Below are positions 1-64,000 of a stretch of DNA of 64,000 nt, in pieces. The stretch comes from an uncultured Haloferula sp. (GTDB lineage Bacteria; Verrucomicrobiota; Verrucomicrobiia; Verrucomicrobiales; Akkermansiaceae): NCBI GenBank assembly GCA_965652295.1, contig CBFGTS010000011.1, positions 1-64,000 of the forward strand, given 5' to 3'. Each line of letters begins with the position of its first letter. Within the stretch, counting starts at the first letter, position 1. The notes beneath the pieces are model-generated. The model was not told the DNA's origin and made no database searches. It saw nothing but the letters and a program-made list of their open reading frames with translations. The position numbers were made by a program, and so were the translations under genes.

Positions 1-81
<81 letters not shown>

Positions 82-85
82 GGAA

Positions 86-159
86 TCCCGCGCCGCGGTT
101 GGCAATGAACACCCCGGCTTGCCTCTGGGGGGAAAGAAGTCGAGGGCCGCGGCGCGGGA
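86..159 (+). other. Long hairpin containing CTGGGGGG (possible structured RNA element)
   Basis: 13-bp perfect IR TCCCGCGCCGCGG (86-98)/CCGCGGCGCGGGA (147-159), extendable by TTGGC/GTCGA with G-U pairs on the + strand. Confidence 0.5.
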
Positions 160-300
160 AAGGGAGGAGGCATTATTTAAGATTGCTTAATGATTGGATC
201 CGGCGTTGGATGCGGGTGGATTGAGAAAAACGACGGGTGAAGCATGCGGGGGGCTGCGTGGTTTCACCAGTATAAAAAGCAACTTCAATCGTAATTCACG

Positions 301-1137
301 ATGGGTAACGAGACGAGCATGGAGAATTGGGCGGCGCGGGAGCGGCTGCGGTTGATCGAGAGCGCGGTGTGGTGGCGCGGGTGGATCGGTCGGCCGGATC
401 TGGCGGCGATGTTCGGGATCTCGGCGGCGCAGGCTTCGAGTGATCTCCAGAAATATCAGGAGCTGAACCCGGGAGCGTTGGTCTATCAGATGAGCCGCAA
501 GCGCTACGAGGGCGCGGAGGGGATGCGCTGTGTGCTGCACGAGCCGCGGCTGGAGGAGGCGATGGCGTCGTTTCTCGGCGAGGGGGGAATGACGGGTTCG
601 CTCGGCGGGGTCCGCAGCGGCGGGGCGGTGGAGGTGGTGCGGCCGCCGCGTCGCCCGGTGGCCGCCGAGGTGGAGCGCCGGGTGTTCCTGGCGGTGTGCG
701 GCGGGCTGCGGCTGGAGGTGAAGTATCACAGCGTGCGCAGCGGCACGGCAGCGGTGCGGATGATCGTGCCGCGCGCTTTCGGCCACGATGGCCTGCGCTG
801 GCACGTGCGGGCGTGGTGCGCGAAGAACGAGGGTTGGCAGGATTTCGTGCTCGGCCGGATTTCCAAGGCGGCGTGGCCGGAGGGCGTGAAGGAGGAGCCG
901 CCGAGGGACGAGGATTGGGAGACGTTCGAGACTCTGGAGTATCGGATCAATCCGCAGCTATCGGAGGAAAGGCGGGCGGCGCTGGCGATGGATTACGGGG
1001 TGGGCAAGAAGGGCGTGCTGAAGATGAAGTGTCGCCGGGCGATGCGGCAGTATGTAGAGGCGATGCTGCGGGTGCCGGTGGATGCGAAACGGCTGCCGGG
1101 GCATTTCGTGCCGGCCTCGGGCGGGAGGGGCGGGTGA
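301..1137 (+). CDS. WYL-domain transcriptional regulator, CapW/BrxR type (wHTH-WYL-WCX)
   Basis: N-terminal RxDL..FGISxxQASxDLxxY winged helix; WYL core PRAFGHDGLRWHVRAWC...DFVLGRI; C-terminal INPQLS...MDYG. Start may be 319. Confidence 0.9.
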   Translation: MGNETSMENWAARERLRLIESAVWWRGWIGRPDLAAMFGISAAQASSDLQKYQELNPGALVYQMSRKRYEGAEGMRCVLHEPRLEEAMASFLGEGGMTGSLGGVRSGGAVEVVRPPRRPVAAEVERRVFLAVCGGLRLEVKYHSVRSGTAAVRMIVPRAFGHDGLRWHVRAWCAKNEGWQDFVLGRISKAAWPEGVKEEPPRDEDWETFETLEYRINPQLSEERRAALAMDYGVGKKGVLKMKCRRAMRQYVEAMLRVPVDAKRLPGHFVPASGGRGG

Positions 1138-1200
1138 CGAGGGAAAAGGGGAAAAGGAGAAAGGAAAAAGTGGCGGGGGTGATCGGCAGGGCGATCAAGC
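1129..1200. repeat. ~70-bp purine-rich repeat, inverted copy at 3087-3149
   Basis: GGCGGGTGACGAG...GGAGAAAGGAAAAAGTGGCG...AGGGCGATCAAGC matches the reverse complement of 3087-3149; contains the WYL stop codon. Confidence 0.85.
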
Positions 1201-1540
1201 TTGGGAAGGGTTGGGCGAACGCCCGGCAGGAGTGGCGAGTGATGAGGAAAAAGTGGCGGGGTGATCCGTGGGCAACCAAGCCCGGGAGGGGGTGGGCGGG
1301 CACCCGGGAATTTGAGATCAGGATGGATAGGATTTGGGGGATGAATGGGATGGTGGTTGAAAAGGGGGCGCGGATTTGAGCTGCGAGCCGTCAGGTCCTA
1401 AACCCTTACCCTGGGTCATCAAGCCAGGGAGAATGATGGGCATCATGTAGTGCCCCCTTCCGATTTTCCCGGCAGAACGCGGATGCAGGTATCCAGGTCC
1501 GAAGCTGCCTTTTTCCATCACCGAGGGACGGAGAGTTACG

Positions 1541-1672
1541 GAGATCACGGAGAAAGGCAGGATGAGAGATTTTCCGGCTCCATGGCCTCCGTCTTCCTCA
1601 GTGCCTCCGTGCCCGGAAGAATGCCTGTCCCACCGGGAACCACCTCGAAGCATTTGGACGACCGGTGAATGG
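1541..1672. repeat. ~130-bp direct repeat, copy 1 (copy 2 at 3197-3332)
   Basis: TCACGGAGAAAGGCAGGATGAGAG...GTGCCCGGAAGAATGCCTGTCC...TGAATGG aligns by eye at roughly 90% identity. Confidence 0.9.
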
Positions 1673-1814
1673 AACCCATTGGCGTTCATCCCCTGCATCC
1701 GTGGTTCTTTCCCGCCCTAACTTGATCACCCTGGTGTGAGCGGTGGCTTTCTTTGGATACGAAAAACGCCCGGCCGCAGGTGCGGACGGGCGGGAGTTGG
1801 TAGGGAAGAGGGGA

Positions 1815-1837
1815 AGCGGCTTGAAAAGCCGCTCTCC
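1815..1837 (-). repeat. REP-like hairpin family A directly after the leuB stop
   Basis: Minus strand reads TAA-GGAG-AGCGGCTT-TTC-AAGCCGCT. Confidence 0.7.
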
Positions 1838-2953
<1,116 letters not shown>

Positions 2954-3086
2954 CTAATGGACGGGGAAAAACTGAAAAGCGGAAAAACCGGGAAGATGGA
3001 GCAGGGTGATCAAGCTCCAGAGGAAAATGGACCAGGATAAATAGGATCCAAAGGATGGGCAGGATACCGATCCAGGCAGGATTGGG

Positions 3087-3149
3087 GCTTGATCGCCCTA
3101 TCGCTCACCTCGCCACTTTTTCCTTTCTCCTTTTTCCTCGTCACCCGCC
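3087..3149. repeat. Inverted copy of the 1129-1200 repeat
   Basis: Direct sequence comparison. Confidence 0.85.
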
Positions 3150-3196
3150 GCGCCTGCCGGGGTGCTCGTCCATCCATCCCGAGCGTGATCGCCTTG

Positions 3197-3332
3197 GAGA
3201 TTCACGGAGAAAGGCAGGATGAGAGGTTTCCCGGCTCCGTGGCCTCCGTCTTCCTCAGTGCCTTCGTGCCCGGAAGAATGCCTGTCCAACCGGTAACCAC
3301 CTCAAAGCGTTTGGGCGACGATCGCTGAATGG
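3197..3332. repeat. ~130-bp direct repeat, copy 2
   Basis: Direct sequence comparison with 1541-1672. Confidence 0.9.
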
Positions 3333-3459
3333 GGCCCTCCCTTCAAAGTGAACGAAGAAGGGTGCCGATTTCATAATCAGCGCTCCGTGGCTCCTCGGGT
3401 GGAAACCGGGGAGTGGATTTCCAGTTGGCATCGGGGCGGGGTGAGGCAGGGTCTCGCCC

Positions 3460-4443
3460 GTGGAAATTCTCGTGAATCTCGGATGGCTGGCGCTGGGGCT
3501 GACTTTGCTCTCGATCGGTGCGGATTGGTTGGTCAAGGGGGCGTCGGAACTGGCGCTGCGGGCGGGGATCACGCCCTTGGTGATCGGGCTGACGGTGGTG
3601 GCCTTCGGCACCAGCGCGCCGGAGCTGCTGGTGAGTTTGCAGGCGAACCTGAACCCGAATACGCAGGCGGACATCGCGGTGGGCAACGTGGTGGGTTCGA
3701 ACATTTGCAACATCGCCCTGCTGCTGGGACTTGCGGCGCTGATCCGGCCGTTGACCGTCGGCAGCCAGGTGGTGAAACGGGAAATCCCGATCCTGCTGGG
3801 GGTGACGGCGATTTTCATGGCGATGATCTGGAACGGTCGCTTGGAGCTGTGGGAAGGATGGCTGCTGGTGGCGGGGATCGTGGCCTATGTGATCACCAGC
3901 GTGCGGTTGGCGCGGCGGCATCCGGGGGATTTCCATGTGGATCTGCCGGAGGACGTGGTGCAGGAGTCGCGCGGGCCGGCGTGGAAGAGCGTCGCCTGGG
4001 TGCTGATCGGCCTGGGCGGGTTGGTGATCGGCGCGGATCGGCTGGTTTTCGGCGGGGTGGCGATCGCTCAGAAATTCGGCGTGCCGGAGGTGGTGATCGG
4101 GTTGACGCTGGTGGCGGTGGGCACCTCGCTGCCGGAGCTGGCGACGACGATCGCGGCGGCGCGGCGGAACGAGACGGACATCATCGCGGGCAACATCATC
4201 GGCTCGAACCTTTTCAATATCATGGCCGTGATGGGCCTGGCGTCGGCGATCAAGCCGATCGAGGTGGAAACGCTGAATCGCCTCGACCTGTGGGTGATGG
4301 GTGGTTTCACCCTGGTGCTGGTGCCGTTTCTCGCCCGGCGCGCGCGGATCAACCGGATCGAGGGCGCGTTGCTGATGATGGGCTATTTCACCTACTGCAC
4401 CTGGCTGGTGAAGCCGGAGTGGTTTGTGGGCGGGCTCGGTTAG
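3460..4443 (+). CDS. Calcium/sodium antiporter (CaCA family, YrbG-like)
   Basis: Two alpha-repeats GTSAPE/GTSLPE with GNVVGSN/GNIIGSN; ~10 TM helices. Confidence 0.95.
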   Translation: MEILVNLGWLALGLTLLSIGADWLVKGASELALRAGITPLVIGLTVVAFGTSAPELLVSLQANLNPNTQADIAVGNVVGSNICNIALLLGLAALIRPLTVGSQVVKREIPILLGVTAIFMAMIWNGRLELWEGWLLVAGIVAYVITSVRLARRHPGDFHVDLPEDVVQESRGPAWKSVAWVLIGLGGLVIGADRLVFGGVAIAQKFGVPEVVIGLTLVAVGTSLPELATTIAAARRNETDIIAGNIIGSNLFNIMAVMGLASAIKPIEVETLNRLDLWVMGGFTLVLVPFLARRARINRIEGALLMMGYFTYCTWLVKPEWFVGGLG

Positions 4444-5759
4444 GGTGCCTCGATCTGGAAGGCGTGGAGGAAGGAAACGACGTCGAGGTTGGGCGCCACG
4501 GTCCATGCCGAGCCATCGCTCCACCCAGAGGCGTTCTCGCGGAAATCGAGAGTCAGGGAGTGCTTGGTTCTGCCTGCGGGGCCACCGGCAGAGTCCAACT
4601 CGAACGTGAGATTGAGAAGTGGCATGTAGAATGCCTGGGAAGCGCCGCTGGTGAAATCGCCGGTGGCGGGTGCGGCGTCGGTGGCGCTGAATGCGGCAAG
4701 AACTCCGGAGTGTCCATCGCTGTCCGCCCAGGTCCCTCCGCCCGATTCGTTGGGCTGAAGGGTGAGGGTCTTTCCCGAGCGGGCGGTGAAAGTCAGGGTG
4801 CTGCCGGTTCCCAGAATGGAAGGGGCCGGGTTCTGCAGAAACGAGAAGTCCACGGCTGCCATCCGCGCGAAAAAGCGGTCGAAGGTCACGCCGGTGACCG
4901 TGAAGGCATGGTCCGGCTCGTGATCCAGGCTCAGAATATTGCGCGCTCCGGAGAGGATGCTCCAGCTTCCAAGATCGAGTGAATGGCTGAAGAGGTAATC
5001 GTGCCCGGCCTTCCTCTCAAAGGTCGTGGTGAAGGACGAGGCCTGGCTGTCTCTTGAAGCCGCGGGCCGGATGCCGGAAACGGTCGGGAGTTCCAGAGCG
5101 GGATCGTGGATGTCGAAGCCGGCCAAGGACGGCCCGCTGATGGTGACGGAATCGAGAACGATGTCGGTGATGGGCTTGTCGGCGTAGCTGGAATCGGAAG
5201 GAGGAGCACCGGCGACCGAGCGATCTGTGGGAAAATTGGCCTTGCTGGTGAAGCCATCGATGATCCCGAGTCCGTCGATCACCTCTCCGAAGACCGAGTG
5301 CTTGTCATCCAGATGCGGAGTCGCGACGAGGGTGATGAAAAACTGGGCGTTTCCGGTGCCGGGAGACGAGGCCTTCGCCATTGAGAGCATGTAGCGCCCC
5401 GAGTGGCGGAGATCCGCATGGAACTCGTCCTGGATGTTGAGCCCGGAGCCGGCGCTGCCAATGCCATCGGACGAGCCTCCCTGAATCATGAAGTTGTGGA
5501 TGAGGCGGTGAAAAATACGGCCATCATAGTAGGGAGTGTTTTCCATGACGCCGTTGGTCGTCACGTCGATCCACGGGCGCTCTCCGGTGGCGAGGCCAAC
5601 GAAGTTGGCGCAGGTGCGGGGGGCCTTGTCGAAATCAAGGCGGGCACGGAAGGTGCCGAGGCTGGAGCCGCCGGAGGAGACGGTGAAATCCGCGTAGATC
5701 TGGGCGGAGGCGGACCCGGTGACGAGGAAGAGGAGGCAGGCGGCGATGGCGGATCTCAC
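4440..5759 (-). CDS. Secreted cyclophilin-type peptidyl-prolyl isomerase with large C-terminal extension
   Basis: Signal peptide (..SASAQ); APRTCANF, FHRLIHNFMIQGG, QFFIT, HLDDKHSVFG; GTG start at 5759 inferred. Confidence 0.9.
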   Translation of the reverse strand: MRSAIAACLLFLVTGSASAQIYADFTVSSGGSSLGTFRARLDFDKAPRTCANFVGLATGERPWIDVTTNGVMENTPYYDGRIFHRLIHNFMIQGGSSDGIGSAGSGLNIQDEFHADLRHSGRYMLSMAKASSPGTGNAQFFITLVATPHLDDKHSVFGEVIDGLGIIDGFTSKANFPTDRSVAGAPPSDSSYADKPITDIVLDSVTISGPSLAGFDIHDPALELPTVSGIRPAASRDSQASSFTTTFERKAGHDYLFSHSLDLGSWSILSGARNILSLDHEPDHAFTVTGVTFDRFFARMAAVDFSFLQNPAPSILGTGSTLTFTARSGKTLTLQPNESGGGTWADSDGHSGVLAAFSATDAAPATGDFTSGASQAFYMPLLNLTFELDSAGGPAGRTKHSLTLDFRENASGWSDGSAWTVAPNLDVVSFLHAFQIEAP

Positions 5760-5841
5760 GCGTGGGAGACAAACCAAGACCGGGCGGAGCGGCAAGCCGT
5801 GATCGGCTGGGCGGATGAAATCCGCCGCCACGCGGTGGCCT

Positions 5842-7227
5842 CTAGACCGGGTCGGGCGCGGGGAGGTCGGGCTCGTCGGGGTCGGGCGAGTCGGACGGCG
5901 GGTTCTTGAGCGTTTTTTCCCAGATGTAACGGCGGAAGAGGACCTTGATCGAGGCGGTGAGCGGAACGGCGAGCAGGGCACCAACGAAACCGCCGAGGAT
6001 GATCGACCAGAAGATCATCGAGAAAATGACGGTCATCGGGTGGAGCCCGACGGAGTCACCGACGATCTTCGGCGCGGTGAACATCGAGTTGACCTGCTGG
6101 GCGAGGAAGAAGATGGCGCAGACGGCCCCGACGTTGGCCCACGGGTTGCCGCCGACGATGGAAGCGTGGCTGGGGTCGGCATAGTGGAACCAGGCGAGGA
6201 AGCAGGCGGGGATGAGGGTGATGATGTTTCCGACGAAGGGAATGATGCCGACGATCGCCATCATGACGCCGAACAGGATGCCGAGCGGCAACCCGAAGGC
6301 GGTGAGGCCGATGCCGATGAAGAGGCCGTCGATGAAGGCGACGAGGACCTGGCCGCGGAAGAACGAGATCATGTAGCCATTGATCTCGGTGAGGGTTTCC
6401 ACGACTTCGGTTTTGAAGCGGGAGGCTTTGAGCGGGACGTAATCGTGCCAATGCTCGCGGATCGAAGCGGAGTCCTTGAGGAAGAAGTAGAGGTAGATGG
6501 GCGTCATGACGAAGCCCAGGATGAGACCGATGAACCCGATGACCTTGCCGGTGCCTCCCTTGATCCAGCCCAGGGCGTCGTCGTTGAGGTCCTTCACGTA
6601 GGCCCAGAGCGAGGTTTGGTAGAAATCGATTTTCGGCAGGTCGGGTTCGTCCGCGTTTTCGCCGGCGGCGGCCTGGCGCTCGTCGGCGTAGTCATCGAGG
6701 CGCTCGGTGAGACCGGGCTGCGGCGCACCGGTGGCGCCGTTTTCCGGCGGAGCATCGGCCGGCGGGGTGAGCAGGGTATCGATGACCGGACGCGTCCAGC
6801 TGTAGTCGGTGCGGACCTTGATGAGATGGGCGACGATCTTCTGTTCGAAGGGGGCCTTGGCGGGGGCGGGGCCGTTGAGAATTTCCGCGGGAGCGGCGTT
6901 GGCGCGGAAGGCGTTGATCTGGTTTCCGACCATCGGGATGGTAATGGCGACGAGCAGCGCGCCGGCCACCAGGAATGCCCCGAAGGTGGCCATGACGGCG
7001 CGGATGCGGGACATGCCGCGTTTTTGAAACCAGCGGACGACCGGATCGAGCAGGTAGGCGATGATGCCGGCGACGGCGAGGGGGACGATGACCGCCTGGA
7101 GGAACCCGAGGGCCTTGCCGACGAGGAAGATGATGACGGCGAGGAGCAGGCCGAGAATGGCGATCGCGACGCCGGTAGCGGCGTTCCAAAGAGTGCGGAC
7201 TTGGAAAGGCGTGGGATGACGGCGCAT
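5842..7227 (-). CDS. AI-2E (PerM) family transporter
   Basis: IIAYLLDPVV, FFRGQ, PKIVGDSVGLHP, GFVGALLAVPLTA motifs. Confidence 0.92.
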   Translation of the reverse strand: MRRHPTPFQVRTLWNAATGVAIAILGLLLAVIIFLVGKALGFLQAVIVPLAVAGIIAYLLDPVVRWFQKRGMSRIRAVMATFGAFLVAGALLVAITIPMVGNQINAFRANAAPAEILNGPAPAKAPFEQKIVAHLIKVRTDYSWTRPVIDTLLTPPADAPPENGATGAPQPGLTERLDDYADERQAAAGENADEPDLPKIDFYQTSLWAYVKDLNDDALGWIKGGTGKVIGFIGLILGFVMTPIYLYFFLKDSASIREHWHDYVPLKASRFKTEVVETLTEINGYMISFFRGQVLVAFIDGLFIGIGLTAFGLPLGILFGVMMAIVGIIPFVGNIITLIPACFLAWFHYADPSHASIVGGNPWANVGAVCAIFFLAQQVNSMFTAPKIVGDSVGLHPMTVIFSMIFWSIILGGFVGALLAVPLTASIKVLFRRYIWEKTLKNPPSDSPDPDEPDLPAPDPV

Positions 7228-7299
7228 GGCTACGAGCCCTCTTCTAGCAGGGGATGGCTGCCCCGTGCATGGGAAAATTTCCGCGAACTTGGAGTTGGC

Positions 7300-8184
7300 T
7301 CAGCTCTTGGCGATCCGGTCGAGCACGCCGTTGACGAAGCGCGGCGAGTCAGTGGTGCCGAATTGGCGGGCAAGCTCGATGGCTTCGTTGATCGCCACCG
7401 GGGCTGGGACGCGTTCGTCGAAGCGGATTTCCCACGATGCCAACCGGAGGATGGCACGGTCGATCGGATCGACCCGCTCGGGCGCGAAGTTCTCGATGAC
7501 GTTCTGGAGCAGCCCGTCGATCTCCTCCTTTTTGGAAAGCACGGAGTCGATGAGCTGATCCACGGCTTCGCGCAGGCCGCGGAGCTCGGCGCGCGATTCG
7601 CGGATGCGGGTGAGTTCCGCGTGTTCGGGAAAAGCTTCGGGGGCTTCGATCATGCGCAACCGGGCGGAAACGCGATCGAGCCGTTTGATCGAGCCGAGCA
7701 CCGGTTCGAGCCGGGCACGCAGGGCCGGGAAATCGAGCAGCACGCGGGCGAGTTCGACGCGGGCGGCGACGAGTTCGCGGTTGACGAGGAACAGGCGCTC
7801 GAAGAGCGGGCTGAGTTGGTTGACCACCGCGTCGTCGTCACCCTCGACGGGCTGCCGGGCGAGCCGGGCGATGATTTCGTCCCACTCGCTTTCGAGGTCG
7901 GCGATCCGCTGGAGCTGGGCGGCGCTCGACTCGAGGTCGGGCTCGGCACGCAGGGTGGCGAGCGCGGCGGGGAGACGTTCGGCGAATTCGGCGCGGCGTT
8001 GCTCGCGGCCGATGTTGAGGTGCTGGATCGTCTTCCGCGTGGCCACGGCGATGGCGCGGCGGTCGGATTCCGTCACGAACTGCCAAAAGGCGTCGCGCAG
8101 GGAAGAGGGATCGCCCCCGCCTTCGAGATCGGCGCAGTAGAGGAACTGGATCGCCGTTTGTCGGATCTGTCGTCGACTGGGCAT
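7300..8184 (-). CDS. nusB: Transcription antitermination factor NusB with large internal helical insertion
   Basis: N-terminal RRxxR..AIQFLY; C-terminal IDRAILRLA..EI, VAINEAIELARQFG, FVNGVLD; directly downstream of ribH (conserved synteny). Confidence 0.93.
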   Translation of the reverse strand: MPSRRQIRQTAIQFLYCADLEGGGDPSSLRDAFWQFVTESDRRAIAVATRKTIQHLNIGREQRRAEFAERLPAALATLRAEPDLESSAAQLQRIADLESEWDEIIARLARQPVEGDDDAVVNQLSPLFERLFLVNRELVAARVELARVLLDFPALRARLEPVLGSIKRLDRVSARLRMIEAPEAFPEHAELTRIRESRAELRGLREAVDQLIDSVLSKKEEIDGLLQNVIENFAPERVDPIDRAILRLASWEIRFDERVPAPVAINEAIELARQFGTTDSPRFVNGVLDRIAKS

Positions 8185-8678
8185 CAGCGGGATCCGAGCG
8201 GCATGCTGCGGTTGATTTCCTGAAAGACGTCGACCATGGCGGCGGCGGCGCGCGCGGCTTCACGACCGCGGTTGAGGTTCGCGCCGATGCAGCGGGCGTA
8301 GGCTTGTTTCTCGTCCTCGACGAGCAGGACCTCGTTGATCACCGGCACCTGATGATTCACGGCGAGCTGCTGGAGGCTTTCGACCGTCGAACCGGCGACG
8401 AGGTCGGCGTGGGCGGTGGCTCCCTTGATGATGACGCCCAGTGCGATGAGCGCCGCGGGGCTTTCCCGGTTCAGGACGGCCGCGGCGACCACCGGGATTT
8501 CAAAGGCCCCGGGCACGCGGATCACGTCGACGCGGGTGTTGGGCATCAGCTCGCCCAGCTCGGCGATGGTGTTCTCCACCAACGCGTCGGCGAATTGCTC
8601 GTTGTAGCGGGAGGCGACGATGCACACGCGCGTGCGCGGGCCGATGATGCGTGGCTTGGGCGGGAGCGCCGTGGACAT
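8184..8678 (-). CDS. ribH: 6,7-dimethyl-8-ribityllumazine synthase
   Basis: IVASRYN, VPGAFEIP, IALGVIIKGATAH motifs. Confidence 0.96.
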   Translation of the reverse strand: MSTALPPKPRIIGPRTRVCIVASRYNEQFADALVENTIAELGELMPNTRVDVIRVPGAFEIPVVAAAVLNRESPAALIALGVIIKGATAHADLVAGSTVESLQQLAVNHQVPVINEVLLVEDEKQAYARCIGANLNRGREAARAAAAMVDVFQEINRSMPLGSR

Positions 8679-8729
8679 GGGGCTGCTATGGGTGGACGAC
8701 GGAGAAATGTCAACGAAGCGGACCGTGTG

Positions 8730-9539
8730 TCACGAGGAAGCCGTCTTGACCAGCAGTCCGCGGTCCCGCGCCACGGCCAGCGTGCGGGAGAAAAGGAACC
8801 CGGAAAGGGCGAGGTAGAAGAGGTTGAGCCCGCCGGCGAGCGCGAGGTTCCGCATGTCGATCGTGCCGCTGGCGATCATCGATCGCATGCCCTCGAAAAT
8901 ATGCGCCGGCGGCAGGGCCAGGGCCACGGCCTGCATCCAGCCGGGCAGCACGGACACGTCGTAGAACACGCAGGCGAAGGGTTGGACCATGAAGGGAATG
9001 GCCCAGGCGAGCGACTCGACGCCGTGCCCCCAGCGCAGGACCAACGCGGTGGATACAATCCCCAGCGACCAGCCGAACATCATCAGGTTCGCGTAGAAGA
9101 CGAAGAGCATCCACTGGAACTGGAACAGGTTGAAGGCGTAGACGCTGGCGGCGATGGCGGCGAGCACCAGCCCGGTGATGAGCACCCGCAGGATGCCGAC
9201 GACGAAGGTGGCCGCCAGGTATTCCGTCATGCGGATGGGCGCGGCGAAGACGTTGAGCAGGTTCCGCGTCCAGACGTCCTCAAGGAAGGAGATCGCCACG
9301 CCCTGCTGGGAGCGGAACAGCGAGTCCCAGAGAATGATCGCGCCGATCAGGAAGGTGATCACCCGCGCGAAATCCGTTTTCGTTCCCGCGGCCTGTTGCT
9401 GGAGGTAGACGGTGACGAATCCCCAGACGAGGAGCTGGACGATCGGCCAGAAGAACAGCTCGATGGCGCGGACCGGATTGCGGGTGTAAAGCAGCACCTG
9501 CCGGGTCACCAGGGCGTGGATGGTGGAAGCGCGGAACAT
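8730..9539 (-). CDS. ABC-2 type transporter permease
   Basis: 6 TM; FLEDVWTRNLLNVFAAP and ALPPAHIFEGMR motifs; ATG at 9539. Confidence 0.88.
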   Translation of the reverse strand: MFRASTIHALVTRQVLLYTRNPVRAIELFFWPIVQLLVWGFVTVYLQQQAAGTKTDFARVITFLIGAIILWDSLFRSQQGVAISFLEDVWTRNLLNVFAAPIRMTEYLAATFVVGILRVLITGLVLAAIAASVYAFNLFQFQWMLFVFYANLMMFGWSLGIVSTALVLRWGHGVESLAWAIPFMVQPFACVFYDVSVLPGWMQAVALALPPAHIFEGMRSMIASGTIDMRNLALAGGLNLFYLALSGFLFSRTLAVARDRGLLVKTASS

Positions 9540-9664
9540 CGGGCGTGAAGCTGGCGGAGGATGTGACGAGTGGCGACTGGAAATCGACGGTGGACTCGCA
9601 CCCAACAATCAGGTTGCGTTCCGGCGAATTGAGGGGAAAGCTGCGTCAACTCCCTAACAGGATC

Positions 9665-10063
9665 ATGCTCAAAGAATTCAAGCAGTTCGCCTTCAAAGGC
9701 AACCTCGTGGACATGGCGGTGGGATTCATCCTCGGTGCCGGTTTCACGGCGGTGGTGAAATCCCTGGTCGACAATGTGATCATGCCGCCGCTGGGGATGC
9801 TCCTGGCGGGGATCAATTTCGCCAACATCAAGTGGGTGATCAAACCGGCGGAGGATGAAACGCCGGAGGTGGCGCTCCGCTTCGGCCAGTTCATCCAGGA
9901 CTTTCTTTCTTTCACCATCCTGGCCTTCGTCGTGTTCGTGGTGGTGAAGAAGGTGATCGAGGGCATGAAGAAGGAAGCCGAGAAGCCGGTGGAGGCGACG
10001 CCGGCTCCGTCACCGCAGGAGAAGCTGCTGATGGAAATTCGCGACCTCCTGAAGAAGGACTGA
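9665..10063 (+). CDS. mscL: Large-conductance mechanosensitive channel
   Basis: MLKEFKQFAFKGNLVDMAVG...EKLLMEIRDLL. Confidence 0.97.
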   Translation: MLKEFKQFAFKGNLVDMAVGFILGAGFTAVVKSLVDNVIMPPLGMLLAGINFANIKWVIKPAEDETPEVALRFGQFIQDFLSFTILAFVVFVVVKKVIEGMKKEAEKPVEATPAPSPQEKLLMEIRDLLKKD

Positions 10064-10075
10064 TTTTTCCGCCGG

Positions 10076-10453
10076 TCAAACCGGCAGCACGGCGATGCCG
10101 TAGTCGCCGAGAATCGTGTCCCGCGTCGCCAGCGTCAGGCTTTCGAGCCGGCACTGGGCGACCAGGGCACGGTCGAAAGGATCGCCATGCAGCGGCGGGA
10201 GACCGGTGGATGCCATGGCGTGTGCGGCGGTGAAGGCCAGCGGTTCGATACCCTGGGCCTGAAGGAGGGTGTGGAAGTCCAGCGGGAGTCGAAGCTTGCC
10301 TTTCGAAACCTTGAGACCCAGTTCCCAAACCGAAGCCGCACTGACGAAGACCAGGTTCGAGGGATCGGCGATCGCCTGCCGGGCACCGGGTTGGAGGCGG
10401 CTGGGATCGTCCATCCACCAAAGCAAGGCGTGGGAATCGAGGAGGATTCTCAT
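10076..10453 (-). CDS. vapC: Type II TA toxin, PIN domain (VapC family)
   Basis: LLDSHALLWW, SAASVWE, HGDPFDRALVAQ, LATRD. Confidence 0.93.
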   Translation of the reverse strand: MRILLDSHALLWWMDDPSRLQPGARQAIADPSNLVFVSAASVWELGLKVSKGKLRLPLDFHTLLQAQGIEPLAFTAAHAMASTGLPPLHGDPFDRALVAQCRLESLTLATRDTILGDYGIAVLPV

Positions 10454-10737
10454 TTGCCGGAACCGTAGGGGGACTCATCGTCGGCGACCTTGAAGGCCGG
10501 GCCGGGCTCCAGCTCTCCCGCAGTCATTTGCTCGATCAGATCCTGATCCGGCTCCCAGCAATCGTCGGCTTCCCAGATCTGACCGGCGAGGAAGCCGCCG
10601 GTGCGGGGGGCGATTGGTGGGGTGTAAGGCACCAGCTTCGCCATGGGCTTGCCGGCCTTGGCGATGATGATCTCCTCGCCCGCCGCCGCCTGCTCGACCA
10701 GTTTCGAGAGATGGGTTTTGGCCTCGTGGATGTTCAT
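10450..10737 (-). CDS. Type II TA antitoxin, Phd/YefM family
   Basis: MNIHEAKTHLSKLVEQAAAGEEIIIAKAGKPMAKL; 4-nt overlap with the toxin. Confidence 0.93.
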   Translation of the reverse strand: MNIHEAKTHLSKLVEQAAAGEEIIIAKAGKPMAKLVPYTPPIAPRTGGFLAGQIWEADDCWEPDQDLIEQMTAGELEPGPAFKVADDESPYGSGK

Positions 10738-10744
10738 GCAACCA

Positions 10745-10758
10745 GACTAAACTTAGTC
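10745..10758. promoter_or_regulatory. Putative TA operator palindrome GACTAA-AC-TTAGTC
   Basis: Perfect 6-bp-arm inverted repeat just upstream of the antitoxin ATG; type II TA operons are typically autorepressed. Confidence 0.7.
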
Positions 10759-10857
10759 CGATCGGAGGCAAGGGGGAAATCGCTGCCTTCCCCCAGGGCG
10801 ATCAAGGCCTGAGGCAATGGCCGTCCTATGGGGCCTATGGTCGACCCGATGGGCATG

Positions 10858-10888
10858 AAAAAAGCCGGACCCGTGGCGGGTCCGGCTT
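10858..10888 (-). terminator. Intrinsic terminator of the cytochrome c gene
   Basis: Stem AAGCCGGACCCG/CGGGTCCGGCTT followed by a T-run on the minus strand. Confidence 0.8.
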
Positions 10889-10912
10889 GGGGAGAGAAGG
10901 GTGCGGCTGGAA

Positions 10913-11365
10913 TTACTTCTCCAGCTCGGTGAGCTGGGCGCGGGTGAAGGGAGCTTTTTGCTCGGCCCACTTGGCGCGGTATTCCTTGGCTTGCTCGGGC
11001 GTCACGATCCCGGCGTCGTTGCCGAAGGAATTGCGGACGTAGGTCATGACGGCGGCGAGCATGTCATCGGAGGCGAAAGAGGCTTCCAGCGGAGCCATGA
11101 CGCCGAGGTAGTCCTGAGTCTCCTTGGCGATGCCTTTGAGGATGACGCCAGCGAAGACTTCGGGTTTGCCGGTGGCGATGGGCGAGGCGGCGAGCGTCGG
11201 AGCCATCTTCTTTTCGCCGACGGGGAGGCCGGTGCCATCGGGGCCGTGGCAGGCCATGCAGGTGGCGAACATGGTCTTGCCGGTTTCCATGAGCTTGGCC
11301 TTGGCGTCGTCTTGGGCGGCGGCGAGGCCGCAGACGGCGAGCAGAGTGATGAGAATGCGGGTCAT
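10913..11365 (-). CDS. Periplasmic monoheme c-type cytochrome
   Basis: Signal peptide, CMACH heme motif, VMAP distal Met, YVRNSFGN. Confidence 0.92.
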   Translation of the reverse strand: MTRILITLLAVCGLAAAQDDAKAKLMETGKTMFATCMACHGPDGTGLPVGEKKMAPTLAASPIATGKPEVFAGVILKGIAKETQDYLGVMAPLEASFASDDMLAAVMTYVRNSFGNDAGIVTPEQAKEYRAKWAEQKAPFTRAQLTELEK

Positions 11366-11508
11366 GAGATGGGGTGCTGTGTTTCGGCCGCACCATGGGA
11401 TGCGATCGATGGGAACGCAACCTCCTCGTATTCTGCGGCGACGGGCTTTTTCTGTCATCCCCAGCCGAGGATTGCCCGCGCGCTGGCCCGCAGGCAGGGT
11501 GGCCCGCG

Positions 11509-12675
11509 ATGTCCCGCCCCACCCTGAAAGTCCGGCTTTTTCCCCGTGCGGAGGCGACCGTGCGTGCGGGGCACCCGTGGGTGTTCTCGGATTCGGTGAA
11601 GTCGGTCAATCGTGAGGCGGAGGCGGGTGAACTGGCGGTGGTGTATGATCGCGCGGATCGTTTTCTCGCGGTCGGCTTCTGGGATCCGGAGTCGCCGATC
11701 CCGCTGCGGATCGTGCATCAGGGAACGCCGGCGAGGATTGATCGGGCGTGGTGGTTGGAGCGGGCGCGGGCGTGCCGGGAGTTCCGACGGGAGATCGCCG
11801 CAGTCGGGACGACCGGCTACCGCTGCATCAATGGCGACAGCGAGGGGTTTCCCGGGCTGGTAGCGGACCGTTACGGGGACACGCTGGTGGTGAAGCTATA
11901 CAGCGCGGCGTGGGTTTCGCGCTGGGGGGAGATCGAGGGCGTGCTGCGGGAGGTGTTCGAGCCGCGGTTTCTGGTGCGGCGGGTGGCGCGGAACCTGACG
12001 GGACTGGACGAAGGCTTCGTGGGTGCGACCGGGCCCGAGGTGGTGGTGTTCGAGGAAAACGGGCTGCGTTTCGAATCGGCGGTGCTGCACGGTCAGAAGA
12101 CCGGTTTTTTTCTGGATCAGCGGGACAACCGGGCGCGGGTCGAGGCGTTGGCGGCGGGGCGCGAGGTGCTGAACGTGTTCAGCTTTTCCGGCGGGTTCTC
12201 GGTGTATGCCGCACGCGGCGGTGCGGCGGCGGTGACGGATCTGGACATCAGCGCGCATGCGCTGGAGAGCGCGGAGCGGAACTTCGCGCTCAACCCGGAG
12301 CTGGCGTGCGTGCCGCGCCAATCGGTGCAGGCCGATGCGTTCGCCTGGATGGGGGAAACGCGGGGGGCGTGGGATCTGATCGTGACCGATCCGCCCTCGC
12401 TGGCGAAGCGCGAGCGGGAAAAGGACGGGGCGCTGAAGGCCTATCGGAAGCTCAACGCCGATGCGATCCGACGGCTGCGGCCGGGTGGGGTGCTGGTGGC
12501 GGCGTCGTGCTCGGCGCACGTGCGGGCGGCGGAATTTCTCGGGCTGGTGCGGGAGGAAGCGCGGCGCAGCGGCCGCTCGTGGCGGGAGCTGTGGACCAGC
12601 GGCCACGCGGCGGATCACCCGGCGACCTATGCCGAGGCGGAGTATCTGAAAGCGGTGGCGATCGAGTTCGGCTGA
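11509..12675 (+). CDS. Class I SAM-dependent rRNA methyltransferase, RlmI (m5C1962)-like
   Basis: PUA-like GHPWVF, GQKTGFFLDQRDNR, LNVFSFSGGF, DPPSLA, ASCS. Confidence 0.9.
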   Translation: MSRPTLKVRLFPRAEATVRAGHPWVFSDSVKSVNREAEAGELAVVYDRADRFLAVGFWDPESPIPLRIVHQGTPARIDRAWWLERARACREFRREIAAVGTTGYRCINGDSEGFPGLVADRYGDTLVVKLYSAAWVSRWGEIEGVLREVFEPRFLVRRVARNLTGLDEGFVGATGPEVVVFEENGLRFESAVLHGQKTGFFLDQRDNRARVEALAAGREVLNVFSFSGGFSVYAARGGAAAVTDLDISAHALESAERNFALNPELACVPRQSVQADAFAWMGETRGAWDLIVTDPPSLAKREREKDGALKAYRKLNADAIRRLRPGGVLVAASCSAHVRAAEFLGLVREEARRSGRSWRELWTSGHAADHPATYAEAEYLKAVAIEFG

Positions 12676-12731
12676 AGTTTCCTGGATTTGCCACGCTTGC
12701 GCCGGGGGGGTGCGGCGCTTTAGGGGAAGAC

Positions 12732-14357
12732 ATGCCCCGACGCTCCTTCAGTTTCATGCTCGCCTGGCGGTATCTCAATCCGCGGCGGGCGATGCTTTCC
12801 GTCGTGGCCATGATTTCCGTGATCGGCGTCATGCTCGGCGTGCTGGCGCTGGTGGTGGTGATGTCGATCTACTCGGGGATGGAGCGGGAGATCAAAAGCC
12901 GCTTCCTGGGTTTCATCCCGCACATCCGGATGGACTACGCGCCGGACGGCATGCGCTTCGGCCTGGCCGATTGGCGGGGCATGGCGGAGCGGCTCGAGGA
13001 GTTCGACGGCGTGGCCGAGGCGGGCCCGGTGGTGCAGGATTCGCTGATGATGGACGTCGAGGGCCGCCGGCTCTACGGCACGTTCCAAGGCGTCGATACC
13101 CAAAGCGAGGCCGCGAACGAGGGCCTGCGCAAGATGCTGGATCTGGTGGAATACCCGACCGGCACGGTCGATATGGGGCTGGACGACCGGGTGGTGATCG
13201 CCTCGCGGACCGCGCGGCAGTTCGGAATCGGCGTGGGCGACAAGATCAGTCTGCTGACGATGCGGAACCTCAACGAGGTCGAGCGGGTGTTCGAGAAGAC
13301 CAAGCAGCCGCCGGTGCGGGAGAAATTCGCCGAGGAGCTGAAGGAGATCCGGAGGGTGGTGGCGGAGAAGTGGACGGTGGAAGACGGGCGTTCGCAGCTC
13401 GGCACGGAGGACTTCAATGCGATCTACGAACCGCTGTTGGCGATCCTGCGGGGAGAGCCGCGGGAGGCCGAGGAGGAGATCGTTTTCAACGCGATCACGC
13501 TGCTCGACGCCGCGGAGAACGACGAAGCCAAGCGCCTCCAGAAGCTGGGCGAGGATTCCCCGCGGCAGTTTCTGGAAATCCTCGCTGAGCTGGAAACGAC
13601 CGATGTCGAGAAAATGGACGCCGCCGCGCTGAAGAACATCGAGCAGTTCGTCCTGCCCAAGGAGGCGGAGATCGTCGGCGTGTATGCCGCTTCGCAGATG
13701 GCAATGACGCCGGATGTGTTCATGCCGCTGGGTCTGGCACAGGAGCTGGCGGGGCTGGACGGCGAGGTGCAGGCGATCGGGATCCGCCTCGACGATCCCT
13801 ATCAGGCGCGGGCCGTGGCGATGGACATCGCAGCGAACCTCGACGAGCCCGGCTGGTTCCTGGAGCCGTGGATGGACGTCGAGGCGATGCGGCAGTTCTC
13901 AGTGCTCATCGAGCAGCAGCGGGTGATGATGTATTTCGTGCTGTCGTTCATCGTGCTGGTGTCCGCGTTCTCGATGACGGCGGTGATGTTCACGGTGACG
14001 ATCCAGAAACGCCGTGAGATCGGCGTGATGAAAGCGCTCGGGGCGGCATCCGGCCAGATCGTCCGGGTGTTCGTTTATCAGGGCATGGTGCTCGGCGCGG
14101 TGGGCGCGCTCACCGGGATCGGGCTCGGGCTGTTGGTGATCGCCACGCGCGAGGCCTTGCAGGGGGCGTTGCGGAAAATCGGCTTCGATCCGTTTCCGGC
14201 GTCGTTCAACGGCTTCAGCATCCTGCCCGCGCACGTCAACCCGGTCGAGGTCGTGATCATCGGCGTGGTCGCATTCATTCTCTGCGCGCTGGCCGCCTGG
14301 CTGCCGGCCTTTTTCGCGGCGCGCAGCGATGCGGCGAAGTCGCTGCGGAACCTGTGA
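12732..14357 (+). CDS. LolC/LolE-like ABC transporter permease (MacB-PCD/FtsX)
   Basis: LAWRYL, ISVIGVMLGVLALVVVMS, KRREIGVMKALGA, LAAWLPAFFAAR. Confidence 0.9.
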   Translation: MPRRSFSFMLAWRYLNPRRAMLSVVAMISVIGVMLGVLALVVVMSIYSGMEREIKSRFLGFIPHIRMDYAPDGMRFGLADWRGMAERLEEFDGVAEAGPVVQDSLMMDVEGRRLYGTFQGVDTQSEAANEGLRKMLDLVEYPTGTVDMGLDDRVVIASRTARQFGIGVGDKISLLTMRNLNEVERVFEKTKQPPVREKFAEELKEIRRVVAEKWTVEDGRSQLGTEDFNAIYEPLLAILRGEPREAEEEIVFNAITLLDAAENDEAKRLQKLGEDSPRQFLEILAELETTDVEKMDAAALKNIEQFVLPKEAEIVGVYAASQMAMTPDVFMPLGLAQELAGLDGEVQAIGIRLDDPYQARAVAMDIAANLDEPGWFLEPWMDVEAMRQFSVLIEQQRVMMYFVLSFIVLVSAFSMTAVMFTVTIQKRREIGVMKALGAASGQIVRVFVYQGMVLGAVGALTGIGLGLLVIATREALQGALRKIGFDPFPASFNGFSILPAHVNPVEVVIIGVVAFILCALAAWLPAFFAARSDAAKSLRNL

Positions 14358-14424
14358 GCGGTCTCGGCGACTTGCCCGACTTGGCGCTTCCCACGCAGGC
14401 GGCGGGGTCGATAGGGTCCCGCCC

Positions 14425-14991
14425 GTGGCGGAGAGAAACATCGTCTATTTCGACCTGGAAACGCAGCGCAGCTTCAACGACGTCGGGGGCTCGGCCCACA
14501 AGGACAAGATGGGCATGTCCGTCGGCGTGACCTACAGCACCGCCACGGGGGAGTACCGCATCTATGGCGAAGCGGAGGTCAACGAGCTGGTCGATGAGCT
14601 GGTGCGCGCGGATCTGGTGGTCGGGTGGAACCACGTCGAGTTCGACTACCCGGTGCTCCAAGGCTATACGATCTACGACCTGCCGAACCAGACGGTGAAC
14701 CTCGACATGATGCTCGATCTCCAGGAGCGGCTCGGTTTCCGTCTCAAGCTTGATGCCGCGGCGGCCGGATCGCTCGGCATGGGCAAGACGGCCGATGGCC
14801 TGGATGCGCTGAAATGGTGGCAGGAATACAAGAAAAGCGGCGACCGGGAGCCGCTGATGAAGATCGCCGAATACTGCGCCTTCGACGTGAAGGTGACCAA
14901 GTGCGTGCACGAATTTGCGGTCGGCAACGGCCATCTGAAGTATCACGACCGCGGCGGGCATTTGCTCGATGTGGCCGTGGATTGGAAATGA
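14425..14991 (+). CDS. Stand-alone RNase H-like DEDD exonuclease (YprB/RNase_H_2-like)
   Basis: YFDLETQ, GWNHVEFD, YCAFDV motifs; GTG start inferred. Confidence 0.85.
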   Translation: MAERNIVYFDLETQRSFNDVGGSAHKDKMGMSVGVTYSTATGEYRIYGEAEVNELVDELVRADLVVGWNHVEFDYPVLQGYTIYDLPNQTVNLDMMLDLQERLGFRLKLDAAAAGSLGMGKTADGLDALKWWQEYKKSGDREPLMKIAEYCAFDVKVTKCVHEFAVGNGHLKYHDRGGHLLDVAVDWK

Positions 14992-14997
14992 CAAACC

Positions 14998-15861
14998 ATG
15001 GCGAAACTCGGTGAAACCGCAGCGTTGAGGATCGTCCGCGAACGGAAGTTCGGGCTCGGTCTCGATTCCGAAGGCCCGCTGGGCGAAGTGCTGCTGCCGC
15101 GGGCGGAAATGCCGCGGGAGTGGGAGATCGGCGGGCTGCTGGAGGTGTTTCTTTACACCGACTCCGAAGACCGCCCGGTGGCGACCCTGCGTCGGCCGAA
15201 GGCGGTCCCGGGCGAGTTCGCCGTGCTGCGTGTGGTCGCCACCACGGGGGTCGGCGCGTTTCTCGACTGGGGGTTGGTGAAGGATTTGCTGCTGCCCTTC
15301 GGCGAGCAGAAAACGCGGCCGCAAGTCGGCCATCGGATCGTCGTGCGGGTCGAGGTGGACGAGGAAACGGGTCGCATCATCGCCAGCCAGCGGCTCGGCC
15401 GCTACCTCGATCAGGGTCGGGCGCCCTTCGTGCCGGGCGACGCCGTCGAGGCGCTGGTTTATGCGCGGACCGAACTCGGGTTCAAGGCGGTCGTGAACGG
15501 CCGCTACGGCGGCTTGATCTACAAGACGGAGGTGTTCCAGCCGCTGCGGCCGGGCGATCGGGTGGATGCCTTCGTTTCGCTGGTGCGTCCGGATGGCAAG
15601 CTGGACCTCTCGCTCCAGCCCTCGGGGCGGGCGAGGATCGGGAATTTCGAAGAGCGGCTGCTCGACTACCTGCGACGCCGTGGCGGGGCCTCACCGCTGA
15701 ACGACCACAGCCCGGCGGCCGAAATCCACGAGGAGCTGGAAGTGAGCAAGAAAACCTTCAAGCAGGCGGTGGGGGCGCTTTACAAGCAGCGGAAGATTGT
15801 GGTGACGGAGCACGGCATCCGGCTGGCCGACGACAGCGATTGGTCGCCCGGCGGGGAGTGA
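14998..15861 (+). CDS. CvfB/YitL family S1-domain RNA-binding protein
   Basis: VFLYTDSEDRPVAT, GAFLDWGLVKDLLLP, DGKLDLSL, SKKTFKQAVGALYKQ. Confidence 0.92.
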   Translation: MAKLGETAALRIVRERKFGLGLDSEGPLGEVLLPRAEMPREWEIGGLLEVFLYTDSEDRPVATLRRPKAVPGEFAVLRVVATTGVGAFLDWGLVKDLLLPFGEQKTRPQVGHRIVVRVEVDEETGRIIASQRLGRYLDQGRAPFVPGDAVEALVYARTELGFKAVVNGRYGGLIYKTEVFQPLRPGDRVDAFVSLVRPDGKLDLSLQPSGRARIGNFEERLLDYLRRRGGASPLNDHSPAAEIHEELEVSKKTFKQAVGALYKQRKIVVTEHGIRLADDSDWSPGGE

Positions 15862-15944
15862 GCGGGAGCAGGAACTCCGTTGACCTCGCGTCAATGGCAT
15901 GGATGTTGCGGGAGACGATCTAACGCCTGCTGTTTCTCCTGACG

Positions 15945-17891
15945 ATGCATCCACACACACTCCCTCCGACCATTCACGAAAGCCGGCTCTCTCTTCATCG
16001 GCTCCTGCCGCGGCTGCGGAAGAGCTTTCCGGGCGACATCGAATCGGCGGAATGGGCTGCGTTCGAGGACCGGCTGGAGCGGCATTTTCCGGTGCTTTTC
16101 GACCTGCTGTGGCGGGTCTACGGGCCCAGCTACGATTTCTTTTTCCACGTCGAGCAGATCCTGAGGACCTGCGCCGAGGCGTGGTTGGCGCGGCCGGGGG
16201 ACCTGAAAGGCCTCGATGCCACCCGCGAGGGCCATGCCCACTGGTATCAGTCGAACCGCGTGGTGGGGGCGATGGCCTACGTCGATCTCTTCGCGGGAAA
16301 CCTGGAAGGCCTGCGGGAAAAAGTGGGCTACCTGAAGGAGCTGGGCGTCACCTACCTCCACCTCATGCCGTTGTTCAAGAGCCCGGCGGGCGACGACGAC
16401 GGCGGCTACGCGATCAGCAGCTACCGCGAGGTGGACGCCTCGTTGGGAACCATGGACGATCTCCGCCAGCTTTCCGCCGAGCTGCGCCACCACGGGATCT
16501 CGCTGGTGCTGGACTTCGTCTTCAACCACACCTCCGACGAGCACGATTGGGCGCTCCGCGCGCGCAAGGGTGAGGAAGCTTACCAAGCCTACTATTGGAT
16601 GTTTCCGGACCGCACCGAGCCGGATGAATACGAGCGATCCCTGCGGCCGATTTTTCCCGACGCCCATCCCGGTTCGTTCACCTACCGGACCTCTCTGGGG
16701 AAATGGGTGTGGACCACCTTCAACAACTTCCAGTGGGACCTGAACTACCGCAATCCGGAGGTCTTCAACGCCATGGCGGGCGAAATGCTCTACCTGGCGA
16801 ATGCGGGCGTGGAAATGGTGCGGATGGATGCGGTGCCTTTCCTGTGGAAGGAGAAGGGCACCAACTGCGAGAATCTTCCCGAGGCGCACCTTCTGATCCA
16901 GGCCTTCAACTCGGTGGCGCGGATCGCCGCGCCGGCGCTCATCTTCAAGTCCGAGGCGATCGTCGCTCCGGATGATATCAAGAAGTATGTCTCGGAAGAG
17001 GAATGTCATCTTTCCTACAACCCGCCCTTGATGGCGTTGCTGTGGAACTCCCTCGCCTCCCGCAATGCCTCGCTGATGCTGCACGCGCTGCCGAAGCGCT
17101 TCGAGCTGCCGCGCGGCTGCTCGTGGGTGAACTACCTGCGCTGTCACGATGACATCGGCTGGGGATTCGAGGATCGCGACATGTGGGAACAGGGGATGAA
17201 TCCGCATGACCACCGCTGGTTCCTCAACCGGTTCTTCATCGGCGAGCACGAGACGAGTTTTTCCCGCGGCAGGCTCTTCCAGCACAACCCGGTCACCGGC
17301 GACGCCCGCATCTGTGGCACCACCGCCTCGTTGTGTGGCTTGGAAAAGGCGCGTTTCGAGGGCGACGAGCAGCAGATCGAGTACGCCATCCGTCGTATTT
17401 TGCTCCTTTACGGGGTCATCTTCACCATGGGCGGGATTCCGCTGGTCTATCTGGGCGATGAGATCGGCCTGCAGAACGACTACGACTACGAGAAAGACCC
17501 GGAGAAGGATGGGGACGAGCGCTGGCTGCATCGGCCGCCATTCGACTGGGAGGCGGCCGAGCGTCGGCGGGACCCTGATTCGGTGGAGGGGAAGATTTTC
17601 AACGGCATCCTCAAGCTCTCGCTGATCCGCAAGAACAACCAGGCCTTTCACGAGACGCGGACCGAGTTCGTGGACGTCGGAAACCCGCACGTCTTCGGCT
17701 ATTTCCGCGTCCACGAGGGCCAGAGCATCCTCTGCCTCGCCAACTTCAATGACTATCCCGAGGAAATTCCGGCGACGCGGCTTCGCCAGCTCGGGCTGCG
17801 CAAGACCTTCACCGACCTCATCGCCGGTCAACCGATCGTGGCGACCGAGCGGCTGGTGCTGGAGCCCCTGCAGTTCATGGCGATCCTTTGA
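15945..17891 (+). CDS. Amylosucrase-like GH13 glycoside hydrolase/transglycosylase
   Basis: DGGYA, FNHTS, catalytic RMDAV, FKSEAIV, RCHDDIGW as in amylosucrases. Confidence 0.92.
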   Translation: MHPHTLPPTIHESRLSLHRLLPRLRKSFPGDIESAEWAAFEDRLERHFPVLFDLLWRVYGPSYDFFFHVEQILRTCAEAWLARPGDLKGLDATREGHAHWYQSNRVVGAMAYVDLFAGNLEGLREKVGYLKELGVTYLHLMPLFKSPAGDDDGGYAISSYREVDASLGTMDDLRQLSAELRHHGISLVLDFVFNHTSDEHDWALRARKGEEAYQAYYWMFPDRTEPDEYERSLRPIFPDAHPGSFTYRTSLGKWVWTTFNNFQWDLNYRNPEVFNAMAGEMLYLANAGVEMVRMDAVPFLWKEKGTNCENLPEAHLLIQAFNSVARIAAPALIFKSEAIVAPDDIKKYVSEEECHLSYNPPLMALLWNSLASRNASLMLHALPKRFELPRGCSWVNYLRCHDDIGWGFEDRDMWEQGMNPHDHRWFLNRFFIGEHETSFSRGRLFQHNPVTGDARICGTTASLCGLEKARFEGDEQQIEYAIRRILLLYGVIFTMGGIPLVYLGDEIGLQNDYDYEKDPEKDGDERWLHRPPFDWEAAERRRDPDSVEGKIFNGILKLSLIRKNNQAFHETRTEFVDVGNPHVFGYFRVHEGQSILCLANFNDYPEEIPATRLRQLGLRKTFTDLIAGQPIVATERLVLEPLQFMAIL

Positions 17892-17920
17892 GGTAAGGTG
17901 AAGTGAGTGGGGGGGAAGCA

Positions 17921-17943
17921 AGCGGTTTGCAAAACCGCTCTCC
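17921..17943 (-). repeat. REP-like hairpin family A
   Basis: Minus strand GGAG-AGCGGTTT-TGC-AAACCGCT. Confidence 0.65.
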
Positions 17944-18015
17944 CGAGGTGAGGCCACGTTGCGTGCTTGCTCCGTTTCGCGTGCGGTGGGAAGTTAGGAA
18001 AGAAAGGAGAGCGCG

Positions 18016-18537
18016 ATGAGCGGCTGGGACATTGAGGAAACCTTGGGTGCCGGGCTGGCGGAGGGCGTGAGGCGTGGCTTTGCGCTGTTCTCCTGCTTGT
18101 CGATCGCCGCCGTGCTGACTGCAGGCGGGCTTTGGGTGGGGTATGCGGCGAACCTGTTCCTGCCCTCCGCTCTCGACGAATGGCTGGCGGGAGCCGGGAA
18201 ACTGGAGTGGGTGTCGCCGGTCAGCGTTGTCGGCATCCTCGTGACCCTCATCGGGTGTGCGATCCGTGCGTTCTCGGCGGACGAGTTCTTCCCCCGGGAG
18301 TACTTTCGTTTCCTTGCCGCGTTCTCGGTGTTGGCCACCATGGCCGCGCCGGGTTGGGGTTGGGAACGCTTCGTTTCCCTCACGGTGCTGACCGGCTGCC
18401 TCGGATCGGTCTGGTTCGTCTGCCAGGCGATTGCCCACGCACGGTGGGCGAGGTATCAGGGTGAATTGATGGCGCTGGCGGAGGAAAACCGCAGGCAACG
18501 GGAGGAGCTGGAACGAAGGTTCGGCGCCGGGCAGTAG
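18016..18537 (+). CDS. Hypothetical membrane protein (~4 TM, C-terminal coiled coil)
   Basis: GGAG upstream, hydrophobic segments, fills the gap between genes. Confidence 0.7.
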   Translation: MSGWDIEETLGAGLAEGVRRGFALFSCLSIAAVLTAGGLWVGYAANLFLPSALDEWLAGAGKLEWVSPVSVVGILVTLIGCAIRAFSADEFFPREYFRFLAAFSVLATMAAPGWGWERFVSLTVLTGCLGSVWFVCQAIAHARWARYQGELMALAEENRRQREELERRFGAGQ

Positions 18538-18583
18538 GTTGCCAAAGTCGAGGTCCTGCGGAACGAATGATCGCTCCCGCGGG

Positions 18584-19432
18584 TCAGAAGCTTTCCACCG
18601 GAGTGAGGTGTTCCTCGGTGCGCACTCGGAAGAGCTTGCGGGCGGCGTCGAGGGGCGTGGTGAACGTTTGCGGGCCGGTGAGGCCGGTTTGTCCGTCGAC
18701 CGTTTGCCACGAAAGCGTGGGATCCAGCATTTCGATCGAGGCCGACACGCCGGGGTTCGGAGTAAAGCTGAGGGTGAACTGATTTCCGCTGAGACCGGTG
18801 AACAGATCGGGGGCGGTGACGGTGGGGACGAGGATGAAATCGTCGATCCCGACGTAGGCGAAGTCGCTCACGCCCGCCACGGGAAAGACCCGCAGGCCGA
18901 CCTCCGAGATGGAAGCGAGGAAGCCGGGAGTGGGGGTGAAGGCGATGAATTCCCCGTTGTCGAAGTAGAACCATGGATCGTCGAAGCGGAAGGGGAGGTT
19001 GTACCAGTCGGGCTCGGTGCCGAGGTCCTCGGCGACGTAGGTTCCGGAGAAATAGTAAGCGGGGCCAACCGGGCCGTCGGCGTACACGGCGAGGTCGGTG
19101 ATATCGAGGTCCTCGGGGTCGACAAAAATACTGACGTCGATGCCGGCGATCGCTTGGGAGGCGTAGTCGCCGACAAAGGCACCTCCGGCGGTGAACTCGT
19201 CGGCGAAAAACCAAACCCCCTCGCCGCCGATGAAGAAGGAAAAGGCGTAGGGATTCGAATCGGCAACGGTGTCGGACCACAGCGGCGGGGCGACCAGCTC
19301 GTCGTCGTAGGAGTAAAGATTCCAGGCATCGGCGTTTTCCTCGGTGGGAAAACGCTCCCAGGCACCGGCCAGGGCGTCGGCGCGGGCGAGCGGGGGGAGG
19401 AGTGCGAGAAGGAGGATCGGAACGAGACGCAT
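18584..19432 (-). CDS. Hypothetical secreted acidic beta-rich protein
   Basis: Signal peptide MRLVPILLLALLPPLARA; C-terminal domain ending KLFRVRT. Confidence 0.8.
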   Translation of the reverse strand: MRLVPILLLALLPPLARADALAGAWERFPTEENADAWNLYSYDDELVAPPLWSDTVADSNPYAFSFFIGGEGVWFFADEFTAGGAFVGDYASQAIAGIDVSIFVDPEDLDITDLAVYADGPVGPAYYFSGTYVAEDLGTEPDWYNLPFRFDDPWFYFDNGEFIAFTPTPGFLASISEVGLRVFPVAGVSDFAYVGIDDFILVPTVTAPDLFTGLSGNQFTLSFTPNPGVSASIEMLDPTLSWQTVDGQTGLTGPQTFTTPLDAARKLFRVRTEEHLTPVESF

Positions 19433-19622
19433 GGGATAACGACGGGATTTTCGGTGGAGATATTCGGAAAAGATCGGTCGAAGTGTGGCAGCGGCCCATG
19501 CTCCCAACCGCGGTGGCCCCTTGGGCACTGAATGGTCTGACGCTGCCAGCGCGAGGGCTGGCGGGTATCAGGCAAACCTCAGGCGACGTTGCTTCTTACA
19601 GCGTGCAAGGAACCGGAGAGGA

Positions 19623-19742
19623 TCAGGAAGGCTCGGCCCGCTCGAACTCGGTCGTGATGCTCAAGTAGTAGATCCCGCCGAGGGTGCCGAGGACGGCGAC
19701 GAGCATGAGCAGGGTGATGAGCATGCCGAGACAGGACTTCAT
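19623..19742 (-). CDS. Small single-TM protein, 39 aa (MKSCLGMLITLLMLVAVLGTLGGIYYLSITTEFERAEPS)
   Basis: Translated by hand; ATG to TGA, strongly GC3-biased codons, one hydrophobic helix; below the ORF track cutoff. Confidence 0.7.
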   Translation of the reverse strand: MKSCLGMLITLLMLVAVLGTLGGIYYLSITTEFERAEPS

Positions 19743-19795
19743 GAACGAAGCTTCAAAGGGTTCGTTTCAAGTTTCAAGCGTCGGGTTTCTGGAGT

Positions 19796-20004
19796 GCTCC
19801 GGCATGTCGGAGCTTTTTGGGTGAGGGCGGGAGTCGCCGGGCGGGCTGTCTCGGAGCCGACATGTCGGCTCAGGAGTGGAGGTCACGAACGATGAGCGGC
19901 TCGGAGGGAAAAGCGGTGGCATGTCACCTCGCTCCAAAGGGTAAGGGAGCGAAGAAGAGAGTTCCGCAAGATGCGGAACCCTGCCGGCAAGATGCCGGCG
20001 CTCC
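19796..20004. repeat. Cluster of REP-like palindromes
   Basis: GCTCCGGCATGTCGGAGC (19796-19813), perfect GAGCCGACATGTCGGCTC (19854-19871), GCCGGCA-AGA-TGCCGGC-GCTCC (19983-20004). Confidence 0.7.
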
Positions 20005-20012
20005 CCTTCGGA

Positions 20013-21239
20013 CTACCTGCGCTCCAGGCGGGCGGCGAAGGCACCGTCGGTCTGGTCTCGGTGGGGCAATACCTGCCGGGTCTCGACGAGGGCGAGATCG
20101 GGATGGGTGGCAAGGAAGGCTTGCACCAGCTCCTCGTTTTCCTCGGGCTCGATGGAACAGGTGGAATAGACGAGGCGGCCGCCGGGCTTGAGGCAGGGCA
20201 GGGCGTTTTCGAGGATCGCGGTCTGGGTGCGGGTCAGGGCGGTGATGTCCTGCGGCTGGAGACGCCAACGGACGTCGACGCGGCGACGAAAGACCCCGGT
20301 ATTGGAGCAGGGGACATCCAGAAGGATGGCGTCGAACGTTCCATGCCATTCCGCGGGCGCAGGCTGGGTCCAATCGTGGCAGGCGATGCTTTCGGGGACG
20401 ATGTGGAGACGCTCGAGGTTCTCGCGCAGGCGCGGGAGGCGCTTTTCGTTGGAATCGGTGCAGACGAGGTGCTCGCCGCTGCCTTGGGCGGCGGCGATGA
20501 GGAAGGCTTTTCCGCCGGGGGCGGCGCACGCGTCGAGGATGCGCTCGCCGGCCCGGGGATCGAGAAGCTCGACGCAGTGGCGGGTCGCGGGGTCGGTGAT
20601 GTAGATAGCACCGCTGGCGAGGAGGTCGCGGGGGACGGCTCCCTCGATTTGGAAGTATCCTTCCGGGAGGTCCGCGGAAGTGCCGGGCACCGGGTGGTCG
20701 GTGGCTACCGGGGCAAGAGGATTGAGCCGCGCGATGGTGGGAGCGGGCCGGTTGTTGAAGGCCATCAGATCGGCGGCTTCGGCCGCGCCGAACTGCTTTT
20801 TCCAGCGGTTGTAGAGCCAGTCGGGGTGGGAAAAGGCGATGGAGGGGGGCAGCTCGGAAAGGTCGAGGAGCTGCTTGCGGGTGGCCACGGCCTTGCGCAT
20901 GACGGCGTTGATCAGGCCGCGGACGGGCGACTTGCCGAGGTTGACGGTTTCGAAGACGGCGGCGTGGTCGGGGAGCTGGAGAATGAGGAGCTGGCAGAGC
21001 CCGACGCGGAGAATGTCGCGGGTTTCGTGGTCGAGCTTGCCTTTCCGCAGGTGGCCGATCCACTCGTCGAGCAGCCGGCGGTGGCGCAGCACCCCGAGGA
21101 CGATGGCGTTGAGCAGGGCGCGGTCGGGCGCGGAGAGCTCGTTGCGCGAGGCGTGGCGCTCGATGAGGTTTTCCGCGTAGGCATGGCCCTTGGCCCAGGC
21201 ACGGAGGATCGAGACGGCGGCGCGGCGCGGGGATTTCAT
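20013..21239 (-). CDS. rsmB: 16S rRNA m5C967 methyltransferase (NusB-like N-domain plus NOL1/NOP2/Sun)
   Basis: LDACAAPGGK, LLDVPCSNTG, LVYSTCSIEPEENE. Confidence 0.92.
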   Translation of the reverse strand: MKSPRRAAVSILRAWAKGHAYAENLIERHASRNELSAPDRALLNAIVLGVLRHRRLLDEWIGHLRKGKLDHETRDILRVGLCQLLILQLPDHAAVFETVNLGKSPVRGLINAVMRKAVATRKQLLDLSELPPSIAFSHPDWLYNRWKKQFGAAEAADLMAFNNRPAPTIARLNPLAPVATDHPVPGTSADLPEGYFQIEGAVPRDLLASGAIYITDPATRHCVELLDPRAGERILDACAAPGGKAFLIAAAQGSGEHLVCTDSNEKRLPRLRENLERLHIVPESIACHDWTQPAPAEWHGTFDAILLDVPCSNTGVFRRRVDVRWRLQPQDITALTRTQTAILENALPCLKPGGRLVYSTCSIEPEENEELVQAFLATHPDLALVETRQVLPHRDQTDGAFAARLERR

Positions 21240-21405
21240 AAATGGTGGGAACCGAAGCGGTGTCCGGGGACGATGGGATGGAAGGAAGATCCGGCCAAGA
21301 CGCAAAGAGCGTCCATGGCGGATCAAAGGAATTTCAGGTAATGAACCCTTTGGGGCCTGGCGTTTCCTCCGCTTGCGCTGAAACCCGCCTTACCGGGAAA
21401 CGAGC

Positions 21406-21951
21406 TCAGATCATCCCGAGCTTCATCTTCCCTTCCTCGGTGATCATGTCCTGGTTCCAAGCCGGGTCCCAGACGAGTTCGACGCGGGCGTCGTCGATGC
21501 CTTCGATGGTCATGATCTTGGCTTGAGCATCGGCGGCGATGACCGGACCCATGCCGCAGCCGGGGGCGGTGAGGGTCATCTTGACGTTGACGACGGTTTG
21601 GTCGTCTTCCTCGGCGATCGTGCAGTCGTAGACGAGTCCGAGGTTGACGATGTCGACGGGAATCTCGGGATCGTAGACGCTCTTCAGCTGGGCCCACACC
21701 TGGTCTTCGACGGGCGCGTCCTTGAGGGCATTGGCCTCGGCCTTTTTCTCCTTCTCGGCTTCGAGGTCGATGCCCATGGCATCGGTATCCTTCGAAGAAA
21801 TCCGGGCGAGACCGGCGGAGGTGGCGACGGTGAAGGTGCCGCCGAGGCGCTGGGTGATGTAAACCGGCGTGCCGGCGGGCAGCGTGATGGCATCCCCGCT
21901 GGGGATCTGGATGGCTTCGACTTCGCGCTGGAGCGTGATTTCCTCTTGCAT
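21406..21951 (-). CDS. sufT: Fe-S cluster assembly protein SufT (DUF59)
   Basis: YDPEIPVDIVNLGLVY, MTLTAPGCGMGP, LVWDPAW. Confidence 0.92.
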   Translation of the reverse strand: MQEEITLQREVEAIQIPSGDAITLPAGTPVYITQRLGGTFTVATSAGLARISSKDTDAMGIDLEAEKEKKAEANALKDAPVEDQVWAQLKSVYDPEIPVDIVNLGLVYDCTIAEEDDQTVVNVKMTLTAPGCGMGPVIAADAQAKIMTIEGIDDARVELVWDPAWNQDMITEEGKMKLGMI

Positions 21952-22024
21952 GGGGCGATTCTAGGCAAGCGCGGGCCGGGTGCAAGCGCTTGCGGCGGGA
22001 GGGAAACCGGGCATGCTGCGGGAG

Positions 22025-23593
22025 ATGAGCCGAAGGGCGAGACGACGGGCAGGTAAGGGATCGCGCAGGCCGACCGGGCTGAAGCTGGTCCTGTGGACCG
22101 GCGCGCTGGCGTTGGTGGTGATGCTGGGCGCGTGGGTGTGGCTCCGCCAATGGCTGCACAGCGATGATTTCCGCCACATGCTGGAGGCGGAGGCGGGGAA
22201 AGGCATGCACGCGGAGGCGGTCTTCGGTCCTTTCCAGTGGGATGGAACGGTGGTGCGCACGCCGTCCTTCCAGGCGGAGGGGCGGCTGGCGGTGCGCAGG
22301 GTGGAGGCGGCGAATCTCTCATTGGACATCGGGCTGGGAAAAGTCCGCCAGGGGGTGGTGCAACTCCGGGATGGAAAGATCGGCCGGCTGCTGGTGGAGA
22401 TCGATCCGGGAGCTGGCGAGCCTACCGCGCCGCTGCCGCAGGGTGCCGGCGTGCCGAAGAAGAAGCCGGAGAAGTGGTATGACGCCTTCACGCCCGACGA
22501 GGTGGAGCTGACCGGTCTCGACATCGGCGAGTCGGCGCTGCGGGTGCATCTTGAGGAAGGACCGTTTTCGCTCGAAGGCGCGCGCTGGGCGGTGCGGCCG
22601 GGCCAGGCGAAGGGCACCTACGAAGCGATCGGAACCGGTGGCACCGTGCGTTTCCCCTGGGAGGAGGCGCCCGTGCTGCGGATGGAGCGGACGTCGCTGC
22701 GTTATCAGGACCAGACGGTGTTCCTGACCGAGGCGCTTTTCCGCCTCTACGATCGGGCGCAGCTGAGCCTCACCGGTCAGGCCGCGTTGGAGGGCGGGGG
22801 CTATGCTTTCGATGGCGAGCTGCGCGATGTCGATCTGGCGCAGGTGCTGTCGGAGGACTGGAAACGGAAGCTCGAAGGCCAGTTCGACGCGACGTTCAGC
22901 GTGCTCAAGGGTGAGGGCGACCCGGCCGTCAACGGTCGGGTGGAGATCGAACGCGGCGTGCTGACCGGCCTGCCGGTGCTGGATGCGCTGGGTGCCTACG
23001 GCGGGAATCCGCGTTTCCGTCGGCTGGCGCTGACCGAGGCGTCCTCGGATTTCCTCAGAAAGGACGGCGGCCTGTGGCTGAGCCATCTGGTGCTGGCGAG
23101 CGAAGGGCTGATCCGGGTGGAAGGGGATCTTGGGATTGGTCCTGAGGGTCAGCTCAGCGGGCTCATCCGCCTGGGCCTGACGCCGGGGACGCTGGCCTTG
23201 ATCCCGGGTGCGGAAACGAAGGTGTTCCTCCCCGGCGAACGCGGCTTGTTGTGGACCACCGTGCGCCTGTCCGGGACCACCGAGGATCCCGAGGAGGATC
23301 TCACGGAAAGGCTGATTGCGGCGGCGGGCTTGCGGATGTTCGAGATCCTGCCGGAGACCGGCGAGCAGGTGCTGAAGTTCACCCGCGAGGCCGCCTCGCC
23401 GGAGATGCTGCGGGCGTTGACGGAGAACCCGGAGCTGTTCGATCAAGGCACCGACCTGATCGAACGGACCAAGCACGCGCTCGATGGCGAGGGCGATCCG
23501 ATCGACGAGGCGACGAAGATCCTGCGCGACGGAAAGGACCTGCTGGATACGGGCAGGAGCTTGTTAGATAGCATTCGCGGCTCCGGCGATTGA
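22025..23593 (+). CDS. Hypothetical membrane-anchored AsmA-like beta-rich protein
   Basis: Basic N-terminus plus TM helix and a long amphipathic beta region; AsmA-likeness is inference. Confidence 0.65.
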   Translation: MSRRARRRAGKGSRRPTGLKLVLWTGALALVVMLGAWVWLRQWLHSDDFRHMLEAEAGKGMHAEAVFGPFQWDGTVVRTPSFQAEGRLAVRRVEAANLSLDIGLGKVRQGVVQLRDGKIGRLLVEIDPGAGEPTAPLPQGAGVPKKKPEKWYDAFTPDEVELTGLDIGESALRVHLEEGPFSLEGARWAVRPGQAKGTYEAIGTGGTVRFPWEEAPVLRMERTSLRYQDQTVFLTEALFRLYDRAQLSLTGQAALEGGGYAFDGELRDVDLAQVLSEDWKRKLEGQFDATFSVLKGEGDPAVNGRVEIERGVLTGLPVLDALGAYGGNPRFRRLALTEASSDFLRKDGGLWLSHLVLASEGLIRVEGDLGIGPEGQLSGLIRLGLTPGTLALIPGAETKVFLPGERGLLWTTVRLSGTTEDPEEDLTERLIAAAGLRMFEILPETGEQVLKFTREAASPEMLRALTENPELFDQGTDLIERTKHALDGEGDPIDEATKILRDGKDLLDTGRSLLDSIRGSGD

Positions 23594-23623
23594 CCTGAGG
23601 CTACGTGGAGCGCCGATGATTAA

Positions 23624-23650
23624 TAGGAGGTGGGACGCCCCCGTCCCACA
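23624..23650 (+). repeat. REP-like element TAGGAG-GTGGGACG-CCCC-CGTCCCAC
   Basis: One mismatch to 46771-46797. Confidence 0.8.
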
Positions 23651-23931
23651 ACCCCAGTAGTCCGCGACTTCTGCCTCTCATTGACGAGGAAGTCTACACG
23701 ACGCCTCCGGGTCGGGGAGGAGGGGAGAGCGGTGCCTTGATTCGAGGCCGGAAGCGTTACGGATGTTTGCTGGTCGCGTGGGGGCGTGTGGGTAGCTCAA
23801 GCAATCGTGTCGTGCGATGAAGACGGAGACGGGTCGCTCGGGGCGTGCGGGCTGCTCGCTCGGGTGGAGTCTGTTGGCCGGGGAAGGTGTCCGGCTGACC
23901 GGGTGCGAAGTCGGATTTCAGAAACGGCCGC

Positions 23932-24474
23932 TCACTGGATGCTCAGCTTCCGGCCTTTGCCGGATTTCCAGGCGCGGGTGACGCTCTTGAAAAGGGCGTC
24001 GAGGTCGGCGCGATCGAGGATGCGGTATTCCGCCATGCCGGCGTGGGTGGTGCCGGGGTAGCTCTTCTGCGCCATGTTGTGGGCTTCCACTCCGATCTTT
24101 CCGGCGGCGCGGTCGGCCAGTTCCTTGCCGCGCTCGGCGATGCGGGTGACCGCGCTGCGGTTGGTGGCCTCGGCGAGGGGCTGGATGTAGTAGAAACGGG
24201 CGATCGCACGGCCGTGGGTGTCGATGTTCACCTCGCTCACGATCAAGCTGCCATCAAGCAGGTATTCCTGCATGCTGACGGACGAAATCCGATCGAGTGC
24301 CACGAGGTAGGTGCCGCCGGGAACCGAGGCTTCCCAGAACCGGCGGTCGCCTTCGGCGTCGGTGACATTCTCGTTTTCGCCCGTTTCGCCGGTGTCCTGG
24401 CCGTCAGGGGCCTGCTGGGCGGACAAGGGGAGGAGAAGGCCGGCGAAGAACAACAGGGCGAGCACGCATTTCAT
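23932..24474 (-). CDS. Hypothetical secreted protein
   Basis: Signal peptide MKCVLALLFFAGLLLPLSA; globular mature region. Confidence 0.8.
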   Translation of the reverse strand: MKCVLALLFFAGLLLPLSAQQAPDGQDTGETGENENVTDAEGDRRFWEASVPGGTYLVALDRISSVSMQEYLLDGSLIVSEVNIDTHGRAIARFYYIQPLAEATNRSAVTRIAERGKELADRAAGKIGVEAHNMAQKSYPGTTHAGMAEYRILDRADLDALFKSVTRAWKSGKGRKLSIQ

Positions 24475-24577
24475 CGCGCCACTAGACATGATTCCCTTCG
24501 GGAACGCCAGCCAAGGACGTGTTCGTTCGGAAAACTTAAGTATTGATGTCGGGGCGTGGTGCCGTATCGCTTGGGGC

Positions 24578-25042
24578 ATGGTCCGGTATCGCCCGAATGT
24601 CGCCGGTTTGATGGTCCGCCCGCAGGGTCAGCTGCTCATTTGTGAGCGCTGGCAGGTTCCGGGTGCGTGGCAGTTTCCCCAAGGCGGGGTGGACGAGGGC
24701 GAGACGCTGGAAGAAGCGCTGTGTCGGGAGGTCCGTGAGGAAATCGGCCTGCGGAGGCGGGATTACGACATCATCAAGTCGCTTGGCGGCTACTGCTACC
24801 TGTATCCGGATGAGGTCCGCGGAAAGAAGGTGAAGAAGCATGGCTGCCACGGGCAGGAGCAGACGTATTTCCTGTGTGAAGTGCTGCCGGGCGCACCGGA
24901 GATCGATACCGACCAGAAACCGCGCGAATTCGGTCGCCATCGCTGGATCTGGCCGGACGAGTTCGATCTCGACTGGCTGCCGGAGTTCAAGCGGGAGGTC
25001 TACCGGCAGGTGATGCAGGATTTTTTTGCGGTGAGGCTTTAG
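24578..25042 (+). CDS. NUDIX hydrolase, RppH-like
   Basis: YRPNVA, WQFPQGGVDEGE...REVREEIG Nudix box, GQEQTYF, FKREVY. Confidence 0.9.
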   Translation: MVRYRPNVAGLMVRPQGQLLICERWQVPGAWQFPQGGVDEGETLEEALCREVREEIGLRRRDYDIIKSLGGYCYLYPDEVRGKKVKKHGCHGQEQTYFLCEVLPGAPEIDTDQKPREFGRHRWIWPDEFDLDWLPEFKREVYRQVMQDFFAVRL

Positions 25043-25046
25043 GAGG

Positions 25047-25108
25047 GGAGAGCCGGTCTTCAGACCGGCATCCACTTCAAACCCAGCCGGTCTGAAGACC
25101 GGCGCTCC
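25047..25108. repeat. Inverted REP doublet (REPIN-like) GGAGxGCCGGTCTTCAGACCGGC
   Basis: Copies at 25047-25069 (+) and 25086-25108 (-) between convergent genes. Confidence 0.85.
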
Positions 25109-25123
25109 TGTACCTGCTTTTCC

Positions 25124-25693
25124 TCAACGGAGTCCGAGAAGCCGGAGGTCGGACGCGCCGAGTTCCCGCCACTGCCCCACGGGGAGGTCGCCGAGTTCGA
25201 GGGCACCGATGGCGATGCGGATGAGCCGCAGGGTGGGGTGGCCGATCGCGGCGGTCATGCGGCGGACCTGGCGGTTCTTGCCTTCCGTGAGGGTCAGCGA
25301 GATCCAACGGTCGGGGATTTCCTTGCGGACACGGATGGGAGGATCGCGAGGCGGAAGGTCGGGCTGGGGATTGAGGAGGGCGGCCATCGCCGGAGCACAG
25401 CGGTGGCCCTTGATTTCGATGGTCCCTGCACCGAGCTGAAGGATGGCTTCGGCGGAGGGGATGCCCTCGGCCTGGGCGAGGTAGGTCTTTGGCTGCTTCG
25501 AGCGGGGATGGAGCAGGCGATCGACGAGGGCCTTCTCATCGCTGAGGAGGAGCAGGCCTTCGGAGTCGCGGTCGAGTCGGCCAATGGGCCAGACGTTCGT
25601 TGGAAAGCCGAACTCGGCGAGCGTGCGCTGCCCGGGCTGATCGGGGGTGAACTGGCTGAGCACGTCGTAGGGCTTGTGGAAGGCGAGGAGCAT
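25124..25693 (-). CDS. rluE: RsuA-family pseudouridine synthase, RluE-like
   Basis: KPYDVLSQFT, GRLDRDSEGLLLL, RDPPIR, EGKNRQVRRMTAAIGHPTLRLIR. Confidence 0.88.
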   Translation of the reverse strand: MLLAFHKPYDVLSQFTPDQPGQRTLAEFGFPTNVWPIGRLDRDSEGLLLLSDEKALVDRLLHPRSKQPKTYLAQAEGIPSAEAILQLGAGTIEIKGHRCAPAMAALLNPQPDLPPRDPPIRVRKEIPDRWISLTLTEGKNRQVRRMTAAIGHPTLRLIRIAIGALELGDLPVGQWRELGASDLRLLGLR

Positions 25694-25926
25694 CGGGCGG
25701 AGGAAGCTTCATGGACGATGCCCCTCCGCGGCAAGCGCTCCCGCCGCCGCGTGGCCGAGAGCCAAACTTTCACCACCCATCCATCATCTGCGTCCAGCGG
25801 CGAGCATCTGCGGTTGTTCTCCTTTCCGGAGTGATGGGGCGGGCTGCGTGAGACTCGAACGGATCGGGGTGGGGAGAGAGGTTGGAGGGCCCGGTCCGGC
25901 GGTCGGTGCCCGCCGCTCCTTGGGGG

Positions 25927-26370
25927 TCAAGCGGAGCGGATCAGGGCCAGCTTCAGGGTGCCGGTGCGGATCTTCGCGGCGGGGAGAATGCCGGGCTGGG
26001 AAAGGTCGGCGGCCTGGTGGATTGCGATCCGGCCGGTGCCGTTGACGGATTCCCCTCCGGAGATCTGGCCGGTGAGGACGACCGAGGAGAGGCCGTCTGC
26101 GGTGACGAAAACCACGTCAAAGACGCGCTGGGGCGGATTCCCTTGAATCGATGGCACTTCGCGCCAGACGACAGGCGCTTTCCAGGTCCCGTTTTCCAGA
26201 TGGAGGGTGGCAGCCCACGAGTCGCCATCCGCGTGCAGGCAGAGGACGGCTGGAATGGCTTCTTCTTCGAAGCGTACGGCCGTCACGTAAGTACCCTCGA
26301 AGGGATCCGATGCCTGTGTCGGCGCGGACAGCAGGAGCGCTGAAAGACCACATGAAAGAAAGGTTTTCAT
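25927..26370 (-). CDS. Hypothetical secreted protein
   Basis: Signal peptide MKTFLSCGLSALLLSAPTQA. Confidence 0.65.
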   Translation of the reverse strand: MKTFLSCGLSALLLSAPTQASDPFEGTYVTAVRFEEEAIPAVLCLHADGDSWAATLHLENGTWKAPVVWREVPSIQGNPPQRVFDVVFVTADGLSSVVLTGQISGGESVNGTGRIAIHQAADLSQPGILPAAKIRTGTLKLALIRSA

Positions 26371-26475
26371 AGTGGTTTCGACGGGATTCCAGCGTGTCTA
26401 TTCGAAGGACGGGCGGGTGAGTGGGCCCGGATGGAAGGGAACCCCGGATGGACGGTGTTCAGGGATCTGTTGAGG

Positions 26476-27948
26476 TCACCGCCGCTTTTTGCCGCCGCCG
26501 AGGCCTTTGAGGAGGCTGTCGATGTCGCCGAGGTCGCCGAGCTGGCTCATGTCGGGCATGCCGCCGCCTTTGCCGCCCATACCCGGGAAGCCGGGAAAGC
26601 CGCCTTTTCCGCCGCCCATTCCCCCCATGCCGGGCATGCCTCCCATCATCTTCTTCATCTTGTTCGGGGAACGCATCATCTTGCGCATCTCGCCGAACTG
26701 CTTGAGCAGGCGGTTGACCTCGATGATGTCGGCACCGGCACCGGCGGCGATGCGCCGGCGGCGGGAGGCTTTGATGATTTCCGGCCGGCGGCGCTCGTCG
26801 GGGGTCATCGAAAGTACGATGGCTTCCGTACGTTTCATGCGCTTGGGGTCGAAGGCGGCGTCGGGGAGCTGCTTCTTGATCTTGCTGAAGCCGGGCATGA
26901 GGCCCATGAGGCCTTTCATGTCGCCGAGCTTGCCGATCATTTTCATCTGATCGAGGAAGTCGTAGAAATCGAACTGACCGGAGGCGAGGCGCTCCATCGA
27001 CTTCATGGCGTCCTTCTCGTCGATGCGGGCGGCGACCTGCTCGACCATGCCGACGACATCGCCCATGCCGAGGATGCGGTCGGCCATGCGGTCGGGGTGG
27101 AACTCGAAGAGCTGGTCGAGTTTTTCGCCCTCGCCGACGTATTTGATCGGCTTGCCGGTGACGGCGCGCATGGAGAGCGCGGCACCGCCGCGGGCGTCGG
27201 AATCGAGCTTGGTGAGGACGATCCCGGTGAGGGAAACGGCTTCATCGAAGTGGCGCGCGACGGAAACCGCGCCTTGGCCGGTGGCGGCATCGGCGACGAG
27301 CAGGGTTTCCCGCGGGGCGAGGAAGCCGTGGAGGCGCTTGAGTTCCTCGACCAGGCGTTCGTCGATCTCCTGGCGGCCGGCGGTGTCGAAAATGATGACG
27401 TCGTGCGGAAGGGTGGTGGCCCAGGCGAGGGCGTCGGTGGCGACCTTGACGACATCGGTCTCCGAGGCATCCGGCGTGTAAACCGGGACGCCGACCTGAC
27501 CACCGACGGTGGCGAGCTGATCGATGGCGGCGGGGCGGTAGAGGTCGCAGGCGACGAGCAGCGGCTTGCGGCCCTCGCGCTTGAGGCGGCCGGCGAGCTT
27601 GCCGGCGGTGGTGGTCTTGCCCGCGCCGTTCAGGCCGCAGAGGAGGATGCGGGCCTCGCCTTCGAGGTCGAGGGGGACCTGATCGCCGCCGAGGAGTTCG
27701 GCGAGTTCGTCGTGGAAGATTTTGACGATCTGCTCGCCGGGTTTGACCGACTTGAGCACCTCGGCACCCATGGCCTGTTCCTTGACGTGCTCGATGAAGG
27801 TTTTGGCGACGGTGAACTCGACGTCGGCTTCAAGCAGGGCCAGACGGATCTCGCGAAGGGCGTCGGCGATGTTCTTCTCGGAGATTTTTCCAACGCCGCG
27901 GAGGTTGCGGAACGTTTTGTCGAGCGAATCGGAGAGGGTGGAGAACAT
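26476..27948 (-). CDS. ffh: Signal recognition particle protein
   Basis: ALLEADV, GAGKTTT, DTAGR, TKLDSDARGGAALS, Met/Gly-rich M domain tail. Confidence 0.98.
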   Translation of the reverse strand: MFSTLSDSLDKTFRNLRGVGKISEKNIADALREIRLALLEADVEFTVAKTFIEHVKEQAMGAEVLKSVKPGEQIVKIFHDELAELLGGDQVPLDLEGEARILLCGLNGAGKTTTAGKLAGRLKREGRKPLLVACDLYRPAAIDQLATVGGQVGVPVYTPDASETDVVKVATDALAWATTLPHDVIIFDTAGRQEIDERLVEELKRLHGFLAPRETLLVADAATGQGAVSVARHFDEAVSLTGIVLTKLDSDARGGAALSMRAVTGKPIKYVGEGEKLDQLFEFHPDRMADRILGMGDVVGMVEQVAARIDEKDAMKSMERLASGQFDFYDFLDQMKMIGKLGDMKGLMGLMPGFSKIKKQLPDAAFDPKRMKRTEAIVLSMTPDERRRPEIIKASRRRRIAAGAGADIIEVNRLLKQFGEMRKMMRSPNKMKKMMGGMPGMGGMGGGKGGFPGFPGMGGKGGGMPDMSQLGDLGDIDSLLKGLGGGKKRR

Positions 27949-27987
27949 GGAATCGATGGAAGATGGAGGAATGGCCGATGGAAGGCG

Positions 27988-29106
27988 TTAGTTGACGGGC
28001 ATGTAGCTGCCTTCGGGATCGATGCGGAAGGTCCAGCGGAGGGGTTCCTTGACGGGTTGGCCCGTGGTGTTTTTCCAGGAAACGAGGACCTCACAGGTTT
28101 CGGTGCGCAGCGGACGGTTGACCTGCCACTGGAGCTTGCCGGCAGCCGCATCGAAGGTGGCGGGGACGAGGCCGAAGCCGGCGACCTTCATGGTCAGGGT
28201 GGCGGGGTCGAGGTCCGTCACTTCGGAAAGGTTGACGCTGAGGAGCGGGGTGCGGCTTTCGATCATGGCTCCCGGTTCCGGGGAGACGGGGTGGGGAAGC
28301 GGTCGGGACGAGAGCAGGGGTGAGCTGCCCGCGGCACCCGCGCCGAAACGGACGGCGAGATCGAAGATATGATCGTGGGTGCCGAGCACGACGTAGCGCG
28401 GAAGCTGGAGGTCATCGCTATCGCGCGTGATTTTGTCGGGAATGACCGTGAAAAGGTGCCGGTAGCCAAGTTCATGGGCGATCGGATACATCTCCTGCGT
28501 ATGGAAGCCGCCGGGATAGGCATAGGTGGTGATCGGTTGCTTGAAACCGGCTTCGAGGAATTCCTTCGACGCGCCGAACTCGGTGCGAAGGAATTTTTCA
28601 TATGCCTCGGGGCCTTCGCCCCGGTGCTGTTTGACGGTGGCGGGGTAGGGGTGGGAAACGGAGTGGGAGCCGAGGTAGGCACCGTTTTCCTGCATTTCCG
28701 CGATCATGGCCGAGGTGAGGGCCTTGCCGCCGCCGTCGATGTAGTTTTTGTAAAGGAAGAGGGTGAAGGGGTAACCGAACTCCTTGAGCACCGGATAGGC
28801 GTCGGTGTAGACGGATTTCCAGCCGTCATCGATGGTGATCACGGCGCACTGCTTCGGCAGGGAGCTTTCGCCGCGGCGCCAGGCCTCGAAGTCCTGCATG
28901 GGCACCACGGGAATGCCGAGGTCCTTGAGGGTCTGCATCTGTTGGCGGAACTTCGAGGTGCGGATGCGCATCTCGGTCTGCGGCTCGGTCTCCGAGAAAT
29001 CGTGGTAGCCGAGCACCGCGACGCGCACGCCGTCATCGCCCGCCGGCAGGGGGACGGCAAGGAGCCCTCCGGTGGCGAGTGCGAGGAAGAGAAGGACGCG
29101 GTGCAT
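27988..29106 (-). CDS. Secreted polysaccharide deacetylase (NodB/CE4) with C-terminal Ig-like domain
   Basis: YHDF, ITIDDG, GSHSVSH, YAYPGG. Confidence 0.92.
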   Translation of the reverse strand: MHRVLLFLALATGGLLAVPLPAGDDGVRVAVLGYHDFSETEPQTEMRIRTSKFRQQMQTLKDLGIPVVPMQDFEAWRRGESSLPKQCAVITIDDGWKSVYTDAYPVLKEFGYPFTLFLYKNYIDGGGKALTSAMIAEMQENGAYLGSHSVSHPYPATVKQHRGEGPEAYEKFLRTEFGASKEFLEAGFKQPITTYAYPGGFHTQEMYPIAHELGYRHLFTVIPDKITRDSDDLQLPRYVVLGTHDHIFDLAVRFGAGAAGSSPLLSSRPLPHPVSPEPGAMIESRTPLLSVNLSEVTDLDPATLTMKVAGFGLVPATFDAAAGKLQWQVNRPLRTETCEVLVSWKNTTGQPVKEPLRWTFRIDPEGSYMPVN

Positions 29107-29276
29107 GGCGCGGAGAGAATGGGCGAGGCGCTAGTGTTCCGAAAGCGGGAATTTCGAGAGGAACGCGGGGTGTCGGTGGGCTTTTGATGGAATGGGGAGG
29201 GCTGCGGCTCTGGGAAATCCGTGACTTCGTTTGACCGGAGGGGGAGGCGGTGGATAGCTTGGCGCGGGAAATCCGC

Positions 29277-29840
29277 ATGAAATGTCCGCGCTGTGTCCAA
29301 GTCATCCATCGGGGAGCCGGTGTCTGCCCGCATTGTGCGTTTTCGCTCCCGGCGGCGGATGCGCTGTATGGGATGGAGGGACCGGAAATGCCGCTGCTGG
29401 ACGATCGGGCGGGCCTGATGACGAAGCTGGGGCGCGATCACGTCCAGCGGGCGATGGATCATTTCGAGCGGAAGTTTCCCCAGCTGTGGTTCTCGATCCA
29501 CAGCGGCCGCCCCGCGGCGGGAGGGGACTTGCGTCAGTATGGCTTCTGGCTGCTGAACCGCGCGCGGCTGACGGACTTGCAGGAAGGTCGCCCGCGCGAG
29601 GGCGGCATTCTGCTGGTGATCGATCCGGACACGAAGCAGGCCGGAATGACTTGGGGTTACCGGCTTGATGGGCACCTCGGCGAAGATGATACGTTTCTGG
29701 CGATGAGCCGGGCCCATGCCTACTGGGTGGAGGGCCGTTACGAGGATGGCATCGTGAGGGCGATTCAGGAAATCACGCGGGTGCTGATCAAGCGCGCCCG
29801 CCGGGCCAAGCGTCTGGGAGCGAGAGGAGGTGTCGCATGA
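29277..29840 (+). CDS. TPM-domain protein with N-terminal zinc ribbon
   Basis: CPRC...CPHC; LLNR, GILLVID, GYRLDGHL...GIVRAI TPM-like pattern. Confidence 0.75.
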   Translation: MKCPRCVQVIHRGAGVCPHCAFSLPAADALYGMEGPEMPLLDDRAGLMTKLGRDHVQRAMDHFERKFPQLWFSIHSGRPAAGGDLRQYGFWLLNRARLTDLQEGRPREGGILLVIDPDTKQAGMTWGYRLDGHLGEDDTFLAMSRAHAYWVEGRYEDGIVRAIQEITRVLIKRARRAKRLGARGGVA

Positions 29841-30709
29841 AATGGGGCCTGTGGTGGGCGTGGATGCTCCTTGTGGTGGCGACGGCGCAGGAGCGGATCG
29901 AAAGTGCGGGTGATGGCGATCTACCGGTGCCGGACGAGATGCTGGAGGCGTATTTCGGCGAGCGGCCGAACGGATTCCTGATCGATCCTCAAGGGCTGCT
30001 GCCGGCCGACGAGATGAAAGAGAGGGAGGAGTTTCTCCGCTACCACTCGGAGGATTCGCAGATCGATTTCTATGTGCTGCTTTTCGGCCGCGGGCAGACG
30101 TTGCCGGAGGGGGTGCGGATCGAAGAACTGGGGGAGCGTTTCGCTCAGAACGACAAGCCCGCGTTGATCGCGCTCTACTTTCTGGGCGAGCCGGACCGGG
30201 CGATGCTCGAGTTCAGTCCGGACCTGAAGGAAAAGGTGAGCGCGGCCGACGCGAACCGGGTTTTGGTGCAATCCGTCCGTGCGGCAGTGGAACACGGCAA
30301 CGTCTTCGATCAGCTCGAAGCCTTCTGTGTCCAGATGGCGATCCGGATTTATTGGGTGGAGCAGGCGGTGGGTCTGGCGGCGGTGGAGGCACCGCCGGAG
30401 AATCGCCCGTTGACGCCCCGGGAAACCGACGCGCCGCCATCGGTGCCGGCGTGGCGGACGGCGCTCGATAGGGCGCTCGGTCAGGTCGGGGTGCCGGTGG
30501 TGACGCTGGTGCTGGCGGTCTTTGCCGGCACGATCGCGCGCTGGCTGATCCGTCGACGAGAGGTGCATACGTTTCCCGTGGTCACCTGCGAAGCCCGTCT
30601 CGGCGGCGGTCATGGTGCCGGGATCGGGTCAGTGGTGACTTTCGGCAGCTCAGCGGTTTCCCCGACCACCCAGCGCGAGCAGACGCGCGATTCGTTGGGA
30701 GGGATTTAA
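29837..30709 (+). CDS. Hypothetical membrane protein with TPM-like periplasmic domain
   Basis: Signal peptide, LIDPQGLL, C-terminal TM and RLGGGHGAG; ATGA overlap with the previous gene. Confidence 0.7.
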   Translation: MKWGLWWAWMLLVVATAQERIESAGDGDLPVPDEMLEAYFGERPNGFLIDPQGLLPADEMKEREEFLRYHSEDSQIDFYVLLFGRGQTLPEGVRIEELGERFAQNDKPALIALYFLGEPDRAMLEFSPDLKEKVSAADANRVLVQSVRAAVEHGNVFDQLEAFCVQMAIRIYWVEQAVGLAAVEAPPENRPLTPRETDAPPSVPAWRTALDRALGQVGVPVVTLVLAVFAGTIARWLIRRREVHTFPVVTCEARLGGGHGAGIGSVVTFGSSAVSPTTQREQTRDSLGGI

Positions 30710-30805
30710 TGTGGTGATCGCGATCACCACACTAACGAGAGGGCGTCCGCAGGTCGCCGAAGTTTCGGATTTCCGTAGTGCCCGCGATGCGCTTGAGTCG
30801 CGGCA

Positions 30806-31954
30806 GTGATCTATCCTCCACTCGATCATCCCGCCTGGCTGGTGGCGGCGTTTCTCCTCGGAATCTGCGTCGGCTCGTTCCTGAACGTCGTGATCTACCG
30901 GCTGCCGCTCGGCTTGTCGGTGAACAATCCGAAGCGCTCGTTCTGCCCGGGCTGTAAGGCTCCGATCCCGATGCGCCGGAACCTGCCTCTGCTCAGCTGG
31001 CTGGTGCTGCGGGGGAAATGCGCGGACTGCGGTGGACGGATCGCAATGCGCTACTTCTGGGTCGAGCTGCTGACGGGGCTGCTTTTCACAGCGGCATGGG
31101 CGGTGCTGGTTTCGCGGGCGCCGACCGATGAATTCGCGCTGGCGCATCTGGCGGTCCTCCCGGTGTGGTTCCTGATCGCGGTGCTGGTGGCGATCGCATT
31201 CATCGATGCCGAGCACATGATCATCCCGCTGGAGCTTTCGATTTCCGGAACGGTGGCGGCGGTGCTTGCTGCGGTGCTGCAACCGGAGCTGCCCGACCTC
31301 GTCGGCTGGCAGATGGTGGCCGGCGGGTGGCTGGCGGGGCTGAAATTTTCCGTGCTGGGGTGGGCGATCGGGTTTTTCGGCCTGTGGGCGGTGGTCCTGT
31401 TAGGGAAACTGGCCTTTGGCAAGGTCGAGCGAAAGCACGCGGAGCCCGTGGCCTGGAGTTTGGAAGAGCCGAAGAACGAGCGGGATCCGATCCTCTTCCA
31501 CATGGGAGGGGAGACGCTGGACTGGTGGGATCTTTTTTACCGGAAGTCGGACCGTTTGGTGATCGAGGCGACGGCGATCGAGGTCAACGGATCGGAGACG
31601 CCTCCGGGCGAGCTCGTGATCCACGGTGGCGGAGTGGTATTGCCGGACGGGGCAGAGATCCCGATCGAGGATCTGCAATCCCTGCACGGCGAGGCGACCC
31701 GGGCCGTGATCCCCCGCGAGGCGATGGGCATGGGTGACGTTCATCTGATGGGCGTGATCGGGGCGTTCCTGGGGCCGTTCGCGGTGTTCTTCTCGTTGCT
31801 GGCGGGATCGTTTCTGGCGATCGTGGCGGCGGTGCTTTACAAGATGGGTTTCGGCACACGGCTGCCATTCGGGCCCTACATCATCGTCGGGGCGGCGATC
31901 TGGTTTTTCGGCGGCTGGAAGCTGGGCGAGTGGTATCTGGCGGTGCTCCGGTGA
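30806..31954 (+). CDS. Prepilin peptidase (A24A, PilD-like) with internal insertion
   Basis: GSFLNVVIYRLP, RSFCPGC, LRGKCADC, FIDAEHMIIP, MGMGDVHL, LPFGPY. Confidence 0.93.
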   Translation: MIYPPLDHPAWLVAAFLLGICVGSFLNVVIYRLPLGLSVNNPKRSFCPGCKAPIPMRRNLPLLSWLVLRGKCADCGGRIAMRYFWVELLTGLLFTAAWAVLVSRAPTDEFALAHLAVLPVWFLIAVLVAIAFIDAEHMIIPLELSISGTVAAVLAAVLQPELPDLVGWQMVAGGWLAGLKFSVLGWAIGFFGLWAVVLLGKLAFGKVERKHAEPVAWSLEEPKNERDPILFHMGGETLDWWDLFYRKSDRLVIEATAIEVNGSETPPGELVIHGGGVVLPDGAEIPIEDLQSLHGEATRAVIPREAMGMGDVHLMGVIGAFLGPFAVFFSLLAGSFLAIVAAVLYKMGFGTRLPFGPYIIVGAAIWFFGGWKLGEWYLAVLR

Positions 31955-32016
31955 CACGATTCGCCGGTGCCCGGGCCTTGATCGCCGGCCGCCACTGTGC
32001 CTAGGACGGGGGACCA

Positions 32017-32943
32017 ATGAGCGACGTCGTTATTCTGTTTTCCGGCCAGGGTGCCCAGAAGGTGGGCATGGGAAAGGACTTCCATGAGGTTTCGGAGGCC
32101 GCGCGGGCGAAGTTCGCGGCGGCCGATGAAGCGCTGGGTTTCCCGCTTTCTCAGGTGATGTTCGAAGGTCCGGAGGAGGAGCTGACGCGCACCTCGCGAT
32201 GCCAGCCGGCGCTTTATCTGCACGGTCTCGTGGCGCTGGACCTGCTGAAGGAAAGACTGCCGCACCTGAACCCGGTGGCGGCGGCGGGTTTGTCGCTTGG
32301 CGAGTTCACCGCGCACACGGCGGCGGGGACGTTTTCCTTTGAGGACGGTTTGCGGATCGTCGCCAAGCGCGGCGGCTTCATGGAGGAAGCCTGCGAGGCC
32401 ACCCAGGGAGCGATGGCGGCGATGATTGGCGGGGATGACGAAGCCGTGGCCGCCTTGGCGGCGGAGCACGATGTGGACGTGGCGAACTTCAACTGCCCGG
32501 GCCAGACGGTGATCTCCGGCGACGAGCCGGGCATCGATGCCGCGGTGGCGGCGGCCAAGGAAAAAGGCATCCGCAAGGCGGTGAAACTGAAGGTGGCCGG
32601 TGCCTACCACAGCCGCTTGATGAAGTCGGCCCAGGACAAGCTGGCGGCGGCACTGGCGGGGGTGGAAATGCAGAACCCCACGATTCCCGTCGTTTGCAAC
32701 TACGCCGCCAAAGCGGTGGGCGAGCCGGCGGAAATCCGGGAAATGCTGGAGAAGCAGGTGACCGGTTCGGTGCGTTGGACCGAGTCGATCCAGAAGCTGG
32801 TGGCCGACGGTCACACGACCTTCATCGAACTCGGCCCCGGCAAGGTGTTGGCAGGGCTGGTTTCGAAAATCGCGAAGGACGTCAAGGTGGTGAGCATCGA
32901 GGATCTCGCCAGCCTGGAGGCGGCGGTCGAGGTGCTTTCCTGA
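32017..32943 (+). CDS. fabD: Malonyl-CoA-ACP transacylase
   Basis: FSGQGAQ, GLSLGEF, GAYHSRLM, ELGPGKVLAGL. Confidence 0.97.
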   Translation: MSDVVILFSGQGAQKVGMGKDFHEVSEAARAKFAAADEALGFPLSQVMFEGPEEELTRTSRCQPALYLHGLVALDLLKERLPHLNPVAAAGLSLGEFTAHTAAGTFSFEDGLRIVAKRGGFMEEACEATQGAMAAMIGGDDEAVAALAAEHDVDVANFNCPGQTVISGDEPGIDAAVAAAKEKGIRKAVKLKVAGAYHSRLMKSAQDKLAAALAGVEMQNPTIPVVCNYAAKAVGEPAEIREMLEKQVTGSVRWTESIQKLVADGHTTFIELGPGKVLAGLVSKIAKDVKVVSIEDLASLEAAVEVLS

Positions 32944-32944
32944 C

Positions 32945-35173
32945 TCAGCGGCTGGTGGTGAGCCGGCCTGGTAAGGCGGTCATCGTATGTCCGTCGGAGA
33001 ACCGCACCTTCATCGGCCCGGTGCCGAAATGATAGACGGCGTAGGTCCGCTTCCCGTCTTTCTGATAGACATTGAAGAACGGGTGGTCGGCCTGCACCCA
33101 CGGGTCGTTGAGACCGAGGGAATCGAGGGTGTGGATCCATTGGTACATAAAGGCATGGGTGTTGCCGCCTTCGAGGCTGCATGCCGGATTTTCGTCCATG
33201 TATGCCACGGCCATCCGCGGATTCTGGAGAGCGTTGAACATGACGATGAGGTCGCCCCAACCGGTGTTGTAGTCGTTTCCCGCAGGGCGGACGCTGACGA
33301 TCCGGTCGTGGTTCTTCTTCACGTAGGCGGGGTGGCGTCCGAGGGAGATCGAGGCGGGTGTGAAGGGCAGCCAGTTGATGCCGTGGATGCAGTCGATGTC
33401 GCCGGGAAACCAGGTGGCAAAGGCTCCTTTGCCACCCCACACCATGCCGAGCGCGACTTGGGGGAAATCATCGGGAAAGTTCGTGCCATCGGCGTCGAAC
33501 CAATACTCCTCCACGGCGGTGCGCTCGGTGTTGTAGAGAAAGATGGCGGTTTCCATCAGCTCGCCGCGCCCGGTCGCCGCGCCCCAGAGCATGATGCCAT
33601 ACCAGGCGTTGAGCGATTCCGAGGAGGATTCCTGATTGTTGCCATCGCCAAAGTCGGCATGCCCGGAGGCCCACGAGTGCCCCGCGTAGAGATCGAAGCA
33701 GCGCAGTTTCGGAAACATCGGATCGTGCGGATCGGGAGAGGCGATGTCGCGGATCAGCAGTTCGACCATCGGGCCCCAGCGGTCCGCCCATTGCCGATCG
33801 ACCCGTGCCACCTCGGCCGCGGCGCGGATGAAGTAGCCGTAGTGGAAATGATGGTCGTTGAGCTGCGCATCGCTGCCATACGAGGGCGGGCTTCCGATGA
33901 GGGTTCCCCACAGCCTGTTGTAGGAAAACAGGGCTTCGGTTGCTCCGGGCGAAGCGGTGAGCCAGTTCTCCAGGCGGGCTTTGATTTCGGTGATGTAGCC
34001 GTCGCGTAGTTCGGTTTCGCCCAGGCTCTCGGCGATGCCGCTGAGGGTGGCGAGTTTGCCGAGGTGTTTGCCCTCCCAGTAGGTGTCCTTGAATCCCGTC
34101 ACGGGAGCCGGAGGTTCCTCGGCTAGATAGCCGAGAAGCCGCTCGCGATCCGTGATGCCGTCCGCAGGCAGCATTGGTAGCAATCCCTGGATCGGAACCC
34201 GGGTGGTGAAACCGGTGCCCCGCGCGAGCTTCATTTCTCCGCGAACGGAGGCGTAGCTCTGACCGGTGAGCGGTGTGGAGGTGTATTTCCACTGATGGGG
34301 ATAGAGCGCGAAGAGGGTTTCGTCGCCATCCCCCTCCATTGCCTCGGTGGTGAACTGGTAGCGGGCGTCCACGCTGCCGCCGCGGATCTGATGGCTGACG
34401 CGGGTGACGGTGACGTGGCGGTGGGCGACTTCGGCAAACGCTCTCAGGGTTTCCGGCTTCGCGTTCGGTAGCAGGGCGATGGAAAAGTAGTTCTTTTCCG
34501 ATTCCAAGGTGAGCGTCGCGGAGCCATCGGATTTCCAGCCCGACCCGGTCGGTCCGAAGACTCCGTAGGCATGACCGCGTACCGTGAGGCCGAGGGTGGA
34601 ATCGCCCTCCGCACCGGACCAGATGACCGGCTTTTCGGCGAAGCGGAGCACCGGTGCCGCTCCGGCATGGCGAGCGTAAACGAAGGGGCTGCCGTGACCG
34701 AAACGGACATCAAGACGCGCTTCGTCCTTGGTGAAACACACGCCGACGAACCAATCGGAAAAATCCGCGAGGACGGCTTCGGGGAAAGCTTCTTTGCTGG
34801 AAAGCCCCAAGGTGACGTCTCCGGTCTCGCCGATGCCGCCGCCGATGATGCCGTGCTCGTTGGCGACGATCGCGGTGCCCGGATAGCCGATCGCCAGCCC
34901 CTGCGGCAGGCAGCGCAAAGCGAGCGGGTGGGGAAAGAGATTCTGCGAATGCTCCTGCCACACGATCGAGCTCCACCACTGGTTGGTCGGCGTGGGACCG
35001 GTGAGGGAAGGAGCGCGGAAGAGGTGCTTCGGCAGCGGCTCGCACGGCCCCGGAAGCGCGGTGGTGTAGCTGCCGGGTCCCACGGAGACGATGTCCGCCG
35101 GGGCGGCGTTCGTGCCGAGCAGCAGGAAACCGAGGGTGAGTGGCAACCGGAGTAGTCGCGGGGTGGACGGCAT
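32945..35173 (-). CDS. Secreted GH81 endo-1,3-beta-glucanase
   Basis: PTNQWWS, LNDHHFHYGYF, GHSWASG, GNNQESSSE; signal peptide from MPSTPR (start inferred). Confidence 0.92.
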   Translation of the reverse strand: MPSTPRLLRLPLTLGFLLLGTNAAPADIVSVGPGSYTTALPGPCEPLPKHLFRAPSLTGPTPTNQWWSSIVWQEHSQNLFPHPLALRCLPQGLAIGYPGTAIVANEHGIIGGGIGETGDVTLGLSSKEAFPEAVLADFSDWFVGVCFTKDEARLDVRFGHGSPFVYARHAGAAPVLRFAEKPVIWSGAEGDSTLGLTVRGHAYGVFGPTGSGWKSDGSATLTLESEKNYFSIALLPNAKPETLRAFAEVAHRHVTVTRVSHQIRGGSVDARYQFTTEAMEGDGDETLFALYPHQWKYTSTPLTGQSYASVRGEMKLARGTGFTTRVPIQGLLPMLPADGITDRERLLGYLAEEPPAPVTGFKDTYWEGKHLGKLATLSGIAESLGETELRDGYITEIKARLENWLTASPGATEALFSYNRLWGTLIGSPPSYGSDAQLNDHHFHYGYFIRAAAEVARVDRQWADRWGPMVELLIRDIASPDPHDPMFPKLRCFDLYAGHSWASGHADFGDGNNQESSSESLNAWYGIMLWGAATGRGELMETAIFLYNTERTAVEEYWFDADGTNFPDDFPQVALGMVWGGKGAFATWFPGDIDCIHGINWLPFTPASISLGRHPAYVKKNHDRIVSVRPAGNDYNTGWGDLIVMFNALQNPRMAVAYMDENPACSLEGGNTHAFMYQWIHTLDSLGLNDPWVQADHPFFNVYQKDGKRTYAVYHFGTGPMKVRFSDGHTMTALPGRLTTSR

Positions 35174-35217
35174 GGCCACCTTACCGGCGGCGGGGCAAGA
35201 GCCTTTCGGCGATGCGC

Positions 35218-38200
35218 TCAGCGATTGCGATAGCGCGGCACGAAGGGTTTCTCGACGGCGTCCGCCACGTCTTCCAGAAGCACCTCGACCGCCTTTTCCA
35301 GCTGTTTGTCCTCGCCGGCGATCAGGTCGGCGGGATCCGGCCAGATGACCACGTCGGGCTCCGCGCCATTCATTTCCATGTCCTCGCCCGTGTCCGGCAG
35401 GAACCAGCCGCGGAATGGCACGCGCAGGGTGCCGGCATCCAGAATGCGATCCTTGGTGGCGGAAATCACGCCGCCGGCGGTGGTCACGCCGACCAGCTTG
35501 CCGCGGCCGAGGGTCTTGATCGCGTGGGCGAAGATCTCGGCGTTGGAGTAGGAGTTCTGGTTGCACAGGACGACCAGCGGCTTGTGCCAGGAGGCGTAGA
35601 CCTTGCGGTCCTGCGGGTAGCCCGGACCACCATCGCGCGGGATCGTCACGGCGTGGCGCGGCTGGCAGAGGACGGTGAGGAGGTGGTCGGTGGTGAAGCC
35701 GCCGCCGTTGTCGCGGATGTCGATGACCAGTCCGCTCTTGCCGTGTCCGGCGGCGTAGATCTGGCGCTCGAAGCGGTCGAACTCGTCCCAGAACATCCGG
35801 GCGATGTGGACGTAGCCGAGTTTGCCGCCGGAAAGTTCTTCGACCTCTTTGCGGTTGTGGGCGATGACCTCGGCCTCGGCGAGGAGCGTGGCTTTCGGGT
35901 AGGAAATCGGCTCCAGCAGATGGGTGTGTTCCTTCTGATCGGAGTCGCGCACGACGAGTTCGATCCGGCGGTCCATGCGCCCGTTCATGAAACGGTGGAC
36001 AGGCGTGCTGCCATCGACCTGGCGTCCGTTGACCCGCACGATGGTATCTCCGGGACGCACCGGCGGGCGACAGGTGGCGGCGGGGCTGCCGGCGATGACG
36101 CTCGCCACGGTGAGGGGGTCTCCGGCACCGTGACGCTTGAAGCGGATGCCGAGGTGGCGCGTCCGCTGGAATTCGGAACCCTCCGCGTTCCATGGCTTCG
36201 GCCACTCTTCGGAAACGAAGGTCAGGTGGGAGGCGTTCAGTTCGCCGAGCAGCATGCCGACCACGCGGTCGAAGGTCCGCGAGTCGGCCGCTTCGGCCGC
36301 GACCGTCTCGTATTTGGTCAGCATGCGATCCCAGTCGAGCCCGTTCATTTCCGGGTCGTAGAACCGGTCGCGCAGCGTGCGCCAGACGAGCCGGAACGAG
36401 GTCCGCTGGTGCGCTCTGCGATCGCGCAGCAGCCGGGCCTCGATCGGGAACTTCTTCAGCCTGCCCTTTTTGAGCGTGGCCGGGGATTGATCGACGATCC
36501 AGTAGAGGGTGCCGTCCCTTTCCGCCCGGATCGGGAGACCGCGCTCGTCGGCCATCACTTCCATCTTGGCTCGCGGGCGAGGCTCGATCCGATAAAGGGT
36601 GTCGTTGCTGCTGTTTTCCGATTGGAAAAGGATCGCCCGGCCATCGCCGGACCACATCACTCGCTTCGGCTCAATGCCGCGGGTGTTCAGACGCACGACC
36701 CGCTCGCTGAGGCCTTCGAAGTCGATCGGCAGCCGTTTGCGGGTGCGCTGGGAACGCTTCTTGGGCGTGGGCTCCGGCTCCAGAAGTTCGCCGGAGATCT
36801 GATCGGGTTCGTCCTCGTCGCTCTCGGTTTCCAGCTGATAGGACGGGTCGTCCCGCATCGCCGCCTCGGCCTCAAGTTCTCGGAGGTCGCGTGTGGATCT
36901 CACCGCTTCGTCGAGCTGCAGGTTGACGTAGAAAAGCCCCATTTCATTGTCGAGACGGCGACCGGTGAAGGCGATGCAGCCGCCGTTGGGAGACCAGCGG
37001 GGCGAGCCTTCGAAATCCGGATGCCGCGAGACGTTGAACGGTTCGATGCTGCCATCGCAGGGAACGATGTAGATGTCGCGGTTGAAATTCTGATCCTGGG
37101 CCGCGAACACCATCCACTCGCCGTCCGGCGACCAGTCGAAACTGGGTGCGTTCCAGCATTCGAAGAGAACCCGCGCGCCCTTGCCATCGGCATCCGCCAC
37201 CACCAGGTGCCCGCTGCCTGAGACGTAGCCGAGCTTGCCGCCCTTCGGACTGAGGGAGAATCGTCGCTTCGGCTCGGGGGAAAAGGTGATCTGTTCGTGA
37301 ACGAACGATTCGGTCTGCCACCAGAACGAGTCGGGATCCTTCCGCGAAAGCCTCCAGATCTGACAGTCGATGCCGTCGTCCTTCGTGTAGTAGACGTATT
37401 TTCCGTCGGGGGAAAACACCGGGTCGTCCTCGAGGGCATCGCTGCGGGTGATCCGGTTCGGCTCCCGCAGCACGGTGTCCATCGCCCAGAGCTCGCCCTC
37501 GGCCTTGAAGACGATCTCCAGCCCGCTGGCGGAAAAATCGGCGTCCACCGTGCCATCGATCTCGCGCATTTCCTGGTGGGTGTCCGGCAGGTCTTCGGCC
37601 TGCCAGATGTCGAGCTTGACCGGCTCGCCACCCTTCTCCGGGTGATAACGCCAGAGGTCGAAGCCGCGGCGGAAGACGATGGTTGAGCCATCCGCGGAGA
37701 GCGATGGCAGCATCACCCCGTCCTCTGTGAAGTGGGTGAGCTGGCGATCCTGCGAACCGTCCATGCGGCGGCTCCACAGGTTGAAGGTGCCGTCCTGCTC
37801 GGAAACGTAGTAGAAGCCTTTTCCGTCCCGCCACGGCAGGGGCGAGCGTGCCTCCCACTCCTCCTTCACCAGCGCGGTGAAGCTTTCTTCGGCGAGGTCG
37901 TAGCGCCAGATCGAGGACGCGCGCGGACCCCGGTAGCCCTTGCGGTAGAGCTGTTCACCTTCGCGGCAGAAAAGCACCGCGGAGCCGTCGGGCAGCCACG
38001 AGGCGCTGTTGCCCTTGGTGTTGAAAAGATAGGCTTCGGGCGCGGTGCGGCGGAGGTCGATGCGGATCAGTCGCTGCGGCCGGAACCCGGGCTCGTCCCG
38101 CTCGCCGCGGATCAGGGCGGTGGTGCCGTCCGGCGAGATCGCCTCCAAGGTGCCTCCTTCGGAGTGAAAGGAAAGCTGGGTGGCGGGGCCGCCCTCAAGA

Positions 38201-38514
38201 GGCATCGAAAAAAGCTGCAAGGCACCCGCGCGGGTCGAACAAAAGAAGAGGGTTTTTCCATCCGGCGCGAAATGCGGGTAGCTGTCGCGCGCCGGGTGCG
38301 CCGTGATCCGCGTTGCCCGGCCACCTTCGGTCGGGCAGCTCCACAAATCCTCCCGCCATTCGAAAACCACCTGTTTCCCATCCGGAGAAACGCAGGGCCA
38401 GCTCGTCATCAGCACCTCGCCCGCGGCGGCGGGCCGCGCGGACTCCGCCGCTTGGAGCGGACAAGCCAGCCAAGCGGTCGCAACGATGAGAAAAAAGACG
38501 GAAACCCAATGCAT
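35218..38514 (-). CDS. Tricorn-like S41 protease (PD40 propellers, PDZ, S41)
   Basis: TolB-like SPDG repeats, GELNASH, DIRDNGGG, SYSNAEIF; start 38514 or 38550. Confidence 0.93.
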   Translation of the reverse strand: MHWVSVFFLIVATAWLACPLQAAESARPAAAGEVLMTSWPCVSPDGKQVVFEWREDLWSCPTEGGRATRITAHPARDSYPHFAPDGKTLFFCSTRAGALQLFSMPLEGGPATQLSFHSEGGTLEAISPDGTTALIRGERDEPGFRPQRLIRIDLRRTAPEAYLFNTKGNSASWLPDGSAVLFCREGEQLYRKGYRGPRASSIWRYDLAEESFTALVKEEWEARSPLPWRDGKGFYYVSEQDGTFNLWSRRMDGSQDRQLTHFTEDGVMLPSLSADGSTIVFRRGFDLWRYHPEKGGEPVKLDIWQAEDLPDTHQEMREIDGTVDADFSASGLEIVFKAEGELWAMDTVLREPNRITRSDALEDDPVFSPDGKYVYYTKDDGIDCQIWRLSRKDPDSFWWQTESFVHEQITFSPEPKRRFSLSPKGGKLGYVSGSGHLVVADADGKGARVLFECWNAPSFDWSPDGEWMVFAAQDQNFNRDIYIVPCDGSIEPFNVSRHPDFEGSPRWSPNGGCIAFTGRRLDNEMGLFYVNLQLDEAVRSTRDLRELEAEAAMRDDPSYQLETESDEDEPDQISGELLEPEPTPKKRSQRTRKRLPIDFEGLSERVVRLNTRGIEPKRVMWSGDGRAILFQSENSSNDTLYRIEPRPRAKMEVMADERGLPIRAERDGTLYWIVDQSPATLKKGRLKKFPIEARLLRDRRAHQRTSFRLVWRTLRDRFYDPEMNGLDWDRMLTKYETVAAEAADSRTFDRVVGMLLGELNASHLTFVSEEWPKPWNAEGSEFQRTRHLGIRFKRHGAGDPLTVASVIAGSPAATCRPPVRPGDTIVRVNGRQVDGSTPVHRFMNGRMDRRIELVVRDSDQKEHTHLLEPISYPKATLLAEAEVIAHNRKEVEELSGGKLGYVHIARMFWDEFDRFERQIYAAGHGKSGLVIDIRDNGGGFTTDHLLTVLCQPRHAVTIPRDGGPGYPQDRKVYASWHKPLVVLCNQNSYSNAEIFAHAIKTLGRGKLVGVTTAGGVISATKDRILDAGTLRVPFRGWFLPDTGEDMEMNGAEPDVVIWPDPADLIAGEDKQLEKAVEVLLEDVADAVEKPFVPRYRNR

Positions 38515-38740
38515 CGACTCCAATCTATACGAGGAAGCGTCGAGTTTCATACGTTACATGTTTCGGGAAACCAAAGTATTTTTCCGCCGGTTAACCCCTT
38601 TCAGCACCCGCCGTACCAGCCGGGCGGCGATGATGGGCCGACGGGCCGGATCTGGAGAAGGCGGCGGTCGATGAACGACTTTGGTCCCGATGTCGAGCCT
38701 TGGAATCCCGCTTTCGCCGGGATCTCCTCGGGGCATCCCG

Positions 38741-40018
38741 CTATTGCTGGCTTTCCTGGTGCTCGCGGATGCGGCGGTTCATGTGGTCGACCACATTCGG
38801 CGGCAGTTCGTTCGAGGTCATCCAGCGGGTGGCCGCGTCGAAATCCCGTCGCATCCATCCTTCCAGCATGCGGCGATACATCCGCCCCTGCTGACGGCCG
38901 TCCTCGATGCGGTCGATGTAGCTGACGGCGACCTCGGGGTCCTCCCGGAACGCATGCCAGACGAACTGCTGATAAACACGGTCGTTGGCGTCGCCGGCGT
39001 GCTGGTCGAGGAACTCGGCGGCGGCGCGCGGGTTCTCCACCGCCATTTGATTGGTCAGGCCGCGGAGGGCATTGCTGCGCATGTCGCCCTCGGGCAGCGA
39101 ACGGAAAAAGGAGAGGGCACCGTCGCGGTCGGTATTCGCCCAAGCGGTGACGGCGTCATCGATGCCACGGCCGGCCTCCTCGCCGGGATTCGAGGAAAGC
39201 CAGTAGGCGGCGTCTGCCGGGTCGGAGCGCATCAGCTCGTCGGCCAGGCGGCGCACCGCACCATCGCGCAGGCGCTCGTCGGAGATCGCCGCGACCCAGG
39301 ATTTCGCGACATCGGTGCCTTGTTCGAGGATGTGCGGCATGATCGAGTTCAATGCCTCGCCCCGTTCCCGGGAGAAAGGCATCTCGGTCATCAGCTGGGT
39401 GGCCAGCGTGGGATCGTTCGCCGCGATGCCGCGGATCACGCCCACCATCAGCGGATTGGCGCCATCGCCCTCGTGAGCGGTGCGCGCCCAGGCAATCGCA
39501 CTCTGCGGGTCGCTCGCCGCCCAGGTGGCGAGGATGGTGTTGCGGGCAAAGGGGTGATCGATGTTCTCCGTCGCGTAATCGAGCGCTGCGAGCGGGTCGA
39601 GTTTCGCCCACGCCGTCATGAGCATCTCATACTCGGCCATGTTTTCCCGGGAGAATCCCTTCTCCCGGAACTGGGCGACCACCGCCTCGAACTGGTCGCG
39701 GTCGAGCGTATTGACAAAATCCAGCCACGCCTGGATGCGGGAGAGGGGGTCGCCGTCCTTGATGATCCGCTCCATTTCCTCGGTCAGCACGTCCCATGAC
39801 GGCTCCCCGGCCAGTGTGTCGCGTTCGCCGATTCTTGCGCCGGTCGACGCATCCGCTCCCGCAGAACTCCGGCTTCCGCGCCCGGTGAGGGCATGGTTGG
39901 CCTCCTCCAGCGTGCCGTCCGCGGGGGAGGCAGGGTGGGGTGCGGTCGCGCGGCCGAGGAAGAACGCGCCAGCTCCGGCGACGACGACGGTGGCGATCAA
40001 GGGTAGGGTAGGCTTCAT
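38741..40018 (-). CDS. Hypothetical membrane-anchored helical-repeat protein (WxxxDPxAAxxW repeats)
   Basis: N-terminal TM; repeated WAKLDPLAA, WAASDPQSA, SDPADAAYW, DFDAATRW. Confidence 0.85.
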   Translation of the reverse strand: MKPTLPLIATVVVAGAGAFFLGRATAPHPASPADGTLEEANHALTGRGSRSSAGADASTGARIGERDTLAGEPSWDVLTEEMERIIKDGDPLSRIQAWLDFVNTLDRDQFEAVVAQFREKGFSRENMAEYEMLMTAWAKLDPLAALDYATENIDHPFARNTILATWAASDPQSAIAWARTAHEGDGANPLMVGVIRGIAANDPTLATQLMTEMPFSRERGEALNSIMPHILEQGTDVAKSWVAAISDERLRDGAVRRLADELMRSDPADAAYWLSSNPGEEAGRGIDDAVTAWANTDRDGALSFFRSLPEGDMRSNALRGLTNQMAVENPRAAAEFLDQHAGDANDRVYQQFVWHAFREDPEVAVSYIDRIEDGRQQGRMYRRMLEGWMRRDFDAATRWMTSNELPPNVVDHMNRRIREHQESQQ

Positions 40019-40164
40019 GAGGAGGTTGGGAAAACGTGCCCCTTATACGCGGCACCGCACCGGATCTTATTTCCAAAACGTCCGGTCCCGGCGGGTGATG
40101 CGGAAACCGGAAAGGCGAAAGATGCGTCGCCTCTTTTGCTCCATCAAGTGACTCCATCGCTTTT

Positions 40165-40183
40165 TTCAAGCGTTTGTTTGACA
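40165..40183 (+). promoter_or_regulatory. PsrA-like operator overlapping a TTGACA -35 box
   Basis: TTCAAGCG-TT-TGTTTGAC resembles the PsrA-type CAAAC-N-GTTTG palindrome; perfect TTGACA at 40178-40183. Confidence 0.65.
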
Positions 40184-40211
40184 ATGCTGGCGGGGAGGCA
40201 AGTTTTGCGCC

Positions 40212-40937
40212 GTGAAAGCCTCGATGACCAAGGTGGAGAGCGGGATTGCGACCCGCCAACGGCTGTTGGAAGCGGCCGAGGAATTGTTCGCCCAACACGG
40301 GTTTGAAAAGGTTGCTGTAAGGGATGTGACGGACAAGGCCGGAGCCAACGTGGCGGCGGTGAACTACCATTTCGGCAGTCGCGAGCAGTTGGTCGAGAAA
40401 GTCATCGAGCGCTACCTCACGCCGATCAACGAAGAGCGCCTGGCACGGCTTGACGCTCTGGAGCGGAAGGCTCCGGGCAAGGTCGTGAGCCTGGAGGAAA
40501 TACTCGAAGCCTTCGTTCGTCCCTTTCTTACCCAGCTCCGGCGTAGCGAGCTTTCCGAGCGGATGTGCCTGCGGCTGATCGGGCGGCTTTTCGGGGATCG
40601 GGCCGGGCAAATGCCCCAAGCGCTGACCATTCAATTCCAGTTGGTAATGAATCGATTCAAGCGGGCGTTTGAAAGGGCCTTGCCGGGGGTGGCCGAGGAG
40701 GATTTGATCTGGCGATCCTACTTCATGGCGGGCGCGATGATTCATGCCATGGGCAACGTGGAGGTGTTGCAGCAGGTCACCCAGGGCGACTGCGGGAATC
40801 CTTCGATGGAGCTGACCCTTTCGCGCTTCATCCGCTTCGCAGCGGCCGGAATGAGGCAGGGGGCAGGGGTGGGGGCGCCGGACTCTGATAAAGCGGAAAA
40901 ATCAGAGGATATTCCTCAAGGTGAGTTCCTTTTCTAA
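40212..40937 (+). CDS. TetR/AcrR family regulator, PsrA-like
   Basis: TRQRLLEAAEELFAQHGF...ANVAAVNYHFGS HTH; LIWRSYFMAGAM C-domain. Confidence 0.92.
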   Translation: MKASMTKVESGIATRQRLLEAAEELFAQHGFEKVAVRDVTDKAGANVAAVNYHFGSREQLVEKVIERYLTPINEERLARLDALERKAPGKVVSLEEILEAFVRPFLTQLRRSELSERMCLRLIGRLFGDRAGQMPQALTIQFQLVMNRFKRAFERALPGVAEEDLIWRSYFMAGAMIHAMGNVEVLQQVTQGDCGNPSMELTLSRFIRFAAAGMRQGAGVGAPDSDKAEKSEDIPQGEFLF

Positions 40938-40944
40938 GTTTTCT

Positions 40945-42357
40945 ATGAATCTTGGAAGCGTGGGATTCGCAATGGTGGCGGGTGGTCTGCTGACCGGCTG
41001 CATGATTCAGCCTCCGTCGAGCCGGATGGCCGAGGGTGGGGTTGCTCCCGGCTCGTGGTCGGCGACCCGGCAAGGCCAGGCGGGCGTCGATGACAAGTGG
41101 GTGGAGCGTATTGGAAACAATCGCTTGAAACGATTGATTTCCGAGGCGTATGCGGCCAATCCGGACTTGCGGGCGGCGGCGGCGCGGGTCCAGCGGGCGG
41201 CAGCGGTGGCGAAGGGTGCGGGCGCGGCGGCAAGACCCCAGCTGAACGCGGGTTTCAGTGCCAACCGGCAGAAGCAGAATTTCATCGGCCTGCCGATCGG
41301 CGGCGGGGGCGGCGTGTTGTCGTCGATTTCCGAAAGCTACGGCGCGTCGCTGAACCTGAGCTGGGAGATCGATTTGTGGGGCAAGGTCCGGGCTGGCGAA
41401 CAGGCTGCCCTGGCGGACTTGCAGGCGCAGGGAGAGACGTACCGGGCAGCGCGGGCCTCCCTGGCAGCCCAGGTGGCGCGGGCGTGGCTGGCGCTAGCGG
41501 AAGCGAACGAGCAGATCGAGCTTGCGGAGCAGGCGCTCAAGGTGCGGCGGGACAATGCGGAGTTGATTTTCGGACGCTTCGAGACGGCTGCGGCGGAGGC
41601 CGGAGCCAGCGGGGCCCAGGTGCGGCTCGCGGAGACGGATGTGGCGACGGCTGAGGCGAGCCTTTCGCAGCGCCGCGGCGAGGCCGATCAGGCGAAGCGG
41701 CAGTTGGAGATCCTGCTGGGGCGTTATCCTTCCGCGGAGATTCTGGGTGCGAAGCTTCCGGACGTGCCGCCGTTTCCGCCTGCCGGGCTGCCTTCCGAGC
41801 TGCTGCTGCGGCGCCCCGATATCCTCGCGGCCGAGCGCCGGCTCGCGGCGGCGGGGAAACGCCTGACGGAGGCGAGACTGGCCTACTACCCGAGCTTCCC
41901 GCTGACGGCTTCGGCCGGGACGACGACCAACGAGCTGAGGAATATCTTCGACAGCGATTTCGGCGTGTGGTCGATCGGCGGACGGATCGCCCAGCCGATT
42001 CTGGCGGGCGGCCAGCTGCGTTCGCAGGAGGAAATCCGAAGCGCTGAAGAAAAGGAGGCGCTGGCGAACTTGCAGCAGACGGTGCTGAACGGCTTCGGCG
42101 AAGTGGAGACGGCGCTCGCGGCCGATCGTTTCCTGGCGGAGCGCGAGAAGTCGGTGGCGGAGGCGCTGGAGTTGGCCGCGGATGGAGCGGATTCCGCCCA
42201 GGAGGATTTTGCCGGGGGTGCGGGCGACGTGCTGACGCTGCTGCAAGCGCAGTCGCGGCGGCTGGAACTGGCTTCGCAGCGGCTCTCGCTCCGTCGCCTG
42301 CGGCTGGACAACCGCGTGACCCTGCACCTCGCCCTCGGTGGCGACTACCGACCCTGA
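40945..42357 (+). CDS. RND efflux outer membrane factor lipoprotein (NodT/OprM-like)
   Basis: Lipobox LTGC, SWEIDLWGK, LPSELLLRRPDI, LHLALGG. Confidence 0.95.
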   Translation: MNLGSVGFAMVAGGLLTGCMIQPPSSRMAEGGVAPGSWSATRQGQAGVDDKWVERIGNNRLKRLISEAYAANPDLRAAAARVQRAAAVAKGAGAAARPQLNAGFSANRQKQNFIGLPIGGGGGVLSSISESYGASLNLSWEIDLWGKVRAGEQAALADLQAQGETYRAARASLAAQVARAWLALAEANEQIELAEQALKVRRDNAELIFGRFETAAAEAGASGAQVRLAETDVATAEASLSQRRGEADQAKRQLEILLGRYPSAEILGAKLPDVPPFPPAGLPSELLLRRPDILAAERRLAAAGKRLTEARLAYYPSFPLTASAGTTTNELRNIFDSDFGVWSIGGRIAQPILAGGQLRSQEEIRSAEEKEALANLQQTVLNGFGEVETALAADRFLAEREKSVAEALELAADGADSAQEDFAGGAGDVLTLLQAQSRRLELASQRLSLRRLRLDNRVTLHLALGGDYRP

Positions 42358-42376
42358 TTTCCAACTCTGATTGTTT

Positions 42377-43552
42377 ATGACCGATTCCAACGAAACTCCG
42401 CATCCCGAGGAAGAAGTGCACCGTCGCTCGGCGATCCGCGCGGTGACGTCGTTCGTGCTGGCGCTGGCGATTCTGGTGGTGGCGTTCGTTTTCGGAGTGG
42501 TGATGTTTTTGGACCGTGAAAAGGCCGAGACGGTGGAAACCGAAAAGACCATCCCGGCGGTGCGGACCGAGGCGATCGATCCCGGTGAAGTGACGCCCGT
42601 GCTCAACAGCGAGGGGGTGGTTGAGAGCCGGCGGGAGGTGAAGCTGGCCGCGCAGGTCGGCGGGAGGGTCGAGTGGATTTCCGATCAGCTTGTTCCGGGC
42701 GGAGAGGTGGGCGAGAACGAGGTGTTGGTGCGGATCGAGGTGTCCGACCTGAAGGCCCGCCTCGCGGCGGCCGAGTCGGCGCTGGCCGAGGCGGAGCTGA
42801 CGCTGGAAGTGGAAAAAGCCAAGGGCGAGCAGGCCCGGCGGGACTGGGCGAAGCTGGGGCGGGGAGAGCCCTCCGAGCTGACCTTGCGCCGACCGCAGAT
42901 TGCCAGCGCGGAAGAGCGTGTGGAATCCGCCGCGCAGGAAGTTGAACGCTCGCGGCGCGATGTCGAACGGGCGGAGATCCGGGCACCTTTCGCGGGGCGG
43001 ATCCGCACGGCCTCGGCTGAGGTCGGGGCGATTCTCGCGCCGGGCACGGTGGTGGCGGATCTCTATTCCGACTCGGATCTGGAGGTGGAGCTGCCGTTTC
43101 CCCTGAGGGACTTCGGCTTCATTGATCGCGAGGCGCACCCCGAGTTCAAGATCGCCGCCATGCTGGGCGGTGAGCGGCGCGAATGGCCGGCGAGGCTGGT
43201 CCGGGTTTCCGGCGAAGTCGAGCGGACGACGCTGACCGGAAAGGTGATCGCGAAGGTCATGGCGAACGACGACGGCTTTCCGCCGGTCGGGCTTTTCGTG
43301 GAGGCGGAGTTTCCGGGACGGACGATCCGTGAAGTGGTTGAGGTTCCTCGCTCGGCGGTGCGCGGCTTGAACGAGGTGTGGGTCGTGCGCGGGCAGCGAC
43401 TGGAGAAGATCGAGATCGAAGAAGTCTGGTCGACCCGCGAAACGGTAGTCGTTCGTGGGCCCTTCGAGCAGGGCGATCGCCTGTTGCTCACCCGCGTGGG
43501 CACGCCGGTCGAGGGGATGGAGGTCCGCGAAGTGGAGGAGGAGGCGAAATGA
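42377..43552 (+). CDS. RND efflux periplasmic adaptor (MFP)
   Basis: TM anchor, QVGGRV, alpha-hairpin, IRAPFAG, VPRSAV. Confidence 0.93.
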   Translation: MTDSNETPHPEEEVHRRSAIRAVTSFVLALAILVVAFVFGVVMFLDREKAETVETEKTIPAVRTEAIDPGEVTPVLNSEGVVESRREVKLAAQVGGRVEWISDQLVPGGEVGENEVLVRIEVSDLKARLAAAESALAEAELTLEVEKAKGEQARRDWAKLGRGEPSELTLRRPQIASAEERVESAAQEVERSRRDVERAEIRAPFAGRIRTASAEVGAILAPGTVVADLYSDSDLEVELPFPLRDFGFIDREAHPEFKIAAMLGGERREWPARLVRVSGEVERTTLTGKVIAKVMANDDGFPPVGLFVEAEFPGRTIREVVEVPRSAVRGLNEVWVVRGQRLEKIEIEEVWSTRETVVVRGPFEQGDRLLLTRVGTPVEGMEVREVEEEAK

Positions 43553-46500
43553 AGGCCGCGGTGAAATGGTTCAGCGAGAACCACGTCGCGGGCAATTTTC
43601 TGATGCTGGCGGTGGTGCTGGCCGGGTTCACGACCTGGTTTCAGCTCAAAAAGGAGATTTTCCCGGAGACGTCGATCGATGCGATCGCGGTTCAGATTCC
43701 GTATCCGAACGCCACCCCGGAGGAGGTCGAGCGGGGTGTTTGCGTGCCGGTCGAGGAGGCGGTGGCCGACCTCACGGGAATCAAGAAACTCCGGTCAACG
43801 GCCACGCAAAATATCGGCGTGGTGACCATCGAGGTGGAGACCGGATACGACACCCGTGAGGTGATGGACGACGTGAAGACCCGCGTCGATGCCATCGATA
43901 ACTTTCCCGAGCAGGCAGAGAAACCCGTGCTGGAGGAGATCCTGATCAAGAACCCGGTAATGAGCCTGGCGATCACGACCGAACGCGAGGTGGATGAAAT
44001 GACGCTCACCCGGCTGGCGGAGAGCATCCGCGACGACCTGCTCACCTACGAGGGACCGGGACCGAAGACGGTCATGGATGTGGTGGCCAATTTCCTGCGC
44101 GGGAAGCCCTCGATTTCCCAGGTGTCGATTGCAGGCACCCGCGACTACGAGATTTCCATCGAGGTCTCCGAAGACCGCCTGCGCGAGCTGGGCCTGACGC
44201 ACGAGCAGGTCGCCGCGGCGGTGCGCCGGACTTCGGTGGATCTGCCGGGCGGCTCGATCCGCACGGAGGGCGGCGAGGTGATCGTCCGCGCGCTGGGAAA
44301 GCGCTACACCGCGAACGAATTCTGCACGATCCCGGTGGCGACGCGTCCGGACGGATCGGAGGTGCTGCTGGAGGAAATCGCCGAGATTCACGATGGCTTC
44401 GAGGACGTGGATCTTTCCGCCAGCTTCGATGGTCGTTCGGCGGTGCTGGTGAACGTGTACCGGGTGGGGAGCGAGGACACGCTTGCGCTGGCCCAGCTCG
44501 TGAAGGACTACGTCGATCACTCCGAGGCGCGTGTGCCGGAAGGGGTGAACGTTTCCATCTGGAACGATCAGAGTGCGTATCTCAAGGGCAGGCTTGAGTT
44601 GCTCCAGCGCAACGCGGTGTTCGGTCTGCTCCTCGTGCTGCTGGTGCTGGCGCTGTTCCTGCGGCCTTCGCTTGCATTTCTGGTGGCGCTGGGCATCCCG
44701 GTTTCCTTCGCCGGCGGCATCTGGCTGATGCCGGTATTCGGCATCTCGATCAACATGATCTCGCTGTTCTCCTTCATCCTGGTGCTGGGAATCGTGGTGG
44801 ACGACGCGATCGTGACCGGGGAGAACGTCTACTCGAGGATCCAGAAAGGCGAGCATCCACGGCAAGCGTCGTACTTGGGCACGCACGAGGTGGGCACGGT
44901 GGTGATCTTCGGCGTGCTCACGACCATGGCGGCGTTCACGCCGATGCTCGGGTTGAGTGGGGTTTCGGGGAAAATCTGGCCGAACATCCCGCTGGTGGTG
45001 ATCCCGACGCTCGCGTTCTCACTGCTGCAATCGAAGCTGGTCCTGCCCGCCCACCTCGCGTTGCTGGCTCCGCATCAGAAGGAGAAACCGCGCAACCCGA
45101 TCTTCCGGCTCCAGCGGTTCATCGCCGACGGGTTGGAGCGGTTCGTGGAGAAGGTTTACACGCCGGCGCTGGAGGTTTGCCTGCGCTGGCGGATCGTCAC
45201 GGCGGCCGCGTTCCTGGGGTTGCTGATCGCTTCGTTCGGTTTTGTCGCGGGGGGACACGTGAAATTCAAATTCTTCCCCGAGGTCGAGGGTGACATCCTC
45301 TCGGCCAAGTTCGAGCTGCCGCAGGGGGCTCCTTTCGATGCCACTCAGGAGATCGGGGAGAGGCTCGAGGCTGCGGCGATGAAAGTCGGCCAGGAGTTGA
45401 AAAACAACGCGGGTGAGCCGGTGATCCGGCACCTGCTGGCCTCCTCCGGCACGCAACCGTTTCAGACCGGCTTCAACCCGAATGGTCCGCCGAAAGCCAC
45501 TCACCTCGGCGAGGTGACGCTGGAACTCACGCCGGCTGCGGGTCGATCCGTGACCGGGCGGGAGTTCATCGATGCCTGGCGCAAGGAAGCCGGCGATCTG
45601 CCGGGCTTGGAGGAGATCTCCTTCAAAGCGGAAACCGCGGGCGGAGGAAATGCGTTCGATTTCAATCTGGTGGGGCCTGACTTGCCGCGATTGCGCGAGG
45701 CGACGGACTGGGTGAAGGCCGAGCTTGGCGAGTATGCCGGCGTGATCGACATCGCCGACTCGAACCGCGCGGGAAAAGACGAGCTGCGGCTGATCCGGCT
45801 GACGCCGCAGGGCAAGGCGCTTGGCCTCAGACTCGACGACGTCGCCCACCAGGTGCGGGATGCCTTTTACGGAAACGAAGCCCAACGGCTTCAACGCGGC
45901 CGCGACGAGGTGAAGGTGATGATTCGCTATCCTCAGGAAGATCGTCGCCGACTGTCATCGCTGGAAAACATGCGCATCCGTACCCCGGACGGGGCGGAGG
46001 TGCCGCTGCCGCAGGTGGTGGAATACGAGTTCGGCCGCGGCCCGGCGGTGATCAATCGCACCGATCGACAGCGCTCCATCAAGATCACGGCCGATGTCGA
46101 GGGGGGGACGAACGCGAATGAGGTGATGGGGACCTACCGGCCCCAGATTCTCGAAAAGCTGCCGCAAAAGTTTCCCGGAGTGCGTTATCAGCAGGAGGGC
46201 GAGCAGAAGGACCAGGCGGACAGCGTGCGGGAGATCGGGATCGGTTTCCTCGGGGCTCTGGTGATGATGTATGTGCTGATCGCCGTGCCGCTGCGCTCCT
46301 ACTGGCAGCCGTTGATCATCATGGTGGTGATCCCCTTCGGCCTGATCGGAGCGATCGGCGGTCACCTGTTGTTGGGGATGAATCTTTCGATCATGTCGAT
46401 GTGCGGCTTGGTCGCGCTGGCCGGGGTGGTGGTGAACGACTCGTTGGTGCTGGTGGACTTCGTGAACCGCCACCGCGATGAAGCGGGATCGATCGTTGAA

Positions 46501-46773
46501 GCGGCGCGACAAGCCGGGGCGCGGCGCTTCCGGGCGATCCTGCTGACTTCGTTGACGACCTTCGCCGGGCTGATGCCGATGCTGGTGGAAACCGACGTCC
46601 AGGCGCGCTTTCTGATTCCGATGGCGGTGTCCCTGGGCTTCGGGATTTTGTTCGCGACGGTGATCACGCTGTTCCTCGTGCCGTGCGTGTATGTGCTTTT
46701 GGAGGATGTCAGGAAGCTGATGACCGGCCGGAAGATGAAGCGTTTGGAAGCGGAAGCGGGGAGGGTGGCATAG
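43549..46773 (+). CDS. RND efflux permease (AcrB/AcrD/AcrF family)
   Basis: LGIVVDDAIVTGEN, GVVVNDSLVLVD, RFRAILLTSLTT; ATGA overlap with the MFP. Confidence 0.96.
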   Translation: MKAAVKWFSENHVAGNFLMLAVVLAGFTTWFQLKKEIFPETSIDAIAVQIPYPNATPEEVERGVCVPVEEAVADLTGIKKLRSTATQNIGVVTIEVETGYDTREVMDDVKTRVDAIDNFPEQAEKPVLEEILIKNPVMSLAITTEREVDEMTLTRLAESIRDDLLTYEGPGPKTVMDVVANFLRGKPSISQVSIAGTRDYEISIEVSEDRLRELGLTHEQVAAAVRRTSVDLPGGSIRTEGGEVIVRALGKRYTANEFCTIPVATRPDGSEVLLEEIAEIHDGFEDVDLSASFDGRSAVLVNVYRVGSEDTLALAQLVKDYVDHSEARVPEGVNVSIWNDQSAYLKGRLELLQRNAVFGLLLVLLVLALFLRPSLAFLVALGIPVSFAGGIWLMPVFGISINMISLFSFILVLGIVVDDAIVTGENVYSRIQKGEHPRQASYLGTHEVGTVVIFGVLTTMAAFTPMLGLSGVSGKIWPNIPLVVIPTLAFSLLQSKLVLPAHLALLAPHQKEKPRNPIFRLQRFIADGLERFVEKVYTPALEVCLRWRIVTAAAFLGLLIASFGFVAGGHVKFKFFPEVEGDILSAKFELPQGAPFDATQEIGERLEAAAMKVGQELKNNAGEPVIRHLLASSGTQPFQTGFNPNGPPKATHLGEVTLELTPAAGRSVTGREFIDAWRKEAGDLPGLEEISFKAETAGGGNAFDFNLVGPDLPRLREATDWVKAELGEYAGVIDIADSNRAGKDELRLIRLTPQGKALGLRLDDVAHQVRDAFYGNEAQRLQRGRDEVKVMIRYPQEDRRRLSSLENMRIRTPDGAEVPLPQVVEYEFGRGPAVINRTDRQRSIKITADVEGGTNANEVMGTYRPQILEKLPQKFPGVRYQQEGEQKDQADSVREIGIGFLGALVMMYVLIAVPLRSYWQPLIIMVVIPFGLIGAIGGHLLLGMNLSIMSMCGLVALAGVVVNDSLVLVDFVNRHRDEAGSIVEAARQAGARRFRAILLTSLTTFAGLMPMLVETDVQARFLIPMAVSLGFGILFATVITLFLVPCVYVLLEDVRKLMTGRKMKRLEAEAGRVA

Positions 46774-46908
46774 GAGGTGGGACGCCCTCGTCCCACAAAA
46801 GGTGGAGCTGGTCTCACCGATGTTGGGGAAAACGAAACTCCTCCTGCTGCCGCCTTCAAGAGCGCCGCGGGCTGCGAGGGTTACGGGACGAGGGCGTCCC
46901 GCCTCCTA
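46771..46908. repeat. Inverted REP doublet (REPIN-like) TAGGAGGYGGGACGCCCTCGTCCC
   Basis: Copies 46771-46797 (+) and 46884-46908 (-); each begins with the TAG stop of the flanking convergent gene. Confidence 0.88.
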
Positions 46909-47976
46909 TTCCAAAACGTCCGGATAGGAGCCGAGGATCTTCACCAGCGAGCAGTGTTTTTCCAGTTCGCCGAGGGCTTCCTTGACCGCTTCATCGGCGC
47001 AGTGGCCGGCGAGGTCGACGTAGAAGATATACTCCCAGTCCTTGCGTTTGGAGGGGCGGCTCTCGATCTTCGACATGTTGATATCGAAATGCTCGAAGGC
47101 CTGCAGGGCGCGGACCAGGGAACCGGGACGATCATGGATGGCGAACAGCAGGGAGGTGCGATCGTTGCCGGTGGGGGGGCAGGTTTTTTCGCCGATCACC
47201 AGGAAGCGGGTGGTATTGGTCGCGCGGTCCTGGATGCATTCCTCGAGCATCTGGAGGCCGTTCATTTCGGCAGCCAGCGGTCCGCCGAGGGCTGCGGCAC
47301 CTTCGGATGCCTTCTCGCGGGCGATTGCGGCGGCGCGGGTGGTGGAGGACACCTCCACGAGGTCGGCCTCGGGGAAATGGCGCAGGATCCAGGTGCGGCA
47401 CTGGCCGAAGACCTGGGGGTGGGAATAGAGCGTGCGGATCTCCTCGCGAGGGATCGCGGCCATCAGACCGTTTTCAATGCGCAGCAGGATCTGGGCGCAG
47501 ATCTGGAGATGGGAGTCGACGAACAGATCGAGGGTGTGGGAGACGGCACCCTCGGTGGAGTTCTCGATCGGGACGACGCCGTAATCGGCCCTGCGACGGC
47601 TGACCTGATCGAACACCTCGGCGAAATTCGGCTGGGCCGAGTAGGCAACGGAGTGGCCGAATTTCTTGATCGCGGCCTGGTGCGTCCAGGTGCCTTCGGG
47701 GCCGAGGTAGGCGATCTTGAGGTCGTCCTCGAGCGCGAGGGCGGCGGACATGATCTCGCGGTAGATGGCGCGGATCGATTTCTCCGGCAGGCGACCGGAG
47801 TTCATCTCGATGAGCTTTCGCAGCAGGGCTTCTTCGCGCTCCGGGGCGTAGATCTGGAGGCCATCGCGCTTTTTCACCACGCCGACTTCATGGACGAGTT
47901 CAGCGCGCTGGGAGAGGAGCTGGAGGAGCTGGTGGTCGATGCGATCGATGTCGCGGCGGATGTCGTCGAGGTTCAC
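46906..47976 (-). CDS. pheA: Chorismate mutase/prephenate dehydratase
   Basis: CM domain, YLGPEGT, VPIENSTEG, NTTRFLVIG, SKIESRP ACT domain. Confidence 0.97.
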   Translation of the reverse strand: MNLDDIRRDIDRIDHQLLQLLSQRAELVHEVGVVKKRDGLQIYAPEREEALLRKLIEMNSGRLPEKSIRAIYREIMSAALALEDDLKIAYLGPEGTWTHQAAIKKFGHSVAYSAQPNFAEVFDQVSRRRADYGVVPIENSTEGAVSHTLDLFVDSHLQICAQILLRIENGLMAAIPREEIRTLYSHPQVFGQCRTWILRHFPEADLVEVSSTTRAAAIAREKASEGAAALGGPLAAEMNGLQMLEECIQDRATNTTRFLVIGEKTCPPTGNDRTSLLFAIHDRPGSLVRALQAFEHFDINMSKIESRPSKRKDWEYIFYVDLAGHCADEAVKEALGELEKHCSLVKILGSYPDVLE

Positions 47977-48725
47977 GGCGTGTCCTGGGAGGCGGCTTCG
48001 GTTTCCGGCGTTTCCGGAGAAGGTGCGTCGGCCGGGGCGGCGTTCTTGCCGGTGGCCTTGAGGGCGAGCTGTTCCTCGGCGCTGGCGGCGGGCTTCTGAT
48101 CGCCGGGCTCGGGCAGTTTCACTTTGCGCAACTCGCCGGAGTTCGGGAGGTCATCGATCGAGCGGATCCCGAAGTGCTCGAAGAACAGCTCGGTGGTTTC
48201 GTAGAGCAATGGGCGTCCCGGCAGCTCGGCACGGCCGCCGATGCGGACCAGTTCGCGGTCGAGGAGCTTTTGCAGCATGCCATCGCAGGAGACTCCACGG
48301 ACGGCCTCGATGGCGGCCTTGGTGATCGGCTGGCGGTAGGCGATGATGGCGAGCGTTTCCATGGCGGGGGCGCTGAGCCGCTCGGGGCGGCGGCCGGGAA
48401 AAAGATGGCGCACGAATTCGCCGTAGTCGCCGCGGGTGAAAATGCGCCAGCCCTTGGCTCGTTCGGAGAGGGTGAAGGCGCGGCCGCTTTCCTGGTAGTG
48501 GCGGTTGAGCGCGCCGATGGCGGTGACGACGTCCTCGGCCGAGGTGGTGGCCAGCGTGGTAAGCCAGTCCGGCAGGTCGCCCGGTTGCCGGCCTTCCTCG
48601 ATTTCGCGGGCGCGGACGTCCTCGGCTTCCGCCACGCGGGCACGGACGAGGCGGGCGAGTTCCTCGGCGGGCAGGGCCTCGTCCGAGGCGGTGAGGAGGG
48701 CTTCGATGATGGACGGCAGTTCCAT
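47973..48725 (-). CDS. scpB: SMC-Scp complex subunit ScpB
   Basis: IEALL, LSAPAMETLAIIAYRQPIT, GRPLLYETT..F..HFGI. Confidence 0.95.
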   Translation of the reverse strand: MELPSIIEALLTASDEALPAEELARLVRARVAEAEDVRAREIEEGRQPGDLPDWLTTLATTSAEDVVTAIGALNRHYQESGRAFTLSERAKGWRIFTRGDYGEFVRHLFPGRRPERLSAPAMETLAIIAYRQPITKAAIEAVRGVSCDGMLQKLLDRELVRIGGRAELPGRPLLYETTELFFEHFGIRSIDDLPNSGELRKVKLPEPGDQKPAASAEEQLALKATGKNAAPADAPSPETPETEAASQDTP

Positions 48726-48911
48726 GGCGGGCGCGCAGCTTAGGTCGTGGTGGCGGCAGTTCAAGCGCGCCGAGTCTTTGGATGGAAAGCCATGCGGGAA
48801 ACTTTCCGCTTGAAGTGAGAAGTCACGGGCGCTAATCGACCGCGCCCCGCTGGCAGAGCTTTTTCCATTGGCTCTGAAAGCGGGCCGCGTTTTCCGAACT
48901 GACCCACACTC

Positions 48912-49502
48912 ATGCCTGCTAAAAAAGCTGCCAAGAAGGCGACGGCCAAGACTGCCGCGAAGAAGGCTCCGGCGAAAAGCTCCGGAGAGAAATCCGCAGC
49001 GGCCGAGACCAAGGCCACCAATGGAGCCGCGAAGCTCAGCCCCTTCATTTCCAAGCAGCGCCAGCGGCTGCTCGACCTGCGCGATGAGTTGGTCGATGCG
49101 ATGTCCGGCGTGGCTGGGGAGATTCGCAACGGCCCGTCCGGCAGCGAGGCCTCCGGCAGCGGCATGCACCAGGGGGATGCGGGCAGCGACGCCTACGACC
49201 GCGACTTCGCTCTCAGCGTGCTGGCGAAGGAACAGGACGCCCTTTACGAGATCGAGCAGGCCTTGCGGCGGATCGAGCGCGGCGTTTACGGCGTGTGCGA
49301 AATGTCCGGGGAGAAGATTCCCCAAGCCCGCCTTGAAGCCATTCCTTTCGCCCGCCTGACGGTCCAATGCCAGGCCGACTGGGAGAAGGATTACGGCAAC
49401 CAGCGCTTCCGTCCGAAGGGCGAGGTGGGCTTCAGCAACGGACGCCTTTCCGATGACGATGAGGATTCGGACTCGGTTTCGCTTGACGGTGACAACGATT
49501 GA
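48912..49502 (+). CDS. dksA: DksA/TraR family regulator, 2-Cys variant with Lys/Ala-rich N-terminus
   Basis: Coiled coil with HQGDAGSD tip, IEQALRRI..G.YGVCEMSGEKIP.ARLEAIPFA. Confidence 0.85.
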   Translation: MPAKKAAKKATAKTAAKKAPAKSSGEKSAAAETKATNGAAKLSPFISKQRQRLLDLRDELVDAMSGVAGEIRNGPSGSEASGSGMHQGDAGSDAYDRDFALSVLAKEQDALYEIEQALRRIERGVYGVCEMSGEKIPQARLEAIPFARLTVQCQADWEKDYGNQRFRPKGEVGFSNGRLSDDDEDSDSVSLDGDND

Positions 49503-49555
49503 ACTAGTCTCCGCGCCCCTGCTTTCTCCGACCCATTTCCGACCCGTTTCTTTCC

Positions 49556-49729
49556 ATGCCACGCGATATCATCATCCTTGAATGCACCGAGGCCCGTGCC
49601 GAGGGCAAGTCACCGTCGCGCTACGTGACGACCCGGAACAAGAAAAGCCTCCGTACGCCAGGTCGTCTCGAGAAGGTGAAATTCAATCCGGCCCTGCAGC
49701 GCCGCACCATTCACCGCGAACTTCGCTAA
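49556..49729 (+). CDS. rpmG: 50S ribosomal protein L33
   Basis: Hand translation MPRDIIILECTEARAEGKSPSRYVTTRNKK...RLEKVKFNPALQRRTIHRELR; absent from the ORF track (57 aa). Confidence 0.95.
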   Translation: MPRDIIILECTEARAEGKSPSRYVTTRNKKSLRTPGRLEKVKFNPALQRRTIHRELR

Positions 49730-49735
49730 TTTATC

Positions 49736-49978
49736 ATGTCCGAACCGAAGACCGTCGAACGCCGGATCGCCTTCCGCAAGGCGAACCGCACCATGCCCCG
49801 CCGCCGTCTGGATATCCCGACGGAGCAAGTCACCTACACGCACCCCGAGCTGCTCTCGAAGTTCACCTCGGACACCGGCAAGATCCTGCCGCGCCGTGTG
49901 ACGGGCGTTTCCGCCAAGCTGCACCGCAAGATCACCCGCGAGATCAAGCGTGCGCGTGCCGTGAACCTGATGCGCTGA
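49736..49978 (+). CDS. rpsR: 30S ribosomal protein S18
   Basis: [19 protein letters not shown]...ITREIKRAR. Confidence 0.95.
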
Positions 49979-50016
49979 ACCGGCGTTTCCGGGAAACGGA
50001 GACCCGCTTTCCAAGA

Positions 50017-50050
50017 AGCCCGTCCGCGTTCCGCGCGTGCGGGCTTTTTT
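50017..50050 (+). terminator. Intrinsic terminator after rpsR
   Basis: AAGCCCG...CGGGCTT stem followed by a T-run. Confidence 0.7.
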
Positions 50051-50056
50051 CGTCCG

Positions 50057-50839
50057 ATGAAGGAACTCAAGGATACCCAGAACGAGCGGGACGACCGGAA
50101 TCTGCCGATCGACCGCGTGGGCGTGAAAGGTCTGCGCTTCCCGGTGGAGGTGCGTGACAAGGATGGCTCGACGCAGCGATCGGTGGCCACGGTGGCTCTC
50201 GCCGTGGACTTGCCGGAGCACTACAAGGGCACCCACATGAGCCGCTTCGTGGAAGCGCTCAACGCCCATGGCGGCTGCCTCGATGTCCGCACGATGGCGT
50301 CGCTGCCGGCGGAGCTGCTGGAGCGGCTGGACGCTCGCAAGGCGCATGTGGAGTTCGAGTTCCCATTCTTTCTTTCAAAATCCGCGCCGGTGACCGGTCG
50401 CCCGGGACTGATGGACTACGTGGTGCGCTTCGAAGTCGAAGCCGAACTCGACGGGCCGGTGGATTTCATCGTCACCATCCAGGTTCCGGTGGCCACGCTC
50501 TGTCCGTGCTCGAAGGAAATCAGCGACCGTGGCGCCCACAATCAGCGGGGGATCGTGACCTACTCGGTGCGCTTCCGCGAACCGGTGTGGATCGAGGACT
50601 TGATCGCCTTGGTCGAGCGTTCCGCGAGCTGCGAGCTCTACAGTCTGCTCAAACGTCCGGATGAAAAGGCGGTGACGGAGCGGGCTTACGACAATCCGGT
50701 GTTCGTCGAGGATCTGGTGAGAAACGTGGCTTCCCGCTCGAACGCTCACGACGCGATTCTTTGGTATCGCGTGGAGGCCGAGAATTTCGAGTCGATCCAC
50801 AATCACCAAGCCTACGCGGTGCTTGAAAAACGCGTCTGA
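50057..50839 (+). CDS. folE2: GTP cyclohydrolase IB
   Basis: IDRVGV, KGTHMSRF, LCPCSKEIS..GAHNQR, LKRPDEK, ESIHNH. Confidence 0.97.
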   Translation: MKELKDTQNERDDRNLPIDRVGVKGLRFPVEVRDKDGSTQRSVATVALAVDLPEHYKGTHMSRFVEALNAHGGCLDVRTMASLPAELLERLDARKAHVEFEFPFFLSKSAPVTGRPGLMDYVVRFEVEAELDGPVDFIVTIQVPVATLCPCSKEISDRGAHNQRGIVTYSVRFREPVWIEDLIALVERSASCELYSLLKRPDEKAVTERAYDNPVFVEDLVRNVASRSNAHDAILWYRVEAENFESIHNHQAYAVLEKRV

Positions 50840-50974
50840 ATCCCGCGCCTCTTCCAATGTAATCCGCATGATTCCGCGCAGTTGAAAAACTCGCGGAGAA
50901 TCTTCGATTACTTGAGAGTAAGCTTAAGCAAAGGATTTCCGCTGGTTTTTCAAGATTAGCGGCCTGTCGGAATT

Positions 50975-51270
50975 GTTGGTGTGTGTCCCAGCTGGGGGCT
51001 GGGCCTCAACTTCAGGATCTGATCCGTTTCGGCGGTCCGCAAGGGGTGCATGATTTCTGGGGGGAAGTCATGCGCCCCGCTTCGTTTTCAGTCGGTGGTT
51101 CTCCGAGGTGACTCCGGTCCGTTCCCGGCTGGGGGGATGACCAGAAAGGGACCGGAGTCGTCTGGGGGGAGAGGTTCGGAGTCCCGGCCGCTTTCCTTTC
51201 GGCCGCGCACCGGTTTGATACGTTCATCATCCACGAAACCGGCGGGGCGAACATAACGGCATCGCGCCCC
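50975..51270 (+). ncRNA. Candidate structured ncRNA with repeated UGGGGG hairpin loops
   Basis: Series of stems in a 450-bp gap between convergent genes; G-U pairs favour the + strand; no family recognised. Confidence 0.45.
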
Positions 51271-51289
51271 CCCGATCGAGGGAGGAGCT

Positions 51290-54200
51290 TCAGATCGAGC
51301 GGATCATGGCGATCGCCTCATCGAGCATCCTTTTCGGCTCCGTCGCGGTGAGGCGAGGGAAGCGTTTGCCTTCCAGGAAGAGGTAGTCGCCGTTGCGGTG
51401 GATCATGAGGCGCTGGCCCTGGATTTCCACCGAGGCGATGCCGACGTGGGCGGCGAGGAGGCGGAGGCGGGTGACGTCGAGGAGGTTGAGGACGGGTTGT
51501 GGCAGGCGGCCGAAGCGATCGGTCCAACGTTGGATCAAGGCGTCGAGTTCGCGTTCGTTGGCGGCTTCGGAAAGTTCGCGGAAGGCGGAGACCCGGAGCT
51601 GGGTGTCCTCAAGCCAGGCGGCCGGGAGATAGGCGGGCAGGCCTTTCGTCGGTGCCGCGAGATGCGCGGCTTCACGGACGACCAGGAAATCGGCCTTGAA
51701 GGCGCATTCATGGCGGTGGATGGCCTGCTTTCCGCGGAGCCGATCGACGGACTGGCGGAGCAGCCGGCAGTAGAGGTCAAACCCGATGGCGGCGATCTGG
51801 CCGGACTGCCGCGTGCCTAACAAGTTGCCGGCACCGCGGATTTCGAGGTCGCGCATGGCGATGCGGAAGCCGGAGCCGAGGGCGGTGTATTGCTTGATGG
51901 CGTGGATGCGTTTCCGTGCATCGCCGGTGGTCAGCATTTCCCGAGGCAGGAGGAGGATGGCGTAGGCCTTCTCACCGGCGCGGCCGACGCGGCCGCGGAG
52001 CTGATAGAGGTCGGCGAGACCGAAGCGATCGGCGCGGTCGATGAGGATGGTATTGGCATTGGGGATATCGATGCCGGTCTCGATGATGGTGGTGGCCAGC
52101 AGGACGTCGGCCTCGCCATTGACGAAAGCGCGCATGACAAGCTCGAGTTCGTCTTTCTCCATCTGCCCGTGGCCCACCAGAATGCGGGCCTCGGGGACCA
52201 GCTCGGCGAGGCGGTTGCGGACCATCTCGATGGATTTGACCCGGTTGTGGAGAAAGAAGACCTGCCCGCCGCGGGCCAGCTCGCGGCGGATGGCCTCGCG
52301 GATGACGCGCTCATCGTAGGGCGTGACGGTGGTGTGGACCGGGACGCGGTTGGGCGGCGGGGTATCGATGGTGGACATGTCGCGCGCGCCCATCAGCGCC
52401 ATGTAAAGCGTGCGCGGGATGGGCGTGGCGGAGAGCGTGAGGACGTCGATCTGCCGGAACATCTCCTTGAAGCGCTCCTTGTGTTTCACGCCGAAGCGCT
52501 GCTCTTCATCGACGACGGCGAGGCCGAGGTCCTTGAAGGCGATGTCGGAGGAAAGCAGGCGGTGGGTGCCGATGACGATGTCGACCGAGCCATTGGCGAG
52601 GCCCTCCACCGTGGCGCGGGATTCGGCGGCGGTACGGAAGCGGTTGAGGAGATCGATGCGGATCGGATAATCGGACATCCGCTCGCGGAAGGTGCGCCAG
52701 TGCTGCTCGGCAAGCACGGTGGTAGGGCAGAGGATGGCGACTTGTTTGCCGCCGGTGACGGCCTTGAAGGCGGCGCGGATGGCGACCTCGGTTTTGCCGA
52801 ATCCGACATCGCCGCAGACGAGACGGTCCATCGGCTTGGCCGACTCCATGTCGCGCTTGGCCTCGCCGATCGCACGGAGCTGATCCGGTGTCTCGGTGTA
52901 GTGGAAGGACTGCTCGAATTCCCACATCCAACGCGAGTCGGCGGGGTGGGCGAAGCCTTCGTTCGTCTGTCGCTCGGCCTGGACGCGGAGCAGTCGCGCG
53001 GCGTAGTCGAGGATCGCGTCCTCGGCCTGTTTGCGGACTTTTTTCCACGCGGTGCCGCCGAGTTTCGACAGCTCCGGATCCTTTCCTCCGAGCCCGACGT
53101 AGCGCCCGACGAGGTGGGCCTGGTCGATGGGCACCGCGAGCGAGGCACCATCGCGGTATTCGATCAGCAACTCCTCGCTCTCCTCGTTACTACGGATCCC
53201 GGAGAAGCGGCCGATGCCGTATTCGCTGTGGACGACGAGGTCGCCGTCGTTGATCTCCTCCAGCGAAGCCTTGGCTTCGGCGGCCCGGCGGCTGGTGCGG
53301 GTGACGAGAGGAGCGGTGGTGCGGTAGCGGCCGAAGATTTCAGCCGAGGAAAGGATGGCGACCTTGGCGGTGGGGACGGTGAAGGATTCCATCAACTCGC
53401 CGGTGAGCGTCTCAAAGTGACGGTCGGAGCCGGCGGGGAGGAGCTCGATGAAGCGGACGGCCTCGCCTTGGTTGGCGAAGACGATGGCGATCTGCCAGCC
53501 ATCGCGATCCCAGCGGGCGAGTTGCTGGACGAAAGCGTCGCGGCGGATTTCCTCCAGAACGAAGTCGCCTGCCTCGAAGCGTCCGAACGGCTCGGCGTGG
53601 CAGGCGGTGGAAAAGTCCTCTTCGCGGCCGGGATCGGCGGGCTGCGGGGTGATGACCACGGCGGCGTCGCTCTGCGCGGGGTCTTCGGTCAGCTCGATGA
53701 CGAGATCGCCGGGCCGGAGGTAGTCGCCGACCGTGCCGGCCATTTCGGGGTCGGCCAGGGCGAATTCGGCGCGGTCGAGCTTGCGGGCGGAGGTCTGGGA
53801 ATCGAGGTCGAACTCGCGGATCGATTCGATGTCGGTATCGAAAAATTCGATGCGGAGAGGCATCGGGACGTGCCAGGGAAAGACATCGAGGATGCCGCCG
53901 CGGACGGCGAACTGGCCGCGCCCCTGGACCAGCGGAGCGCGCTCGAAGCCCTCGGCGGCAAGCTGGTCGATGAGCCGCGCGGGATCGAGCGGATCACCGC
54001 GTTTCAGCACCACTCGGGAAGCGGAAAGCTCGCCGGGCGGCGGTGCGGGGTGATCGAAGGCATCGGGGGCGGCGAGGACGACGCAGCGTTGGGCACGGTG
54101 GATGAAACCGAGGGCGTCGATGCGTTCGGCGGCGGCCTCCGGGTCGGGGGCTTCGTCGCCCTGGATGCCGAGGATCGGGTCGGGAAGGATGCGGACACGG

Positions 54201-54445
54201 ACGCCCCAGAGCCGGAACTCGGCGGCCAGACGTTCGCGGTTTTTGGGCGAGGGATCGAGGATCCAGGCGCGGTCGCGGGGAGTGGGGTGGCCAAGAATCA
54301 GGGCGATCAGCCAGGCGCGGGCGGCGGGATCGACGTGATCGAACACAGTGCGTCCTCCGCCAGCGGCCACGGCGGCCAGGCGTTGGGCGAAGTCGGGCTG
54401 GTCGGCGGCGGGGCGCAGCCAGCGATCAGGCGCCGGGGAAGGCAC
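51290..54445 (-). CDS. mfd: Transcription-repair coupling factor
   Basis: RGGILDVF, CarD/RID GDLVVH..YGIG, CGDVGFGKTEVA, DEEQRFGV, QLRGRVGR, TRCF C-terminus; GTG start inferred. Confidence 0.97.
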   Translation of the reverse strand: MPSPAPDRWLRPAADQPDFAQRLAAVAAGGGRTVFDHVDPAARAWLIALILGHPTPRDRAWILDPSPKNRERLAAEFRLWGVRVRILPDPILGIQGDEAPDPEAAAERIDALGFIHRAQRCVVLAAPDAFDHPAPPPGELSASRVVLKRGDPLDPARLIDQLAAEGFERAPLVQGRGQFAVRGGILDVFPWHVPMPLRIEFFDTDIESIREFDLDSQTSARKLDRAEFALADPEMAGTVGDYLRPGDLVIELTEDPAQSDAAVVITPQPADPGREEDFSTACHAEPFGRFEAGDFVLEEIRRDAFVQQLARWDRDGWQIAIVFANQGEAVRFIELLPAGSDRHFETLTGELMESFTVPTAKVAILSSAEIFGRYRTTAPLVTRTSRRAAEAKASLEEINDGDLVVHSEYGIGRFSGIRSNEESEELLIEYRDGASLAVPIDQAHLVGRYVGLGGKDPELSKLGGTAWKKVRKQAEDAILDYAARLLRVQAERQTNEGFAHPADSRWMWEFEQSFHYTETPDQLRAIGEAKRDMESAKPMDRLVCGDVGFGKTEVAIRAAFKAVTGGKQVAILCPTTVLAEQHWRTFRERMSDYPIRIDLLNRFRTAAESRATVEGLANGSVDIVIGTHRLLSSDIAFKDLGLAVVDEEQRFGVKHKERFKEMFRQIDVLTLSATPIPRTLYMALMGARDMSTIDTPPPNRVPVHTTVTPYDERVIREAIRRELARGGQVFFLHNRVKSIEMVRNRLAELVPEARILVGHGQMEKDELELVMRAFVNGEADVLLATTIIETGIDIPNANTILIDRADRFGLADLYQLRGRVGRAGEKAYAILLLPREMLTTGDARKRIHAIKQYTALGSGFRIAMRDLEIRGAGNLLGTRQSGQIAAIGFDLYCRLLRQSVDRLRGKQAIHRHECAFKADFLVVREAAHLAAPTKGLPAYLPAAWLEDTQLRVSAFRELSEAANERELDALIQRWTDRFGRLPQPVLNLLDVTRLRLLAAHVGIASVEIQGQRLMIHRNGDYLFLEGKRFPRLTATEPKRMLDEAIAMIRSI

Positions 54446-54553
54446 GGGGCGGAAGGTGGGGGCGGTGCGGAGCTTTGGCAAGAAGCCGCGTCGGAGGGAT
54501 GCCGGATTTGATGGCTTTGCCTGCGGACGAGTGCGTGTTATCTCACGACCCGT

Positions 54554-55288
54554 ATGCGTTGGCACCTTCTCCTTCTCCTCGTTGCGGCGGCCGTTTTGAC
54601 CCAGTGCAACCAAGTCGGGCCACCCCCTGGCTTCAGCGACGTAAGTGTTCCGATTTTCGGGAGCACCACGACCTCGGCCAGCGTTGCCCAGGTTCAGAGG
54701 GGCGGGGTCGACGGCCTCCGGCGATCGATCAACCTGAGGGTCGACCTCGTCCCCAGGGGCACCCACGGCCGGCGCGTGGTGCGGCCGATGACGCCGCGCT
54801 ACATCACGATTCATTCCACCCAGAACTTCAGTGCGGACGCGGAGCGCCATGCGTTGGCCCTGAAGCGCGGTGCGCTGCGGGCTCCGAAGCGGGCGGGGGG
54901 AAACCGGATCGGCTACCTGATCTGGCATTTCACGGTGGATGACAACAGCGCCGTGCAGCACATGCCGACCAACGAGCAGGGAGAACACGCGGATTTCAAC
55001 GGACCGGGAAACAACTACTCGATCGGCATCGAGATGTGTGAGGAACGCGGCAGCAGTCTCCGGTCCACCATCGATCGCACGGCGCGGCTCACGGCCTATC
55101 TCATGCACCGCCACGGAATTCCGGCGAGCCGGATCGTACCCCACTATCACTGGCCGCGTCGCGGGGTGAGCCAGCCGCACAAAAACTGCCCCCACTTTCT
55201 TTTGGACAACGGTCGTCCCGGCCGGAAATGGCGGGAGTTCCAGAAACTCTGCCAGCGCTACTACGACACCGCCAAGGCGCAGGGATGA
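54554..55288 (+). CDS. N-acetylmuramoyl-L-alanine amidase (Amidase_2), probable lipoprotein
   Basis: ITIHST, WHFTVDD, EHAD, SIGIEMC, HKNCP; N-terminal LTQC. Confidence 0.9.
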   Translation: MRWHLLLLLVAAAVLTQCNQVGPPPGFSDVSVPIFGSTTTSASVAQVQRGGVDGLRRSINLRVDLVPRGTHGRRVVRPMTPRYITIHSTQNFSADAERHALALKRGALRAPKRAGGNRIGYLIWHFTVDDNSAVQHMPTNEQGEHADFNGPGNNYSIGIEMCEERGSSLRSTIDRTARLTAYLMHRHGIPASRIVPHYHWPRRGVSQPHKNCPHFLLDNGRPGRKWREFQKLCQRYYDTAKAQG

Positions 55289-55686
55289 GCGGGGCCTTCG
55301 GAAGTCCGGGAAACACCGGGGTGTGGCTCGATCCTGAGACCTACTACGTTTGTCAGAGATGCACCGCCTGCTGCCGCTGGCCGGGCGACGTGCGTCTGGA
55401 GGACGAGGAGATTCCGCGGATTGCGGCGTTCCTCGGCCTCGGAGAAAGCGAATTCATCGACCACTTCACCCGTCTGCGGACGAATCGCACCGGGCTTTCC
55501 CTGATCGAAAGGGAAAACCACGAATGTGTGATGCTGGAGGAGGGCGGCTGCCGGATCCACGAGGTCAAGCCCTCCCAATGTGCCGGTTTCCCCAACAAGT
55601 GGAATTTCCCTGGCTGGCGTCAGGTCTGCGAGGCCAAGCCGATCCCAATGGCCGAGGCGCGGGCGCGCGGATGGGTGGGGGAGTGA
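55285..55686 (+). CDS. YkgJ family cysteine-cluster protein
   Basis: CQRCTACC, C..L...GC.IH..KP.QC..FP. Confidence 0.9.
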   Translation: MSGAFGSPGNTGVWLDPETYYVCQRCTACCRWPGDVRLEDEEIPRIAAFLGLGESEFIDHFTRLRTNRTGLSLIERENHECVMLEEGGCRIHEVKPSQCAGFPNKWNFPGWRQVCEAKPIPMAEARARGWVGE

Positions 55687-55699
55687 AAGGCCGGAGGGC

Positions 55700-56770
55700 T
55701 TAGAAGTCGGTGCCGGTCTTCAGCTCAAGGTAGCAGCGCGCCGCGGCGACCCGGTTCTCGACATTGAGCCGTTGGAAAATCGCCTCCATGTGCTTTTCCA
55801 CGGTGCGCGGGCTGATGCCGAGAATGGTGGCGACCTCCCAGCTCGTCTTGCCTTCCGCGATCCATTCCATGATCTCGCACTGACGCGCGGTGAGCACGAG
55901 CCGGGTGCGGTCTTCACCTTGTTTGCGGGTTTGGGCGACGGTGAAGAGGTAGAACTGCTTCGTCGCGTTGGGGAGGACGTAGAAGGTCGCGGGTCCGGCA
56001 CCGAGGTCCAACTCCAGCGCCTGGAACCTCGCCCGCAAGGGATCCTGCCACGAACTTTCGACCCTTGAGAGAATCCGTCGCAGGTCTTCGTCGTCGATCT
56101 GGCGAAACGCCTCGTCGGCAGGCCAATGGGCCTCCACGAAGCGGATCGCCTCGTAGTTCACGGGCATCACGCCGCCGTCCTGCTTCATCGAAAACGCCAT
56201 CACCGGGCCGGCACCGCTCTGGGTGGTGAAAAAGTTGTGCACCTCACGTTCGACGTTCTGGCCGGCGAGGCGGTGGCACAGGGTTCGAGCGGCATAGATG
56301 ACGATGTTGAAGCGTTCGATCGCTTCCTCGCTGAATTGAGACTCGGCCCGGTGGATGACGAGTAGCGCGCTACGCCGGCTCCAGGAAAACAGCGTCCCCA
56401 TGAGGGTGTCCGAAACCACGCCCTTGCCGTGCATTTCGCGAACGAAGCGGCTCTCGCGATACTCCGAGATGTTGGTCTCCCTGCTTACGGCCCAGCCGAG
56501 TTCTTCGGACGAGGGTTTCAGGATCCGGTGGCTGAGAGGATGCTCCTCAAGGAGTTCGTTGAGCTTCTGAAGGGTTTCCGCTCCGTTGCCCCCGACCTGG
56601 GCGAGGGTGCGGATCACTTCCACTCTCCGATTGTCGAAGAGCTGATAAACCACCGCATCATGCCCCTCCACCAGCCGGGGCAGCTCGGCCATGATCCACC
56701 CGCAAAGCTCCTCGAAAGACGAGGCGTTCCTCATTTTCGCCAGCAGATGGAATGTGGATTCTCCGAGCAC
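55700..56770 (-). CDS. LuxR-type HTH transcriptional regulator with GAF-like sensor region
   Basis: LTARQCEIMEWIAEGKTSWEVATILGISPRTVEKH. Confidence 0.88.
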   Translation of the reverse strand: MLGESTFHLLAKMRNASSFEELCGWIMAELPRLVEGHDAVVYQLFDNRRVEVIRTLAQVGGNGAETLQKLNELLEEHPLSHRILKPSSEELGWAVSRETNISEYRESRFVREMHGKGVVSDTLMGTLFSWSRRSALLVIHRAESQFSEEAIERFNIVIYAARTLCHRLAGQNVEREVHNFFTTQSGAGPVMAFSMKQDGGVMPVNYEAIRFVEAHWPADEAFRQIDDEDLRRILSRVESSWQDPLRARFQALELDLGAGPATFYVLPNATKQFYLFTVAQTRKQGEDRTRLVLTARQCEIMEWIAEGKTSWEVATILGISPRTVEKHMEAIFQRLNVENRVAAARCYLELKTGTDF

Positions 56771-56781
56771 GTAAATTTACG
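56770..56781. promoter_or_regulatory. Perfect palindrome CGTAAATTTACG at the LuxR start
   Basis: 12-bp palindrome in the AT-rich divergent region between the LuxR and PBP genes. Confidence 0.4.
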
Positions 56782-56898
56782 GGTTGTCCACGCGTACATT
56801 CCCATAATTTCTACGTTTTATCCAGCTCGATCTCGCGTTTCTCAGGGGCGCTCTTTGGGCGTTGCCCTCGCTTCACCTGCCTCTTAGCTTCGCTCCGG

Positions 56899-58932
56899 AT
56901 GTGGTTCCCCTCCTCAATCGCCCGGATCGCGGTGTTCTCGTTGCTGACACTGCCGGTCTCCGCGCAGGAAAGCCCCGCCGGCCCCGCCGCCGCGGCTTCG
57001 GCGGATGACGCCTCGATCTTCAGTCGCAAGGACGCGCGGACGCTCCAGCTTGAGATTCCGGCACCGCGCGGACCCATTCTGGATCGCGAGGGCTTTCCGC
57101 TGGCGCAGAACCGGGTGGTTTACCGGCTGGCGGTCCAGTATGAGCAGTTTGTCGACGAGTCCCGCGAAGCGGTCGTGAAATGGGGCCGGGAGCGAGTGGA
57201 AGCGGCGAAAAAGCTGTTATCGTCGGTCCAGGAACCCACGGACGAGGAGCTTTTCCAGCACTACCGGCATCGCCGGTGGTTGCCGTTGCCGGTGTCTCCC
57301 ACGCTCGAGGTCTCGGAGGCGGAGGAGGTGGAGAAAAAGCTCTCCCGTGGCATTGAGCTGCAGGCGATCTACGAGCGCTACTACCCGGAGCGCGAGGTGG
57401 CGGCCCACATCGTGGGCTACACCGGGGAAGAGGGGAAACTTCCCAAGGGGCCGATCAACCTCAACGATCCGTTGTGGGAGAAATCCGAAGGACGCTCCGG
57501 GTTTGAGAAGATCTTCAACGAGGAGCTGACCGGCACTTCCGCGACCTTGCGGATGGTTTTCAACGAAAAGGGGGAGATGCTTCTGCGCGAGCAGCGGGGG
57601 CAGCCCCGCACGGGCGGGGCGGTGGTTTCGACGCTGAACCTGCGGTGGCAGAAGCGGGCGGAGGAGGTGCTCGACGAGTATGCCCGGCGGGGCGCGTTCG
57701 TGGTGATCGATGTGGCGACCGGTGAGGTCCTGGTGATGGCGTCGAACCCGAGCTTCGACCTCAACAAGTGGATTCCGGGAATCAGCCACGAGGACTATCA
57801 GGAGCTTCGGGAAAGCCCCGACAAACCTCTCTACGCGCGGGCTTTCCAAGGAGGTTATCCGCCGGCGTCGTCGTTCAAGCCGGTGATCGCCCTGGCGGCG
57901 CTCAACAACGGAACCATCCATCGGGATACGGCCTTCCACTGCCCCGCTTTCATCACCTACGGCAACCACCGTTTGTGGAACCACAACCGCCGGGCGATGG
58001 GCGACCTTTCGGTCATCCAGGCTCTCAAATGGTCGAACAACCCGTGGTTCGCGCAGGTGGGGAACCGGGTAGGTTCCAGCGAGTTCTTCTCGCTTGCCCG
58101 CCGCCTCGGCTACGGTTCCGAAACCGGGCTGCCGCTCATCGGCGAGTCCGCGGGTTTCATTCCCACCGCCGAATGGGTGCGCGAAAACTACAAACGCCCG
58201 ATCACCGAGGGCGATGCCGCCAACTGGTCGATCGGCCAGGGCGCGGTGCTGGCGACGCCGCTTCAGGTGGCCCAAGGCATGGCGGGCATCGCCAACGGCG
58301 GCGTGCTGCCGAAGCTTCACCTCGTGATGCAGATCCAGGATGGTTACGGGCGGGTGATCCGCAGCGCCCAGCCGGAGCGCAGGAATTGGCTGAGCGTCGA
58401 TCCCGAGGCGGTCGCCATCGTCCAGGAAGGCATGCGCGAAGTCGTCGAGGGTGGCACGGGCCGGAGCGCCGGTCTGGGCTGGATCGATGTGTGCGGCAAA
58501 ACCGGTACGGGCCAGTGGGGCCCGGAAAGCAAGCGGCAGGGGGTGGCTTGGTTCGCCGGATTCATGCCGGCGGAGGAACCGCGTCTCGCCTTTGCCTGCC
58601 TCTACGAAGGACGGCCGGGACAGAGAGTCAGCGGCAGTGGCAACGCCGCACCGATGGTTCCGGCGTTCTTCAACAGCTTCCGCGAGGAGATCGAGGAAAT
58701 GTGCGAGCCCGCCCCGAAGGCGGTGTTGGTGGTGGATGAAGTCGAGGAGCAGGAGAAGACCGAGGGAATCCTGCGGGCACTGCCCGTGAGCCCGCTCGAT
58801 GAGGAACTTCTGGAGGAGGAGATGGAGGAGATCCCGCAGGCCCTTCCGGTGGATGAGGAGATCCCGGCGGCGATTCCAGTCGATGAGGAATCGCTTGAAA
58901 ATGAGCCGGCCTTCGAGCCGGAGATGGATTGA
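56899..58932 (+). CDS. Class B penicillin-binding protein, PBP2/MrdA-like
   Basis: APRGPILDR, RYYP, SSFK (SxxK), SNN (SxN), KTGT; acidic repeat tail. Confidence 0.9.
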   Translation: MWFPSSIARIAVFSLLTLPVSAQESPAGPAAAASADDASIFSRKDARTLQLEIPAPRGPILDREGFPLAQNRVVYRLAVQYEQFVDESREAVVKWGRERVEAAKKLLSSVQEPTDEELFQHYRHRRWLPLPVSPTLEVSEAEEVEKKLSRGIELQAIYERYYPEREVAAHIVGYTGEEGKLPKGPINLNDPLWEKSEGRSGFEKIFNEELTGTSATLRMVFNEKGEMLLREQRGQPRTGGAVVSTLNLRWQKRAEEVLDEYARRGAFVVIDVATGEVLVMASNPSFDLNKWIPGISHEDYQELRESPDKPLYARAFQGGYPPASSFKPVIALAALNNGTIHRDTAFHCPAFITYGNHRLWNHNRRAMGDLSVIQALKWSNNPWFAQVGNRVGSSEFFSLARRLGYGSETGLPLIGESAGFIPTAEWVRENYKRPITEGDAANWSIGQGAVLATPLQVAQGMAGIANGGVLPKLHLVMQIQDGYGRVIRSAQPERRNWLSVDPEAVAIVQEGMREVVEGGTGRSAGLGWIDVCGKTGTGQWGPESKRQGVAWFAGFMPAEEPRLAFACLYEGRPGQRVSGSGNAAPMVPAFFNSFREEIEEMCEPAPKAVLVVDEVEEQEKTEGILRALPVSPLDEELLEEEMEEIPQALPVDEEIPAAIPVDEESLENEPAFEPEMD

Positions 58933-59050
58933 AGGGTGTGACGAAAATTGGCGGGTTCGGCGCTGGACGGCTCAAGGGGAAAACGTGAACTTCGCTCCCG
59001 TGTGTCCGCCGGGTGCGGACCCGGAACCCACATTTCCCAACCAAGACCTC

Positions 59051-59476
59051 ATGGATATTCAAATTGCGTCCCTTTGTGACTTCGCGGCTGACTACAACGG
59101 CAAGCTTGTCGTGAGCGGCACCTTCGACACCCTCGCCGCCCGCGCGCTGCCCGTGGCCCACCCGATGTGCGCCCTGGCCCTCCGTTTCTGCTTCACCCAG
59201 GAGGATGCCGGCCGCCACAAGCTCTCGATCAACATCATCAACGAAGACGGCGAGTCGCTCGACCCGCAGAACATGCCGATTGAGCCCGAGTTCGAAGTGC
59301 AACTGCCGCCGAACGTGCCCTTCCTGACCCGCAACCTCATCATGAACCTGCAAGGTCTGCGTTTCCCGGCCGCCGGCATCTATTCCGTCGACATCAGCTG
59401 CGATTCCGAGCTGATGATGCGCCTGCCGTTGCGGATCGTCCACGTCGAGCAACCGGCTGGCACGCCGCAGGGCTGA
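59051..59476 (+). CDS. Conserved hypothetical beta-sandwich protein (DUF6941-like)
   Basis: LCDFAADYNGKLVVSGTFD...FPAAGIYSV pattern; family name from recall. Confidence 0.75.
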   Translation: MDIQIASLCDFAADYNGKLVVSGTFDTLAARALPVAHPMCALALRFCFTQEDAGRHKLSINIINEDGESLDPQNMPIEPEFEVQLPPNVPFLTRNLIMNLQGLRFPAAGIYSVDISCDSELMMRLPLRIVHVEQPAGTPQG

Positions 59477-60273
59477 TGCCTTCGACGAAAACCTATGCCT
59501 GTGCCCTGGTGACCGGAGCCTCCTCCGGTCTCGGGGCCGAATTCGCCCGGCAACTCGCCGGGCGCTGTCGTTTTCTGGTCCTGACGGCGCGGCGGGAAAC
59601 GTTGCTGCAAGCGCTGGCGGACGAGTTGCGTGCGGCGAATCCGAACCTCGAAGTGGCCGTGGTAGCCGCCGACGTCACCGAACCCGCCGATCGCGAGCGG
59701 ATCCTGGAGGCGTGCGAGGGGCGGCCCCCCGAACTCCTCGTCAACAACGCCGGAATGGGCGACTACGGCGAGTTCGTTTCCTCGGACTGGTCGAAGATCG
59801 AAAGGATGCTGCGCCTCAACGTCGAGGCCCTCACGGCGATGTCGCACGTCGTCGCCCCGTGGATGGTCGCGAACGGCGGCGGCGACATCATTCAGGTCAG
59901 CTCGCTGGCCAGCCTGATGCCGATCCCGGACTTCGCGGTTTACGCTGCGACGAAAGCCTACGTCTCCAGTTTTTCCGAAGCCCTGCGGTTGGAACTCCGC
60001 GAGCACGGCATCCGCGTCACCGCCCTGTGTCCCGGACCGGTGCACACGGAGTTTGGAAACGTGGCCCGCCGGGGTGAGTCGAAGGATGAGAGCCCGTTCC
60101 GAACTTGGGCTTACGTTCATGCGACACAGGTGGTGGAGGAAGCCTTGGCGGGAGTGGAGAGCAACCGGCCGAGGGTTTACCCCGGGCTGAAGATCGCGGC
60201 CGCGGCAGTGGTGCTGGGATTGATTCCCCTCGGGCTCATGCGCCTCGCGATGTCCACTCGGCCGCGGAGATAA
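59476..60273 (+). CDS. SDR family oxidoreductase
   Basis: TGASSGLG, NNAG, YAATK, LCPGPV.TEF. Confidence 0.95.
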   Translation: MPSTKTYACALVTGASSGLGAEFARQLAGRCRFLVLTARRETLLQALADELRAANPNLEVAVVAADVTEPADRERILEACEGRPPELLVNNAGMGDYGEFVSSDWSKIERMLRLNVEALTAMSHVVAPWMVANGGGDIIQVSSLASLMPIPDFAVYAATKAYVSSFSEALRLELREHGIRVTALCPGPVHTEFGNVARRGESKDESPFRTWAYVHATQVVEEALAGVESNRPRVYPGLKIAAAAVVLGLIPLGLMRLAMSTRPRR

Positions 60274-60284
60274 CTCCCGGCGAT

Positions 60285-62975
60285 CTACTTGCGGTCTTTG
60301 GCCCGCTGGTAACGCGAGCGGCGGTTGGAATCCTGTGAGGGTGTCGTGACCTCGGGCTTTGGCGTGGGCTTCGGAGCCTCGGCCGCGGCCAGATGCGGCT
60401 GCCTGGGTGCCTTGGCGGGCTTCGGTTTCCGCTCGAATCGCAGGCGGCCGGGCAGGGGCATGCGCCAGCCGGTGCGGGTGACGAGGGCGTCGCCGAGAAG
60501 AAGGAACAGCAGCGAGCCGGCGAGCCAGGGGCGCAGACCCACGGCGCGCTCGCGGGCGGGGCGCAGCCAGGCTTCAGAGAGATCCAGTAGTTCACGTCCG
60601 CCGGTCTGGCGGGAAACGGTGCGGAGGTCCTCGATGCGTTCGGGATCGAAGGCCCACTCCACGGAGGCACCGACGGAAAGCGGACCGAAAGGAATCGCAT
60701 GCTCACCGATCTGGGCTGCGCCGCGCAGGACGGAGCCTTCCTCCAGATCGCGCGTGAGGGTGAAACGACCGGGCTCCATCCGCCGCCACGGGACGTCGTA
60801 GGGTGCGGTGAAATTGCCTTCCTCCAGCAGCCGGACTTTCGGCGGGGCGATGGCGAAGGTTTCACCCCACTCCTCGGGATCGTAGAGAAGATCCACCGTC
60901 AAGCGGGTGCCATCGAGCCGGTGCTTCAGCCCGATGCCGGGCGGCAGGTCCAGGCCCATCAGCCAGCGGGTCAGGGTTTGGGCGAAGTCGCCATACTGCG
61001 ACCACGCTCGCGTGCGATCGGAGAACTCGCCGCCGAGCGGAAAGGAAACAGCAGCGGTGCGGCCGAGCCCCCGACGGGCCTGGGCGACGAGCGGAGCGTG
61101 GTATTCGTCAGTGGTCACGAGCGAGACCGTGGCGTCCTCGCGGGCGTAGGAGAGGTTGTAGCCATCGACCTCGCCGGGCCACTCCAAGGGTTTCGGAGAA
61201 ACCTCCGCCCAGCGGCCGGACGGTAGCGCGCCGACGGGTGAATCAACGAACGCGGAGCGGGCGATGGTGACGGTTTCCTGGGCGAAAATTTTCGGGATAT
61301 CGACCGCCCGCTCGGAGAAGAAGATCCGGCCGTCGCCGCGCTTGGCGATGTCCTCAAGGAGCTGCGCGTCCGGGTCTTTGCGGGTGCCGAGGCCGATCAC
61401 GGAAACGGTGGCACCCTCCTTCTTCATTTCCTCCAGCAGGCGTTTGTAGTCGCCCGGTTCCTCGGAGTCCGCGGCGTCGGAGAAAAGGATCACGTGGCGG
61501 GTGCCGACCTGGGTTTTCTTGAGCTGGTCCCACGCCGCCTTGAGGCCCTCGTAAACGTAGATGCCACCGCCCATCGACTGCACCTTGCGCGCCTGTTTCT
61601 GGAGCTTCGCCTTGTTCGTGCCGATCCGCGTCATGGGGACGATCACGTGCGGCGCGCTGTCCACGGCGATGATGCTGACCTGATCCTGCATTCCTAGTAG
61701 TTCGATCGCCTCGGCCGCGCCGTTGTTGGCGAGGTCCATCTTGGTCACGTTCTTGCCGCCGGCGTTCACCGTCACGGCCATCGAGCCGGAGCGGTCGAGC
61801 ACCACGGCGAGCGCGACGGCGAGCTTGCGGTGCTCGTTCTTCAGCTCCATGGAGACCGGCAGCAGCGGATCGATGGACGACTGGAAATAGCCGCCCGAGC
61901 CGAAGGAATGCTTCCCGCCGACCATCAGGAAGCCGCCGGCCTGCTCGCGGACGAAGAAATCGAGCGCCTTCAGGAAGTCATCGGGCACCTCGTGGGCCGG
62001 GACGTTGTTGAAGATCACGGCGAGGCAGCCGGAGAGGCGGCCGGGCCGGAGCGACTGGGACTGCGATTCGACGTCCACGGTGAAATCCAGCGAGCGCAAC
62101 ACGCGGGCAAGCGGATCATCGGTGTAGTTCGAAACGATCAACACGCGCGGGCCGCCGGTGATTTCGATCCATTTCGACGAACGGTTGTTTCCCGGGTGGG
62201 CGTCGTTTTCCGGCACGATCTCGGCGCGGTATTCGAAGGAGCCGGTGACGGGGATACGATCGGTGAACTCGGCACGGCCGACGCCGTTGACCAGCTCGAC
62301 CTCGGTATCGAGCAGCTTTTGATCGCCGCGGTGGATGGCGAGCGGAAGTTTGTCATCGATCGAGCCGCGGACGGTGACCGAAAATAGGAACGGTTCGCCT
62401 GCCTGGCTGCGTTCCGGGAGGTCGATGCGGGCGATGCGGAAGTCATCGAGCGTTTCATCGCGGATGAGTCGGAAATCGACCGGGATGCCCCGCTTCTCAA
62501 GTTGTCCGGCGGCTTCGGTGAGCGGTTCGGTGGCGAAGCCGTCGGTGAAAACCAGCACGCGTGAGGAGCGGTTTTCATCGGCCAGCGCGGCGACGTGCGA
62601 CAGCGCGAGGCCGGTGCGGGTGAGCTTGCGCGAGCCGGTGAAGGTGTCGCCATCCTTGCCATGCTCGACGATTTCCGCGGCGTAGTCGTGGACGATGAGG
62701 CGGTCGCGTCGCGAGGGCTTCGCCTTCTCCAACAGCCGCTGCCACTCGGGCAGGCCCTTGTCGACGAGGTCTTCGGTCGAGTTCGAGCGATCGAGCAGGA
62801 CCCAGAGATCGACCGAGTCATCGCGGCGGACGAGAGTGGGATCGGCCAGCAGGGTGGCGGTCAGCAGGACCAGCAGCAGCCGCAGCGGCGAAAACACGTG
62901 CAGCCCGCGCCATACCCAGCCGATCAGGAGCACGGCGGGCAGGATGAGAAACCATTGGGGAGCGGCGAAAGTCAT
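60285..62975 (-). CDS. Membrane-anchored double-VWA / glutamine amidotransferase-like domain protein
   Basis: LLDRSNS and LDRSGS MIDAS motifs, FTDG/FSD, GGKHSFGSGGY, TM helices at both ends. Confidence 0.9.
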   Translation of the reverse strand: MTFAAPQWFLILPAVLLIGWVWRGLHVFSPLRLLLVLLTATLLADPTLVRRDDSVDLWVLLDRSNSTEDLVDKGLPEWQRLLEKAKPSRRDRLIVHDYAAEIVEHGKDGDTFTGSRKLTRTGLALSHVAALADENRSSRVLVFTDGFATEPLTEAAGQLEKRGIPVDFRLIRDETLDDFRIARIDLPERSQAGEPFLFSVTVRGSIDDKLPLAIHRGDQKLLDTEVELVNGVGRAEFTDRIPVTGSFEYRAEIVPENDAHPGNNRSSKWIEITGGPRVLIVSNYTDDPLARVLRSLDFTVDVESQSQSLRPGRLSGCLAVIFNNVPAHEVPDDFLKALDFFVREQAGGFLMVGGKHSFGSGGYFQSSIDPLLPVSMELKNEHRKLAVALAVVLDRSGSMAVTVNAGGKNVTKMDLANNGAAEAIELLGMQDQVSIIAVDSAPHVIVPMTRIGTNKAKLQKQARKVQSMGGGIYVYEGLKAAWDQLKKTQVGTRHVILFSDAADSEEPGDYKRLLEEMKKEGATVSVIGLGTRKDPDAQLLEDIAKRGDGRIFFSERAVDIPKIFAQETVTIARSAFVDSPVGALPSGRWAEVSPKPLEWPGEVDGYNLSYAREDATVSLVTTDEYHAPLVAQARRGLGRTAAVSFPLGGEFSDRTRAWSQYGDFAQTLTRWLMGLDLPPGIGLKHRLDGTRLTVDLLYDPEEWGETFAIAPPKVRLLEEGNFTAPYDVPWRRMEPGRFTLTRDLEEGSVLRGAAQIGEHAIPFGPLSVGASVEWAFDPERIEDLRTVSRQTGGRELLDLSEAWLRPARERAVGLRPWLAGSLLFLLLGDALVTRTGWRMPLPGRLRFERKPKPAKAPRQPHLAAAEAPKPTPKPEVTTPSQDSNRRSRYQRAKDRK

Positions 62976-62987
62976 GGGAAAAGCGCT

Positions 62988-63090
62988 GTGGCATGATCGT
63001 TCCGATCATGAAGGGGACGAGCTGGAACGATGAGAGGAGTTTTAAAGTGGTATGGGCATCGAGGGTTCATGATCGGGACGATCATGCCAC
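62988..63090. repeat. Inverted REP doublet (REPIN) GTGG-CATGATCG-TYC-CGATCATG-AA
   Basis: 25-bp copies at 62988-63012 (+) and 63066-63090 (-), one mismatch; canonical GT(A/G)G plus palindrome layout. Confidence 0.88.
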
Positions 63091-64000
63091 GGGTAGTTGG
63101 GTCGGGTTTTCGGGGGTGGGACGTTTCGAGAAATGCCAGGAGACGAGCACGAGCGCCAGCAGCAGCAGGACCCAGGCGCGCCACCAGTGGTCTTCGGTGG
63201 TGTGGCGATCGACAGCTTGTGAGCCGGCGTCGGCGAGGTCGCCCGCGGTGGCACAGAGCGTCAGATCCGCCTCGCGCGAATCGGCGAAATACAGGGCGGC
63301 GGAAAAGAGCTCGGTGCCCTGTTGCCGCACGCTGAGGTAGCCGGGTTCGGCGGGAGCTTGAAGCTGGATCGAGGACGCCGCAGGCAGCTGCCGGCTGAGT
63401 GTTTCGCCGATGCGGAGATCGGTGGTCGTAACACTGACCGGGAGGGCGGGGTCGGTGGCGAGCTGGAGAAGCTGGTTGGTTTCAAGATTGGCCGATGACG
63501 GCGCGACCCGCTGCTCGCGCAGGCTTTCCACAAAGCGATGGAGGCAGACGATGAAGGCCGGCTGGGTGGCGGCATTGGAGAGCCGGAGGTCGAAGTTGAA
63601 GCAGAGCTGGCGGGGGCCGGAGGCGGTTCCGCTGAGGAAGATCAGCGGTCGCTCGTCCTGCCACAGCAGCACCTTGTCGGCGGGCGCGCGGTCGAGTTGG
63701 ATGGTCTCGCGAACGAGCAGCGACTGCCAGTTCAGGCCGGTGACCAGCGGGTGATCCTCGGCCACGATGCCGCCCTTGAGAAACGCTCCGGCGCGGGTGC
63801 TGTCGTTGACGAAGACGATCGAATTTCCGTCAGGCAACGTCGGATCGAGCGGATCATAGGAGACGATCGAGAGGTCCGCCTGCGAGAGATCGCCCACCGG
63901 CTCGATGGCTTCCAGCGAGCGGGTCATGCGTTCGGCCAGAGTGTCGAACTCGGGAGCGGTGGCGGTGAAAAGCCGCACGGTCTTCGGCCGCGGGCGGACA
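63082..64000 (-). CDS. C-terminal part of a BatA/VWA-cluster membrane protein (5' end outside the window)
   Basis: Open frame to the edge; NFDLRLSN..QPAF, C-terminal TM WWRAWVLLLLALVLVSW; co-oriented with the VWA gene. Confidence 0.75.
   Translation of the reverse strand, partial: VRPRPKTVRLFTATAPEFDTLAERMTRSLEAIEPVGDLSQADLSIVSYDPLDPTLPDGNSIVFVNDSTRAGAFLKGGIVAEDHPLVTGLNWQSLLVRETIQLDRAPADKVLLWQDERPLIFLSGTASGPRQLCFNFDLRLSNAATQPAFIVCLHRFVESLREQRVAPSSANLETNQLLQLATDPALPVSVTTTDLRIGETLSRQLPAASSIQLQAPAEPGYLSVRQQGTELFSAALYFADSREADLTLCATAGDLADAGSQAVDRHTTEDHWWRAWVLLLLALVLVSWHFSKRPTPENPTQLPVA

Follow-up and report, generated by a model that had tools for sequence, protein, structure and literature searches.

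The CsrA/CsrB and Gac/Rsm systems employ multi-copy sRNAs with repeated loop motifs and a shared upstream site, and these loop motifs imitate those repeated in the start regions of exopolysaccharide mRNAs. The CsrB/RsmZ sponges carry repeated GGA loop motifs, and the cuckoo RNAs carry CCUCCUCCC loops, an anti-Shine-Dalgarno motif. Chaperone-free pairing between G and C loops is described as established for the 6C RNA (PMC6486639) and for RosA (PMC8216469). The 6C RNA of Actinobacteria (RF01066) is reported to have two homopolymer-tipped hairpins that form G-C pairs near start codons without a chaperone, with G-rich ribosome-binding sites as targets (PMC6486639). RosA of Bacillus subtilis, a single gene reported as a sponge only, is a stand-alone sRNA whose G-rich single-stranded regions pair with C-rich sRNAs, the G-C pairs being essential (PMC8216469). 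According to its description, RsaI (RsaOG) of Staphylococcus aureus binds C-motif sRNAs through two G tracts and mRNAs through a separate CU-rich region (10.1101/278127).

The window analyzed here, a stretch of 64,000 nucleotides (G000:C11:1-64000), belongs to a genome of 4.37 Mb and 63.5% GC. It contains a 450-bp gap (50840-51289) between folE2 (50057..50839, +; PF02649, E 3.5e-94), which is outside the RNA system, and mfd (51290..54445, -), which encodes TRCF, CarD, UvrB-interaction, and helicase domains. A sequence-only reading had placed in this gap a single plus-strand RNA with four G loops. The hairpins are present as described, namely the hairpin at 50987-51003, the 15-bp stem at 51043-51078, which includes two T-G pairs, its tract GCTTCGTTTTC, the 11-bp stem at 51110-51159, and the fourth motif at 51162. 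Folding of both strands nevertheless splits the element into two genes. The first hairpins fold better on the plus strand (-10.6 vs -4.6, -15.7 vs -13.2, and -27.8 vs -18.4 kcal/mol), whereas the third folds better on the minus strand (-31.5 vs -28.5 kcal/mol), as does its homologue in the relative G021 (-26.3 vs -19.3). The proposed plus-strand RNA structure is thus retained for the first hairpins and given up for the third. The third and fourth CTGGGGGG are part of a minus-strand RNA whose open C6 tracts complement the G loops, and the CTGGGGG(G) motif looks constant on the plus strand because two convergent RNAs bear complementary loops. It is therefore highly probable that the gap holds a member of a multi-copy G-loop sRNA family and a convergent C-loop partner gene, both predicted.

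The gap had also been said to lack a credible ORF. This is borne out insofar as the ORF at 51012-51254 (-) had no match in a Pfam search and its counterpart in G021 has a stop at codon 3, but one ORF of at least 80 aa does exist, and it is the only one of that length in the gap. A search of positions 50700-51600 against Rfam 15 gave sR53 (16.5 bits, inside mfd) as the sole match and none in the gap. The supposed link to the folE2-mfd context did not hold: among the matches listed for 29 relatives, neither mfd nor a G-loop element was found in the fetched flank 3' of folE2. Judged by gene order, the G-loop element is independent of this context.

The predicted G-loop small RNA (50915..51089, +) is about 175 nt long between its putative ends and was delineated by a CM match and by folds. 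The CM R1 matches 50950-51094 with 47.4 bits, the locus itself being a training member. Upstream lies a shared promoter-like motif, TGAAAA-N16-CGAT (50883..50908, +), which resembles promoters of the ECF/alternative-sigma type. The more general form TG(A/G)AA(A/T)-N16-CGAT is found upstream of 5/10 G-loop loci in G000, some of which served to derive the motif, and of six G-loop RNAs in G021 and G041, at a frequency of 78 matches per 8.7 Mb on both strands. The RNA begins with a 5' hairpin (50939..50962, +), the one at -10.6 against -4.6 above, followed by the G-loop 1 hairpin (50987..51003, +) with the tip GCU-G5-C, in which three G of the run 50994-50998 are unpaired at p > 0.9. A loop 1 ending in GGC occurs at this locus and in three other members of 50. 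G-loop 2 (UCU-G6-A, G run 51059-51064) tips the terminator hairpin, which a terminator scan identified together with its U tract at 51043..51089 (+). Only 3-4 G per loop are predicted to be open, which counts against the pairing model set out below. A motif of the form GRAATYRTG-N-GRAT-N-TAC occurs upstream of three C-loop RNAs and, at 56794-56811 (-), upstream of a LuxR-family gene (55700-56770); a variant lies immediately upstream of the G-loop promoter (50859-50873, -).

The predicted C-loop small RNA (51100..51245, -) converges on the G-loop gene and has a colinear homologue in G021, which is likewise convergent and beside a G-loop RNA (score 89 vs a maximum of 57 in 2000 shuffles preserving C runs). 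It contains a 19-bp hairpin (51110..51159, -), three of whose pairs are G-U and whose open loop of 10 nt, CAUCCCCCCA, includes the C run 51131-51136 and is unpaired at p of about 1.0. A second C tract, UCCCCCCAGA (51161..51170, -), is the exact 10-nt complement of G-loop 2. The putative promoter GAT-N16-CGTTATG (51252..51277, -) is kept in the G021 homologue, and this site is its sole intergenic match in the genome. The C-loop hairpin has no clear terminator behind it in this genome, and the 3' end of the C-loop RNA may extend into the G-loop gene.

Homologues in relatives were found by patterns and CM because blastn, run with the gap against 40 relatives and with the C element against 34, returned nothing beyond short matches at chance level. 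Ten G-loop loci were counted in this genome, in which the CM detects seven at E ≤ 1e-5. The two-run pattern matched 31/35 genus genomes, with reversed controls near zero, and the CM detected the family in 35/35 (12 genomes being outside the training set), with 1-8 matches each, a few of which are the opposite strand of the same locus. In an order-wide CM search that scored 21 candidates per genome, both sister-genus genomes of the order draw were also matched; at the limited sensitivity of the CM, 30 genomes from another genus of the same taxonomic family and 105 from other families gave no convincing member. Matches beyond the two genera were discarded as plain terminators or as lacking the G-loop architecture. 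The strict pattern matched 4/300 other phylum genomes by sequence only, and the window-type pattern had no match in metagenome contigs. Six viral matches without the hairpin-terminator layout were rejected, and a loose hairpin scan and a two-G-run pattern both proved too unspecific. The family occurs in named records of Luteolibacter, Haloferula, and Akkermansiaceae, the group to which the host probably belongs.

Among 50 sequences, the loops are constant (Y-G5-8, mostly then A) and the stems are divergent. The stems of these members contain 99 G-U pairs against 13 A-C, which indicates that the G strand is the folded strand. In an alignment of the 49 sequences, from 23 genomes, that fold with both hairpins, the terminator stem is 97% paired, compared with 35-62% in slid controls, and 14/16 pairs show changes on both sides. 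The conservation and covariation in relatives called for by the sequence-only reading are thus both observed. Covariation is limited to the terminator stem because the MAFFT alignment recovered only two pairs of the first G hairpin, and terminators covary generically. G-loop hairpins are in excess over chance (33 strong G5+-loop intergenic hairpins vs 7-16 in eight dinucleotide shuffles). The impression that they belong to no recognized family was confirmed, eight G-loop loci yielding only tRNAs from Rfam 15 at the gathering threshold. A high-copy, REP-like DNA repeat was rejected, as blastn found two short paralogue matches of 81-82% and the seven CM matches at E ≤ 1e-5 have divergent stems. 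The genes beside G-loop RNAs are varied, housekeeping or unknown, and in every orientation, as expected of stand-alone genes. The G-loop RNAs therefore appear to form a new, multi-copy, structured sRNA family absent from Rfam.

Several variants of this architecture were observed. Other subfamilies have a different upstream motif ending in GGCATT. Loci L104 (G000 C4:171073-171576), L373, and L366 represent a longer type of G-loop RNA, with as many as four G loops, whose gene is syntenic, adjoins a SelR gene, and faces another G-loop gene, and two G-loop RNA genes stand tail to tail at G020:C325:4278-4594. Loci L379, L374, L375, and L371 have a degenerate first loop and an upstream palindrome, with a G-loop terminator in three of the four. 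On contig C6 of G000, a gene for an RRM protein and one for a G-loop RNA are divergently oriented (C6:125232-126015, L105). Two Actinomycetota MAGs (L215 and L332; L343, L344) contain homologous two-G6-loop RNAs with a terminator and a common upstream CCGTAATGTTCTGG, located between the same two convergent genes, which when read by eye resemble a DNA-glycosylase-like gene and an MFS-like transporter. These MAGs gave no Rfam match for the RNA pair and no 6C RNA above the cut-off, and the pair is possibly a G-loop counterpart in the phylum of the 6C RNA.

Ten C-loop RNAs are predicted in this genome, and G- and C-loop genes adjoin each other on contigs C3, C11, C13, and C21. Such adjacency is found only in G000 and G021, as the 41 other loci examined in relatives have no C-run cluster within 700 bp, and this restriction counts against the pairing model. 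In relatives, C-loop RNAs are multi-copy, have 3-6 C runs, and mostly end in a C-loop terminator; 27 C-loop loci of the genus were folded, some of which turned out to be mRNA leaders. A palindrome of the form ACGYGATYRCGT stands upstream of many of them. A C-loop RNA is also present in the sister-genus genome G439. Ten C-loop loci gave only tRNAs from Rfam 15. A triple-TCCCCC pattern for the range of the C-loop RNAs was discarded as unspecific outside the genus (108/141 genomes). Loci L108, L109, L177, L178, and L180 form a C-loop RNA subclass with a GUGUGUGU stretch before the last hairpin. Palindromes resembling ACGYGATYRCGT occur in G000 at C1:191696, C1:337280, C1:42388, C7:64052, C12:43987, and C3:225367, where they precede multi-C-tract leaders, one C-loop RNA, and one G-loop RNA.

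The loops of the two convergent RNAs are complementary in the pairs UCUGGGGGGA / UCCCCCCAGA and GCUGGGGG / CCCCCAGC, with a predicted net binding of -7 to -12 kcal/mol per contact after opening costs; the duplex of G-loop 2 with UCCCCCCAGA is predicted at -22.1, or a net -11.9 kcal/mol. The consensus of the C runs, U-C5-6-R, is the complement of Y-G5-6-A. A 5' flanking U is present in 27/32 C runs of this genome and 135/151 of relatives, against a background of 35%, a count that is partly forced by the search pattern, and U is found in 91/98 cases in the complement of the G loops. Beyond this first base, at least three further flank bases match a G loop of the same genome in 17/32 C-RNA motifs of G000 (vs 17% of C5+ runs) and in 7/32 of G016 (vs 4.5%). 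CU-G6 loops make up 13/34 in G000 plus G021 and 4/46 elsewhere, and C-AG motifs make up 11/39 where the G loops shift to CU-G6 and 12/121 otherwise. Permutation of genome labels over 12 genomes gave p = 0.047 at 3 nt and 0.19 at 2 nt, paralogues and kin not being independent in these flank-match tests. Matching past the first flank base thus appears to be partial, above background in G000 and G016 and marginal across the 12 genomes. In relatives, 62/151 C motifs have a 3' A, which would be mismatched with the common CC-G6 loop, and flanks of GG or AG (37/151) are no commoner than the 22% background; together with the weak permutation result, these observations count against the pairing model.

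Pairing with C-rich mRNA leaders had been suspected from the window, and a candidate is provided by the conserved C-tract leader of the priming EPS glycosyltransferase (TIGR03025 match); pairing with such leaders in bulk was rejected. The leaders of this genome are C-rich in general and have no Shine-Dalgarno signal, and C5 runs are depleted rather than enriched relative to shuffles in signal-peptide leaders (37/508 vs about 70), PEP-CTERM leaders (8/64 vs 11-13), and other leaders (115/1709 vs 200-230), as counted with a home-made gene caller that did not place the EPS glycosyltransferase start correctly. The candidates are instead a small conserved set. Three or more C runs occur in 5/2356 leaders (0.8 expected), and several multi-run leaders are upstream of secreted proteins and have the palindrome. 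The EPS glycosyltransferase has 2-5 C5+ runs at -70..+30 in 29/29 usable orthologues, one of 30 being left out as it lacks upstream sequence and two start codons being uncertain, whereas folE2 controls have them in 0/30. Typically, one run ends a few bases before the AUG, and the palindrome is present at this leader in 14 orthologues. The orthologue in the sister-genus genome G439 has four C runs, and on its contig C86 (L425/L121) a G-loop RNA gene starts directly 3' of the glycosyltransferase's downstream neighbor. In G000, the start region is predicted to bind the G loops at -18 to -20 kcal/mol, without opening costs. In families without a CM-found G-loop RNA, 16, 7, and 3 of 26 orthologues have 0, 1, and 2 runs, respectively. 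These 26 come from two G-loop-negative families in which the gene is inside an operon; the co-distribution is thus one clade contrast, which counts against the pairing model.

A predicted G-loop RNA family, a predicted C-loop RNA family, and one conserved leader have a common complementary motif within one clade. We propose, at a probability of roughly 0.5, that the G loops pair with C-tracts and block translation and that the C-loop RNAs titrate the G-loop RNA. Structure, strand bias, conservation, complementarity, and the co-occurrence of the three parts were computed; transcription, pairing in the cell, repression, and the direction of control we infer. The two guanine loops of the plus-strand RNA likely base-pair with UCCCCC(C)R tracts, which are suggested as partners because they are the only conserved multi-C single-stranded stretches found. 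The G-loop RNA would nucleate with its 3-4 exposed G, unzip to 8-10 pairs, and cover the C-tracts around the start codon of the EPS glycosyltransferase mRNA and possibly those of a few secreted-protein mRNAs. A duplex a few bases before the AUG would block initiation. The open cytosine tracts of the C-loop RNAs are likely decoys, and titration of the G-loop RNA by these multi-copy RNAs, many of which appear to have the same upstream palindromic site as the C-tract mRNAs, would turn the module on. More tentatively, and at rather less than even odds, the parts may constitute an all-RNA, Csr-like switch for exopolysaccharide and surface proteins, operating without CsrA, Hfq, or a Shine-Dalgarno signal, with the G-loop RNA as repressor, the C-loop RNA as sponge, and co-evolved loops. 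In such a switch, a two-armed G-loop RNA would clamp pairs of C-tracts at start codons, and this locus would be a repressor-decoy gene pair. Hfq was not found in the genome, nor was CsrA (PF02599; the control detects it in 3/14 genomes), and a CsrA-type sponge is thus not supported.

The main rival of the pairing model is a protein that binds UCCCCCR and represses the C-tract mRNAs, with the C-loop RNAs soaking it up, as CsrB does with CsrA, and the G-loop RNAs serving mainly as RosA-like sponges that mask the C-loop RNAs and thereby release the protein. The 3-6 motif copies per C-loop RNA, in loops and linkers, resemble a classic protein-sponge layout, and U-C5-6-R accepts both G and A at its 3' end. 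Candidate C-tract readers in the genome are four RRM and two Rho genes; the RRM gene divergent from the C6 G-loop gene would fit, although no such neighbor is seen at other G-loop genes. According to the predicted energies, pairing of the G loops with the mRNA tracts would occur in any case, and we consider this reading doubtful. It shares its sign with the pairing model, as both predict that expression of C-tract mRNAs falls with the G-loop RNA and rises with the C-loop RNA. The roles would be exchanged if the C-loop RNAs were 6C-like regulators of G-rich mRNA sites, the G-loop RNAs sponges only, and the C-tract leaders devoted to another purpose, in direct analogy with RoxS/RosA and RsaG/RsaI as reported (PMC8216469; 10.1101/278127). 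The RF01066 CM gave a weak best score in this genome, 25.5 bits for a C-loop RNA on C13, below the cut-off of 47 bits; a Corynebacterium genome used as control likewise failed to reach the cut-off, which shows the limited sensitivity of this search. This exchange of roles is improbable, however, as the Shine-Dalgarno signal that such regulators would target is lacking, leaders contain G5 runs less often than C5 runs, none of the 29 glycosyltransferase start regions has a G5 run, and the conserved leader tracts would be left unexplained.

Two further readings dispense with loop pairing. Two invariant G6 loops on variable stems could also mark a protein sponge or a G-quadruplex dimer, with complementarity as a by-product, but CsrA is absent, loop 1 ends in GGC rather than GGA, and flank complementarity is above background, making this very unlikely. 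Finally, the minus-strand element could be nothing more than the 3' untranslated region of mfd, with the plus-strand hairpins as the folE2 terminator region. A search of RNA runs gave one soil metatranscriptome (0.05 share). In favor of this reading, one RNA-library contig without strand information covers 51190-51393 across the mfd stop at a depth of 2.7, and the C-loop hairpin has no clear terminator. Against this, homologues of both elements occur in other contexts with conserved upstream motifs of their own, and the folE2 context is not conserved, so that we regard it as scarcely probable. No contig of the RNA library covers the G-loop gene, and the sRNA cluster on contig C21 is not covered among the RNA pieces listed; holes in contigs prove nothing, although the lack of a G-loop transcript counts against our favored pairing model.

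If the pairing model is true, free-living Akkermansiaceae would have a post-transcriptional exopolysaccharide switch and a route by which an sRNA blocks translation without a visible Shine-Dalgarno signal, and the usual polarity of C-rich regulators and G-rich sponges would be reversed. With three parts and a conserved target named, the model is testable in cultured Luteolibacter or Haloferula. A literature search, with subscription journals and supplementary motif tables largely outside its scope, found no description of such RNAs in this group. Compared with Csr/Rsm, the likeness lies in multi-copy motif RNAs, exopolysaccharide mRNA starts, and a common upstream site, whereas the motif here is UC5-6R instead of GGA, CsrA is absent, and the proposed repressor is an RNA; unlike CsrB/RsmZ, the G-loop RNA has two loops only. 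The loops differ from those of cuckoo RNAs in being pure G or C runs, again without an Rfam match. Like RosA, the G-loop RNA is, by prediction, a stand-alone gene with 3-4 accessible G per loop and C-rich partner sRNAs in the same genome. It differs in belonging to a multi-copy family whose G runs are hairpin loops, one of them carried by the terminator, and in the complementary tract borne by conserved mRNA leaders, for which reason regulation may fall to the G-rich RNA and sponging to its C-rich partner. With RsaI it shares two G tracts directed, by prediction, toward C-motif sRNAs, although here a single set of G loops is predicted to contact sRNAs and mRNAs alike, and there is no Rfam match. 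The two homopolymer-tipped hairpins recall the 6C RNA in opposite polarity, as the plus-strand RNA has G loops and the genome has no Shine-Dalgarno signal, while the minus-strand partner has C tracts of which only one is in a long hairpin loop. The G-loop RNA thus belongs to none of RosA, RsaI, or 6C; it resembles RosA and RsaI in its predicted pairing and is like a mirror image of 6C.
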